From NCBI GenBank assembly GCA_002839705.1, contig PGYO01000012.1, positions 2,909-34,908 on the forward strand: a stretch of DNA of 32,000 nucleotides, written 5' to 3'. Shown piece after piece: positions 1 to 32,000 of the stretch; positions within the stretch are counted from its first letter, which is position 1, and every line of letters begins with the position of its first letter. A model generated the notes under the pieces. The model was not told where the DNA came from, did no database searches, and was given only the letters and a program-made list of their open reading frames with translations. Origin of the DNA: Methanobacteriales archaeon HGW-Methanobacteriales-1. Lineage in GTDB: Archaea > Methanobacteriota > Methanobacteria > Methanobacteriales > Methanobacteriaceae. Both the position numbers and the translations under genes were made by a program.

Positions 1-170
1 CTCCTATGACTTTTGGTGTTAATGAGATTGCTTGGACTCGTTTTTTAGCTGGTTGTAGTGCTGTACATAGTGGTAGGAATTTTATTAGTGCAGATGACAT
101 TGTAATGGGGAATAAGGTTTATATTAAGTTGGTTAATACTGATTTGGATAGTTTGATTAGGTCTTTGTAA
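1..170 (+). CDS. 3' end of a hypothetical protein (truncated by window edge); paralog of the next gene
   Basis: The frame is open from nt 3 to TAA at 168-170. It encodes PMTFGVNEIAWTRFLAGCSAVHSGRNFISADDIVMGNKVYIKLVNTDLDSLIRSL, colinear with the last 55 aa of ORF 185..895 (PVTFGVNEIAWLDFLAGCSAVKEGRNYLSVSDIVTANKVYIKLVNTDLDSLIRSL). Confidence 0.7.
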   Translation, partial: PMTFGVNEIAWTRFLAGCSAVHSGRNFISADDIVMGNKVYIKLVNTDLDSLIRSL

Positions 171-184
171 GAGAGGTACTTTTC

Positions 185-895
185 ATGGGTTTTTTTGATA
201 GTAAGCCGAATGATGTGGTTGCGAAAGGTATTATTCGTGATTTTGGTGATGTGCCGGGTGTAGAGGATGTGGTGGATGGTTATTTGGCCTTAGTTGAGTC
301 TGAGGTTTATAAGAAGACGGTTTTCATTGGTTTTGATGGTGGGGCGGATGTTGATGTCGAGGATCTTGTGCTGGTGAAGTGTGCGGTTAAGTATTTGTCT
401 ACTTTTCCTTTGCGCCTGCCTTTTATTCCTTTGTTTGATGTTAAGGATTTTTATGTGACATATACTTTCATTTGGAATATTTGGCGCTGCCAATTAGGCC
501 GAGAACTGAGTCTAGAAGAAAACACAACAGTATTCCACAGCAACCTAACCACACGAATAATATTCCTCTTAGAAGATTTTGATTCCAACTTGGAAACTCC
601 TCCAGTTGATGAAGAGTTTTTTAGGAAGTTGGGTAAGATTAAGAAGAAGGATAAACGTGCTAAAAAATTGATTGATGGATTTTTAGATATTCGGCAGGTA
701 ATTAAAGTTAATACATATTGTGAATCACCAGTTACTTTTGGTGTTAATGAGATTGCTTGGTTGGACTTTTTGGCCGGCTGCAGTGCCGTTAAAGAAGGTC
801 GTAATTATCTAAGTGTGTCTGATATTGTAACAGCTAATAAAGTTTACATTAAATTAGTTAATACGGATTTGGATAGTTTGATTAGGTCTTTATGA
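185..895 (+). CDS. hypothetical protein, member of a tandemly duplicated family; no family recognised
   Basis: 236-aa ORF with GAGAGG about 8 nt upstream of the ATG. The C-terminal 55 aa are conserved with the preceding truncated gene. The coding strand is unusually G/T-rich and C-poor. Confidence 0.6.
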   Translation: MGFFDSKPNDVVAKGIIRDFGDVPGVEDVVDGYLALVESEVYKKTVFIGFDGGADVDVEDLVLVKCAVKYLSTFPLRLPFIPLFDVKDFYVTYTFIWNIWRCQLGRELSLEENTTVFHSNLTTRIIFLLEDFDSNLETPPVDEEFFRKLGKIKKKDKRAKKLIDGFLDIRQVIKVNTYCESPVTFGVNEIAWLDFLAGCSAVKEGRNYLSVSDIVTANKVYIKLVNTDLDSLIRSL

Positions 896-931
896 AATGT
901 TTAATAAGGGTTTATTGATAGGTGATTTTTG

Positions 932-1048
932 ATGGTTGTTTGGCGTAATGTTTTTGCGGTTATAGTTGCTATTTTAAGTTTTATTGTTGGTGGATTGTTG
1001 TTATCGGAGATTTTCCTTACTTATTGGCCGGATTTCGAATTTGAATAA
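932..1048 (+). CDS. possible 38-aa single-pass membrane peptide
   Basis: Not in the ORF track (too short). It encodes MVVWRNVFAVIVAILSFIVGGLLLSEIFLTYWPDFEFE. GGTGAT lies 5 nt upstream of the ATG, the same Shine-Dalgarno form as upstream of mtd. The core is hydrophobic, and the G/T-rich composition matches the upstream paralogs. Confidence 0.4.
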   Translation: MVVWRNVFAVIVAILSFIVGGLLLSEIFLTYWPDFEFE

Positions 1049-1354
1049 AAGAAGAATAAAAATAATCTATTATTATAAATTAGACTATTTGCCCTTTTTT
1101 TTAGTGGTGGGACTTCATGGAATGGGCCATGCTTAATATTTATTGTAAAAAGAAAAAGATGAAGGAAATAATTGAAAAGACCAGTGATTAAAATCAAATT
1201 AACCGAATAACTACTTATTTAATAAGGCAATTAAAGCTATTCGGGATAGTGAAATATTTTTCTATTAATAATCAATAATAACTTCTATTTTTTAAAAAAT
1301 TATTTTAAATAAATAAAAAAAATATTTTATTTATGTAACCATTTTCAACAATAT

Positions 1355-3067
1355 TCACATGCTCTCTGGAGCACTGACTCCCAGTAATTCCAGACAGTTA
1401 TGAATAGTGGTCTTACTGCGATCCACCAAGACCAAACGGGCCTTCTCATAATCGGATCCAATCACGGGGGTGGCCTTGTAGAATTTATTAAATGCACTTG
1501 CCAGATCCTGGGCATACTGGGCCAGATTATGTACTCTTCTAATTCGGGCAGACTCCTCCACCATATTAGGGAATTTGGAAAGAGTTCTAATCAGATCAAT
1601 TTCCACCTCATCCAACACCCAGTTTTCTTCTAATTCCAGTTCTTTCAACTGACCATCAATTAATAAACCTGATTTTTCTAGTAATTTACCGGCACGAGCA
1701 TGAGCATACTGAATGGAAGCACAACCCCTTTCAAAACTCAAAGCTTCATCCCATTTAAACACAATGTGCTTTTCTGGTGATAATCGGGCAATATAATATC
1801 TTATGGCCCCAATACCAATTTCTCTGGCGATTTTCTGAGATTCTTCTTCGGTTAAATCGGATCTTCGGGATTTAATTTCTTTCATGGCCCTATCAATGGC
1901 TTCGTCCATTAAATCATCCACAGAAATAAATACTCCTCTTCGAGTGGACATGGAACCTTCAGGCAGGGTTATGAATTCATAAAAAATCACTTCTGGAGAT
2001 TTTCCACCTAGAAGTCCCATAGCAATTCTTATCTGGTCAATAGCCAGTTTATGGTCTGATCCTAAAATATCAAGTACCACATCCCCCTTCTCAGATTTTT
2101 CCAGGTGATATGCCAAGTCTCTGGTGGAATAAAGGGAGGTTCCATCTGACCTGGTAAGTATTAGTTCCTTTTCAATCCCGAATTCTTCTAAATCCAGGTA
2201 GAGAACTTCATTGGTTTTGGTGTGGCCACTTTCTTTAAGGCGTTCCACCACATCCCACACGGCATTGTTTCTCACGAATTTCCCTTCCCATACAAAATCG
2301 TCGTGGTGTACATGCAGCCGGTTCATGGTGATTTCCATACCTTGTAGACAGCTATCTACTGCAATTTTAAATGTGGCATTAAGTTCTTTGTCTTTTCCAG
2401 ACTCATAACGTCTAATAAGTTCATTAATTTCTTCTCTTAATTCAGGTTCTTCTTTTAATTTTTCATTGACTTGGAAGTAGAGTTTACCAATCTGGTGATC
2501 CTTTTTTTCACCTTCACCATATTCTTCCAGCTTTTTCCCAAGATTTAAGATTCCCCACACTACCATGGCAATTTGCCGACCCATATCATTGACATAGTAC
2601 TGAGTTTCCACATCATAACCTGCTGATTTTAAAACCCTGGCCAGTGAATCACCAATAATGGCATTTCTAATGTGGCCTATGTGTAATGGCCCATTAGGGT
2701 TGGCGGATGTATGTTCCAGAACCATTTGTTCGGATAATGAGAGTAATTGACCGTAATTTTCATCTATTCCTTCTAAAACTATTTTTGAAAAATTCTGATA
2801 ATTAACATAGAAATTTATGTATGGTCCCTTTGATTCCACTTTAAGGAATGTTTTTGGAGTTTCCAGAACCTTTAAAATGTTTTGAGTTATTTCCATAGGG
2901 GATTTTTTCAGTTCTTTGGCCAGTTGAAATGAAACTGTGGTGGCCAGATCACCCATTTTGGGATTGGGAGGTATTTCTAGTTTTATTTCGTCAGGAATCG
3001 GATAATCAAGATTTAATAAAGCTTTTTTTAATGAGTTTAATGCTTCTTCTTCAATTAAGGCAAACAT
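1355..3067 (-). CDS. argS: arginine--tRNA ligase (ArgRS)
   Basis: 570 aa with the class I HIGH motif in [19 protein letters not shown]. Length and overall layout are typical of ArgRS, including a C-terminal anticodon-binding-like region. Confidence 0.96.
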
Positions 3068-3320
3068 GAATACACCTGGTAATATTTAGTAAAAATAATG
3101 ATTAATAGAATAAATCATTTAATTTAAGTAAAAATTTACTTTTAATATAAATCATCTTATGATTTAATTTCTTTTATTAATAAAATTAACATTATTTAAT
3201 GAGGAAATTTATAAAAATTTATAAAAAATTGATTATTATCAAAAATAATTTTTTTATTTTAATTTAAAATAAAAGGAATTATTAAGTGATTAAGGGTTTA
3301 TTCTTAATTCTTTAATTAAA

Positions 3321-3755
3321 TTATAATCCCTTGATCCAAAGAGTTATATATCCAATTCTAGGAATGAAAATCGGCTGATTTCCTATAGTTATTACTCTAG
3401 CAGTTATTTGCGAGGGATACACTACTGCAGGATCGGGAACGGGATTATTATCTCCTTTTATAATGTAATATTTTGTACCGTTTTTAGCAGTTCCAGTCGC
3501 AACAACCCGGTGAATGACGGGATCAGGGAACCAATTGGCATTGTAAATTACAATATCTCCTTTTTTAACATCTTCTGGATTAAACTCATGTATTCCCAAA
3601 AAATTTGCTTTTTCTACTAGAACTATGTCTCCTCGGTAAAAAACCGGTTCCATACTTCCAGATACCACAACATTCATGTGCTGGGCTGCTATTACTCCAA
3701 TGATAATAATTGCGATATAAATTGCAATTTCTTTGATTTGATCGTTATCAGCCAT
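3321..3755 (-). CDS. signal peptidase I (S26 family, archaeal/Sec11 type)
   Basis: N-terminal TM helix ([15 protein letters not shown]), followed by the catalytic Ser box [16 protein letters not shown] and a GDN box ([11 protein letters not shown]). Confidence 0.85.
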
Positions 3756-3957
3756 TCAAACACCTAATTTGCCTGTGATTTATTTAAATTTTACTTATTA
3801 ATTTCTTCTAAATTGGGTTAAAAATATTAATTCAATAATATTTTATCAAAATTACTTTATTCAAATGAATATTCTTCACTTTTTATCATTTGAATGCAAA
3901 TTGTTATTATACTTATGCCCAACTTAGTTTTCCATATTTTTTAGATTTTTAGAGATA

Positions 3958-5613
3958 TTATCTTAAAATTCCACCTTTATCTGCTGAACTGGCCAGTTTT
4001 TGATATCGGGCAAGCCAGCCCTTAAGTTTTCTTTCAGGTTTAACTGCAGATGCAATTCTTTCTTGAATTTCATCATCAGAAAGTTCTACTTCTAGAATTC
4101 TTTGAGGTATGTCAATTTTTATAATATCTCCGTCACGGACCGCGGCTATAGGTCCATCTGCCATGGCTTCAGGAGATACATGGCCAATACACGGGCCTCT
4201 AGTTCCTCCAGAGAATCTTCCATCTGTTATAAGGGCCACAGATTTTATTCCCATCCCCACAATGGCGGATGTTGGATTTAACATTTCTCTCATACCGGGG
4301 CCTCCTTTAGGGCCTTCATATCGAATGACAATAATGTCTCCTTCTTTGATCTGGTGGTTAAATATGGCCTCTACGCACTCATCTTCACTATCAAATACTC
4401 TAGCTGGCCCAGTATGGGCCATCATATTCTCATCAACGGCACCTTGTTTGATAACTGAACCATTAGGTGCAAGATTGCCCTTAAGAACAGCTATTCCTCC
4501 TTCAGTATGCACCGGATTTTCTAGAGACCTGATAACTGTTTCATCACGCACTTCCACCCCTTTCAGATTTTCTTCTATAGAAATGCCAGTGCATGTCGGG
4601 TTTTGAGTGTTTATCTTGCTTGCCAGAGTTTTTAAAACAGCTGGAATTCCTCCTGCCCGATCCAGGTCCAGCATCATGTGTTCTCCTGCAGGAGATATTG
4701 ATGCAATGTGTGGAATTTCCTTACTCATTTTATCAAAAAGCTCCAGATCAACTTTAACTCCTTTATCTTCCAGTTCGCTGGCAATGGCTGGAATGTGTAA
4801 GGCAGTGTTACTGGAACCACCTAATGCTAAATCAACAGCCACAGATGTTCTAAATGCGTCTTGAGTCATTATTTGGGAAGGTAATAGTTGTTCTCTAACC
4901 ATTTCTACTATACGAGCACCAGATAATCGTGCAATGCGCATTTTTTTAGAATCTACAGCATGGGCTGTTGCACATCCTGGTAAACTCATTCCTAGAGCTT
5001 CCGTGAGACAGGCCATGGTGTTGGCAGTGAATAAACCAGCACAGGATCCTGCTCCAGGACAGGCGCATCTTTCTAACTCACCCAGTTCTTCTTCAGTCAT
5101 TTTACCAGAAGTGACTGCCCCTACTCCTTCATAGACATTTATGAGGTCTACAGCTTTGCCTTGGAATTTTCCAGGCATCATAGGTCCTCCAGTGACTACA
5201 ATACAAGGTATATCTAGACGTGCAGCGGCCATGAGCATACCAGGAACTACTTTATCACAAGTAGGCATTAAAACCAGCCCATCTAAGCTGTGGGCTTGAG
5301 CCATGCTCTCCACAGTATCTGCGATTATTTCCCTTGATGCTAGCGAGTAACGCATTCCATCATGATTCATGGCAATTCCATCACAAATGGCCATGGTATT
5401 AAATTCAAATGGTACTCCGCCAGCTTGACCTATTCCAACTTTAACAGTATCAGCTAACTCTCTTAGGTGAATGTGACCAGGTACTATGTCGGTGTAGCTA
5501 TTGGCAATACCTATAAATGGTTTTTCAAAGTCATCATCAGTCACGCCGCAGGCCCGGAGTAGAGACCGGTGAGGGGCTCTTTGTATGCCTTTTTTTATGT
5601 TATCACTTCTCAT
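3958..5613 (-). CDS. ilvD: dihydroxy-acid dehydratase
   Basis: 551 aa with IlvD/Edd hallmarks: N-terminus [27 protein letters not shown] and [12 protein letters not shown]. Confidence 0.96.
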
Positions 5614-5748
5614 GAAACCACCATAATTTTTTATTTTTATAATAAATTCATTGGATTTTTAAATAATTATTTGAAATTTAACTAAAATTAGCTTAGTAAA
5701 ATTATTCTATAAATATTATTTTATGTTTGAAACTTATATAAATTAAAC

Positions 5749-6990
5749 ATGGATACTTTACTGATTCTGAAGTTTGTTATTGCCCTGGCCATTGGTGCAC
5801 TGGTTGGTCTAGAAAGGGAACGAAAAAGTAAGGAAACTGAATTTGCAGGAATAAGAACTTTTATCTTTATAGCCCTTTTAGGTATATTATCGGCCTATCT
5901 ATCGGAGATATTTACCTATTTCTATTTAATCGCATTCGCAGGACTTTCATTTTTAGTAGGACTTAGCTACTGGGTCAGCACTCGGGATAATGGGGATGTG
6001 GGCCTTACCACGGAAGTAGCTGCTCTTTTAACTTTTTCTCTGGGATTAATGTGCTACTGGGATGATGGATATAAACTGGCACCCATTTTAGCCATTATAA
6101 TAACTACTTTACTGGCTTTAAAACCAGGTTTACACAAAATAGCGCAAAAAATCAGCCAAAAAGAGATGACAGATACCTTAAAATTCTTGATTATTGCCTT
6201 TGTTATCTTGCCTCTTTTACCCAACCAGACCATGGGGCCCTGGGAGGTGTTTAATCCTTATCAAATATGGCTTATGGTAGTTTTTATTTCGGGAATAAGT
6301 TATGCGGGTTATATTTTGATGAAAATTGTGGGTCCTGAGCGCGGTCTGGGCCTGACTGGAGTTGTGGGAGGATTAGTTTCTAGTACTGCAGTTGTCACAG
6401 CTATGGCGGCCAGGGTAAGGGAATCAGATGCTTTAATGAAAGCAGCCGTTTTTGCTGCGGTGGTGGCCAGTTCCATGATGTTTTTAAGGATATTTTTCGA
6501 GGTTCTGGTTATAAATCCTTCTCTGGCACCGCTTTTAGCAGCGCCTATGATAGTAATGGGAGTTTTAGGAATTTTATTGGGAATTGCAGTATGGAAAAGC
6601 TCAGCGATTAAAGAGATGGATTCAGAGATTAAGCTAAAAAATCCATTTTCCCTAAAACCGGCTCTGATTTTTGGAGCATTATTCATAGTGATTTTGTTTA
6701 TAAGTAAATTGGCCAGCATTTATTTAGGTAGTAGAGGAGTTTATTTAGCAAGTATAATTTCCGGGGTGGCTGATGTGGATGCCATTACTATAAGTATGGC
6801 CCTTCTGGCTCAGGATAATGTTTTATCTTCTACTACGGCGGTCACGGCTATAACTTTGGCCAGCATATCCAATACCCTAGTTAAATTTGGTATTGCTCTA
6901 TTTTTAGGAACTAGAAATTTCGGGAAAAACTTAGGAGTTTTATTTGCTATTATTATTTTAGCAGGCCTTCTAGCAGTATTTTTCATTTAA
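5749..6990 (+). CDS. MgtC/SapB-family membrane protein with DUF4010-like C-terminal half
   Basis: 413 aa and polytopic. The N-terminus ALAIGALVGLERERK...GIRTF is the MgtC signature, and the long hydrophobic C-terminal half is typical of MgtC+DUF4010 fusions. Confidence 0.75.
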   Translation: MDTLLILKFVIALAIGALVGLERERKSKETEFAGIRTFIFIALLGILSAYLSEIFTYFYLIAFAGLSFLVGLSYWVSTRDNGDVGLTTEVAALLTFSLGLMCYWDDGYKLAPILAIIITTLLALKPGLHKIAQKISQKEMTDTLKFLIIAFVILPLLPNQTMGPWEVFNPYQIWLMVVFISGISYAGYILMKIVGPERGLGLTGVVGGLVSSTAVVTAMAARVRESDALMKAAVFAAVVASSMMFLRIFFEVLVINPSLAPLLAAPMIVMGVLGILLGIAVWKSSAIKEMDSEIKLKNPFSLKPALIFGALFIVILFISKLASIYLGSRGVYLASIISGVADVDAITISMALLAQDNVLSSTTAVTAITLASISNTLVKFGIALFLGTRNFGKNLGVLFAIIILAGLLAVFFI

Positions 6991-7097
6991 ATTTACAAAA
7001 AAAGATTAAAATCAGTTTAGTTAAGATTTAAAATTAGAATTATTTTTAGAAGTTATTTTATAGTAATATCTCTGGCTTAGAATTAAAGAAAGAAATA

Positions 7098-7424
7098 TTA
7101 TTGGGATTTTATCATAGTTAAAATCATTTTATACTTCTCTACAGCATGCAGAGCATGGGGAACATTGGCGGGCATTATAATTATTTCCCCTTTTTTGACA
7201 GTATTTTCTTCTCCCCCAATGCTTATTCGTGCCGTTCCATCAACTATCTGCACCATGGCATCAAAAGGAGCACTGTGTTCACTGAGGCCCTCTCCCTCAT
7301 CAAAGGCAAATATAGTCACGGTGCCAGTTTCTTTTCTTACTATTTCTCTACTAACTACCGATCCTTCTTGATAGTCTATTAAATCATCTATGGCCAGTGC
7401 TTTTGATTTTAGGTCTTCCTGCAT
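7098..7424 (-). CDS. cupin-domain protein
   Basis: 108 aa with the cupin_2-like motif GEIIIMPANVPHALHA and a preceding beta-rich region. Confidence 0.65.
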   Translation of the reverse strand: MQEDLKSKALAIDDLIDYQEGSVVSREIVRKETGTVTIFAFDEGEGLSEHSAPFDAMVQIVDGTARISIGGEENTVKKGEIIIMPANVPHALHAVEKYKMILTMIKSQ

Positions 7425-7632
7425 TTAATCACCATTATAATGTTTATTTTTTAAATAATAAAAACATTATTTCTTTTAAATTTATTTTTTTAATTAATTC
7501 TTTAAATAATCATAGAAAAATAGAAAAAACGGAATAAACTTTTTATGTAAATAATAAGGATATAATTCACTAATTTTAATAATTTTAACTGGGGGAATGT
7601 TTAAAAAATAAAATATAATAATATGGGTCTAA

Positions 7633-9015
7633 TTAAAGTCCCATAATCTTTTTAATATCTTCTTCTGCATCACCGATTGGTTTAAGGTCGTAGTTTTCTA
7701 CTAAGACATTCAGGATATCATCATTGGCCCAGCCCGGTAAAATTGGTCCAATGTACATTCCTTTAAGATCTAGGGCCAGTAAACTCCAGAGGATAGCGGC
7801 TGCTTTTTGTTCCATCCAGCTTAAAACAATGGTTAATGGTAGTTCATTTAGTCCTACGCCGAATAATTCTGTTAAAGCTACAGCAACATCTACAGCTACA
7901 ATGGCATCGTTACATTGGCCTATATCTATGAGTCTTGGTACTCCTTCAATGTCTCCCAAGTCCATAGCATTGAATCGGTATTTACCACAAGCTAAGGTTA
8001 AAACCACGGTGGTGTCTGGTAAATTTTTCACAAATTCAGTGTAGTATTTGGCCTGGATTAATGGGGAGTCACATCCACCTACTAATATGAATTGTTTGAT
8101 TTTTCCAGCTTCTACCAGTTCTTTAATCTTAGGTGCTAGTGAAAGGATGGTTGAAGCTCCGAATCCAGTGGTTAAAGTGGTTTCTTTTACTTCTTCTTCT
8201 AGATCACCTAGTTCTAAGGCTTTTTCTATGGCCGGAGTGAAGTCGTAATCTTCTATATGTTGCACTCCTGGAAGCTCGGCTACACCCACAGTGTACATTC
8301 TTTCTTTGTACTCGTCTTTTGGAATTAGAACACAGTTAGAAGTTCCTACAATGGCTACTGGGTATTTGGAGAAGGTATCTCTTTGATCAAACCAAGGACC
8401 TCCTAATTGTCCCACTAAATGCTTGTATTTTTTAAGACCAGGATATCCATGTGCCGGGAGCAATTCGGAGTGGGTGTAAACATTGATTCCTTTCCCTTCG
8501 GTTTGTTTTAAGAGTTCTTCTAAAGCTTTTAGACTGTGGCCGGTGGCTACAATCCCTGGGCCTTTTACAGCACCAACAGCCACTTCAGTAGGCACAGGTT
8601 CGCTATAAGTGTCGATGTGGGCCTTTTTTAGAAGTTGCATGGCTTTAATATTCATGTTACCTGCTTCTAAGGCCAATTCTACAAATTTACCTGCATCAAA
8701 GTTAACATTAGTTAAAGTAGAGTAGAACCCTCTTTCTAAAAATGCGTCAACTTCATCATCACTGTAACCTAATTCCCGGGCATGGTAAAGGTAAGCACTT
8801 ATTCCTTTAATGGCAAACAGTAGGTTGTCCTGTAATCTGGCAACGGTCGGTTCTTTTCCACATACTCCTCTAATAGTACATCCAGTTCCCTTTGCAGTTT
8901 GGGAGCACTGGTAACAAAACATATCTAATGAATCTTTTTTCTCCACTTTATCTCCTCCTTCAACAATCTGATTTTGATTTTTATTAATTCCACGAATTGA
9001 ATCTATAAATCCCAT
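7633..9015 (-). CDS. hcp: hybrid-cluster protein / hydroxylamine reductase
   Basis: N-terminal Cys cluster [16 protein letters not shown]...GVCGK and C-terminal hybrid-cluster region (GGCDS, GQCNDA). ATG 9015 has GAGGAG upstream. In-frame alternatives are GTG 8946 and the canonical MFCYQC ATG at 8922. Confidence 0.92.
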
Positions 9016-9060
9016 CTTATCTCCTCTTATAACGTCTTAATATTTTGACTAATGGCGTTC

Positions 9061-9216
9061 TTATATGGCTTCGAACTGATCTTTACCCACAAAACACAGA
9101 GGGCAGACCCAATCGTCAGGAAGGTCTTTAAAAGAGGTTTCAGGCTCTATACCATTTTCAGGATCTCCATTTTCAGGATCGTATATGTATGCGCAAACTA
9201 TACATCGGTACTTCAT
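9061..9216 (-). CDS. rubredoxin
   Basis: Absent from the ORF track. The minus strand encodes [51 protein letters not shown] (51 aa), with CxxC...CPxC, the YIYDP box and the DDW motif. GGAGAT lies 6 nt upstream of the ATG. The gene ends 45 nt upstream of hcp. Confidence 0.9.
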
Positions 9217-9510
9217 TTATTATCTCCAGATTTTTTCCCTATATTAAAACCTATCAGTAAAGTATAAATAGTTTTTGTCACTAAGGGAGTATAAAATGAA
9301 ACAAATTTATTTCATTATTTTCAATAAAATTTCCTAAAATTATTAATTAAATCGCATGGTAATTTTAATCATAAGAGAAAATTAATCACATATTATAATT
9401 CATAAAATATTTTATTTTCATTTAATTTTGAAAATAAACATATTCTATCATAATCTGATGTATATTGATTAATTTTAAATTAATTCAGCTTTAATTAGGA
9501 GCTAACAAGG

Positions 9511-10329
9511 ATGCCTATCGACCAAAAAACATGGAATTCATTGAAAACAATGGGATTAACTGATTATGAGGCCACTACTTATCTGGCTTTGACCTCCATG
9601 ATCTCAGGCACAGCTACCGAAATTAGTATGGCCTCCAAAGTCCCTAGATCTCGAGTATATGACATACTGAAGAATATGGCCCGTAAAGGATTTGTGGAAA
9701 TTGAAAGAGGCAGACCATTAAAATATACAGTGGTTTCCCCCGCTGAAGTTTTTTATAGAAATAAGCAGAAATTACTGGAGGATCTGGAAGAAGCTGAATT
9801 GGATCTCACCAGTACCTATGAAAGCCAAATTTCCAAATTACCAGCACCCATATGGCTTATTCATGGTCCTGAAAAAATTATTCGCAAAGAAATGGAAATT
9901 ATAACTCGGGCCAAGGAAAGCATTAATATACGGGCTGGTTTCATGTTCAAAGAAGAGGCAGAGAATCTTAAAGAAAAGATTAATCAGGCCGCACGCAGGG
10001 GAGTAAAAACGAAAATAATGGCCGCTCCCTTTACTGTTATTGATGATAAAAAAATCCATCTATCCAAGGAATTGAAGGGAATAAAGGCGGAAGTTAGAAT
10101 TTACCAGATACCATTCGTTAAAATGATTGTCCGGGACGGTAAAGAAATGATGCTCATATTTTCCAAATTTTCAGGAGAAGAGAAGAAGGCCGTAGCCCAA
10201 AGTGCCATTGGTGTCTGGAATCAGTATCCGGAAATCGCTCAAAACTATGCCAATGTATTTGAGAATATGTGGGAAGGGGATATGCCTAAAAGACCAGAAA
10301 AATTTAAAAAAAATAGTTTTAAAGATTAA
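9511..10329 (+). CDS. TrmB-family transcriptional regulator
   Basis: N-terminal winged HTH LGLTDYEATTYLALTSMISGTATEISMASKVPRSRVYDILKNMARKGFVE is typical of TrmB. The 272-aa length includes a C-terminal effector-like domain. Confidence 0.85.
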   Translation: MPIDQKTWNSLKTMGLTDYEATTYLALTSMISGTATEISMASKVPRSRVYDILKNMARKGFVEIERGRPLKYTVVSPAEVFYRNKQKLLEDLEEAELDLTSTYESQISKLPAPIWLIHGPEKIIRKEMEIITRAKESINIRAGFMFKEEAENLKEKINQAARRGVKTKIMAAPFTVIDDKKIHLSKELKGIKAEVRIYQIPFVKMIVRDGKEMMLIFSKFSGEEKKAVAQSAIGVWNQYPEIAQNYANVFENMWEGDMPKRPEKFKKNSFKD

Positions 10330-10557
10330 TAGATGTATATCGTTTAATCTCCAGCTTCATCTCTTTATTAATTATAAAAAAACAAAACATTTCATTATTA
10401 TAAATGTATACCAAATTATAATGAATAATGGAAAATCATTTTCTTGAGGATAATCTTATATAATAATATTGCAGATTTTATTTATAGATAATTATATAAT
10501 ATTTTTATATTAATTCTAGAAGAAATTATACTCCTTTTCATAGGAGAAGGTGATTAA

Positions 10558-12387
10558 ATGCGCGTACTTTTAATTCATTCTGATTATTTAAAGTATCAAA
10601 CCAAGTCTAAAACGAAAATAGCTGAAAAAATAGACGATGAAAAGAAAAAAGGATCATTTGAAAATTCTCTGGTAGCTTTCACTGCTGTAGAAAAAGAAGA
10701 TGAATCAGATATTAATGGTGTAGTAGAAAACGCTGTAAAAGAAATAGCGGATGTTTTCTCTAAAGTAGGAGCCGAAAATGTGGTAGTTTACCCCTATGCT
10801 CACCTAAGTTCTTCATTAAGTTCTCCTGATGCAGCTAAAAAAGTTCTGATTGAAATAGAATCTGAACTGGCTGAAATGGATATAAAAGTGGCCAGAGTTC
10901 CCTTTGGATGGTACAAATCCTTTGAAGTATCCTGCAAAGGACACCCATTATCTGAACTTTCCCGTACCATAACTTCTCAAAAAACCGAGGAAAACGAGAA
11001 GGAAAAAGGAGAAGAATCCAAATGGTACATTTTGGATGAAGGCCAGCTTATTGCTCCGGAAGAATTCGACTTCCACAATAAGGACCTGGAGCAACTGACC
11101 AAATATGAGCTAGGAAAATCAGAATCATCTGGTGAAGAACCACCTCACGTTAAATTAATGAAAGAAAAGGGACTGGCAGATTATGAGCCTTCTGCTGATG
11201 TAGGACACCTTAGATGGTATCCTAAAGGTCGCTTAATAAGAGATCTGCTAGCAGACTATGTTTATTTACTGGTAACCAAAGAGGGAGCCATGCCGGTGGA
11301 AACTCCAATCATGTATGATCTGGCTGATGATGCTATTCGAGTACATGCCGAGAAATTTGGAGAAAGACAGTACCGACTGGGCCACAAGAAAAAAGAACTT
11401 ATGCTCAGATACGCCTGCTGTTTTGGTGCCTTTAGAGTATTATCTGATTCTTTCCTGACCTGGAAGAATTTACCTGCCCGGATTTATGAACTTTCTACTT
11501 ACAGTTTCCGTATGGAGAAAAAAGGGGAAGTTGTGGGACTTAAAAGGCTTCGTGGATTCACTATGCCGGATTTACACACAGTGTGCCGGGATTTAGCCCA
11601 ATCACTGGTGGAATTTGACCGTCAGATAGATCTCTGTATGCAAACTGGTGAGGACTTCAATGTTAATTATGAAGTTATTTTCCGGGCCACTCAGGATTTT
11701 TATGATGAGTACAAAGAGTGGATGCATGCTTCTGCTCAAAAAATTGGAAAACCAGTTCTTCTAGAAATTTTACCAGAGAGAAAAAACTACTGGATTTCTA
11801 AAATGGATTTTGCCGCCATAGATTATCTGGGAAGGCCTATAGAGAATCCCACTGTACAGATTGATGTGGAAAGTGGAGAAAGATTCGATATAACTTTCCT
11901 GGAAGAGAATGAAAAAGAAGATTATCCAATAATTCTTCATTGCAGTCCTACTGGAAGTATTGAACGTGTAATTTGCAGTTTGCTGGAAAAAACAGCGGTT
12001 GAAATGGATAAAAAGCCTCCAATGTTGCCAGTTTGGCTTTCCCCTACTCAGGTGAGAATACTGCCTATTGCAGAGCGACATATGGATTATGCTCTGGAAC
12101 TAGCTCGGGAATTAAAGGATCAAAATGTTCGGGTAGATGTGGATGACCGGCCTGAAAGAGTAGGTAAGAAAATCAGAAATGCTGCCACTGATTGGGTGCC
12201 TTATGTGGCTGTTATTGGTGATAATGAATTGGAAAGTGAAGAATTAACCATTAACATTCGTGAAACTCAGGAAAAACAAGCTATGACTAGAGAAGATCTG
12301 GTAAAATTAGTTAAAGAAGAAACTAATGATATGCCATTTAGGGCTCTGCCAATGCCTTTAAAGTTGTCTGAGAGAATAAATTTCTAA
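10558..12387 (+). CDS. thrS: threonine--tRNA ligase, archaeal type with N-terminal editing domain
   Basis: 609 aa. It has an [10 protein letters not shown]... N-terminal archaeal ThrRS editing domain, a class II catalytic core ([11 protein letters not shown]) and a C-terminal anticodon-binding domain. GAAGGTGAT precedes the ATG. Confidence 0.95.
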
Positions 12388-12394
12388 ATAATTT

Positions 12395-12447
12395 TAAATC
12401 AGATCACTTTATCTGATTTACTTCCTTTATTCAATTTTTTTTATTTT
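12395..12447 (+). terminator. hairpin plus oligo-T terminator after thrS
   Basis: A perfect 10-bp inverted repeat (TAAATCAGAT at 12395-12404 and ATCTGATTTA at 12411-12420) encloses a 6-nt loop. A T8 run follows at 12435-12442. Confidence 0.55.
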
Positions 12448-12541
12448 AAAATAGTTATTTAATAGATTATATTTTTTATTTTATACTCAATTAATTCTTA
12501 TTTTGAGTGTTTTCACTTAGAATCATCTTTAACCAAAATAA

Positions 12542-12562
12542 TTATAACTTATAACTTATAAT
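12542..12562. repeat. array of 3 tandem 7-bp units (TTATAAC TTATAAC TTATAAT)
   Basis: Read directly from the sequence. It lies 107-127 bp upstream of the parA-like start codon. Confidence 0.8.
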
Positions 12563-12668
12563 TAAATATATTAAATAATATTAATATAGATAAAGGGACT
12601 TTAAATATGTGAAAGATGTTAATTTATTCTCATAAATATTTAATAACAATCTGTGGGAGGGTTTTTTT

Positions 12669-13439
12669 ATGGGAGAAGTAATTTCAATAATTAATCAAAA
12701 AGGTGGCTGTGGAAAAACAACCACTGCTGTGAACTTATCAACTGCACTAGCCCTTATGGATAAAAAGGTTCTGGTAATAGATTTAGACCCACAAGGTAAT
12801 GCTACAACTGGTTTTGGAATTCAAAAAGGCGAACTGGAAAATACTATTTACACTGTGTTGAGCAGGCAAAATAACATGGAAGAAGTAATGATTCCTACTA
12901 TTTTAGATGATTTGTACATTGTCCCCAGTAATATTTCACTTAGTGGAGCTGAAGTAGAACTTAGTAGAGAGATTGGATATCATTCTATTCTTCAAGATGC
13001 TATAAAAAGTGTAAAGGGAATGTTTGATTATATTTTAATTGATGTTCCCCCGTCTCTTGGCATACTCACCCTAAATGCACTTGTGGCATCAGATAGTGTT
13101 ATCATTCCTATTCAGGCGGAATATTATGCTTTGGAAGGAATGGCTGACTTATTAAAAACTATAAATCTTGTTGAAGAGCGTTTAAAGACTTCAGCTAACA
13201 TTAAGGGTATTCTAATTACTTTATATGATTCTAGGACACGCTTAGCCAGAGATGTTCACCAAGAGGTAAAGAAATATTTTGGTGAGGAAGAATACATATT
13301 TAAAACTACAATTCCTCGTAATGTTCGTTTGGCAGAGGCACCTAGCTATGGAAAACCATGTATATTATATGATCAGGAAAGTGCAGGCACTACTGCCTAT
13401 TTAAAACTGGCTCAGGAACTCATTAACCGGGATGGTTAA
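12669..13439 (+). CDS. parA: ParA/Soj-family partition ATPase
   Basis: Deviant Walker A NQKGGCGKTTT. The protein is colinear end to end with chromosomal Soj proteins as I recall them (DLDPQGNAT, IDVPPSLG, IPIQAEYYALEG, TIPRNVRLAEAPSYGKP). GGGAGGG precedes the ATG. Confidence 0.92.
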   Translation: MGEVISIINQKGGCGKTTTAVNLSTALALMDKKVLVIDLDPQGNATTGFGIQKGELENTIYTVLSRQNNMEEVMIPTILDDLYIVPSNISLSGAEVELSREIGYHSILQDAIKSVKGMFDYILIDVPPSLGILTLNALVASDSVIIPIQAEYYALEGMADLLKTINLVEERLKTSANIKGILITLYDSRTRLARDVHQEVKKYFGEEEYIFKTTIPRNVRLAEAPSYGKPCILYDQESAGTTAYLKLAQELINRDG

Positions 13440-13944
13440 TATGGCCCGTCGTAAATCTCCACCATCAAAAAGCGCTGGCCTGGGAATGGGCCTGGATGCT
13501 TTGATTAAGGCCAAAACCCGGGATGAGAATAATGAAATTGAAGAAAATCAACTAAAAAATGGTTCTGATGAAAATGAAATAACTGAAGATTCTGATGACA
13601 TTAAAGTTTTTAAATCACAGGAATCTAAAAAATCTGTTTCCAAACCTTCTGATAGTGCAGCATCCAAAGCTGAAAAGTCAAATAAATCTTTAATTTCAAA
13701 ATCAACAACTACCAATGATGTAAACGAATCAGCTTCTGCTGAAACTCAGAGAATAAATATTGTGATTAGTGATGTTAAAAAGAATCCACGAATTACTTTA
13801 TGGTCTTCTCGCTCGGCAGCAGTTTTAAGATATCTCAAAAAAACACAGCCTGAGTTTAGTATTAGTAAAGAAGCATCTAAATTAATTGAAGAATCAGTAA
13901 AAGAGAAATATCCTGAGATCTGGGATCTTTTTGATGACTTATAA
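13432..13944 (+). CDS. ParA-partner adaptor candidate: ParB-like N-terminal peptide, acidic/Ser-rich linker and a possible ribbon-helix-helix C-terminus
   Basis: The start is either ATG 13432, overlapping the parA stop (13437-13439), or ATG 13441, 1 nt after it. The N-terminus MARRKSPPSKSAGLGMGLDALIKAK resembles the ParB/Spo0J N-terminal GLGxGLxAL peptide. No ParB/Srx or HTH domain is present. The tail PRITLWSSRSAAVLRYLKKTQPEFSISKEASKLIEESVKEKY fits a strand-helix-helix pattern. Confidence 0.7.
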   Translation: MVNMARRKSPPSKSAGLGMGLDALIKAKTRDENNEIEENQLKNGSDENEITEDSDDIKVFKSQESKKSVSKPSDSAASKAEKSNKSLISKSTTTNDVNESASAETQRINIVISDVKKNPRITLWSSRSAAVLRYLKKTQPEFSISKEASKLIEESVKEKYPEIWDLFDDL

Positions 13945-13984
13945 TTATTTTTTTAGATTTCTTTAATTTTTTTCTAAATTTTTA

Positions 13985-14019
13985 TTATAAGTTATAACTT
14001 CTAACTTATATGTTATAAT
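13985..14019. repeat. array of 5 tandem 7-bp units (TTATAAG TTATAAC TTCTAAC TTATATG TTATAAT)
   Basis: Read directly from the sequence. It starts 41 bp after the stop of the adaptor gene and contains the 12-bp perfect palindrome AAGTTATAACTT. Confidence 0.8.
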
Positions 14020-14109
14020 AAATTTTTTTGTTTATATAAATTTAAATATGATCTTAAATATCATTTAAGAAATATAAATTAAAAATAAGAATATTTATTA
14101 ATCATTTAT

Positions 14110-15276
14110 TTAACTAAACATGTCTAAAGGTGTTTGATACATACCTTTAAGCTTTATAAATGGTTCAGCACGTTTTACTGCAACACCTAGCTTTTTTAAT
14201 TCTTCTAACTTAGTAAATTGATGCTTTTTACGTATGGCAATAATTTTTCGAGCTGAAATAGTTCCAATTCCAGGGACTCGGATTAAATCACGATATGGGG
14301 CCTGATTGATTTCTACAGGAAAAATATCCATTGCTCGGGCAGCAGAATGCTTTGGATCTTCGTCTACATCTAAAAGTCCATTGTCATGAAAAATAAGCTC
14401 TTCTAACTTAAAATTATATGAATTTAAAAGTGCATCGGCTTGATAAAGTCTATTGGACCTATTATGATGGGGTTCTTCTCTGGATTGCAGAGGGGTATCT
14501 TCTAAAGGTTTGAAAGCACTAAAATAACTTCTTTTAACATCTAACTTATCATAAAGCCATTTGACTCTATTTAAAATATCTTCATCCGTTTCATCAGTGG
14601 CCCCTACAATCATCTGAGTGGTCTGGCCCGAAGGAGCATAAAGTGGATCTTTATTATGGATATTTTTTATCCATTTTAAACGACGCATAATGTCTTTTTG
14701 ATAGTCTTTGGTGCTGGAAAGTTCTGCCAGACCATCTGGAGTTGCGGCCTCAATATTAACACTGACTCGATTGGCCAAGCCCATGGCCCTTTTAATGAGG
14801 TCTTTTGATGAACCTGGAAGAATTTTAAGGTGTATATATCCAGAATAACCATGTTCTAATCTTAAAAGTCTAGCCACTTCCACTACTTTTTCCATGGAGA
14901 TGTCTATGTCTCCAGAAATTCCAGAACTTAAAAATAACCCTTCCACATATTTGTTTTGATAATAATTCAAGAAAACACGGGTTAATTCTTCAGGACTGAG
15001 CTCCATTCTGGTGAAATTTCGTTTACTATGATTCACACAGTACTTACAATCATTAATGCACTTATTAGTCATTAAAACCTTGAATAATGGGACTTGACAT
15101 CCTCCACTAACTGTACTGTAGTAAATTCCAGGTAAATTCGGTTTCGACTTAGTCTGATGATTTACATAATCACAGAGATCAAACTGGGCAGTATCACTCA
15201 GGACCTGCATTTTACGCATGGTATTCATTGAATAATTATTTGTTTGGATAACTATAATTGTCTTATGGTAGGCCAT
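14110..15276 (-). CDS. radical SAM protein with C-terminal helix-hairpin-helix (putative DNA modification/repair radical SAM family)
   Basis: CxxxCxxC in CINDCKYCVNH, plus VEGLFLSSGI and RLLRLEHGYSGYIHLKILPG blocks. C-terminal HhH IRVPGIGTISARKIIAIRK. The true start is probably internal (MRKMQVLSDTAQFDLC). Confidence 0.82.
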   Translation of the reverse strand: MAYHKTIIVIQTNNYSMNTMRKMQVLSDTAQFDLCDYVNHQTKSKPNLPGIYYSTVSGGCQVPLFKVLMTNKCINDCKYCVNHSKRNFTRMELSPEELTRVFLNYYQNKYVEGLFLSSGISGDIDISMEKVVEVARLLRLEHGYSGYIHLKILPGSSKDLIKRAMGLANRVSVNIEAATPDGLAELSSTKDYQKDIMRRLKWIKNIHNKDPLYAPSGQTTQMIVGATDETDEDILNRVKWLYDKLDVKRSYFSAFKPLEDTPLQSREEPHHNRSNRLYQADALLNSYNFKLEELIFHDNGLLDVDEDPKHSAARAMDIFPVEINQAPYRDLIRVPGIGTISARKIIAIRKKHQFTKLEELKKLGVAVKRAEPFIKLKGMYQTPLDMFS

Positions 15277-16168
15277 CTGAAAACTATTAAATTAATTGAA
15301 TGTTGGTATGAGATATAACTTTAAATTCAGAATTTTCTTAAAATGACTTTATTTTGGTCAAAACAAGATAGTATTGAATTTTTTTAAAATTAAAATATTT
15401 CTGAAATTTAATATAAATTCATTTTAATATCTAAAAATACATTTAAACATTTTTAAGATGAATTAAATTATTTAATGGTCCTTTTTTTAAAAAATCATTT
15501 ATAAAATTCTTTTACTTTAAAAGTAACATGATAATGCATTTTCGATGTTAAAACCGACCATTTGACCATATTTAAATTGGATTTAAGTAAGGGGAGTAAG
15601 TATAAAACTAAATAAGAAGTCTTTTTTTACAAAAAGAGTATAATACATGGTCTTAGACCGAAATTCTATTTCATGTCAATATTAAACAACTTTTTTTAAA
15701 TAAGTTTTTAAAGCCCTTTAAAAGAAAAAAAGAGCCTCAAAACTTCTTTTTTCTTAATTTTTAACCAAAACCTTTATATCAATGTCAACATCATTAGCAA
15801 TTGTCCAGAAGTGGAAGGTCATGTCCTGAAGGTATGTGGGTATGCAGTAACTGTGATGCGGATTTTTGTCTGTTTCATGGAAAATCTCATGTAACCAAAG
15901 TTAAATACTTAAAAAAAGCTTAGACTTAAATTTAGGATAGAGAAATTCTATTATATTTTTATTTTTATATTCTAAATTAAATTCTTTTTTACTTTTTCTA
16001 TTCACTTCATAATTTTATATTAGTAATTTTAAAACTGAATAATAGTTTAAATTATATTCATTTCCATTTCCATTTCATTGAATTGTATATTTTTGTACAC
16101 GGTCAACTATTAATTAATTATCAATATTAGGATCAATATTTAAATAAAATGTGAGTTGATTATAGACT

Positions 16169-17527
16169 ATGAGAATAGTATTGGCAGGTACTGGAAGTGC
16201 TGTGGGGAAAACTACAATTTCCACGGGTATAATGAAAGCATTATCCGAAGAAACTAAGATCCAACCATTTAAGGTAGGACCGGATTATATTGATCCTACT
16301 TATCACACCCTGGCCACAGGAAACAGGTCCCGTAATTTAGATTCATTTTTCATGTCTGATGGACAAATAAGGGGGGCCTTTGAAAGGGCCATGTCCATCA
16401 CGGGCTCAAAGATGGGTATTATTGAAGGAGTTCGAGGTCTTTATGAAGGAATCAGCCCTACAGGGGATGTAGGAAACACGGCTTCTGTAGCTAAAGCTTT
16501 GAATTCTCCGGTTATTTTAATTTTAAATGCTAGAAGTCTGGTAAAAAGTGCAGCTGCGGTAGTTCTGGGATTTAAATCCTTAGATCCTGAGATAAAGATT
16601 GAAGGAGTAATTTTAAACCAGGTGAAAAATCAACGTCATTATTTGAAAGCTAAAGAAGCTGTGGAAAAACTGACCAATACTCAAGTAATTGGTGGCATAC
16701 CTAGGAGCGATTCTTTGACTGTAGAGCAAAGACACCTGGGACTGGTCCCTGCGGTTGAAAGGGAAAATTTACTAGGATTTATAGAAAAATGGGGCCAGGT
16801 AGTCAGTGAAAATATAGATTTAGATGCTTTAAAAGGTATCATGAAAAATGCCGGAAAAATTTCGCCAAATCGAGAAGAACTTTGGAAAAAAGAAAATACT
16901 AAAAAAGTGAAAATAGCTGTGGCCCTGGATGAAATTTTTACATTTTATTATCAGGAAAATTTAGAAGCTTTAGAAGATAACCATGCTCAAATAGTCCCTT
17001 TCAGCCCTTATCATGACGAAGAACTTCCTGATGTGGATGCGCTTTATATAGGTGGGGGTTATCCTGAGATATTTTCTAAAGAACTGGAAAAAAATCATTC
17101 CATGCGTCACGACATTAAAAAGTTTCATTTAGATGAAAGGCCAATTTATGGTGAATGCGGCGGTTTAATGTACCTTACAAACTCTATTAATGGATATAAA
17201 ATGTGTGAGGTATTTCCTTATCCTTCTCTAATGACTGATAAAGTTCAGGGATTAAGTTATGTCATTTCTGAGGCCCAGAAAGACAATATAATATCTAAAA
17301 AAGGAGATGTCTATCGGGGTCACGAATTTCACTACTCTAAAGTAGATATTAATGCAAACCCTAATATTAAACCTGAATTTGCTTTTAAAATTCTTCGAGG
17401 AAGGGGGATTATAGATTCAAAGGATGGAATAATGTCTAAAAATACTGTGGCCAGCTATGTACATACTCATGCTGCGGCATGTCAAGGGTTTGCTTCCAAT
17501 TTTACTAGAAATGCTTGGGAAATTTAG
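16169..17527 (+). CDS. a,c-diamide synthase of the CbiA/CfbB family (cobyrinate or Ni-sirohydrochlorin amidase)
   Basis: 452 aa with the N-terminal P-loop [12 protein letters not shown] and a C-terminal glutamine amidotransferase Cys in [11 protein letters not shown]. The sequence alone does not let me separate the B12 (CbiA) function from the F430 (CfbB) function. Confidence 0.85.
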
Positions 17528-17612
17528 AAACAGGAATTGCTTGATTGATGCTATTTAACCTATTAACCTTCTAACTGCACGTTTATTTATAAATAATGTC
17601 AAGGCTGATAAT

Positions 17613-18881
17613 ATGAACTTAACTAATAAAATTGACGTATTTTCTCCGTATTTAATTATCTTTGCCATATTTTTGTACGTATTATTCGGTTTCATAGGAT
17701 TTTATTATAAAATAAGAGGATTAGAAGCACCTTCCATGGGTGTTTATTTATATATTTTATTTGGCTGCTGTTTTTTCATTGTAGGGATAATTTTTCCTAA
17801 GATGTTTTACAAATTCAATTTTAAAAGCTTTAAAACATTAAATAACTTTTTAAATTACCTATATTCACAAAAAGAATATTTAAAAAAGAATTTTAATCAA
17901 AATAAATCTGCAGATAAATCCCTTAATATTGAAAAAAAATTTTTTAAAAATTTTTCTCGTCTGGAGATAGTAATTTTATTTATAGTTCTCTTGGGGTTAT
18001 CTCTCCAAGCCATTAATCTCCTTTATTCTGGGGGTATTCCTCTTTTAAGCGGTTATCTAAAGGCCAAAGCGGTAACTAAAATATGGATAGTTTCTTATCT
18101 CTTGTTTTTACCAGGAATAAATATTTTATTGGCCCGATTCAATCGGAGCTATTATTATATTCTATTTATATTAGGAATAGGCATTTTCGCCTTGACCGGT
18201 TATAGAACCACAACTATAGTTATAATTTTAAGTGTTTTCATCACTCTATATTACACTCGAAAATTCTCTAAAAATCTTAAATGGATATATTTCGCTATTT
18301 TCATTATTGGTCTGGTGGGAATAGGCCTTTTAGTTGGATATATCTCTGCTAAATCTATTGAATGGCAAACCTGGACTTTAAATCCATTTGAATTATTTTT
18401 TTACCGGGCAGGATATACCTTGACTGTTTTTAACACATTGCTTGGAATGCAAGGGGCTACTCATGGTTCACTAGCTTATTATTCACTCATGGGATTTTTC
18501 CAGTCAGCTGATCCACGGGCTATTGTAGGAGAAGTGGTTCTCGGATACAAACACTCTGCCACATCAACTATATTTGGCCCGGCCCTCTTGGACTTTGGAG
18601 CCCTTGCTCTGGCCCTGCAAATGTTCTTTATAGGTTTGGTTCTTAAATTAATGCACTTAATTCAAAAAGCAAAAAAAGGAATTTTTACAGCATTTTATGC
18701 TATAATATTGGCCCAAACACTGGTATGGATTGAAACAGGCCCTACAGATCTGGTAGTATGGATATTCTATCTCATTTCCATTATTTTGACTTTATATGCT
18801 TATTTAGAATATAGGAGTTATATGAAAAGACATGAACTAGAAGAAGTGATGGAAAAGGACATGAAGAGGGAAGAACCATGA
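17613..18881 (+). CDS. polytopic membrane protein, Wzy/oligosaccharide-repeat-unit-polymerase-like (tentative)
   Basis: 422 aa with about 10 or more hydrophobic segments. Basic loops include GYRTT and YTRKFSK. A larger loop spans roughly aa 245-320. The stop overlaps the next gene's start (ATGA at 18878-18881). Confidence 0.45.
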   Translation: MNLTNKIDVFSPYLIIFAIFLYVLFGFIGFYYKIRGLEAPSMGVYLYILFGCCFFIVGIIFPKMFYKFNFKSFKTLNNFLNYLYSQKEYLKKNFNQNKSADKSLNIEKKFFKNFSRLEIVILFIVLLGLSLQAINLLYSGGIPLLSGYLKAKAVTKIWIVSYLLFLPGINILLARFNRSYYYILFILGIGIFALTGYRTTTIVIILSVFITLYYTRKFSKNLKWIYFAIFIIGLVGIGLLVGYISAKSIEWQTWTLNPFELFFYRAGYTLTVFNTLLGMQGATHGSLAYYSLMGFFQSADPRAIVGEVVLGYKHSATSTIFGPALLDFGALALALQMFFIGLVLKLMHLIQKAKKGIFTAFYAIILAQTLVWIETGPTDLVVWIFYLISIILTLYAYLEYRSYMKRHELEEVMEKDMKREEP

Positions 18882-19957
18882 AAATTGCAGTGGCTGCTGA
18901 GTTAGCTCCTGTTAAAACTATAATTCCTGTCCTTGAAAAATTAAATGCTGAAATCATTGGATTGGCCCATGGAAACGGTGCAGAAGAACTTCTAACACCC
19001 TATTGTTCTGAAATTTATTCTATTGGCCAGGGTCGTGGGGCAGGGGCCCGAAAAAGATCCAATTCAAAAATTGGATATTTAGTAATGAAAGACATCTTAA
19101 AAACAGTGCAAGCCATACGGGGAAACGGAATAGACTTACTAATCACCTGTGGGAATGCAGGGGATGTTAGAAAAGGACTTTCGGCGGCTAATTTACTTAA
19201 AATACCCACTTTACATATTGAACAGGATATTTACAATCCTATTGAAATGATTGCATTTGCTGATGTAGTTACTGCACCTTCTCAGGAATATAAAAACTAT
19301 TTAAAGAATGAATATGCCATAAAAAATATAAAAAATATTGGTGGATATCCTATGGCATCATTTGTAGATAAAATGAGGCTAATGGATAAAAATAAATTAA
19401 AAGACGCTTATGGTGTTGATGAATTCATTTTAGTGGCCCTAGGTGGAGATTTAAAAAGTGAACAAATCCCAGAATTAATAAGAATCATTGAATCCTTAGA
19501 TAAGACCACTTTAATTGCCCCTTTCAGATTTGAAAGGAATTATGTAAAAAGTTTAATATCTCCTCACATATCTTCTAAAATAAAAGTTTTAGATGGTTTT
19601 GTTGATCTTCCCAGTATTATGAATGCTTCTGATTTGCTAATCTATGGGGCTGGAATGGGAATAACCATTGAAGCTGGAGTTTTAAGGGTTCCATCTATTA
19701 AAATCGCAGGATTCCATACTAAACATGCCAGTGTTGACTTGGCCAGAGAATTGGGTATTGGTGTAGTAAAATTGGAAAATATTCCCTATGAAATTGGTAA
19801 TGTTCAACTGTCCGATGGCCTGAAAATGGTAAAAAATGCTGAAAAATCCGTTGACAGTTTATTGAGTATTATTAATAATTTTGAAGATTTAAAAAAATCT
19901 AAGAGTGGTTTTATAAGTTTAAAAAAGATTTGGAATGCCCGGTCAGAATTTAGATAG
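18878..19957 (+). CDS. GT-B fold, MurG/GT28-like glycosyltransferase-like protein (divergent)
   Basis: GIDLLITCGNAGDVRKGLSAANLLKIPTLHIEQD parallels E. coli MurG [32 protein letters not shown] (from memory). FILVALGGDLKSE parallels VLVVGGSQGAR. ASDLLIYGAGMGITIEAGVLRVPSIKI parallels [27 protein letters not shown]. The N-terminal GGTGGH loop is absent. Confidence 0.55.
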   Translation: MKIAVAAELAPVKTIIPVLEKLNAEIIGLAHGNGAEELLTPYCSEIYSIGQGRGAGARKRSNSKIGYLVMKDILKTVQAIRGNGIDLLITCGNAGDVRKGLSAANLLKIPTLHIEQDIYNPIEMIAFADVVTAPSQEYKNYLKNEYAIKNIKNIGGYPMASFVDKMRLMDKNKLKDAYGVDEFILVALGGDLKSEQIPELIRIIESLDKTTLIAPFRFERNYVKSLISPHISSKIKVLDGFVDLPSIMNASDLLIYGAGMGITIEAGVLRVPSIKIAGFHTKHASVDLARELGIGVVKLENIPYEIGNVQLSDGLKMVKNAEKSVDSLLSIINNFEDLKKSKSGFISLKKIWNARSEFR

Positions 19958-20101
19958 TTAAAATAAATCGTTTTTATTTCTATTTTTTTTAATTTGCTTT
20001 ATATTATATTTATTATACAAATTATTATTACTTTTTAAAACAATAATATTAAATATAATAATACTTATTAACTAATTATTACTAAAAAGGTTGTAAGTAT
20101 T

Positions 20102-20518
20102 ATGAATGCTCTTTCAGATGATAATTCTATAAAATCAGAAATCGTGATGCAAAGTACTAGCTATAATTGTGGCCCGGCAGCACTAGCCACGGTACTTCAA
20201 AAAATGGGAATAAAGTGTAATGAAGATGAATTGGCTAAGATGGCTGGCACTGATGATACGGGGACTACTATGTATGGTTTGATGAAAGCTGCCATAAAAA
20301 AAGGATTGAATGCTCGTGGAATGAGAATTCATGCTAAAAATTTGGATTCTGATAATATAGTATTTCTGAATATTGATGGAAAATGTCATTACAGCGTAAT
20401 TAACCAAATAAATGAAAATACAGTGATTTTATCGGATCCGGCCCTGGGAAAAATTGAATTGACCAAAAATTACTTTTTTAAGATATATTCTGGCAATGCA
20501 CTAATTGTATATAAATAA
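20102..20518 (+). CDS. stand-alone peptidase C39-like (papain-fold cysteine peptidase) domain protein
   Basis: 138 aa with Q...C in MQSTSYNCGPAALATVL, His in KCHYSVI and Asp in LSDPALG. This is the order and spacing of the C39 Gln/Cys/His/Asp set. There is no TM segment and no ABC-transporter domain. Confidence 0.7.
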   Translation: MNALSDDNSIKSEIVMQSTSYNCGPAALATVLQKMGIKCNEDELAKMAGTDDTGTTMYGLMKAAIKKGLNARGMRIHAKNLDSDNIVFLNIDGKCHYSVINQINENTVILSDPALGKIELTKNYFFKIYSGNALIVYK

Positions 20519-20725
20519 ATATATTCGGTTAAAAATATTGAAACTAATTTCCGACCGATTTTTCTCATATCAAAGTCAAAATTGCTCCCAGAAAGCTGGA
20601 ATAAATTAATCCCAATTTTCATTAATATGCTGGGCAGATTCATACTACTAATATAAAAACTTACCCATTGCACTTAAATCAAAAAGTACTTAATATCTCA
20701 ATCGATAACACATTTTGGTGATATA

Positions 20726-21556
20726 ATGGTTGTAAAAATCGGTATAATTAAATGTGGTAACATCGGTACATCTCCTGTTTTGGACTTATTACTTGACGAG
20801 AGAGCAGACCGACCAAACATAGATGTATGTGTAATAGGATCTGGGGCTAAAATGAACCCAGAAGAAATCGAAAAAGCCGTACCATTAATGCTTGAAATGG
20901 AAAGGGACTTTGTTATATTCATAAGCCCTAACCCAGGTGCTCCAGGACCTGCTAAAGCCAGAGAATTATTATCTGCTGCAGATGTCCCTGCAATCATCAT
21001 AGGTGACGCTCCTGGTCTACGATCCAAAGAAGAAATGGATGAACAAGGTTTAGGTTACATTATTGTGAAGGCCGACCCAATGATCGGTGCACGAAGAGAA
21101 TTCCTGGACCCAACTGAAATGGCTTCTTTCAATGCAGATGTAATTAAAGTATTAGCTTTAACTGGTGCTTACAGAGTTGTACAAAACACTATTGATGCAG
21201 CAGTAAATGCTGTTGAAGCTGGAAGTGCAATCGAATTACCTAAAGTTGTAATCTCCCGAGATGTAGCTGTTGCAGCTGCTCAATTTGCCAGCCCATACGC
21301 TAAAGCTAAAGCTATGGCTGCCTACGACATCGCTACCAAAGTAGCTGATATTGATGTTGAAGGTTGTTTCATGACTAGAGATGCAGAAAAGTACATACCA
21401 ATCGTAGCTTCTGCTCACGAAATGATTACTACTGCTGCTAAACTCGCTGCTGAAGCAAGAGAAATTGAAAAGGCTAATGACACTGTTGTTCGAACTCCAC
21501 ACGGTGGAAAAGGACAAACCATGGCTAAATCAGTTTTAATGGAAAAACCACAATAA
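20726..21556 (+). CDS. mtd: F420-dependent methylenetetrahydromethanopterin dehydrogenase
   Basis: 276 aa. MVVKIGIIKCGNIGTSPVLDLLLDERADRPNIDV... is near-identical in long stretches to Methanothermobacter Mtd as I recall it. GGTGAT lies 4 nt upstream of the ATG. Confidence 0.96.
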   Translation: MVVKIGIIKCGNIGTSPVLDLLLDERADRPNIDVCVIGSGAKMNPEEIEKAVPLMLEMERDFVIFISPNPGAPGPAKARELLSAADVPAIIIGDAPGLRSKEEMDEQGLGYIIVKADPMIGARREFLDPTEMASFNADVIKVLALTGAYRVVQNTIDAAVNAVEAGSAIELPKVVISRDVAVAAAQFASPYAKAKAMAAYDIATKVADIDVEGCFMTRDAEKYIPIVASAHEMITTAAKLAAEAREIEKANDTVVRTPHGGKGQTMAKSVLMEKPQ

Positions 21557-21566
21557 GCCTGTTTTA

Positions 21567-21600
21567 AAGCGGTCCTCTGGACTGCTTATTTTTTTGTTTT
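21567..21600 (+). terminator. hairpin plus oligo-T terminator after mtd
   Basis: The stem AAGCGGTCC / GGACTGCTT is 9 bp including one G-U pair, with a 3-nt loop. It is followed by TATTTTTTTGTTTT. Confidence 0.55.
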
Positions 21601-21808
21601 TAAAATAATTTATATAATTAGGCTTAAGATTCTCTTACATTAAATCTATTTTTTATTAAATAATGAATTTAATCGCATTTCTATAACTAATTTCTCTTAA
21701 TTATTTTATTTTATAAAAATATTAATAAATAAGTATATATTTAATATTATTATAAATATCAAATAAATATCAGTAACTCTTATTTGAATTCTAATTGAAG
21801 GTAAAATA

Positions 21809-23020
21809 ATGATAGAAAACCTCATAGAACGCTTCTTCAAAGCGGCCACCATGGAAAGATGGAATGATCATATCCGACCTGTGCAGCTTACAGAGCTGGA
21901 TAAACAGGCCCATAAAATGATTATAGCTTATGTTCTAGCTAAAATAGAAGAAGATAGCCGGGGAAAAGATTCTATTAATTGGATTAATCTTATTGAAGGA
22001 TTTTTATTTGATTTTTTACATAGATTAGTTTTAACGGACCTAAAACCATCTGTATTCCATCGAATGATGGATGAAAAAAGAGAAGAATTAAATCAGCATG
22101 TTTTAAATGAATTGAAACTCGATTTAAATGGTTTTAATGATAAATCTTTTGAAGAAAAATTTAAAAATTATCTTTCCAGTAGAGAAAGTACTTTGGAAAA
22201 GAGAATTCTTCGGGCGGCCCATTATTTAGCCACTAACTGGGAATTTAAGATAATATATAACACGGCTCCATTTATCTATGGAATTGAGAACACACGTGAA
22301 AGAATAGAAAACCAGATTGAAGATCACTATGATTTAATAGGTGTTCAAAAGATAATGCTGGAAAAGAAGTCCTTCGGTTTTATTGATCTTTGTGGACAGC
22401 TTAGATTCCAGAAAAGATGGTCTCACTCGCCACGAATTCCGGAAACATCTGTTTTAGGCCATATGTTGATAGTCGCTACCACTTCTTATCTTTGTACCCT
22501 GGAAATGGGAGTTAAAGCATGTGAAAAACGAATTTATAACAACTTTTTTGCAGGATTATTCCATGACTTACCAGAAGTAATGACTAAAGATATAATTTCA
22601 CCGGTAAAGCGTTCTGTTAAAGGACTGGATGATATTATAAAAGAATATGAAGATTATCAAATGAAAGAAGAATTATTGCCCCTTCTTCCCAAGACCTGGC
22701 ACGAAGAGATGCTTTATTTCACTGGTGATGAATTTAAAAATAAAATTAAAGATTCTGAAAATATTAAGTTCGTTTCCTTTAATGATTTAAATAAAAAATA
22801 CAACAAAAATGAATATTATCCTTTAGATGGAGAACTAGTCAAGGCCTGTGATCAACTAGCAGCCTTTGCTGAGGCCAAGATTTCTATTCGTCATGGAGTC
22901 ACTTCTAAAGATTTGGAGGATGCTCAAAAAAGTATTATGGGCAATTGGAAATCTAAAAAAGTTTCTGGCAACGATTTTGGCCATATTTTCCATAGTTTAG
23001 AGGAATTGATTGAGGAATAA
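21809..23020 (+). CDS. HD-domain phosphohydrolase, YfbR-like, with an internally duplicated degenerate N-terminal copy
   Basis: The C-terminal half has KRWSHSPRIPETSVLGHML...GLFHDLPEVMTKDIISPVK (YfbR-type RW...E..S.H...HD..E..TGD.P.PVK pattern). The N-terminal half repeats the scaffold (ERWNDHIRPVQLTELDKQAH...GFLFDFLHRLVLTDLKPSV) but has FD in place of HD. Confidence 0.7.
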   Translation: MIENLIERFFKAATMERWNDHIRPVQLTELDKQAHKMIIAYVLAKIEEDSRGKDSINWINLIEGFLFDFLHRLVLTDLKPSVFHRMMDEKREELNQHVLNELKLDLNGFNDKSFEEKFKNYLSSRESTLEKRILRAAHYLATNWEFKIIYNTAPFIYGIENTRERIENQIEDHYDLIGVQKIMLEKKSFGFIDLCGQLRFQKRWSHSPRIPETSVLGHMLIVATTSYLCTLEMGVKACEKRIYNNFFAGLFHDLPEVMTKDIISPVKRSVKGLDDIIKEYEDYQMKEELLPLLPKTWHEEMLYFTGDEFKNKIKDSENIKFVSFNDLNKKYNKNEYYPLDGELVKACDQLAAFAEAKISIRHGVTSKDLEDAQKSIMGNWKSKKVSGNDFGHIFHSLEELIEE

Positions 23021-23037
23021 TTATTTGAGGTATTATA

Positions 23038-23337
23038 ATGTTTTCAAAAGCAGAAATAGATAGTATATTTGACGAATATAATGAAATAACTGTTTCTTCC
23101 ACGGCTAAATTGTCTGAAATTAAGACTAAAGATCTTACAGATTCCACACAGGAAGATGTTTCACATTACATCGATTATATCAAGTTTCAGATTAATAAAA
23201 TTGATCTGGTTTTAGACAAAATCGAGCATGTTCTGGATAATTACAACCAACTAGATATTCATATAGAATCATATGAATTAAGTGGCATGGAAAGAGAATT
23301 GATTTTACTGAGAAAAGAATATAGTTCTTTGATTTAA
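23038..23337 (+). CDS. small acidic hypothetical protein, probably helical/coiled-coil
   Basis: 99 aa. TGAGGT lies 7 nt upstream of the ATG. It starts 17 nt after the HD gene on the same strand. The sequence shows heptad-like hydrophobic spacing (IDYIKFQINKIDLVLDKIEHVLDNY). Confidence 0.5.
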   Translation: MFSKAEIDSIFDEYNEITVSSTAKLSEIKTKDLTDSTQEDVSHYIDYIKFQINKIDLVLDKIEHVLDNYNQLDIHIESYELSGMERELILLRKEYSSLI

Positions 23338-23505
23338 TCATGATTTTTATTCTTTTCATTTTTTAAATCAATTAGAATTTTTGATTGAATTTAAAATAAA
23401 TTATTTGCGAAGTTTTTTTTAATTGTAATTAATTTAACATAATTTTTATTCTAAAATAAAAAATTCCTTAATAGTTATCTCTCAATGTGTATACATGGTA
23501 TCCAC

Positions 23506-24135
23506 TTACTCTTTCGATTTATGTACTCGGTATAAAACAGAGAAAGAACTCATAATTATGGGTACTATTGGGTAAACTGCTAAGCTCCAGAAAGGACTAA
23601 TAAAGGAAATTGATATGGAAATTAATGCTATAATTGGTAACGAAATATAGCTTAGAATTATCCGTTTAGTGTATGGTCTGACTTTTTCCTCCATAAAACC
23701 ACCATAATAAGCGTATAAAAGATTAATTACGTATAAAATACCAATTAAGAACATATTAAGTCCAAATATTATTTCAGAAAGAGGGTACTGGCTGTAGGAA
23801 CCAATTAAGGAGGCACTAAAAGGTACCAAAACTACTAACATTAGCCAGAGGATATTTATCCAGACAAGTCTAGTATTAGTTTTCTTAATTAAAAAGAAAA
23901 TATGGTGATTTAGCCAGAAAGAACCCAGTAAAATAAAACTAAGTGCATAAACTGATATTTTTGGAATTAATTCAAAAACGTAATTTTGAAAATCAACAGA
24001 TGAGCTTATAGCTCCTGGAAGGGGAGCTTCAATACTTAAAACTAGTAGAGTCATTGCTATGGCAAATATGCCGTCGGCCAGGGTTTCCAGACGGGCGGTG
24101 GGCATGGTGAATTTTCTTCTGAGTTCGGAAGCCAT
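23506..24135 (-). CDS. TMEM175/DUF1211-family potassium channel-like membrane protein
   Basis: RLETLADGIFAIAMTLLVL matches the family signature (R.E.FSDGVFAIAITLL). The protein is 209 aa with six predicted TM segments. Confidence 0.8.
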   Translation of the reverse strand: MASELRRKFTMPTARLETLADGIFAIAMTLLVLSIEAPLPGAISSSVDFQNYVFELIPKISVYALSFILLGSFWLNHHIFFLIKKTNTRLVWINILWLMLVVLVPFSASLIGSYSQYPLSEIIFGLNMFLIGILYVINLLYAYYGGFMEEKVRPYTKRIILSYISLPIIALISISISFISPFWSLAVYPIVPIIMSSFSVLYRVHKSKE

Positions 24136-24166
24136 GATATCTTAATTTATTATAAATTTACAATTA

Positions 24167-24754
24167 TCATAATATACCTTTAGTACTAGGTATCTGGTCA
24201 TGTTTCACCTGCAAAGCGTCCTTAAGAGCTCTGGCTAGGGCCTTAAAAAGTGCTTCAATCTGGTGATGGTCATTTTCTCCTTCTACCTTGGCATTGATAT
24301 TAATACGGGCGCTGCTGGCAAATGATTCCAGAAAATGTTCCACATTCTCGGTGGATAATTCACCAACTTTTGCTTGAGTAAATTGCATATCCATAACACA
24401 ATAGCTTCTTCCACCAATATCCACGGCCACCATGGCCAATGCTTCGTCCATGGGCACCAATGAATGAGATATTCTTTCAATTCCCTTTTTATCTCCAATT
24501 GCCTGGTTAAATACCTCTCCTAAAAGTATTCCCACATCTTCCACGGTGTGATGGTCATCTACACTCACATCGCCGGTAGCTTTAACTTCCAGATCGAAAA
24601 ATCCATGTCTGGCAAATGATTCTAACATGTGGTCAAAGAATTCCACCCCAGTTTGGATATTATAATTTCCCTGACCATCCAAATCCAGAATGATTTCAAT
24701 ATCAGTTTCAGAGGTTTTCCTGCTTAAGCTCTTTTTCCTTTTTTTCATCGGCAT
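24167..24754 (-). CDS. hisB: imidazoleglycerol-phosphate dehydratase
   Basis: 195 aa with [40 protein letters not shown] and a C-terminal PSTKG. Confidence 0.95.
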
Positions 24755-24947
24755 CTCTCACGATTTTTATAGCATCTGCGCGACATTCACTGGCGCATAA
24801 TGTGCAAACATGGCAGAAGGTTAAATCCTTTACTTCAGCTTTCCCTGCAGTGTTTTTTTCCCAGATTCTATATCCTTTTGGACAAATTTCCATGCAGTTA
24901 CCGCAACCAGTGCACTTTTCTTGATCCACTTCTATTCGCATATCCAT
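24708..24947 (-). CDS. 2x[4Fe-4S] ferredoxin-domain protein
   Basis: Two CxxCxxCxxxC motifs: [12 protein letters not shown] and [11 protein letters not shown]. The start is probably the second ATG (24941), given the spacing from GAGG. The 3' end overlaps the hisB 5' end. Confidence 0.8.
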
Positions 24948-24961
24948 TCCTCATGATATAA

Positions 24962-24989
24962 TGATAACTTATAAGTTAAAACTTATAAC
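24962..24989. repeat. array of 4 tandem 7-bp units (TGATAAC TTATAAG TTAAAAC TTATAAC)
   Basis: Read directly from the sequence. It contains the 14-bp perfect palindrome TAACTTATAAGTTA (24965-24978). It sits between the ModE-like gene and the ferredoxin-hisB pair. Confidence 0.8.
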
Positions 24990-25020
24990 TAACTATATTA
25001 GATTTGTTATTAATTGGTAA

Positions 25021-25713
25021 TTAGCCTTTAACTACAGCGAGTGAAACTGCCTTAAACCCTATAAAAACAATTTTTCCCAGATCTAATTCTAATTTTTCCC
25101 TAGAAAATTCTGTAACATCAACATCTAGAGTTTCTTTATTACTCAATTGGATTTCAAGCCTTACCATATCGTCGTGAAGTTTTAAACCTACTATTTTTCC
25201 TTCTATTATATTTCTAACACTAGATTCTTGAGGTTCGAGCATAACAATAATATCTTCAGGACTTATAAGTAGAATTACATCTTCTCCAAGTTTAAAATCC
25301 GGGGTCATGGGCAATGTGATGTCTTCCCCATTGAAGTCAATATGCATTACCTTTCCTTCTTCGTCAATTATGGAAATTTTTCCACTTAATTCATTGGTTT
25401 GGGAAACTTTTTGAAGAACTTTCTCAACTTTGGTGTATTCTTTTACAATCTCTTTACCCAGTGAAGATAGCTTGCTTCCACCTCCACCTCCGCGGCCACC
25501 TCGAGTGGTGAAAACTACTCCATGGCCTAGTGTTTCTTCCATTACTTCAATGTATTTTAGGGCAGTTCTGTATGGAATTTTTGTTTTTTTGGAGGCATTC
25601 ATAATAGAGCCACAATTATCAATCTTCTTTAAAAGCTCAAACCTGCGGCTATCCATGAGCATATTCTTTCCATTGATATTCAAATTGTACTCTGCTTTAC
25701 GTGCACGGGTCAT
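25021..25713 (-). CDS. ModE-like regulator (N-terminal HTH plus a single Mop/TOBE-like domain)
   Basis: ELLKKIDNCGSIMNASKKTKIPYRTALKYIEVME...TTRGGRGGGGGSKLSSLGKEIV is the ModE N-domain pattern, including the Gly-rich turn. The C-terminal SVRNIIEGKIVGLKLHDDMVRLEIQL is TOBE/Mop-like. Confidence 0.78.
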   Translation of the reverse strand: MTRARKAEYNLNINGKNMLMDSRRFELLKKIDNCGSIMNASKKTKIPYRTALKYIEVMEETLGHGVVFTTRGGRGGGGGSKLSSLGKEIVKEYTKVEKVLQKVSQTNELSGKISIIDEEGKVMHIDFNGEDITLPMTPDFKLGEDVILLISPEDIIVMLEPQESSVRNIIEGKIVGLKLHDDMVRLEIQLSNKETLDVDVTEFSREKLELDLGKIVFIGFKAVSLAVVKG

Positions 25714-25731
25714 AATAAAACCTCTTATCTA

Positions 25732-27291
25732 TTATATGGAATACTTTTCTATAAACTTAACCAATTTTTCGATGATGCTAGATATTGGGCCTAATTTATT
25801 TCCTATACGACGCATTAGTCTAACATCTCTTTTTTCAAATCCTTTTAAAAATGTAAAAGCTATTACATATATTATTGGTGCAATTATAATAGCTAAAATC
25901 AGCCCGAGGATTGTTTGGGGGATAAAAAACATTCCTAATCCCATGACTGCAGATGCTAAAGTTATTTTGGCAAAGGACATAAATGGTAACTTCACTTCAG
26001 TAATTTTGTAGGTTTTCCACAAAATGGGGATCATGATAACAAACGCAGTAATAGTTGTAGCCAATGCAGCACCAATTATTCCGTAAAATTGTATGAGGAA
26101 CCAGTTCAAAGCTATATTTACCACGCTCCCTACTACTAAAATGTACATAGGTAATCTGGGATAGCCTAATCCCTGAGCTATACTAGAAGAGACCATGAAT
26201 AACGTATAAAATGCCATTCCAATAACTAATATGCTTAATGCTCCTGCCCCGTATACATAATCAACACCAAAAAGAAGCTCCAAAAGAGGGCCAGAAAATA
26301 TTGCAATACCAATACATAGGGGAAGAACAGTTAAAACTACCATCCGATACGATTGAGTAACATAAGTTGTTAACAATGCTTTATCTTTCAAAGCAAAGGC
26401 TTCAGACGCGGCTGGAAGTACTGCCGTAGCTACTGAGAGAGAAATTACTAGTGGAAGGCGAGCTATAGGATCCACGGCGTTATAATAACCACTAAATTTG
26501 GTAGCCATAAAAATCCCCAATACGAAAATGCTTGCTCCATAAATAGACATTTCAGATAATGCAGTGATGATAACAGGTATGGAGAATATTAAAAGAGTCT
26601 TAATAAGCCCCATTTCTTGTCTAAAGTTGAATTTATGTTCTGGATCAAGAGAAGGCAAATATTTCCACATATATTTTCTAAAAATGATGATTGCAGAAAC
26701 TGCAGAGGCCATAAATCCTATTCCTGTTCCAATCACAGCTCCTGCCGCGTAAAATCCGAGCATGACCAGAATGACTGCAAAAACAATCATGAAAACTTGT
26801 TCCACTGCCCGGGTAATTACCACATATTCCATTTTATATATCCCTTGGAATGCACCTCTAAAAGCACCAACTATAACGCTGAAAGGGGTTATTAGTGCTA
26901 CTGCTTGAAGAGGAAGAGCTGCAGCAGGCTTATGCCATATATTATTAGCTATCATTGGCCCAATGAAAAACATAACTATGGAAAATAAAATTCCCAGAAA
27001 CATCATAAATTTTAATGATGTGAAAACCACCTGACTGGCCATTTGGTCTTCTTCAAGGGCTTTATGTTGAGAAACATATTTGGCTATGGCTGGAGGCAAT
27101 CCTCCTGCTGATAGGACCTGAAATACTCCTTGGAAAAATAATGTGTATCCTAATATTCCGTATCCTTCAGGACCCAGCATTCGGGCCATTAAAAATCGAT
27201 ATACGTAGCCCCCTACTCTAAATAGAAGATTACTAATCATTAAGAGGAAACTTCCTCTAAGTAGCTTTGCTGCGCCCTTACTTGTGCTCAT
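25732..27291 (-). CDS. MOP-superfamily flippase (polysaccharide biosynthesis / Wzx-MurJ-SpoVB-like)
   Basis: 519 aa with about 14 TM segments. The N-terminus LLRGSFLLMISNLLFRVGGYVYRFLMARMLGPEGYG is typical of PST-family flippases. Confidence 0.78.
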   Translation of the reverse strand: MSTSKGAAKLLRGSFLLMISNLLFRVGGYVYRFLMARMLGPEGYGILGYTLFFQGVFQVLSAGGLPPAIAKYVSQHKALEEDQMASQVVFTSLKFMMFLGILFSIVMFFIGPMIANNIWHKPAAALPLQAVALITPFSVIVGAFRGAFQGIYKMEYVVITRAVEQVFMIVFAVILVMLGFYAAGAVIGTGIGFMASAVSAIIIFRKYMWKYLPSLDPEHKFNFRQEMGLIKTLLIFSIPVIITALSEMSIYGASIFVLGIFMATKFSGYYNAVDPIARLPLVISLSVATAVLPAASEAFALKDKALLTTYVTQSYRMVVLTVLPLCIGIAIFSGPLLELLFGVDYVYGAGALSILVIGMAFYTLFMVSSSIAQGLGYPRLPMYILVVGSVVNIALNWFLIQFYGIIGAALATTITAFVIMIPILWKTYKITEVKLPFMSFAKITLASAVMGLGMFFIPQTILGLILAIIIAPIIYVIAFTFLKGFEKRDVRLMRRIGNKLGPISSIIEKLVKFIEKYSI

Positions 27292-27474
27292 TGAATCACC
27301 AGGAAACCATATTTTAATCAGCTATGATTTCGTTGAAAATAAATAAAATTTAATTAAACTAAATATTATTTAGAATATTAGTTTATAAACTTGCTTAATG
27401 CGTGGTTGTATTTATAATAGTTTTTGCCTAAAATAAAAAATTATAAGAATAATTATAAAATAAAACTTAATAAA

Positions 27475-28077
27475 TCAAGGTTTTTTATGAGTTTCAGGGT
27501 TATAAGTTTCTAGATATCTAGCAAACATATTCACAGTTTTTCTTAATGTCCTGAAACCTTCCTTATCTTCCTTAACCCCCTCAAGTGAATCTTTAGACCA
27601 TAAACAGGCCCCTAAATTGGCCCCAAAGGATCCCCCACTAACGGGAATGACTCCACTTAATAGGTAATAAGTGTGAATTTGTAGAAGGGCCATCTCCTGA
27701 CCCCCAGAGCGGTCGCCGCCAACGGCAATACCCATTCCTATTTTCCCCCGTAGAGAATCGTAATCTGCGGCTCCTAAGGCCCGACATCGGTCCATTATAC
27801 ACTTTATTTGCCCGCTTACTCCACCATTATACATGGGGCTGGCTATTATAATTCCCTGTGCATTATTCAGTAATTCATAAACTTCAGTCATGTCATCTTT
27901 TAGGAAACACTCTTTTTTCCTGAGGCAGTAATCGCAGTGTTTGCAAGGCCCAATATTTTTGCCTCTTACTCCATAAAAAGTGGTTTCAAAACCCTTATCT
28001 TCCATTATGGCGAGAGCTTCTTTTAAAATGTGATCTGTGGCTTTTTTTCTTGGACTGCCGCATATTCCCACTATCAT
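27475..28077 (-). CDS. iron-sulfur flavoprotein (NADPH-dependent FMN reductase fold)
   Basis: Flavodoxin-like start MIVGICGSPRKK. Compact Cys motif CKHCDYCLRKKEC (Cx2Cx2Cx5C), as in the Methanosarcina Isf family. SPMYNGGVSG FMN-binding loop. Confidence 0.8.
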   Translation of the reverse strand: MIVGICGSPRKKATDHILKEALAIMEDKGFETTFYGVRGKNIGPCKHCDYCLRKKECFLKDDMTEVYELLNNAQGIIIASPMYNGGVSGQIKCIMDRCRALGAADYDSLRGKIGMGIAVGGDRSGGQEMALLQIHTYYLLSGVIPVSGGSFGANLGACLWSKDSLEGVKEDKEGFRTLRKTVNMFARYLETYNPETHKKP

Positions 28078-28284
28078 GATGATTACCTCTTTAATATCTT
28101 AAAAAATTTATAAGAATTATATAGTTAGAGATTGGTAGCTTTATTCTAATAAAATTTAGCTTTTGATATAATTCAAAAAAATATTAATTTAAAAAACGAT
28201 TAAATTTGCCATAAATGCATAAATAAGAGCGGTAAAAACAAAAAAGTAAAAAAAGAAAGAAATCGAGTTATCAATCAATTAAGA

Positions 28285-29505
<1,221 letters not shown>

Positions 29506-29755
29506 TAAAGTCCTCCTTTATAGAATTTCATGGTTTTTTGATTATAATGTAAGTCGAACCATTGAATGATAATCCAATTCAGAAATATAGTTTTATTTCT
29601 ATATAATTATTATTTATTTAATCCATTTATATTTTCTATGATAAAATTGAAAATTAGCAAATAAAAATAGTTTCCATGGTTTGCCTTTAAAAAAATAATA
29701 ATTTTTTTAAAATATTTGAAATAAAAATTAAAAAATAGTAGAATTTTGTTTTTAC

Positions 29756-30058
29756 CTAAGTACTGGTTTTAGTAGAATTGGGCTTAGTAGTATTGGTTTT
29801 ACCACCAGTGTTATTGTGTTTAGTGGTGTTATGGCTGGTACTATTTGTTTTGGTGTAGACTACCTTATGAGTAGGCTCTTCAGTAGAGTTACTGTTATTG
29901 ACTGAGTAAGAAGTATTTGTAGTCGTATTATTGCCTAGTGCTAGCTGACTACTATTATTTAGGTCTTCTGACGGACTTATTAAGAAAACTGCATTTACTC
30001 CTGCCAGTAAGACAACTATAACGGCCATAACTGCTATGACAACAGTTTTATAATCCAT
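29756..30058 (-). CDS. small membrane-anchored Asn/Thr/Ser-rich protein dense in N-x-S/T sequons
   Basis: 100 aa. GGTGAT lies 3 nt upstream of the ATG. An N-terminal TM anchor (TVVIAVMAVIVVLLAGVNAVFLI) is followed by a low-complexity tail with about 12 N-x-S/T sequons. Confidence 0.65.
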   Translation of the reverse strand: MDYKTVVIAVMAVIVVLLAGVNAVFLISPSEDLNNSSQLALGNNTTTNTSYSVNNSNSTEEPTHKVVYTKTNSTSHNTTKHNNTGGKTNTTKPNSTKTST

Positions 30059-30422
30059 TTTATCACCTTAATAAAAATTTAGTAAAATATATTGATAGTT
30101 ATCAATCTTTTATTTTAGATAATCAATAATGATATTTATATATATCGAAGATAATTTTTTAATCATTTTTAAAGCTTATTTTTAACAAATTACTGTTTTT
30201 AAAGCAAAATCCATTTAATAAACGGGTTTCATTGAATTGCAGAAATTATTAAAAAATATAATTATTAATTTAATCCATTCAGTATATAAAATCATATAAA
30301 AATTAACAAATGAACTCATATTTGTATGAAAATTAAAATAATTCAAAAGTTAAAAAAGAATAAGATTAAATCTTTAATCTTATTTTTTCAATTTCAATAC
30401 ATTAATTTTGGTACTTTAATGA

Positions 30423-31724
30423 TTATTTGCTGTCTTTAGGAAGTTTACCATTCAAATAATCATCGTATCCTTGTAAATCAAGCATTCCATGGCCTGAGAA
30501 GCTGACCACGATTGTTTTTTCTTCGCCAGTTTTCTTACACTCTTTAGCTTCATCAATAGCTACTTTAATAGCGTGACAGGTTTCTGGAGCAGGTACTACT
30601 CCTTCTGCTTTAGCAAAAGTGATTCCACTTTGGAATACTTCATCTTGAGTTACAGTTCTACCTTCTATCAGACCTTCTTTAACTAGCAAAGCCACTTGTG
30701 GTGACATTCCATGGTAACGGAGTCCTCCTGCATGTACTGATGGAGGCACAAAGCTGTGGCCTAAGGTGTGCATTTTCATTCGAGGAGTCATCTCACCAGA
30801 ATCTGCAAAGTCGTAACAATACTCTCCCTGGGTAAGTGTTGGACAGGAGCTTGGTTCAGCTGCTATGAATTTACAGTCAATTTTTTCGTCAATTTGGTCT
30901 TTAATGAATGGGAAAACCGCACCACCAAAGTTACTTCCTCCACCTACACAACCAATCATGACATCTGGACTTTCATCAGCAATTTCCAGCTGTTTTTTAG
31001 TTTCCAATCCAATAACTGTTTGATGGAGTAATACATGGTTTAAAACACTTCCTAAAGTGTAGTAAACCTTATCATCTTGTAATGCTTCTTCCACAGCTTC
31101 TGAAATAGCAATACCTAATGAACCAGGGTGATCAGGATCTTCAGCCAATATTTTCCGCCCATATGCAGTGTCTGGACTTGGTGATGGGACCACATTTCCA
31201 CCGTATAATTGCATAATGGTTTTACGGAAAGGTTTCTGGTTGAAGGACACTTTTACCATGTACACTTTACATTCCATGTCTAGCATGGAACAGGCCAAGG
31301 ATAAAGCAGTTCCCCATTGTCCAGCACCGGTTTCAGTAGTTAATCGCTCTGCACCGTCTTTTTTAGCGTAATATGCTTGAGCAATAGCAGTATTTAGCTT
31401 GTGACTACCTGTAGGGGAGTAATCTTCTCTTTTGTAGTAGATTTTGGCTGGGGTGTCCAGTTGATCTTCCAGGTTTTTAGCTCTAAATAATGGACTTGGT
31501 CGTCCAATCATTTTATAAACATCTCTTACTTCTTTAGGAATATCGATCCATCTTTCTTGAGACATTTCCTGTTCCAGAACACCTTTTGAAAAGATTTTTG
31601 GAAGATTTGCAAGGTTTCCACCTTCTTCAGAGTCCTTATATTCTGGTAAAGGAACTGGTAAATCTGCATTTATATTGTACCATTTTTTTGGAATTTCATC
31701 CGAGGATAGTGTAATTTTGTACAT
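30423..31724 (-). CDS. trpB: tryptophan synthase beta-like protein, TrpB2 type
   Basis: 433 aa with the N-terminal extension [13 protein letters not shown] typical of TrpB2, the PLP-lysine motif [10 protein letters not shown], and GGGSN. No trpA is adjacent. Confidence 0.9.
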
Positions 31725-32000
31725 TTGATCACCATTTTTTTATCTTATTTTTATTGCCCATAATTGATCTTAATATGCTATTTATTAATACCACACAGCA
31801 CTATTTAAATCTTTTTTGTACAAATATGTACTTTGAATTGCATCCATAATCATTATTATTGGTAGAATGAATTATTAATAGAATTAAAATATACTTTATT
31901 TATCTTAATAATCTTATTTCATTTCATTTTAGTTTTAGGAATTAGATTATTATTAGATATAAATATTTAAAATAAATAACTATTATATTCAATTTATAAT

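Follow-up and report, generated by a model that had tools for sequence, protein, structure and literature searches.

A putative chromosomal segAB partition operon of Methanobacteriales, with a ParB-like peptide on SegB and TTATAA heptad arrays as its predicted centromere

By homology, the two-gene cassette analyzed here is the methanogen version of the archaeal SegAB system, and it belongs to a clade that earlier work on SegAB had listed. We propose, with a probability of about 0.8, that it is a chromosomal segAB partition operon in which SegB would act on arrays of TTATAA heptads and tether the Soj-type ATPase SegA through its N-terminal peptide. What the data show is that both proteins have known homologues, that the peptide motif is conserved in the family and that the heptads are specifically associated with segAB. 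Our results suggest that the ParB-like "handle" of SegB for its ATPase and the TTATAA(C/G) arrays are additions to the SegAB literature searched.

Results

Organization of the operon and identity of SegB

In the 32,000-nucleotide stretch of DNA that was analyzed (the window), segA lies directly 5' of segB, which is the gene order of SegAB, and the same order was found in 63 related loci. The two genes are separated by 1 nt when the ATG at 13441 is taken as the start of segB; with an alternative ATG at 13432 the protein would have 170 aa and segB would overlap segA by 8 nt. The gene after segB (14110..15276) is encoded on the minus strand, so that the gene ends are convergent. The positions that a preliminary description of this DNA had given for the parA gene, its partner ORF and the flanking arrays were all confirmed in the sequence (Table 1).

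Table 1. Positions of the segAB genes, the regions of SegB and the heptad arrays in the window
Feature	Position	Strand	Description
segA	12669..13439	+	Soj/ParA-type deviant Walker A ATPase, 256 aa; Walker A KGGCGKTT; TAA stop 13437-13439
segB orthologue	13441..13944	+	167 aa, MARRKSPPSKSAGLGMGLDALIKAK; stop 13942-13944; SegB homology
SegB N-terminal peptide	13441..13518	+	aa 1-26, MARRKSPPSKSAGLGMGLDALIKAKT; ParB-type ParA-binding motif, central Met, then K-x-K-T-R
SegB linker	13519..13725	+	aa 27-95, acidic/Ser/Lys-rich; length-variable, predicted disordered
SegB C-terminal DNA-binding domain	13726..13941	+	aa 96-167: helix, KKNPRITLWS strand region, three helices; ribbon-helix-helix (RHH) type by homology
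Upstream array	12542..12562		3 phased units TTATAAC TTATAAC TTATAAT; 107 nt 5' of the segA ATG; predicted segS and operator
Downstream array	13985..14019		5 phased units TTATAAG TTATAAC TTCTAAC TTATATG TTATAAT; predicted segS
Third array	24962..24989		4 units TGATAAC TTATAAG TTAAAAC TTATAAC; candidate dispersed segS

The C-terminal ~70 aa of SegB are homologous to the RHH domain of Sulfolobus SegB, and therefore segB is identified as an orthologue and the cassette as a segAB of Methanobacteriales. A phmmer search matched both solved Sulfolobus structures, 7DUV and 7DV2, at about 1e-7 (9.8e-8 for 7DUV, and 2.3e-7), while the profile of the SegB family reached an E value of 2.6e-13 against 7DUV, covering chain residues 9-98; when aligned to the RHH domain of Sso SegB, the C-terminal domain showed 31% identity. 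The signature K/R-D/N-P-K/R-I-G/T-V/L-W-S of the SegB C-terminus (PMC12139799) is present as K114-N-P-R-I-T-L-W-S122, and N115, P116, R117, I118, W121 and S122 were invariant in 23 homologues. R117 aligns with K52 of Sso SegB, the DNA-contacting strand residue, which is an Arg in euryarchaea (PMC8682754, PMC12139799). Euryarchaeal and Methanobacteriales clades of SegB have already been described (PMC5120986, PMC12139799, PMC12284271). The idea that the partner belongs to a possibly uncharacterized family merely analogous to SegAB, as had been entertained before, was rejected in view of this match to 7DUV/7DV2. The tail of the protein had also been read as an RHH-like fold of some 45 aa; the fold is upheld by the homology to solved SegB, but the size is not, the folded domain being about 70 aa.

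No match to SegB was obtained in Pfam or NCBIfam at E<=1, including ParBc and any HTH, in agreement with the earlier statement that the ParB/Srx and HTH domains are absent. Because these databases hold no SegB model, the family looks "unknown", and at NCBI its members are often misnamed "AAA family ATPase". We retrieved 1587 SegB homologues, of 97-192 aa and mostly from Methanobacteriales. When modeled alone with AF2 (pLDDT 78), the C-terminal domain was predicted to form a helix, an extended NPRITLW segment and three helices, in the helix order of Sso SegB; a Foldseek search with this monomer model ranked 7DV2 first, a match that was not significant (E 1.9, TM 0.45), and the full-length model (pLDDT 61) gave no matches in the PDB. 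The AF2 monomer models did not reproduce the RHH ribbon, since this element needs a dimer.

SegA is a Soj/ParA-type ATPase

Judged by its sequence matches, SegA is bacterial in type, Soj/ParA, as had been proposed. It matched the Pfam family AAA_31 with an E value of 2.3e-65, its best relative in the PDB was the ParA of M. xanthus (8RAY; E 4.3e-76, 49% identity), and the Soj proteins of H. pylori and T. thermophilus followed at about 1e-60. Whereas the bacterial Soj/ParA proteins matched along their full length, Sulfolobus SegA (7DUT) aligned with residues 4-170 only (E 2.1e-20); both SegA proteins nevertheless belong to one superfamily, within which the protein studied here may be an orthologue of Sulfolobus SegA or a separately recruited Soj.

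A ParB-type peptide at the N-terminus of SegB

The N-terminal region of SegB was modeled with low pLDDT and contains a conserved motif, which in this protein reads G13-L-G-M-G-L-D-A-L-I22. The hydrophobic/Gly framework LGxGLxxL of the ParB motif is retained, but the central position, which is Arg/Lys in ParB, is occupied by Met16. The family consensus is LG(R/K)GLDALI, and in 23 diverse homologues L14, G15, G17, L18, L21 and I22 (L-G-x-G-L-x-x-L-I) were invariant. The center of the motif was R/K in 127 and M/L in 52 of the 183 family members with a recognizable motif, and a basic cluster C-terminal to the motif was enriched among the M/L-center variants. A profile of the N-peptide matched only T. 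thermophilus Spo0J (1VZ0, residues 1-18, E 0.0013) and Caulobacter ParB (6T1F, residues 6-15) in the PDB, and no ParB match extended beyond the first 18 residues in PDB searches with SegB and its family profile. In the linker that follows the peptide the alignment is gapped and unconserved, and AF2 assigned it a pLDDT of 45-60. Thus, both the ParB-type peptide and the low-complexity linker noted in the preliminary description found support in the family as a whole.

In M. xanthus, stimulation of the ATPase depends on the Arg/Lys at the center of the ParB motif, and the substitution R13A nearly abolished stimulation while binding was largely kept (PMC12462528). As this residue is missing here, activation by the exact ParB mechanism is not assured, and of the type Ia activation peptide originally envisaged it is the framework that stands, but not the central basic residue. 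The N-terminus of Sulfolobus SegB is required for stimulation of the SegA ATPase (PMC8682754). The N-peptide may activate the ATPase of SegA, and the basic cluster might substitute for the missing central Arg/Lys. Regarding the residues that form the Arg pocket of M. xanthus ParA, two of four are kept in SegA (Y61 and E97), T62 and S90 replacing E82 and D110. Y61 and E97 were invariant, and an acidic residue at SegA position 62 or 90 was found in none of 11 loci with an M/L center versus 20 of 52 with an R/K center. This covariation between the SegB motif and the SegA pocket is weak and suggestive, and because it is phylogenetically confounded we did not count it as evidence.

It could be argued that the likeness to ParB is due to chance or convergence, and that SegB contacts SegA otherwise, e.g. 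through the basic cluster alone, maybe as in Sulfolobales, or that the peptide has another function such as a membrane or protein anchor. The motif is indeed short and its best E value in the PDB was only 0.0013, but those PDB matches were limited to ParB/Spo0J, and the motif occupies the extreme N-terminus, as it does in ParB. The basic residue is absent from the center in this protein, yet most family members carry the canonical GLG(R/K)GLD(A/S)LI, and the motif is invariant over hundreds of homologues in which the linker is hypervariable. Likewise, the weak covariation with the Arg-pocket residues and the Sulfolobales SegB, which begins MSELDFLLKKKRK, without LG(R/K)G, and still activates SegA (PMC8682754), have to be set against a cognate ATPase that is 49% identical to a ParA with a mapped ParB-motif pocket (PMC12462528). 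Taken together, we regard a chance or convergent origin as unlikely and favor a ParB-type peptide.

TTATAA heptad arrays are associated with segAB

The segAB operon is flanked by phased TTATAA heptads. The upstream array is a perfect 20-mer match, whereas the downstream array, which starts 40 nt past the segB stop in the spacer between the convergent gene ends, comprises three perfect hexamers and two with one mismatch. Three arrays had been mentioned earlier, the third without coordinates; it was located 11 kb from segB (Table 1), upstream of a minus-strand ferredoxin-hisB pair, and this was the only other matching place in the 32 kb. With respect to dinucleotide-preserving shuffles, these matches were far above chance: 14 two-unit matches with <=1 mismatch were observed in the window versus 0.19 expected, and six three-unit matches with <=3 mismatches, at three places in total, versus 0.05.

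An unbiased shift-7 scan revealed that TTATAA[CG] arrays adjoin segAB in most of the loci from 63 GTDB species. Counting double units with <=1 mismatch between -300 and +250 bp, the arrays flank segAB in 54 of these loci; they are found 5' of segA in 52 and 3' of segB in 36. Their density was 7.2/kb within 300 bp of segAB and fell to <=0.1/kb past 1 kb; when only non-coding DNA was considered it was 10.0/kb within 1 kb of the operon versus 0.32/kb farther away, a 31-fold difference in which the distal value comes from a sample of about 78 kb of non-coding DNA. The base between the hexamers was C/G in 75% of units, in loci that are visibly AT-rich. The upstream arrays of many Methanobacterium loci lie at about -60 to -30, the Methanothermobacter locus, in a GC-richer genome, has eight phased units, and one locus (L041) carries a centromere-like field of about 15 arrays over ~800 bp. 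The proposal that the heptads are the cognate cis site of this cassette is therefore supported by their conserved and specific association with the operon.

These data make it a credible prediction that the TTATAA(C/G) arrays are the centromere (segS) of the Methanobacteriales segAB, and SegB is likely to be the protein that binds them. In our literature search, which covered subscription papers incompletely, we found no description of a Methanobacteriales segS or of a ParB-like motif in SegB.

The arrays might instead be only transcriptional operators for autorepression of segAB by SegB, and for control of the ferredoxin-hisB operon, with no role as a centromere. The upstream arrays do fall within the promoter or leader (from -127 to -107 in this operon, around -60 to -30 in many loci of Methanobacterium), and the third one precedes the start of a gene, but arrays also occur 3' of segB in 36 of the 63 loci. 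In the window this position is a spacer between two gene ends that converge, with no gene there for an operator to control. Other RHH proteins, e.g. omega and ParG, are repressors as well. A regulatory role has also been considered for the Sulfolobus sites (PMC5120986); against this, the partner of SegB is a segregation ATPase, and a field of ~15 arrays over ~800 bp exists at L041. The two functions are not exclusive, since the sites of type Ib systems form a single set that serves both roles, and we consider a purely regulatory function quite unlikely.

It is very improbable that the repeats have nothing to do with SegB and are generic AT-rich promoter sequence, similar to a TATA box, or intergenic DNA of low complexity. 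The archaeal TATA box does look like TTATAA, and the DNA between the genes around segAB is visibly AT-rich, but shuffled sequences are expected to yield 0.05-0.19 matches where 6-14 were observed, and neither the strict 7-bp phasing with its preference for C/G in the spacer, nor the 31-fold enrichment near segAB over non-coding DNA >1 kb away in 63 species, nor the retention of the arrays in the GC-richer Methanothermobacter locus, nor the presence of some arrays in the terminator-side spacer favors this explanation.

Genomic context

The neighbors of segAB are housekeeping genes (thrS, argS, ilvD, hisB, mtd, fae-hps and a gene for a cobyrinate-type amidase), which bears out the chromosomal setting claimed for the cassette; thrS is the gene immediately upstream. 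Neither a segC-like gene, among the neighbors scanned, nor Orc1/Cdc6 or an origin, among 20 neighboring ORFs scanned, was identified. Although a ParA with an RHH partner is the typical layout of type Ib plasmid systems, it is hardly tenable that the cassette is part of an integrated plasmid or mobile element instead of the chromosome's own segregation system, given these housekeeping neighbors, the recurrence of the thrS-segAB synteny in Methanothermobacter and the location of homologues on contigs of 0.7-2.7 Mb. Neither an integrase nor repeat boundaries came to light incidentally in these scans of the neighborhood.

Discussion

We propose the following mechanism for the segAB operon. SegB would dimerize through its C-terminal RHH domain, and successive dimers would bind the palindromic TTATAA hexamers, which repeat every 7 bp with one C/G in between, in the arrays 5' of segA, 3' of segB and at least one site 11 kb away. 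A wrapped nucleoprotein complex might thus form on the heptads, like that of Sulfolobus SegB on TCTAGA-S-TCTAGA, and the upstream array is probably also an operator for autoregulation. From this complex the long disordered linker would display the N-peptide GLGMGLDALI-KAKTR, whose ParB-type helix could dock where the two subunits of a SegA dimer meet, SegA being bound to ATP and DNA. Such docking would tether the segS complex to nucleoid-bound SegA and modulate ATP turnover, leading to the separation of sister chromosomes.

To our knowledge, chromosome segregation is essentially unstudied experimentally in Euryarchaeota, the data on SegAB coming all from Sulfolobales. In this context, the TTATAA(C/G) arrays beside segAB, together with the dispersed sites, represent a concrete centromere prediction. 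The presence of a ParB-type peptide on an RHH protein without a CTP-gated clamp would be a bridge to bacterial ParABS and raises the question of how peptides are juxtaposed and the ATPase is activated. Proteins that naturally have Met/Leu in place of the critical Arg/Lys are ready probes of the activation mechanism described in M. xanthus.

A wider reading, to which we give somewhat less than even odds, is that euryarchaeal SegB (Methanobacteriales, Archaeoglobaceae and Methanosaeta) carries a genuine ParB-type helix as a portable module, placed on an unrelated RHH domain and paired with a bacterial-type Soj. If so, this helix would provide the long-sought mechanism by which SegB activates SegA, and the start of the Sulfolobales proteins would be a truncated derivative of it; the euryarchaeal form would be ancestral, or the product of a domain exchange between ParB and SegB, and would not have been acquired from Sulfolobaceae. 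The activating basic residue would, in the lineage of the window, have moved from the motif center (Met/Leu) to the K-x-K-T-R just after it, and with the TTATAA(C/G) arrays a centromere would be defined for the first time on the chromosome of a methanogen.

Comparison with known systems

The SegAB system, which reportedly was termed a "hybrid partition machine" already in the original work, is the closest relative of the cassette. As in Sulfolobus, there is a two-gene operon in which segB abuts or overlaps segA. The layout of SegB is likewise shared, with a disordered tail at the N-terminus, then a linker that varies, and at the C-terminus a domain, of RHH type by homology here, that bears the signature (K/R)(D/N)P(K/R)I(G/T)(V/L)WS (7DUV, 7DV2). 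The ChIP motif of Sso SegB is TCTAGA-S-TCTAGA (PMC12284271), and segS of Saci consists of three 7-bp repeats, 3 x AGNGTNN, adjoining segAB (PMC12139799); the sites predicted here are likewise palindromic hexamers that recur every 7 bp, with a C or G between them, and they cluster beside segAB with more dispersed ones. The hexamer differs, being TTATAA here and TCTAGA in Sulfolobus, and the Sulfolobus-type TCTAGA-S-TCTAGA site is absent from the window; a 2025 ChIP paper did not find a euryarchaeal site with the Sulfolobus motif. The DNA-contacting Lys52 of Sulfolobus is an Arg in this protein, SegB starts with GLG(R/K/M)GLDALI and not with the MSELDFLLKKK of Sulfolobales, and SegA resembles Sso SegA far less (2e-20, partial) than it does bacterial Soj (1e-60 to 4e-76).

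With bacterial ParABS the cassette shares the ATPase, 49% identical to M. xanthus ParA (8RAY), and a partner whose extreme N-terminus is an LG(R/K)GL-x-AL motif followed by a disordered region, as in Soj/Spo0J (1VZ0). In contrast to ParB, SegB lacks the ParB/Srx CTPase domain, the HTH and the C-terminal dimerization domain, and the central Arg/Lys of the motif is Met. A search of the window for the 16-bp parS palindrome gave one match with three mismatches, inside hisB, which is at chance level. As DNA binding is predicted to occur through the RHH domain on heptad arrays, no CTP-gated clamp would juxtapose two peptides.

Type Ib systems (omega-delta of pSM19035, ParF-ParG of TP228) also combine a small ParA with a centromere-binding protein of the RHH class, a dimer whose flexible N-terminal tail is activating, features assigned here by homology, and they use iterated short repeats as centromere and operator, for which the heptads are candidates. 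Omega binds contiguous 7-bp heptads, on which it forms a left-handed protein spiral, and its sites double as operators. PDB searches at E<=10 returned only SegB matches, and none to ParG or omega. Unlike type Ib systems, the one described here resides on the chromosome and is conserved throughout an entire order of archaea, and its peptide is of the ParB (type Ia/chromosomal) sequence type and not of the ParG/omega type.

Identity of the cassette

When the 167-aa protein encoded next to the ParA-like ATPase was compared with the PDB using phmmer, the sole matches were those of Saccharolobus solfataricus SegB (7DUV, 9.8e-8; 7DV2, 2.3e-7), aligned to residues 90-164; a profile built from 23 diverse homologues improved the match to 2.6e-13. 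SegB is a crystallographically defined ribbon-helix-helix (RHH) centromere-binding protein, the disordered N-terminus of which is needed for stimulation of the ATPase SegA; its K52 is essential for DNA binding in S. solfataricus and is replaced by Arg in euryarchaea (PMC8682754). The alignment places R117 of the window protein at this position, and the published signature K/R-D/N-P-K/R-I-G/T-V/L-W-S (PMC12139799) appears as K-N-P-R-I-T-L-W-S, with N115, P116, R117, I118, W121 and S122 invariant across the family. The AF2 monomer models contained helix 97-114, the NPRITLW segment and helices 123-134, 143-156 and 158-165, in the same order as SegB. Since a monomer model is incapable of forming the ribbon, and the top Foldseek match (7DV2) reached an E value of only 1.9, the identity of the fold rests on sequence homology, by which the C-terminus is assigned to the RHH class.

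Euryarchaeal SegB clades, Methanobacteriales included, have already been published, always adjoining a segA (PMC5120986, PMC12139799, PMC12284271). Together, the homology, the signature and these clades identify the cassette, as judged from sequence, as a segAB orthologue, a system already known in Methanobacteriales. The preliminary description had considered the partner family possibly uncharacterized, an idea ruled out by the SegB homology and the published clades. It had correctly drawn the ParA ORF, the partner ORF and the flanking heptad arrays, i.e. phased repeats of TTATAA plus a C/G spacer (TTATAAS; see the table), and its label of Soj-type ParA was also correct, because SegA aligned from end to end with bacterial proteins (M. 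xanthus ParA 8RAY, 4.3e-76, 49% identity; H. pylori Soj, 3.5e-62; T. thermophilus Soj, 2.1e-60). In the same PDB search Sulfolobus SegA (7DUT) matched at only 2.1e-20, over residues 4-170, so that, by sequence comparison, the Methanobacteriales SegA is of a much more bacterial type than the characterized crenarchaeal SegA.

The TAA stop of segA (13437-13439) has candidate segB ATGs on either side, at 13432 and 13441; the segB product begins with MARRKSPPSKSAGLGMGLDALIKAK and its ORF ends at 13944. Neither Pfam nor NCBIfam yielded a match for SegB (threshold E<=0.01), and ParB/Srx and HTH domains were both absent. We saw nothing linking the TrmB-family regulator upstream to segAB. A plasmid origin of the cassette is argued against by its housekeeping gene context; thrS-segAB synteny is common to the window and a Methanothermobacter locus (L015).

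Features of the segAB region and of the heptad arrays in the window
Feature	Position	Strand	Remarks
TrmB-family regulator	9511-10329	plus	weak PLD-like C-terminal domain match; two genes upstream of segA
Upstream array	12542-12562		TTATAAC TTATAAC TTATAAT
segA ORF	12669..13439		256 aa; deviant Walker A box KGGCGKTT; Pfam AAA_31 2.3e-65, CbiA, ParA and MinD models also match
Downstream array	13985-14019		TTATAAG TTATAAC TTCTAAC TTATATG TTATAAT; between convergent ends of segB and the 14110..15276 gene
Radical-SAM/HhH gene	14110..15276	minus	convergent with segB; Pfam Radical_SAM 8.5e-15, HHH_3 1.2e-9 (C-terminal helix-hairpin-helix, DNA-binding motif)
4Fe-4S ferredoxin, 79 aa	24708..24947	minus	third array upstream of start; hisB next
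Third array	24962-24989		TGATAAC TTATAAG TTAAAAC TTATAAC; 11 kb from segAB
TOBE/ModE-like gene	25021..25713	minus	third array between its stop and the ferredoxin start

Homologues of SegB numbered 1587 at E<=0.01 (97-192 aa), mainly of Methanobacterium, Methanothermobacter, Methanobrevibacter and Methanosphaera type; at E<=0.001 the family comprised 284 clusters (50% identity), Archaeoglobaceae and Methanosaeta included. The Archaeoglobaceae protein opens with MKRLGRGLDAI, a canonical ParB-type tip, and the 322-aa Methanosaeta protein has only a degenerate one, MTVKKALGDKAEDLF; these SegB-like proteins outside Methanobacteriales (P0186, P0150/P0322) do not fit easily with the published proposal of two late transfers out of Sulfolobaceae. 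An NCBI protein from Methanobacteriales archaeon HGW-Methanobacteriales-1, identical to the window SegB, is mis-named "AAA family ATPase", as are many orthologues (P0001 and relatives) although they have no ATPase domain, a misnomer that was probably carried over from the adjacent segA. A contig assigned to the bin "Bacteroidaceae bacterium" (CAVDAS010000003.1, L033) carries a Methanobrevibacter-type segAB, with 80% identity in the SegB C-terminus, and is likely a mis-binned archaeal contig.

Heptad arrays as candidate SegB sites

All heptad matches in the window were confined to three places. Dinucleotide shuffles predicted 0.19 double units with <=1 mismatch and 0.05 triple units with <=3 mismatches; the window has 14 and 6, respectively. 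From one-genome-per-species GTDB contigs 80 loci were fetched, 63 of them with an intact segA-segB pair. A scan for self-identity at a shift of 7, with no motif named, recovered TTATAA[CG] arrays: most loci had them upstream of segA, and many had them downstream of segB. TTATAA-S-TTATAA (<=1 mismatch) was present within -300/+250 bp of segAB in 54/63, the loci lacking near arrays being mostly from Methanobrevibacter, with arrays placed 350-500 bp ahead of segA. Heptad density fell with distance from segAB, from 7.2/kb (0-300 bp) to 1.9/kb (300-600 bp), 0.34/kb (600-1000 bp) and 0.00-0.14/kb beyond 1 kb, and only 5 matches were found in 78 kb inside segA and segB. For non-coding DNA alone, the 10.0/kb of the first 1 kb contrasted with 0.32/kb farther out, where a single locus supplied half of the matches.

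Around segAB the DNA looks rich in A and T, yet 75% of the units had C or G at the seventh position; this spacer, the phasing, the shuffles and the 31-fold specificity speak against the heptads being generic TATA-like DNA. In the GC-richer L015, eight phased units separate the thrS stop from segA (4097-4152: TTATAAG TTATAAC TTATAAG ATATAAT TTATAAG TTCTAAA TTCTAAG TTCCAAG). In a Methanobrevibacter MAG (L041), about 15 triple TTATAAS arrays at ~50-57-bp intervals extend over ~800 bp downstream of segB (5660-6510), and a second heptad cluster lies at 1718-2058; this field, much larger than that of the window, has a centromere-like organization. SegB bound to the upstream array would likely also repress segAB, but the downstream arrays and the large array field speak against heptads that serve as operators only.

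A ParB-type peptide at the SegB N-terminus

In the 23 diverse homologues L14, G15, G17, L18, L21 and I22 are invariant, and the following 20-110 residues are variable in length and unalignable. The majority form of the motif is GLG(R/K)GLD(A/S)LI or ALG(R/K)GLDALI. A search of all 177,635 distinct PDB sequences with a peptide profile of 27 positions gave T. thermophilus Spo0J residues 1-18 (MSRKPSGLGRGLEALLPK, E 0.0013) and, as the sole other match, Caulobacter ParB residues 6-15. A coincidental likeness is possible but unlikely, given the position of the peptide, its conservation and its partner. Published work remarks only that the N-terminus of euryarchaeal SegB shows poor conservation when compared with Sulfolobales (PMC12139799); our literature search, which left many subscription journals outside reach, found no description of its ParB-like nature. 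The Sulfolobales N-termini (P0266-P0319) are nearly invariant, MSELD(F/L)(L/I)(L/I/F)-(K/R)3-5, and what they have in common with the peptide is at most the "LDxLL + basic" half. Their likeness to the latter part of GLDALI-KxK is a hint that the SegA-binding tips of the two groups share an origin.

At the motif centre, the position of the Arg/Lys of ParB, the window SegB has Met; among 183 members with a recognizable motif, R was found in 65, K in 62, M in 37 and L in 15. The M. xanthus ParB substitution R13A keeps binding and nearly abolishes ATPase stimulation, and the predicted contacts of R13 are Y81, E82, D110 and E117 (PMC12462528), whose counterparts in the window SegA are Y61, T62, S90 and E97. 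Across 63 SegA sequences the Y and E never vary, and the other two positions carry acidic residues in 0/11 M/L-centre loci vs 20/52 R/K-centre loci, a suggestive but phylogenetically confounded pattern. In the N-terminal 30 aa of the family (P0001-P0265), the 8 positions after the motif hold on average 2.87 Lys/Arg in M/L-centre members vs 0.83 in R/K-centre ones, kinship being ignored in these means. This basic cluster is reminiscent of the KKKRK cluster of Sulfolobales SegB, and the activating charge may have moved to it from the motif centre.

We infer that SegB dimers would coat the heptad arrays and, by disordered linkers, expose the ParB-type helix, in many copies, to SegA-ATP dimers bound to DNA; the contact would tether complexes at segS, the SegB cis site, to the nucleoid and trigger or tune ATP hydrolysis. 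To the known system this adds three specific, testable points of interest to the fields of ParA activation and archaeal segregation: an RHH centromere-binding protein with a ParB-type peptide, the Met/Leu variants of that peptide found in nature, and the predicted centromere of a methanogen.

Comparison with known SegB sites

In S. solfataricus, SegB ChIP-seq gave the motif 5'-TCTAGA-S-TCTAGA-3', some of its sites lying in a cluster near segAB and the rest scattered (PMC12284271), and in S. acidocaldarius segS consists of three 7-bp repeats adjoining segAB (PMC12139799). The Sulfolobus motif finds no sites near segAB in Thermococcus, and euryarchaeal sites were predicted to differ (PMC12284271); TCTAGA-S-TCTAGA was likewise absent from the window. 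The sites of the window share with those of Sulfolobus the palindromic form T-N-N-N-N-A of the hexamer, the spacer of one C/G, the 7-bp register and the placement, beside segAB and also at a distance (in the window, one array 11 kb away), and differ in the hexamer sequence, TTATAA instead of TCTAGA. The TTATAAS arrays are a strong candidate for the predicted SegB sites of Methanobacteriales.

On its own heptads, omega forms a left-handed protein spiral. SegB also forms such a spiral on DNA (PMC8682754). A 7-bp step would turn successive RHH dimers by ~240 degrees, an arrangement that fits both spirals.

Follow-up and report, generated by a model that had tools for sequence, protein, structure and literature searches.

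A Wzy-type polymerase gene coupled to a gene for a divergent MurG relative: a candidate envelope glycan module of the Methanobacteriales

Two overlapping genes in the window (the whole stretch of DNA that was analyzed, 32,000 nucleotides from contig PGYO01000012.1 of Methanobacteriales archaeon HGW-Methanobacteriales-1) encode a membrane protein of the Wzy polymerase type and a GT-B protein related to MurG. Together with a nearby flippase gene (Table 1), this coupled operon would constitute a minimal lipid-linked envelope glycan route, ancestral to the Methanobacteriales, whose product is most likely the pseudomurein strand or a glycan built on pseudomurein, an explanation that we hold with about even confidence. 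The product is sought there because the GT-B protein is found only in pseudomurein archaea and the polymerase is unusually conserved. The two proteins are candidates for the sugar-backbone steps of pseudomurein, not indispensable ones. The first-pass annotation had proposed the pair for lipid-linked glycan synthesis and polymerization; the MurG relationship, the Wzy type, the coupling and the flippase speak for that proposal, and the parts that were not borne out are a link to SEDS proteins, universality and linkage to pMur genes.

To our knowledge, no archaeal wall other than pseudomurein resembles bacterial peptidoglycan. The peptide ligases of pseudomurein synthesis and a MraY-like enzyme are now assigned, and Methanothermobacter is now genetically tractable. 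The transglycosylation step is without a candidate gene, and for the flipping step MurJ homologues have been proposed (PMC2812497); no pseudomurein polymerase is named in PMC10117817, PMC11915815 or PMC12996149, in agreement with the initial statement that polymerization has no assigned gene. Archaeal MurG-like GT28 proteins have been considered as candidate transferases of pseudomurein synthesis; the assignment of the MurG-like step depends on a separate, more canonical GT28 protein of this kind, which is reported in pseudomurein archaea with a patchy distribution (PMC8993221).

TABLE 1 Features of the gene pair and its surroundings in the window
Feature	Position	Strand	Description	Basis
Predicted Wzy-type polymerase gene	17613..18881	+	422 aa, ~10 TM helices	Pfam/NCBIfam profiles, AF2
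MurG-related GT-B gene	18878..19957	+	359 aa, cytoplasmic (predicted)	AF2, Foldseek, profile search, hhalign
ATGA start/stop overlap	18878..18881	+	kept in orthologues	read from sequence
GAGGG, Shine-Dalgarno-like	18866..18870	+	in polymerase 3' end, 8 nt before GT-B ATG	sequence
TATA-box-like element TTTATTTATAAATA	17582..17595	+	18-31 nt 5' of polymerase start codon	sequence
Two oligo-T tracts, T5 and T9	19971..19991	+	directly after GT-B stop codon	sequence
Stand-alone C39-family cysteine peptidase domain	20102..20518	+	138 aa	PF03412, 1.3e-30
MOP-superfamily flippase	25732..27291	-	519 aa, 6 kb from pair	Pfam, NCBIfam

Organization of the gene pair

Both open reading frames and their 4-base ATGA overlap, as first noted, were confirmed, and the tightness of the junction is kept in orthologues. 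Among 75 non-redundant orthologous polymerase/GT-B junctions, 27 share exactly this 4-nt overlap, and in 65 the genes overlap or lie at most 10 nt apart, in at least four genera and amid rearranged surroundings. Because 65 of the 75 are equally tight, the overlap is not due to chance, and it indicates translational coupling of the two genes. The spacing of the TATA-like element suggests that the polymerase gene has its own promoter, with a leader that is very short or missing altogether. The T5 and T9 tracts are a plausible archaeal terminator for the two-gene operon.

The membrane protein belongs to the Wzy-type polymerases

The 422-residue protein matches PF01901 (O_anti_polymase) at an E value of 1.8e-100 (337 bits versus a cutoff of 24.2, profile positions 1 to 335 of 335) and TIGR04370 at 1.4e-24 (86.8 bits versus a cutoff of 40, positions 3 to 395 of 396). 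By family it is a Wzy-type oligosaccharide repeat-unit polymerase, an activity that is predicted from these profiles, and the likeness to Wzy/EpsG-type polymerases suspected at the outset is borne out by matches above both curated cutoffs. The AF2 model (pLDDT 81.5, pTM 0.85) likewise confirmed a polytopic protein with a basic, lysine-rich cytoplasmic loop (aa 63 to 115) and one large outside loop (aa 249 to 329); the positive-inside rule and the AF2 helices together place both termini in the cytoplasm.

Identity across genera is at least 46%, with 67 invariant residues, conservation that is unusual for a Wzy. The alignment has invariant motifs at GGIP (140 to 143), TGYRTT (195 to 200), EWQxW (250 to 254), YRxG (264 to 267), DPR (300 to 302), HSxTSxIxGPxLD (314 to 327) and ETGPTD (374 to 379), all of which, we infer from the modeled topology, lie on the outer face, and the charged residues predicted outside are R198, E250, R265, D300, R302, D327, E374 and D379. 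Among the matches listed (two lists, best 120 each), the close orthologues that bear names are all from Methanobacteriales. The PF01901 family as a whole is not limited to pseudomurein lineages and has members in bacteria too, where they are serotype-linked Wzy candidates (PMC5601056).

An SEDS identity (FtsW/RodA/SpoVE) was tried for this protein and rejected by sequence comparison, there being no PF01098 match at an E value of ≤1 and an hhalign probability of 0.15% against an FtsW profile made of two sequences. The resemblance first seen between its HSATSTIFGP segment and the SEDS motif HTDFIF therefore did not stand. Foldseek of the AF2 model against the PDB gave no match. Of the ftsW-murG-like synteny that had been proposed, gene order and coupling remain, but not the ancestry of the first gene, which encodes a polymerase with no detectable SEDS relationship.

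The GT-B protein is a distant relative of MurG

The AF2 model of the 359-residue protein (pLDDT 86.3, pTM 0.87) consists of two Rossmann domains and allows a GT-B fold to be predicted with confidence, and the protein falls in no curated family. Searching 1.84 billion protein representatives with its profile returned 54 matches, and the full-length relatives of identified source came only from Methanobacterium, Methanosphaera, Methanobrevibacter and Methanopyri. A relative occurs in 137 of 185,579 species genomes, the best 80 of which are all Methanobacteriales (1 mislabelled). Judged by these searches, the GT-B family is limited to Methanobacteriales and Methanopyri, the lineages with pseudomurein, so the restriction to such lineages that had been raised as a check on the pair holds for this family and fails for PF01901.

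Orthologues are 47 to 58% identical, and the residues invariant in both orders are P11, G92-N93-x-G95-D96-x-R98-K99, H113-x-E115-x-D117-x-Y119-N120-P121-x-E123, G189-G190-D191, P215-x-R217, G259-x-G261-x-x-x-E265, K275, G278, H280 and S285; Glu8 is near-invariant.

Outside the family, the matches at E values of <1e-3 were two MurGs from dcw clusters and one MGDG-synthase-like GT28 protein. GT28 being the closest family, the view that this is a far-diverged MurG relative, as the first-pass annotation had it, is supported by sequence comparison. Aligned by hhalign with five unbiased bacterial MurGs, the family gave a probability of 94.9% and an E value of 4.7e-8 over 313 columns, with a score of 64 that is barely above the 59 of MurG against WecB. 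This alignment reproduced the three blocks earlier matched by eye, pairing H-x-EQD (113 to 117) with HEQN, GGD (189 to 191) with GGSQGA, and GMGxTIE (259 to 265) with GALTVSE. At the level of residues, MurG H18 corresponds to E8, E125/Q126/N127 to E115/Q116/D117, G189/G190 to G189/G190, and E268 to E265. The HEQN motif is thus kept as EQD, with E115 and D117 invariant even in Methanopyri, and the UDP elements of the C-terminal domain, GGD and the ribose-binding Glu E265, are aligned and invariant.

Other parts of MurG are not kept. The GGTGGH loop with the catalytic His, already reported missing, is absent through a 5-residue deletion that sets E8 opposite the MurG His in the profile alignment. 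In place of the donor-GlcNAc motif QQxxN are H283, A284 and D287, which suggests another donor sugar or another mode of recognition. The protein scores 22.7 bits versus the TIGR01133 threshold of 250; PF03033 is found in 12 of 24 family members, with an E value of 2e-4 at best, and the GT28 Pfam threshold is not passed.

Like the archaeal MurG-like GT28 proteins and Agl24/Alg13-14 (PMC8993221), this family comprises GT-B MurG relatives in Methanobacteriales and Methanopyrales. The MurG-like proteins of that study belong to CAZy GT28 and are reported to have Asp/Leu at the positions of Agl24 H14/E114, whereas the family here has Glu8/Glu115 and fails the GT28 models, a comparison made by their description. 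Set apart in this way, the family appears to be a different one that has gone undiscussed so far.

The structural matches point to another family. In Foldseek against the PDB, the top 18 matches of the GT-B model are UDP-GlcNAc 2-epimerases (TM 0.6 to 0.72), led by NeuC (5zlr; E value of 5e-12, TM 0.72), and MurG ranks 19th (E value of 1e-10, TM 0.51). Epimerase_2 (PF02350) is the commonest weak Pfam match of the family (22 of 24 members); it scores 19.6 bits on the protein in the window versus a gathering threshold of 30.6, and 35.3 bits, above that threshold, on the Methanosphaera orthologue P0241, which NCBI names a 2-epimerase. The protein could then be a 2-epimerase-type nucleotide-sugar enzyme, acting for instance on a precursor of N-acetyl-L-talosaminuronic acid, with a polymerase that is merely coexpressed. 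Such a role would suit the failure so far to find the monomer of talosaminuronic acid, which is thought to arise during disaccharide synthesis (PMC2812497).

We consider a 2-epimerase improbable on the evidence of residues and profiles. Two acidic residues of the H-x-E...P-x-E segment, E115 and E123, do align with the acid/base residues E117 and E131/132 of E. coli WecB, but R10, D95 and H213 are replaced by A10, N93 and G189, a loss of three of five catalytic or UDP-binding positions in an alignment (probability of 75%) whose single pairs are approximate. The profile match to WecB (75%, score of 45) is below that to MurG (95%) and is at the generic GT-B level, because MurG against WecB itself scores higher. 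No epimerase was found at an E value of <1e-3 in the exhaustive search that returned the three GT28 proteins, and stereochemical reasoning makes L-TalNAcA the 3,5-epimer of D-GlcNAcA, so that a 2-epimerase is not obviously needed. The early caution about 2-epimerases is therefore justified by the top structural matches and not by the catalytic positions.

Lineages that keep one gene of the pair

Among the best 80 of the 137 species loci, 34 have the order cfbB-GT-B-mtd and lack a polymerase gene within 10 kb, and these constitute one Methanobacterium clade, complete chromosomes included. No polymerase cluster from the GT-B-only chromosomes is among the matches listed (two lists, best 120 each), and no relocated polymerase context was seen among 80 metagenome loci. 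Polymerase-less GT-B proteins keep 50 of 53 near-invariant residues, which argues that the GT-B protein works without the polymerase. At least 20 further loci have the reciprocal order, cfbB-polymerase-mtd, with neither the GT-B gene nor a pseudogene remnant of it. The five polymerases checked from these polymerase-only (type 3) loci keep 57 of the 67 invariants, and every one carries D300H, at an Asp of the outside loop that is otherwise invariant. That D300H covaries with loss of GT-B argues for a single glycan being recognized by both proteins.

The GT-B-only and polymerase-only states interleave on a tree of CbiA and Mtd, indicating repeated reciprocal loss, and since one gene or the other was lost repeatedly within one Methanobacterium clade, the pair would there duplicate, or be accessory to, some other route. 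In Methanopyri, the GT-B gene is followed by a gene for an unrelated 334-residue membrane protein, and within 10 kb there is no PF01901 gene and no MOP flippase. At the loci compared, the GT-B-only clade, the polymerase-only lineages and the Methanopyri speak against a pair universal in pseudomurein organisms.

Purifying selection maintains each gene in many lineages that lack the other, as would also be expected if the two were unrelated neighbors whose overlap is an accident frozen in a compact genome. We regard this as very improbable given that the same order and tight junctions extend over at least four genera, that D300H occurs in every GT-B-less lineage checked (n = 5 polymerases), and that the pair moves together beside the flippase in Methanosphaera.

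The flippase and the genomic setting

The MOP flippase noted on the reverse strand of the window was verified, with matches to Polysacc_synt (1e-31), MurJ (Pfam, 5e-17), TIGR02900 SpoVB (1.5e-42) and TIGR01695 MurJ (5e-18); by these profiles it is nearer to the SpoVB/MurJ lipid II flippases than to Wzx. Its gene is divergently adjacent to the polymerase gene in Methanosphaera and some Methanobrevibacter and 5 to 8 kb off elsewhere. Synteny of the pair with the flippase extends over Methanothermobacter, Methanosphaera, Methanobrevibacter and the lineage of the window, and this combination is ancestral to the Methanobacteriales.

The pair has a fixed place among the housekeeping genes cfbB, mtd and hisB, and in the loci compared neither an initiating transferase gene nor sugar-modifying genes lie beside it. 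The surrounding genes of the window are housekeeping genes only, with no pMur ligase or MraY gene, and no Mur ligase or MraY domains occur in the orthologous loci with tabulated gene content, Methanopyri included, so that an association with pMur ligase/MraY clusters was found in neither. Judged at these loci by phyletic and synteny criteria for the core pseudomurein gene set after PMC10117817 and PMC11915815, this missing linkage, the single-gene states and the Methanopyri without PF01901 speak against a core pseudomurein role.

The same observations would fit an accessory, non-pseudomurein envelope polymer (for example a wall-associated heteropolysaccharide, a capsule or a glycoprotein glycan) made by an ordinary Wzx/Wzy pathway, its lineage restriction reflecting shared ancestry: either gene has been lost in pseudomurein-walled Methanobacterium lineages, the pair is unlinked to pMur or MraY clusters, PF01901 proteins in bacteria include serotype-linked Wzy candidates, and the walls of M. 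ruminantium bear additional glycopolymers (PMC2812497). Wzx/Wzy assembly of O-antigen, capsule and ECA is also matched in the family of the polymerase, in its large outside loop with conserved Arg and acidic residues, and in the MOP flippase and GT-B transferase that are associated with it. We nevertheless think an accessory polymer somewhat unlikely. Such Wzy and transferase genes are normally hypervariable and lie in sugar-nucleotide islands, whereas the module here has three genes, conserved across genera and fixed among housekeeping genes, without an initiating transferase, a chain-length regulator or sugar-nucleotide and sugar-modifying genes; moreover, the GT-B protein is found in Methanopyri too, and the flippase is closer to the lipid II type than to Wzx. 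We prefer a lineage-specific envelope glycan, for which pseudomurein is the leading candidate product.

Proposed route and its relation to peptidoglycan synthesis

In the route that we favor, the cytoplasmic GT-B protein would extend a UDP- or polyprenyl-PP-linked sugar by a second N-acetylhexosamine, yielding a disaccharide unit; Glu8 would stand in place of the catalytic His of MurG, and the donor-sugar residues would be unlike MurG's. The MOP flippase would carry the lipid-linked unit outward, and the Wzy-type polymerase would join the flipped units on the outer face.

The module resembles murJ-ftsW-murG by analogy and, in part, by homology. In both, the polymerase gene precedes the GT-B gene, and the two overlap by the 4 nt ATGA in E. 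coli ftsW-murG exactly as they do here; both also have a MurG homologue with EQ(N/D), the UDP-ribose Glu and a GG(S/D) loop, and a flippase of the MurJ/SpoVB type; the proposed sequence of a second sugar added in the cytoplasm, flipping, and polymerization of the disaccharide outside is also shared. Unlike the bacterial system, the polymerase is of the Wzy type (PF01901) with no SEDS signal, the GT-B protein has neither the GGTGGH loop nor the donor Gln pair and is below the GT28 Pfam and TIGR01133 thresholds, and the pair has no Mur ligase/MraY linkage and is dispensable in some lineages.

A bolder reading, which we think unlikely, takes the pair as the membrane-stage machinery so far missing for pseudomurein: descended from MurG, the GT-B protein would complete the lipid-linked GlcNAc/GalNAc-beta1,3-talosaminuronic acid unit, and the Wzy-type protein would act as the long-sought pseudomurein transglycosylase. 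The ATGA-overlapping unit would in that case be what is left of a dcw-type ftsW-murG pair in which a Wzy-type protein displaced the SEDS protein in situ. Single-gene Methanobacterium would then use back-ups, for example the canonical GT28 paralogue or uncharacterized polytopic proteins of the pMur clusters. The presence or absence of GT-B and the D300H variant might track GlcNAc versus GalNAc in the strand.

The locus offers a GT-B family that is exclusive to pseudomurein lineages and has true MurGs as its nearest relatives, coupled to an unusually conserved Wzy-type polymerase, and the single-gene lineages form a natural set for comparison with wall chemistry. If the pair builds the strand, polymerization of an archaeal wall was solved by a Wzy-type enzyme and not by an SEDS or PBP enzyme, and for the mitigation of methane the proteins would be targets specific to methanogens; otherwise, these organisms have a second conserved envelope glycan.

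The C39-family peptidase gene downstream of the pair is of uncertain membership in the module. In the synteny comparison it accompanies the pair in the lineage of the window, in Methanothermobacter and in several Methanobacterium lineages, and it is absent in Methanobrevibacter and Methanosphaera.

A coupled gene pair in a housekeeping setting

The window (G+C content of about 33%), which derives from a Methanobacteriales metagenome-assembled genome (MAG), contains both open reading frames of the first-pass annotation, with their shared ATGA. The 422-aa protein has 100% identity with a protein listed under "Methanobacteriales archaeon HGW." A GAGGG motif, a TATA-like box, and T-tracts, all read by eye, suggest that the two genes form an operon. 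Their coupling is conserved: among 75 nonredundant orthologous polymerase/GT-B junctions, the 4-nt overlap is identical in 27, and 65 have an overlap or a gap of at most 10 nt.

Features of the window and of the Methanopyri locus L005 (coordinates of L005 are its own)
Feature	Location	Strand	Remarks
MinD/ParA-type ATPase	12669-13439	+	Followed by an overlapping 170-aa ORF
CbiA/CobB-type a,c-diamide synthase	16169-17527	+	Flanks pair; probably CfbB of F430 synthesis
TATA-like box	18-31 nt upstream of polymerase start		Read by eye
Polymerase	17613-18881	+	422 aa
GAGGG motif	8 nt upstream of GT-B start		Read by eye
GT-B protein	18878-19957	+	359 aa
T-tracts	3' of GT-B stop		Read by eye
C39-family cysteine peptidase domain	20102-20518	+	138 aa; stand-alone, without ABC transporter part; directly downstream of pair
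Antisense ORFs over mtd	20698-21027, 21236-21517	-	Long, no family support; almost certainly not genes
F420-dependent methylene-H4MPT dehydrogenase (Mtd)	20726-21556	+	Flanks pair
TMEM175-like K+ channel homologue	23506-24135	-	
Flippase (MOP superfamily)	25732-27291	-	
Fae-Hps fusion protein	28285-29505	-	
Methanopyri polytopic membrane protein	L005 10887-11891		334 aa; overlapped by GT-B gene
Methanopyri 205-aa protein	L005 11896-12513		Follows the GT-B gene

Around the pair, cfbB and mtd form a fixed housekeeping frame that is maintained across the Methanobacteriales. The C39 peptidase gene shows conserved synteny in Methanothermobacter and in several lineages of Methanobacterium and is missing from Methanobrevibacter and Methanosphaera. 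The order cfbB-polymerase-GT-B-(C39 peptidase)-mtd ... hisB-(TOBE)-flippase is common to the lineage of the window and Methanothermobacter, and in Methanosphaera and some Methanobrevibacter the flippase gene stands next to the polymerase gene in divergent orientation. SpoVB (1.5e-42) and MurJ (5e-18) are the models that give the flippase its best scores, with Wzx models well behind. MurJ homologues are listed as the presumed pseudomurein flippase by Leahy et al. (PMC2812497), according to whom no gene is known for pseudomurein transglycosylation.

A relative of the GT-B protein occurs in 137 of the 185,579 species genomes scanned, and the best 80 of these 137 are all Methanobacteriales, although one carries the label Methanomicrobiales. 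Searches of plasmids with both proteins (tblastn) returned no matches. Locus L029 (JBNGDB010000022.1), labelled "Methanomicrobiales archaeon," carries an entire Methanobacterium-type locus (cfbB, polymerase, GT-B, mtd, hisB, and flippase) and probably represents a misbinned or mislabelled MAG.

The membrane protein belongs to a Wzy-type polymerase family

The 422-aa protein matches the entire PF01901 model (O_anti_polymase; 1.8e-100) and NCBIfam model TIGR04370 (oligosaccharide repeat unit polymerase; 86.8 bits, cutoff of 40). Its AlphaFold2 model is confident (pLDDT 81.5, pTM 0.85), and the modeled helices, combined with the positive-inside rule, give a predicted topology of about 10 transmembrane helices with both termini inside, a Lys-rich cytoplasmic loop (aa 63 to 115), and a large outside loop (aa 249 to 329). 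All family-invariant motifs (GGIP, TGYRTT, EWQxW, YRxG, DPR, HSxTSxIxGPxLD, and ETGPTD) face outside in this topology, a predicted placement that is Wzy/WaaL-like. The SEDS likeness suggested earlier finds no support: PF01098 is unmatched, hhalign against FtsW yields a probability of 0.15% and does not align HTDFIF with HSATSTIF of the polymerase, and Foldseek of the model against the PDB gives no match.

The GT-B protein is closest to GT28

No curated family in Pfam or NCBIfam claims the 359-aa protein (Epimerase_2, 19.6 bits against a cutoff of 30.6; TIGR01133 MurG, 22.7 against 250). Its AlphaFold2 model is a confident two-Rossmann GT-B fold (pLDDT 86.3, pTM 0.87), for which UDP-GlcNAc 2-epimerases fill ranks 1 to 18 of a Foldseek search of the PDB (best E 5e-12, TM 0.72) and MurG takes rank 19 (E 1e-10). 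Evidence at the sequence level, however, points away from this structural ranking. The family profile has 54 matches in all among 1.84 billion representative proteins; these include family members, full-length and fragmentary, whose identified sources are Methanobacterium, Methanosphaera, Methanobrevibacter, and Methanopyri. Outside the family are three GT28 proteins, more than 35 orders of magnitude beyond the weakest full-length member, and no epimerase. The two best outsiders are genuine MurGs, as their genes lie in bacterial dcw clusters with murD/ftsW on one side and ftsQ/ftsA/ftsZ on the other. An HMM search of PDB sequences with the family profile found nothing beyond a marginal GT1 C-terminal match.

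Comparisons of the family with E. coli MurG or WecB as single sequences (hhalign) were uninformative. Comparison profiles were built from five sequences each, taken from plasmid and chromid records and chosen without regard to family similarity; an earlier MurG mini-profile derived from the best outgroup matches was discarded as biased. The family aligns with MurG at a probability of 94.9% (E 4.7e-8, score 64) and with WecB at 75% (E 2.5e-5, score 45), and the control comparison of MurG with WecB gives 93% (E 2.5e-7, score 59), which makes the family a separate GT-B lineage, closest to GT28 by a modest margin.

Residues were mapped with numbering from the translated E. coli genes. MurG H18 corresponds to E8 of the family, in which the GGTGG loop is deleted; E125/Q126/N127 correspond to E115/Q116/D117, G189/G190/S191 to G189/G190/D191, E268 to E265, and Q287/Q288/N291 to H283/A284/D287. 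WecB residues R10, D95, H213, E117, and E132 fall on A10, N93, G189, E115, and E123, respectively. Except for Q116, which Methanopyri does not share, and A284, which is unconserved, the mapped family residues vary little or not at all, Methanopyri included. This pattern would fit an active site of transferase type in which the base is acidic and the donor pocket altered. As described in PMC8993221, the "MurG-like GT28" proteins of pseudomurein archaea have Asp and Leu in place of Glu8 and Glu115, which sets the family apart from them. In the Methanobrevibacter boviskoreani/AbM4 group (P0243/P0299-P0312), the GT-B protein (525 aa in total) begins with an acidic extension of low complexity, about 150 aa long, which occupies columns 1 to 150 of the GT-B alignment and is absent from other orthologues.

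The parallel drawn earlier with bacterial ftsW-murG stands by homology for the second gene and by analogy only for gene order and coupling, and it fails for the polymerase. Like the polymerase/GT-B pair, ftsW and murG of E. coli overlap by ATGA (in K-12, L007 404-2712, the 4 nt shared run from the murG start at 99644 to the ftsW end at 99647); the overlap is 8 nt in an uncultured bacterium (L184 4950-7071).

A candidate envelope glycan module

The three proteins could constitute an ancestral minimal flippase/polymerase/transferase module, whose product would be a lipid-linked envelope glycan built of disaccharide repeats and peculiar to the pseudomurein lineage; we consider this module-level explanation about evenly balanced between right and wrong. 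Unlike ordinary O-antigen or capsule loci, the module shows high conservation, a housekeeping context, and affinities to MurG and lipid II flippases, and these features make pseudomurein the leading candidate product. No pMur or MraY genes were found near the pair.

Reciprocal loss in Methanobacterium

The arrangement cfbB-GT-B-mtd, lacking the polymerase, occurs in 34 of 80 species (the best 80 of 137), all within one Methanobacterium clade, complete chromosomes among them. An HMM search detected no PF01901 gene within 10 kb of these loci, whose GT-B proteins retain 50 of 53 near-invariant positions. The complete chromosomes without a polymerase at the locus include CP099988.1, OY969932.1, OY969779.1, OY969914.1, and NZ_CP166866.1. 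The converse arrangement, cfbB-polymerase-mtd, occurs in at least 20 further loci, and a search of their gaps for GT-B pseudogene remnants found none. Assemblies GCA_049723875.1 and GCA_030017655.1 are of this polymerase-only type. The five polymerases examined from such loci retain 57 of 67 invariants, and all five carry D300H in the outside DPR motif, a covariation that links polymerase and GT-B functionally. In a CbiA+Mtd tree, GT-B-only and polymerase-only loci are interspersed inside one Methanobacterium clade, implying repeated reciprocal loss. Across 80 metagenome loci, the polymerase was never seen in a relocated context, and the chromosomes without it at the locus carry none of the polymerase clusters in two lists of the best 120 matches each.

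In Methanopyri, the GT-B gene comes after hisB and overlaps the gene for an unrelated 334-aa polytopic membrane protein. This protein and the adjacent 205-aa protein match no Pfam family and no NCBIfam model significantly, and both may be partners of the GT-B protein peculiar to this lineage. The 334-aa protein was also considered as a divergent polymerase orthologue and, having no hhalign similarity either, was rejected at this sensitivity.

The single-gene loci, their interleaving, the lack of observed relocation, the Methanopyri context, and the lack of pMur linkage all count against a core role in pseudomurein synthesis, which we regard as rather unlikely. The reciprocal losses indicate that Methanobacterium can dispense with each of the two genes, and the module would therefore be redundant with another route or make an accessory glycan.

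Two polymerase-only loci have additional features. In one Methanobacterium locus, a gene lying some 7 kb from the polymerase gene encodes a pseudomurein-binding-repeat protein (PF09373; L094 17844-19019). In the other, from Methanobacterium MAG GCA_030017655.1, the polymerase gene and mtd are separated by a gene for a heliorhodopsin (PF18761; L093 11371-12192) where the GT-B gene would otherwise lie; a rhodopsin that senses light is a surprise in a methanogen that is strictly anaerobic.
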